Sequence record: MZ617138.1 | From: a phage | Direction: 5' to 3' (one strand) | Length of the DNA: 410 nt | In this document: positions 1-410 of the stretch, one piece after another | How positions within the stretch are numbered: the stretch's first letter is position 1 | Layout: each line of letters opens with the position of its first letter | The notes under the pieces: model-generated | The model's input: only the letters and a program-made list of their open reading frames with translations | Told to the model about the DNA's origin: nothing | Database searches by the model: none | Made by a program: the position numbers and the translations under genes

Positions 1-410
1 AGCGGTGATACATTGATGGTCTGCTGACTGCTGATGTGATGATTTTCGACATTGAAGACGCGATGAACCACTATGACGTGGCTGGCGAGTATTCCAACCA
101 GCTAGGTGAGGCTCTGGCCATCGCTGCCGACGGTGCGGTTTTAGCTGAAATGGCTATCCTGTGTAACCTTCCAGCTGCTCCAATGAGAACATTGCTGGCC
201 TAGGCACCGCCTCCGTACTGGAAGTTGGTACTAAAGCTGACCTCAATACCCCGGCTAAACTGGGTGAAGCAATCATTGGCCAATTGACCATTGCTCGTGC
301 GAAGCTGACCTCCAACTACGTTCCTGCTGGCGACCGTTACTTCTACACCACGCCTGATAACTACTCTGCAATCCTCGCGGCTCTCATGCCCAACGCCGCC
401 AACTACGCGA
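1..410 (+). CDS. Major capsid protein, T7 gp10A-like (HK97-fold capsid of T7-like podophage), internal fragment truncated at both window edges. Frame is interrupted twice as sequenced (apparent 1-nt deletions near 11/12 and 183/184), so it may be a pseudogene or carry sequencing errors.
   Basis: Hand translation. Frame 1, 1-11: SGDT. Frame 3, 12-182: IDGLLTADVMIFDIEDAMNHYDVAGEYSNQLGEALAIAADGAVLAEMAILCNLPAAP. Frame 2, 185-409: ENIAGLGTASVLEVGTKADLNTPAKLGEAIIGQLTIARAKLTSNYVPAGDRYFYTTPDNYSAILAALMPNAANYA. These align colinearly with T7 gp10A recalled from memory (TIDGLLTADVLIYDIEDAMNHYDVRSEYTSQLGESLAMAADGAVLAEIAGLCNVESKYNENIEGLGTATVIETTQNKAALTDQVALGKEIIAALTKARAALTKNYVPAADRVFYCDPDSYSAILAALMPNAANYA). 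Spacing between conserved blocks is preserved once one base is restored at each break. No database search was run. Confidence 0.85.

Follow-up and report, generated by a model that had tools for sequence, protein, structure and literature searches.

The 410-nt stretch of DNA analyzed here, referred to as the window, carries on its plus strand (positions 1 to 410) a fragment of the major capsid gene (gene 10A) of a T7-group, Kayfunavirus-like phage, as indicated by megablast, Pfam, phrog, and PDB matches. When compared by megablast to 50,697 phage records, the window matched 223 of them, and every match fell inside the major capsid gene 10A. The best matches were Kayfunavirus phages, including EcoDS1, Penshu1, and K1F, with DNA identities of 92.6%, 92.3%, and 90.8%, respectively. 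At the protein level, the translation obtained after repair of the reading frame (AVITIDGLL...PNAANYA, 137 aa) passed the curated threshold of Pfam PF21703, Gp10A-like (5.2e-49; 167.9 bits, with a cut-off of 27), and matched phrog_267, major head protein, at 2e-35. In addition, the repaired protein is identical at 134 of 135 positions to aa 92 to 226 of a solved capsid chain, PDB 9vvq_I (phmmer, 1.9e-81). The fragment spans about aa 90 to 226 of the ~347-aa capsid protein and lies in three different frames owing to three 1-nt deletions. In the phage annotation of its relatives, the gene order is scaffold gene 9, capsid gene 10, and tail gene 11.

Judged by these matches, the window is part of an ordinary major capsid gene, of the Kayfunavirus type, from a T7-like phage. 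This bears out the T7-like major capsid identity proposed in an earlier inspection of the letters without database searches (the sequence-only reading), and the TIDGLLTADV block named there is indeed present in T7 gp10A (aa 95 to 104). The closest of the 151 loci fetched shares 92.7% identity with the window, and the phage of origin is best explained as a so far unsequenced Kayfunavirus-like phage of the T7 group.

The searches also brought up several irregularities in public records. The capsid gene is annotated inconsistently among phage records, as "hypothetical protein" or "scaffold protein" (KY295894, MK610268, and MT350292). A record named Enterococcus phage EFA-1 shares 91.3% identity with the coliphage-type capsid gene of the window, and its Enterococcus host label is implausible. 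The plasmid collection yielded one match to the capsid fragment, with no listed gene beneath it. This match, at 74.8% identity, lies at 18018 to 18417 of NZ_CP155630.1, a non-mobilizable Yersinia pestis replicon of 38,276 bp filed as a plasmid. By its size and the match, it is probably the genome of a T7-like phage, entered as a plasmid.

As written, the window contains no continuous capsid open reading frame (ORF), and every forward frame is stopped within positions 1 to 27 and again around 164 to 203. Frame 1 reads SGDTLMVC and then meets TGA at 25 to 27, and frame 2 reads AVIH before TGA at 14 to 16. Frame 3 has TGA at 6 to 8, is open from 9 to TAG at 201 to 203, and gives IDGLLTADV... from position 12 onward. 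Positions 1 to 27 are spanned by no open forward frame, and from about 167 onward frame 2 alone stays open to the end of the window. Retranslation reproduced all the stops and frames that the sequence-only reading had listed for positions 1 to 27. On its own, the stop pattern in this region means little, as a stop in each of the three frames within 27 nt is found, by our estimate, in ~4% of random sequence, (1-(61/64)^9)^3. The break matters because the capsid gene is conserved: all 46 aligned relatives, taken from IMG/VR and metagenomes, encode H-T-E-K-[V/T]-I-[T/N]-I-D-G-L-L in a single frame at this site. A gene on the minus strand was rejected, with nothing in its support; the ORFs there are all short (53 aa or less) and lie opposite the conserved capsid frame.

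Alignment with the relatives accounts for the interrupted frame. Window positions 5 to 405 (401 nt) pair with 404 nt in relatives by megablast, so that three gaps are needed, and a MAFFT alignment likewise requires three 1-nt gaps. None of the aligned relatives shares any of these gaps. Along the window, the capsid reading runs in frame 2, then in frame 1 for two bases, then in frame 3 (12 to 178), and then again in frame 2 (179 to 409).

Two of the gaps fall at positions 9 to 12, near the 5' end of the window. Here, the codons of relatives are AAR GTG ATT ACC ATT GAT GGT, which encode K V I T I D G, and those of the window are GCG GTG AT- AC- ATT GAT GGT; in the MAFFT rows, GTG ATT ACC ATT GAT GGT of the relatives stands opposite GTGAT--ACATTGATGG. 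Codon usage at each position was counted in the 37 relatives whose DNA identity to the window exceeds 83%. The first deletion (plus strand, 9 to 10) removes the third base of an Ile codon, which is ATT in 21 and ATC in 16 of the 37; if the lost base was T, it cut a TT run to T. The second (plus strand, 11 to 12) removes the third base of a Thr codon that is ACC in all 37, turning CC into C. With the Ile wobble base absent between 9 and 10, the capsid reading enters in frame 2. The upstream capsid segment (plus strand, 2 to 9) accordingly reads gcg gtg at(.), or A V I, an assignment based on the alignment, the codon table of the relatives, and a simulation (p=0.0028). As written, this incoming frame runs into the TGA at 14 to 16 on the plus strand (gcg gtg ata cat tga), and translation from it would give a capsid protein that breaks off around residue 95 of ~347.

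The sequence-only reading had instead proposed a single 1-nt deletion between 11 and 12, with frame 1 (S-G-D-T) incoming. With one base inserted at 11/12, frame 1 does run on into frame 3 as ...DTIDGLLTADV, and T-I-D-G-L-L-T-A-D-V is found in T7 gp10A. To the left of the junction, however, this repair leaves just three matching bases (TAC), compared with eight for two gaps. In the simulation, consecutive matches were counted leftward from the ATT anchor and compared with those of random 11-mers of window composition. With two reference bases skipped, all eight bases at window positions 4 to 11 match, which is equalled by 0.28% of random 11-mers (p=0.0028). With one base skipped there are three matches (p=0.17, chance level), and with none skipped there are two (p=0.21). 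The single-base repair would also replace K-V-I by S-G-D at invariant or nearly invariant positions, with five unique mismatches in 8 nt, whereas all other unique changes in the window are silent. Finally, S-G-D-T-I-D-G-L-L-T is encoded by 0 IMG/VR contigs, compared with 103 contigs that encode E-K-V-I-T-I-D-G-L uninterrupted and served as the positive control.

A single deletion at this site is therefore quite unlikely. The break at 9 to 12 most likely consists of two 1-nt deletions rather than one, a reading that is well supported but, with 11 bases to the left of the break, not proven; on the same comparison, the "SGDT" of frame 1 is spurious, an accident of the letters. What stands of the earlier proposal is the interruption of the ORF and the missing Thr wobble base (ACC in 37/37 relatives); what fails is the count, as another base is lacking at 9/10, along with the incoming frame, for which the alignment, the simulation, and the IMG/VR motif counts favor frame 2. 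The sequence-only reading had suggested checking related genomes for acN att at this position; the Thr codon there is ACC in all 37 relatives, and the Ile codon before it, ATT or ATC, has also lost a base in the window. The single-base repair would thus yield a wrong protein, beginning SGDT... rather than ...AVIT/KVIT....

The first codon of the window differs from that of its relatives. Positions 2 to 4 read GCG (Ala), where all 37 relatives carry AAA or AAG (Lys), and bases 2 and 3 (GC versus AA) are the sole non-silent differences unique to the window. E-A-V-I-T-I-D-G has 0 matches in IMG/VR. Possible sources of this codon are a poor-quality start of the read, another indel, or leftover foreign sequence. 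The codon also bears on the idea that no base is missing at this site at all, in which case the first 9 to 11 bases would be unrelated sequence (a linker, what is left of a vector or primer, or the junction of a chimera) and homology would start only from about position 10 to 12. Positions 2 and 3 differ from every relative, and default blastn local alignments begin at 10 to 11, as such a junction would have it. However, the 8-base gapped match to its left arises in only 0.28% of random 11-mers, and the gap at 178 would be left unaccounted for. We consider a foreign 5' end very unlikely, and keep to two deletions in capsid sequence.

Downstream of the break, the middle capsid segment (plus strand, 12 to 178) is read in frame 3 as IDGLLTADVMIFDIEDAMNHYDVAGEYSNQLGEALAIAADGAVLAEMAILCNLPAA, as supported by translation, comparison with relatives, and the PDB match. 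It ends at the third deletion (plus strand, 178 to 179), which the alignments place at the third base of an Ala codon (GCA in 32 and GCT in 5 of the 37 relatives) and which shifts the reading from frame 3 to frame 2. At this point, the window reads GCT GC- TCC versus GCT GCA/GCT TCC in relatives, and frame 3 then stops at TAG, 201 to 203. The downstream capsid segment (plus strand, 179 to 409) continues in frame 2 as SNENIAGLGTASVLEVGTKADLNTPAKLGEAIIGQLTIARAKLTSNYVPAGDRYFYTTPDNYSAILAALMPNAANYA, on the same kinds of evidence (translation, comparison with relatives, and the PDB match). The record as written carries GTGATACATTGATGG and GCTGCTCCAAT, the intact counterparts of which would be GTGATTACCATT and GCNTCC. 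The broken string has 0 matches in IMG/VR, the JGI metagenomes, and the GTDB genomes. Two clean strings specific to the window likewise have 0 matches in IMG/VR. The gene-position index lists neither of the two products that ORFs in the frame 3 segment could yield.

When the window is read in the repaired frames, the coding sequence appears well preserved. Compared to its closest relatives, it shows 24 to 38 synonymous nucleotide differences and only 1 to 4 nonsynonymous codons, and all seven interior substitutions unique to the window are synonymous third-position changes. With the unique changes silent (7/7) and nearly all differences synonymous, the gene lineage is under strong purifying selection. 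The accumulation of nonsynonymous changes at a near-synonymous rate, which marks a pseudogene, is absent from the repaired window. A gene that had long been frameshifted would not keep a synonymous pattern across three frames.

The silent changes have a bias of their own. Six of the seven (third positions 199, 280, 385, 391, 397, 400, and 409) are changes to C, and four of the silent changes to C cluster in 385 to 400. These changes may represent a lineage-specific shift in wobble bases or a local recombination patch.

These observations have to be reconciled with the three frame breaks. In T7-like phages, gp10A forms the shell and is essential. Because it is essential and the incoming frame stops at the TGA at 14 to 16, a viable phage cannot carry the gene as written. 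We infer that the window is a capsid gene fragment with three technical deletion errors, which is the best explanation of the observed homology, gaps, and silent pattern, and a probable one. Under this explanation, three single bases would be missing from the record, at 9/10, at 11/12, and after 178. The deletions would be base-calling or consensus errors, namely homopolymer undercalls (TT to T and CC to C), and would stem from low-coverage or single-pass sequence rather than from a feature of the phage genome.

All three events are deletions, and they show the signature of indel errors: the indels are unique to the record, and the coding sequence is otherwise conserved. Deletions 1 and 2 lie in likely TT and CC runs, and deletion 3 lies in a run only in the case of a lost T or C at the wobble position. 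However, about 43% of the bases of the gene are in runs of at least 2, so a homopolymer context in three out of three cases is not significant, and this context is a weak, at most suggestive, sign. Sequencing errors are a documented cause of spurious frameshifts and premature stops in assemblies of small genomes, as described in PMC12007338. Some points run counter to technical errors of this type. Real replication slippage also yields deletions in short homopolymers, and a model of deletion errors only leaves GC versus AA at positions 2 and 3 unexplained.

The deletions could be real and mark a defective phage genome (a dead particle, a non-viable variant in a population, or cloned or relic phage DNA) in which slippage at short homopolymers very recently inactivated the capsid gene. 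A real template of this kind is possible: the sequence as it stands contains the gaps, and the loss of bases from short homopolymers is a natural class of mutation. However, with three frameshifts within 170 nt and essentially no excess of nonsynonymous change, all of them would have to be extremely recent. T7-like phages are lytic. Host-resident relatives of the capsid gene were absent from the representative genomes of 185,579 bacterial and archaeal species (GTDB) and from 5,426 complete E. coli genomes, and there is consequently no sign of capsid genes residing and decaying in host chromosomes. Real deletions are on this balance unlikely, though they are the main rival reading. Should the bases truly be missing, three frameshifts in so essential a gene would point to a genome that is defective or recoded in an unusual way, and nothing was found in support of either.

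A frame change could also be built into the gene. In this scenario, a prfB-like +1 shift at cat tga and a second shift near 178 would allow the full capsid protein to be made from the sequence as written. Two elements of a prfB-like site are present: the TGA at 14 to 16 follows closely in the incoming frame 2, and a Shine-Dalgarno-like GGTGAT, which is complementary to the 3' end of the 16S rRNA, lies shortly before it at 4 to 9. Relatives carry AGTGAT or GGTGAT at this site as part of AAR GTG ATT, and the resemblance to a Shine-Dalgarno sequence is most likely a coincidence. In addition, re-pairing from CAU to AUU for a +1 shift would be poor. The shifted arrangement is found in no relative: 46 of 46 are in a single frame, and the motif is intact in 103 IMG/VR contigs. 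Another, unrelated shift would be required at 178, and the second break (frame 3 to frame 2; permitted window, 167 to 203) has no slippery site.

Nowhere in the window is there an X XXY YYZ heptamer or a homopolymer that reaches 5 bases, and in the product of such recoding the invariant T-I of VITIDG would be lost or altered. The -1 frameshift of T7 gene 10 is located at the 3' end of 10A; from the window, this known 10A/10B site is about 350 nt further downstream. The permitted windows at 9 to 16 and 167 to 203 lack a known shift signal. Programmed frameshifting was rejected for want of slippery heptamers and long homopolymers, its lack of conservation in effect refutes it, and we regard its probability as practically nil. 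Real deletions combined with unconventional recoding (+1 at cat-tga and a second shift near 178), or a recently captured, non-functional copy of the gene outside a phage genome, are highly improbable as well. Technical deletion errors remain the preferred reading.

A structured RNA was considered as a candidate feature and rejected. The sole Rfam match, to the archaeal C/D box snoRNA sR3 at window positions 1 to 78 on the plus strand, scored 12.7 bits against a gathering threshold of 41 (E=0.68), which is at chance level.

The biological weight of the frame breaks is small, as the gene itself is a new, ordinary addition to the Kayfunavirus capsid family, with ~92% DNA identity to known phages. 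The practical value of the finding lies in quality control. Single-base deletions amount to ~0.7% of the record, so ORF calls and findings of a "frameshift" or "pseudogene" from the same source should be distrusted.

The closest known counterparts of the window are the gp10A genes of the Kayfunavirus phages EcoDS1 (NC_011042), Penshu1 (MK903281), and K1F (DQ111067), which share 90.8 to 92.6% DNA identity with it over positions 5 to 405. Between these phages and the repaired window protein, 3 to 5 of 137 codons differ, and the VITIDGLLTADV block is the same. Unlike these genes, the window lacks three single bases and has no continuous ORF, and it carries lineage-specific silent changes and a GCG first codon in place of AAA or AAG. 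T7 gp10A (NP_041998; PF21703; PDB 2xvr/3j7v) belongs to the same family as the window and contains KVITIDGLLTADV at aa 92 to 104. However, T7 is a member of another genus, Teseptimavirus, and is more distant, with a phmmer E value of 1.5e-53 versus 1.9e-81 for 9vvq_I.

The programmed -1 frameshift of T7 10A/10B resembles the breaks of the window in being a frame change in the same gene. It differs from them in position, as it occurs at the last 10A codons (EcoDS1/Penshu1 locus, 2256 to 2405), while the window maps to 1501 to 1907. It also relies on a slippery sequence and is conserved, whereas the breaks of the window lack a slippery motif and are unique to the record. Finally, the window matches, in pattern only, the indel errors of error-prone reads and assemblies as described in PMC12007338: in both, isolated 1-nt deletions bring frameshifts and premature stops into a gene that is otherwise perfectly conserved, and most of the deletions are compatible with homopolymer undercalls.

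Follow-up and report, generated by a model that had tools for sequence, protein, structure and literature searches.

The stretch of phage DNA analysed here (sequence record MZ617138.1; 410 nt, called the window at its full length) belongs to gene 10A, encoding the major capsid protein, of a T7-like phage in the Kayfunavirus group (K1F/EcoDS1), and covers an internal fragment of this gene (codons about 91-226). The window matched 223 phage records by megablast and 1,272 by blastn, and all of these matches lie in capsid genes, major or minor. The best match on the DNA level was EcoDS1, followed by Penshu1, vB_EcoP_F, SH3 and K1F; identity to known phages reached at most 92.7%, the value for EcoDS1, with none above 93%. 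In EcoDS1, the matching region lies inside gene 10A flanked by the scaffold gene 9 and the tail gene 11, and the gene order scaffold (gp9), capsid (gp10) and tail tube (gp11) is present in the relatives, the window itself comprising only 410 nt. The translation corrected by one N put in after base 178 matches the Pfam family PF21703 (Gp10A-like) with 133 aa over profile positions 35-167 without a break (E 1.4e-46; 159.8 bits at a cutoff of 27), and the family match was also obtained by tblastn with EcoDS1 gp10A and with T7 gp10A. Some 20 complete phage genomes, each roughly 39-40 kb in size, encode capsid proteins 97-99% identical to these 133 residues. The proposal of the initial annotation that the DNA belongs to a gp10A-type capsid gene is borne out by tblastn with EcoDS1 as well as by the alignments. 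The features discussed below are collected in Table 1.

Table 1. Position of the two frame breaks and of the adjoining coding segments and stop codons in the window
Feature	Position	Strand	Details and basis
Region of break 1	1..11	+	A GCG GTG AT- AC- (then ATT) versus GAG AAA GTG ATT ACC ATT in relatives; TT reduced to T, CC to C
gp10A-like coding segment, frame 3	12..178	+	EcoDS1 residues 94-149; the second Ala codon (GCN) opens with bases 177-178
TAA in frame 2, upstream limit of the frame switch	164..166	+	Read directly
Site of the missing base	178..179	+	GC^TCC versus GCATCC in relatives (GCTTCC in a CR44b-like genome); MAFFT, gap scans, BLAST
gp10A-like coding segment, frame 2	179..409	+	EcoDS1 residues 150-226; starts TCC AAT GAG AAC = S N E N
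TAG in frame 3, exposed by the missing base	201..203	+	Frame 2 there reads CTA GGC (Leu-Gly); read directly

Among further database entries, an ENA contig (P0001) shares 92% DNA identity with the window and has the base at the break present. A word-indexed protein search returned mostly fragments and no relative closer to the window. Short T7-like capsid fragments on contigs of 278-605 nt labelled Cutibacterium acnes, Escherichia coli and Enterobacter hormaechei (P0002, P0006, P0008 and P0011) are probably phage DNA contaminating bacterial assemblies. The NCBI assembly contig LZQQ01000005.1 (GCA_001684115.1; L087), which with 38,484 nt is as long as a whole T7-like phage genome, has its capsid gene split into 214 + 123 aa. 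It stems from contamination by a phage or from co-assembly, and contains a frameshift or else a variant that was left unannotated. The record MT350292.1, named 'Enterococcus phage EFA-1', contains a Kayfunavirus capsid gene with 91.3% identity to the window, a value shared by SH3 and CLB_P1, which are phages of Citrobacter and E. coli, and its Gram-positive host label looks doubtful.

No single uninterrupted capsid frame runs through the window, the homology leaving frame 2 for frame 3 near base 10 and returning to frame 2 at base 179. Upon translation of the three forward frames, frame 3 gave CNLPAAPMRTLLA, ended by the TAG at 201-203. From 162 to 203 this frame reads tgt aac ctt cca gct gct cca (CNLPAAP) followed by atg aga aca ttg ctg gcc TAG (MRTLLA and the stop), and up to the TAG it translates as ...AILCNLPAAPMRTLLA. 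Frame 2 contains the TAA at 164-166, is open thereafter from 167 to 410 with the translation PSSCSNENIAGLGTASVLEVGTKADLNTPAKLGEAIIGQLTIARAKLTSNYVPAGDRYFYTTPDNYSAILAALMPNAANYA, and reads ...PSSCSNENIAGLGTASVLEVG... in this part. From the CN codons (162-167) to the EN codons (185-190), 17 nt are counted in the window versus 18 nt in T7 (LCNVESKYNENIEGLGTA, NC_001604) and in all 25 of the 25 close relatives examined. The frame-aware alignment proposed in the initial annotation, performed as tblastn with EcoDS1 gp10A, resolved two segments that abut each other, of which the first covers window 12-179 in frame 3 with 98% identity to residues 94-149 and the second covers window 179-409 in frame 2 with 97% identity to residues 150-226 (joint E 1e-67, far beyond chance). 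The frame 3 peptides and their stop, the TAA in frame 2 with the open frame up to the window end and, by comparison with the T7 entry NC_001604, the CN to EN spacing had all been described correctly beforehand, as direct translation demonstrated, and tblastn, MAFFT and BLAST agree that the stretch from 167 to 200 is short of exactly one base, with frame 2 carrying the protein onward.

The position of the loss had, on the other hand, been given as 183/184, five bases downstream of the gap that is actually observed. Alignment of the window with four relatives by MAFFT introduced a single gap after window base 178 (GCTGC-TCCAATGAG in the window versus GCTGCATCCAACGAG), such that GCT GCA TCC AAC GAG (A A S N E) of the relatives faces GCT GC- TCC AAT GAG. 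When the gap was slid over all positions, the single best placement was after 178 against each of the four relatives EcoDS1, Penshu1, K1F and SH3, and the gap after 178 recurred in every BLAST alignment inspected. A scan of single-base insertions versus EcoDS1, counted along the entire coding stretch, equally had its single minimum of 29 mismatches after 178, with 32 mismatches at 183 or 184. Any base put in after 178 restores CNLPAASNENIA; an insertion at 183 or 184 yields CNLPAAP(N/I/S/T/M)ENIA instead, and the repair proposed in the initial annotation translates as CNLPAAPNENIA. Its supposed original 'cca aat gag' needs a proline at the fifth position of the heptapeptide at the break, which was found in 0 of 80 IMG/VR relatives; these have LPAASNE (23), LADSVNE (20), LPAASDE (11) or minor variants.

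What had been overlooked are the two codons (S N) by which the frame 2 match reaches upstream of 185. The T7 protein alignment begins its frame 2 segment at 182 with NEN, and because the T7 and EcoDS1 alignments both carry frame 2 upstream of 185, the Asn codon AAT (182-184) is intact in frame 2. The one base absent after 178 is the silent third base of an Ala codon in the sequence Pro-Ala-Ala-Ser-Asn-Glu-Asn, with A in 18 and T in 1 of the 19 relatives with >85% identity. The proper repair is GCT GCN TCC AAT (Ala-Ala-Ser-Asn), not CCA AAT (Pro-Asn). Placing an indel to the base needs the nearest relatives and not T7 alone.

The first bases of the window hold the other frame break. The GCG triplet found there is a Lys or Arg codon (AAA, AAG or CGT) in 85 of 85 relatives, and the peptides encoded by these 85 relatives at this place, TEKVITID, TEKTINID or TERTINID, do not agree with the window in any case. 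Rather than a single event, break 1 looks like a dense cluster of problems as seen at a poor-quality read start. A possible alternative would be three deletions in this region, from GAG CGN GTG ATT ACC. In the whole 410-nt record, three deletions, zero insertions and no non-silent private substitutions are counted.

Read in the corrected frame, the gene has the signature of purifying selection. The homologous stretch of the relatives is 396, 399 or 402 nt long, unbroken and always a multiple of three (80 of 80 viral-contig relatives). The window differs from 25 close relatives by 24-58 synonymous nucleotide differences and by 1-5 amino acids, with dN far below dS. The differences to EcoDS1 are located at third codon positions in 26 of 29 cases, 7 of 8 upstream and 19 of 21 downstream of the break. 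Seven differences are private to the window; each of them is silent, affects a third position and is located downstream of the break. As a real and old break would have left this downstream part without translation, the removal of the base is placed later than essentially all divergence of the lineage.

This timing bears directly on the idea of a decaying pseudogene, that is, of a T7-like capsid remnant in a cellular or degraded viral genome. Several frame-disrupting lesions together with the resulting in-frame stops within 410 nt would be the expected appearance of such a remnant; as the base was lost after essentially all lineage divergence, a decaying pseudogene is nevertheless excluded, and overall this origin is judged very improbable. 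Relaxed constraint is absent from the third-position pattern, the private changes and the dN to dS relation described above, and the chance that neutral decay places seven of seven private changes at third positions is about (1/3)^7. Furthermore, neither chromosomes of E. coli nor plasmids gave a match, and 185,579 species genomes contained no exact copy. The lineage is Kayfunavirus-like, with an otherwise ordinary capsid gene that is moderately diverged at silent sites.

Private differences accumulate at the 3' end, where five of the seven (385 C, 391 C, 397 C, 400 C and 409 G, all silent, third-position and towards G or C) fall into the last 26 bases. The final base 410 is A, with G in all relatives. 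The cluster at 385-410 could reflect real divergence or recombination of a patch, or it could derive from a primer (degenerate or GC-biased) placed on the motif LMPNAANYA; an exact match to this 3' end was found in none of the viral, metagenome or genome contigs. Two amino-acid changes that are rare in Kayfunavirus capsids, ACT at 230-232 (Lys to Thr, K74T) and AAT at 245-247 (Asp to Asn, D79N), occur together at the protein level in one IMG/VR genome (L005, IMGVR_UViG_2706795479_000001; 99% protein and 90% DNA identity) and are regarded as real lineage variants and not as errors.

Concerning the cause, on which the initial annotation is silent, the base missing at 178/179 is likely a technical artefact in a capsid gene of Kayfunavirus-like type that is otherwise ordinary and functional. 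The silent third base of the Ala codon would have been dropped by an error of the deletion type in base calling, assembly or PCR/cloning; its loss shifts the capsid frame from frame 3 to frame 2 and exposes the TAG at 201-203. The phage itself would very probably possess an intact gene 10A. With its three deletions, zero insertions and no non-silent private substitutions, the record looks as expected from a poor read start or from sequencing or consensus errors of the indel type, and not from mutation. A frame shift at 178/179 is absent from all 85 relatives compared, each of which encodes the stretch in one frame. Gene 10 is essential in T7-type phages, and a propagating phage therefore cannot carry the lesion uncorrected.

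Two of the deletions are located in TT and CC doublets, and at 178/179 the relatives have A (18) or T (1) with no run demonstrable. That in 18 of 19 close relatives the missing A sits between C and T, outside any homopolymer, counts against an artefact; the loss at 178/179 would match the homopolymer-undercall pattern of break 1 only if the lineage had GCT or GCC. The same observation, a missing base outside a homopolymer in most relatives and so no textbook undercall, speaks for a real, very recent one-base deletion, a capsid null allele in a defective genome copy encoding a truncated non-functional protein. Such an allele could derive from a non-viable molecule in the population, from a single-molecule read or clone or from passively carried phage DNA; the lesion is present in the sequence as given, and mutants of this kind arise constantly, so that a single read or clone would catch one. 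We nonetheless consider a recent null allele unlikely: three missing bases in 410 nt are far too many alongside zero non-silent private substitutions, the substitutions display no relaxed constraint and, as to a resident remnant, neither the 5,426 complete genomes of E. coli nor the 72,556 plasmids gave a megablast match.

Exact patterns (the break with an optional N, the indel-free signature 224-255 and the 3' end) recovered no further copy of this lineage from viral, metagenome and genome contigs, be it one that has the base or one that lacks it. Equally, neither of the ORF products of 55 aa and 54 aa expected from the record is among the recorded proteins. As no independent sequence of the lineage was found, we infer, rather than observe, the cause when an artefact is preferred over a very recent real deletion.

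Programmed recoding would offer a way to keep both the deletion and the capsid protein. In this scenario, either the ribosome (by a programmed -1 frameshift) or the polymerase (by transcriptional slippage) would change frame at about 179, as a 'saviour indel' correction or as a regulation like that of 10A/10B. Re-reading of base 179 (GCT, then TCC) would indeed give the exact ancestral A-S, T7-like gene 10 uses -1 frameshifting elsewhere (PMC5009743), and the 101 nt downstream fold somewhat better than shuffled sequences (z -2.3). However, there is no X XXY YYZ heptamer in 140-203, the local sequence being GCT GCT CCA ATG, the longest homopolymer in the window does not exceed 4 (<=4), and the known 10A/10B site is located about 345 nt past the window end. 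The shift is present in no relative, Rfam gave a noise hit only and no family match, and the consensus fold of 10 relatives is devoid of covariation (term -0.08 kcal/mol; 1 of 26 pairs compensated). Break 1, moreover, would be left unexplained. Taken together, recoding at 179 is extremely improbable. A hairpin is predicted in 180-280, with a closing helix CCAAUGA/UCAUUGG that depends on two window-specific silent changes (T184 and T277) and is not conserved.

In the boldest version, again extremely improbable, a viable phage would have fixed a real deletion and would still make its capsid because base 179 is read twice (GCU, then UCC) in an unconventional -1 shift with no canonical heptamer. 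If true, an essential structural gene would here have its 'saviour indel' corrected during translation. With an artefact as the preferred reading, both frame breaks would rather be flags of data quality than signs of pseudogenisation or recoding, and would carry little biological weight. In practice, a gene caller run on the record would give a false 55-aa 'protein' ending in PMRTLLA.

Among known systems, the Kayfunavirus gp10A genes of EcoDS1, Penshu1, K1F, SH3 and CR44b (Autographiviridae, Studiervirinae) are closest, with 92.7-91% nucleotide identity to window positions 11-408 and with the local motif CNLPAASNENIAGLGTA in common with the corrected window. Compared to these genes, the window has one base fewer at 178/179 and two fewer within 1-11, besides its seven private silent changes. 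A second parallel is the cultured Kayfunavirus OP272491 (Enterobacter phage 02_vB_Eclo_IJM), of the same genus and with the same gene affected, whose deposited whole genome of 39 kb carries 130 annotated features. Scaffold, capsid and tail-tube genes are all broken up there into several small CDSs, gene 10 into at least three pieces, and its gene 10 requires 13 gap openings versus EcoDS1 10A, compared with the three missing bases of the window. OP272491 (L086/L088, OP272491.1 16642-19890) appears to be an indel-rich record of a phage propagated in culture and, as such, provides a precedent for an artefact. That the window is itself part of OP272491 was ruled out, as the identity is 87% only and the lineage a different one.

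The other system to which the break invites comparison is the programmed -1 frameshift of T7-type gene 10, which operates on a heptamer with X_XX = G_GU (PMC5009743). In T7 (NC_001604), the slippery site GGTTTTC (G GUU UUC) is found close to the 3' end of 10A, at codon 340 (gene nt 1020); G GUU UUC is kept in EcoDS1 (L001 2252-2258), and the 10A/10B frameshift is annotated in Penshu1 and CR44b. The 10A/10B frameshift and the break in the window affect the same gene and have formally the same direction (-1). The break in the window, however, is located at about codon 149, has no slippery sequence and is not conserved, unlike the T7 site at codon 340 with its G GUU UUC, and whereas the T7 frameshift adds a minor product, the break in the window would abolish the major one.

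Follow-up and report, generated by a model that had tools for sequence, protein, structure and literature searches.

The window, by which we mean the whole 410-nucleotide stretch of DNA analyzed here, is identified by its sequence matches as a core fragment of the major capsid gene, 10A (Gp10A-like, HK97 fold), from a K1F-like Kayfunavirus of the T7 family. The fragment occupies positions 1–410 on the plus strand, the strand of every part of the gene described below, and its megablast, Pfam and PDB matches place it at approximately codons 90–226 of the 347-codon gene (CDS nucleotides ~267–677, with GTGATTACC at CDS nucleotide 271). Megablast against 50,697 phage records returned 223 matches, the top ones being gene 10A of K1F-like Kayfunavirus; at least 80% of the query was covered in 222 records, 81 phage records shared 90–95% identity, and the best matches are classed in Kayfunavirus. 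The top DNA match, EcoDS1 gene 10A, is 92.6–92.7% identical, and in this alignment 401 query bases correspond to 404 reference bases. For the protein comparisons, three placeholder bases were put back before translating. Against Pfam PF21703 (Gp10A-like; cut-off 27, E = 5.2e-49, profile positions 32–167 of 279) the repaired translation reaches 167.9 bits, and it is identical at 134/135 positions to residues 92–226 of the solved 347-residue capsid protein PDB 9vvq (E = 1.9e-81), with further colinear matches to 7y23 (residues 93–227) and to T7 gp10A (2xvr, residues 93–229). The preliminary description of this DNA had recognized a T7-like major capsid gene from the letters alone, and the megablast, PF21703 and 9vvq matches bear this out.

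Across the whole window, the 10A genes of Kayfunavirus (K1F, EcoDS1, Penshu1, and CHX131; Autographiviridae/Autotranscriptaviridae, Studiervirinae) share 90.6–92.7% nucleotide identity with it. The window differs from them in lacking three bases that are present in every relative, and in bases 1–4 and the final base, which are unmatched. A degenerate pattern covering the window's own sequence recovered eight viral and four metagenome contigs, none closer than 90.5%, and a large protein search with the repaired fragment gave nine mostly fragmentary matches and no closer relative. Exact and gapped patterns taken from the window had no match in IMG/VR, and the truncated ORF of 54 and 55 amino acids gave no exact match. 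No DNA relative more than 92.7% identical was found in the collections searched, and the phage lineage from which the window came appears to be unsampled in them. We used 17 intact relatives for the comparisons that follow: EcoDS1, Penshu1, K1F, ZH4, the 12 viral and metagenome contigs, and CHX131.

A search of both strands against Rfam gave only sR3, at chance level (12.7 bits, E = 0.68; gathering score 41). The minus-strand open reading frames, 27–53 amino acids long, lie opposite a coding frame that is strongly conserved.

Position and size of the frame breaks

Capsid homology in the window is split over frame 2 (the first few codons), frame 3, and frame 2 again, and no frame is open throughout. 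All 17 relatives, by comparison, read through both break sites in one continuous frame. With stop codons at 14–16 and 201–203, full-length capsid protein cannot be made from the record as written, as had been recognized at the outset.

The first break, at positions 9–12 in the alignment with the 17 relatives, consists of two single absent bases, one between positions 9 and 10 and the other between 11 and 12, and it moves the reading from frame 2 to frame 3. All 17 relatives have GTN ATY ACC ATT GAT GGT at this site, where the window has GTG AT- AC- ATT GAT GGT, giving the gap pattern GTGAT[T]AC[C]ATT, a shift of −2. Frame translation places a TGA stop in frame 2 directly after the break (positions 14–16); if the break were real, translation would terminate at about residue 94 of 347. 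The middle segment (positions 12–178) then carries capsid homology to the relatives in frame 3 (IDGLLTADVMIFDIEDAMNHYDVAGEYSNQLGEALAIAADGAVLAEMAILCNLPAA), and over its 167 nucleotides frame 2 contains seven stop codons.

At the second break, between positions 178 and 179 in the relatives' alignment, one base is absent from the third position of an Ala codon, GCTGC[A/T]TCC, and the reading passes from frame 3 to frame 2. The codon and its neighbor are GCA TCC or GCA TCT in 13 of 16 relatives and in CHX131, and GCT TCC in one relative (L015); in the other three a different amino acid is reported (ACA or GAA). A TAG stop in frame 3 lies past this break (positions 201–203, from the ORF list and frame translation), and the distal segment, aligned with the relatives over positions 179–409, has its capsid homology in frame 2 (SNENIAGLGTASVLEVGTKADLNTPAKLGEAIIGQLTIARAKLTSNYVPAGDRYFYTTPDNYSAILAALMPNAANYA). 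The two breaks are ~168 bp apart. Three bases are absent in total (−2 then −1, net −3), so that both flanks lie in frame 2. Because the middle segment has seven stops in that flanking frame, the net loss of three is not a compensated frameshift.

These alignments revise the earlier account of the lesions in several respects. It had proposed two −1 losses, where three bases are in fact absent (−2 then −1), as the 401 against 404 aligned bases indicate. The first had been drawn as a −1 loss at 'aca/att' (the slash marking the break) that changed frame 1 to frame 3, a placement rejected by the 17 relatives. For the second, the size of −1 was right and the position, 'cca a/at', was not, the relatives reading PAASNEN at this point and not PAAPNEN. 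The accompanying suggestion that each loss was of one A beside another also falls away, as no absent base need be an A from an AA pair.

The record seems unreliable and of low quality at both ends. In the alignment with the relatives, positions 1–4 read an anomalous AGCG where the relatives have GAAA or GAAG (Glu-Lys), the 16 other than CHX131 all having GAGAAR; read literally, this start would replace Lys with Ala, a change otherwise unseen that needs three nucleotide changes. No viral contig with GCGGTGATNACNATTGATGG was found. The last base of the record (410, A) is likewise unmatched in the relatives, which have G. Bases 1–4 and 410 more likely represent a read-end or trimming artifact, a chimeric junction or, at positions 1–4, sequence that is not homologous. 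The first break itself lies 9–12 bases from the record end and has only seven matching bases of support upstream.

Substitutions in the repaired gene

The closest comparison at the protein level is with Bacteriophage CHX131 (PV611674.1), a phage from human stool in Malawi with an intact capsid gene. By tblastn, the repaired translation is identical to the CHX131 capsid at 135/135 residues, the compared span being window positions 12–409 against positions 1522–1929 of the CHX131 locus. At the DNA level, 38 of 405 positions differ (9.4%), 35 of them at third and three at first codon positions, and every one of the 38 is synonymous. For this window, 25–30% of random substitutions are expected to be synonymous under neutrality, and the probability of 38 out of 38 is ~1e-20 to 1e-23. 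An identical protein despite 9.4% nucleotide difference thus implies extreme purifying selection on the capsid core.

The other relatives give a similar picture. EcoDS1, Penshu1, K1F, and ZH4 differ from the window at 29–36 positions, 25–31 of them third positions, corresponding to 24–30 synonymous and two to three non-synonymous codon changes. The recurrent non-synonymous differences, K to T and D to N (GTKADLNTP), are natural in the 12 intact phage and metagenome contigs. Compared with the 16 intact relatives other than CHX131, the repaired window has no private residue. It has 12 private bases, 11 of which are at third codon positions; the twelfth is the terminal base of the record. The window's lineage has therefore been under strict purifying selection along essentially the whole of its private branch, and the three frame-breaking deletions are superimposed on this without any amino-acid change beside them.

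The same counts can be set against the number of missing bases. Bacterial mutation-accumulation data give substitution-to-indel ratios of 5–10:1. Had the gene been decaying with at least five substitutions per indel, it should have gathered ~11 or more non-synonymous changes, and the probability of finding none is at most 2e-5; at a ratio of 2:1 it is ~0.013.

Origin of the frame breaks

We infer that the window very probably derives from an ordinary, functional Kayfunavirus capsid gene whose record carries three indel-type sequencing or assembly errors. The source would be a functional, lytic Kayfunavirus whose biological capsid gene is intact, and the record a short, low-quality read or a low-coverage contig. 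The three single-base deletions would have arisen during sequencing, base-calling, or consensus building and so have left the capsid frame in three pieces. The breaks are almost certainly technical because, with the bases restored, the translation agrees in every residue with the capsid of a living phage; repair recovers a conserved protein, with no sign of relaxed selection beside the frame breaks. Indel-type assembly or sequencing error was one of the two explanations offered in the preliminary description, and it is the one now favored.

As to how such errors might arise, two of the losses fall at two-base runs (TT and CC) and the third at a single A or TT; runs of two or more hold 39% of the bases of the window, so this homopolymer context is statistically uninformative. 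The longest homopolymers, TTTT at positions 43 and 139 and CCCC at 249, are correct. The classic miscall of long homopolymers (454, Ion Torrent, nanopore consensus) was considered as a mechanism and is unsupported, the four-base runs being correct. The 410-base length and the all-deletion profile would fit a single long-ish read as well as a consensus of very low coverage.

The alternative that survives best is that the deletions are genuine and extremely recent, present in a defective genome, for example a dead-end mutant molecule caught by single-molecule sequencing or a capsid-defective variant complemented at high MOI. Had the deletions arisen after the last substitution, just this pattern would be observed; deletions cannot be dated from sequence, and the net change of −3 puts both flanks in one frame. 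We nevertheless consider this unlikely. Three single-base deletions would have to have occurred independently within 170 bp without any substitution, the stops of the middle segment rule out functional compensation, the garbled ends of the record suggest data of poor quality, and a defective genome in the minority would not ordinarily prevail in a consensus. A related possibility, quite unlikely in our estimation, is a capsid-defective Kayfunavirus with real deletions that survives through helper co-infection or as a carrier-state or remnant and is too recent to have acquired any other change. If the lesions were true, they would point to a capsid-defective T7-like genome surviving in nature, something out of the ordinary in a strictly lytic group.

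The other explanation offered initially was a pseudogenized T7-like capsid gene in a phage remnant within a bacterial chromosome or plasmid. Several frame disruptions in a short stretch superficially resemble a pseudogene, and T7-like genomes do occur within bacterial assemblies (NZ_CP155630.1 and tiny contigs). However, such a gene should show relaxed selection, with ~72–75% of changes non-synonymous under neutral decay, where the comparison with CHX131 gives 0/38 and no residue is private to the window. The Studiervirinae are strictly lytic, which also counts against a remnant. No match to the capsid gene was returned, in near or distant mode, from 5,426 complete E. coli genomes, and a 26-mer from the window had no exact match in 185,579 GTDB species genomes; in the plasmid collection the sole match was NZ_CP155630.1, itself a whole phage genome, at 74.8% identity. 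Indels in real bacterial pseudogenes are mixed: 300 (43%) were insertions and 396 deletions, the deletions averaged ~19 nt, and the events were not concentrated in homopolymer runs (PMC6054270). The events in the window are all one-base deletions, unlike this spectrum, a weak comparison as there are only three of them. The synonymous-only pattern in effect excludes a decaying remnant, and we regard this origin as highly improbable. The preliminary description had held that the window alone could not distinguish the two explanations; this was too pessimistic, as the substitution pattern separates an artifact from a pseudogene.

That ribosomal frameshifting or transcriptional slippage yields full-length capsid protein from the sequence as written is scarcely credible, even though gene 10 of the T7 group has a known −1 ribosomal frameshift that makes 10B (annotated in EcoDS1 and Penshu1), a reading-frame change in the same gene family. 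The 10A/10B site has a slippery sequence, is conserved in relatives, and lies at the 3′ end of 10A (CDS nucleotide ~1026 onward), ~350 nt downstream of the window, whereas the breaks described here have none of these properties: no X XXY YYZ slippery heptamer occurs anywhere in the window, and the frame changes are absent from all 17 relatives. A −2/+1 and then a −1 shift in the core of an HK97-fold protein would, to our knowledge, be unprecedented.

With errors in the record as the preferred reading, the window carries little biological weight: its capsid gene is of the standard, highly conserved K1F-like kind, with breaks that are most likely technical. Its value is one of method, since 410 bases were enough to separate an artifact from a pseudogene. 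Two questions can be put to fragments of this kind, namely whether the substitutions are still purely synonymous, and whether the restored bases give a living phage's protein.

Indel errors and labels in related records

Frameshift errors introduced by sequencing have been described in T7-like przondoviruses by Elek et al. (PMC10438801). In the przondovirus Toyotomi, two breaks in one essential gene, that of the DNA polymerase, gave three ORFs, as in the window, and these base-level indel errors were cleared by short-read polishing (PMC10438801). The cases differ in that the Toyotomi errors were homopolymer errors of a long-read assembly, confirmed with reads (PMC10438801), whereas the window's long homopolymers are correct, the gene affected is that of the capsid, and the errors are deduced from the sequence.

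A second precedent is provided by NZ_CP155630.1, a 38,276-base record named 'Yersinia pestis plasmid unnamed' with 25 listed features, which is a T7-like phage genome. Its capsid region (2711–3764 of 15018–21417, reverse complement) is broken into ORFs of 85 and 236 amino acids, and the scaffold and portal genes are likewise split. Against OR671232.1, a sister phage at 98.7% identity, its capsid gene shows two deletions of one base each and an insertion of 12 nt. Like the window, NZ_CP155630.1 has capsid single-base deletions near the codons of the first break (…KHTEK/VITIDG…); unlike the window, it belongs to another lineage (74.8% identity), is a full-length genome with a 12-nt insertion, and has intact sisters at 98.7%. 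We considered whether the shared break region is meaningful and judge it a coincidence, as both the lesions and the lineage differ.

Labels for this capsid gene clash among deposited phage genomes (L004, positions 1231–2274): it is a 'scaffold protein' in Hafnia phage yong1, a 'capsid and scaffold protein' in ZH4, a 'hypothetical protein' in vB_EcoP_F, and a 'minor capsid protein' in many Salmonella phages. The record MT350292.1, 'Enterococcus phage EFA-1', with Enterococcus faecalis as its stated host, has a capsid gene 91.3% identical to the window; an Enterococcus host is implausible for a Kayfunavirus, and the record may reflect contamination or mislabeling. Contigs of 281–605 bases with T7-like capsid fragments are also filed under Cutibacterium acnes and Escherichia coli, as partial proteins. 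These are short orphan records like the window, and they probably represent phage or vector contamination of bacterial assemblies.
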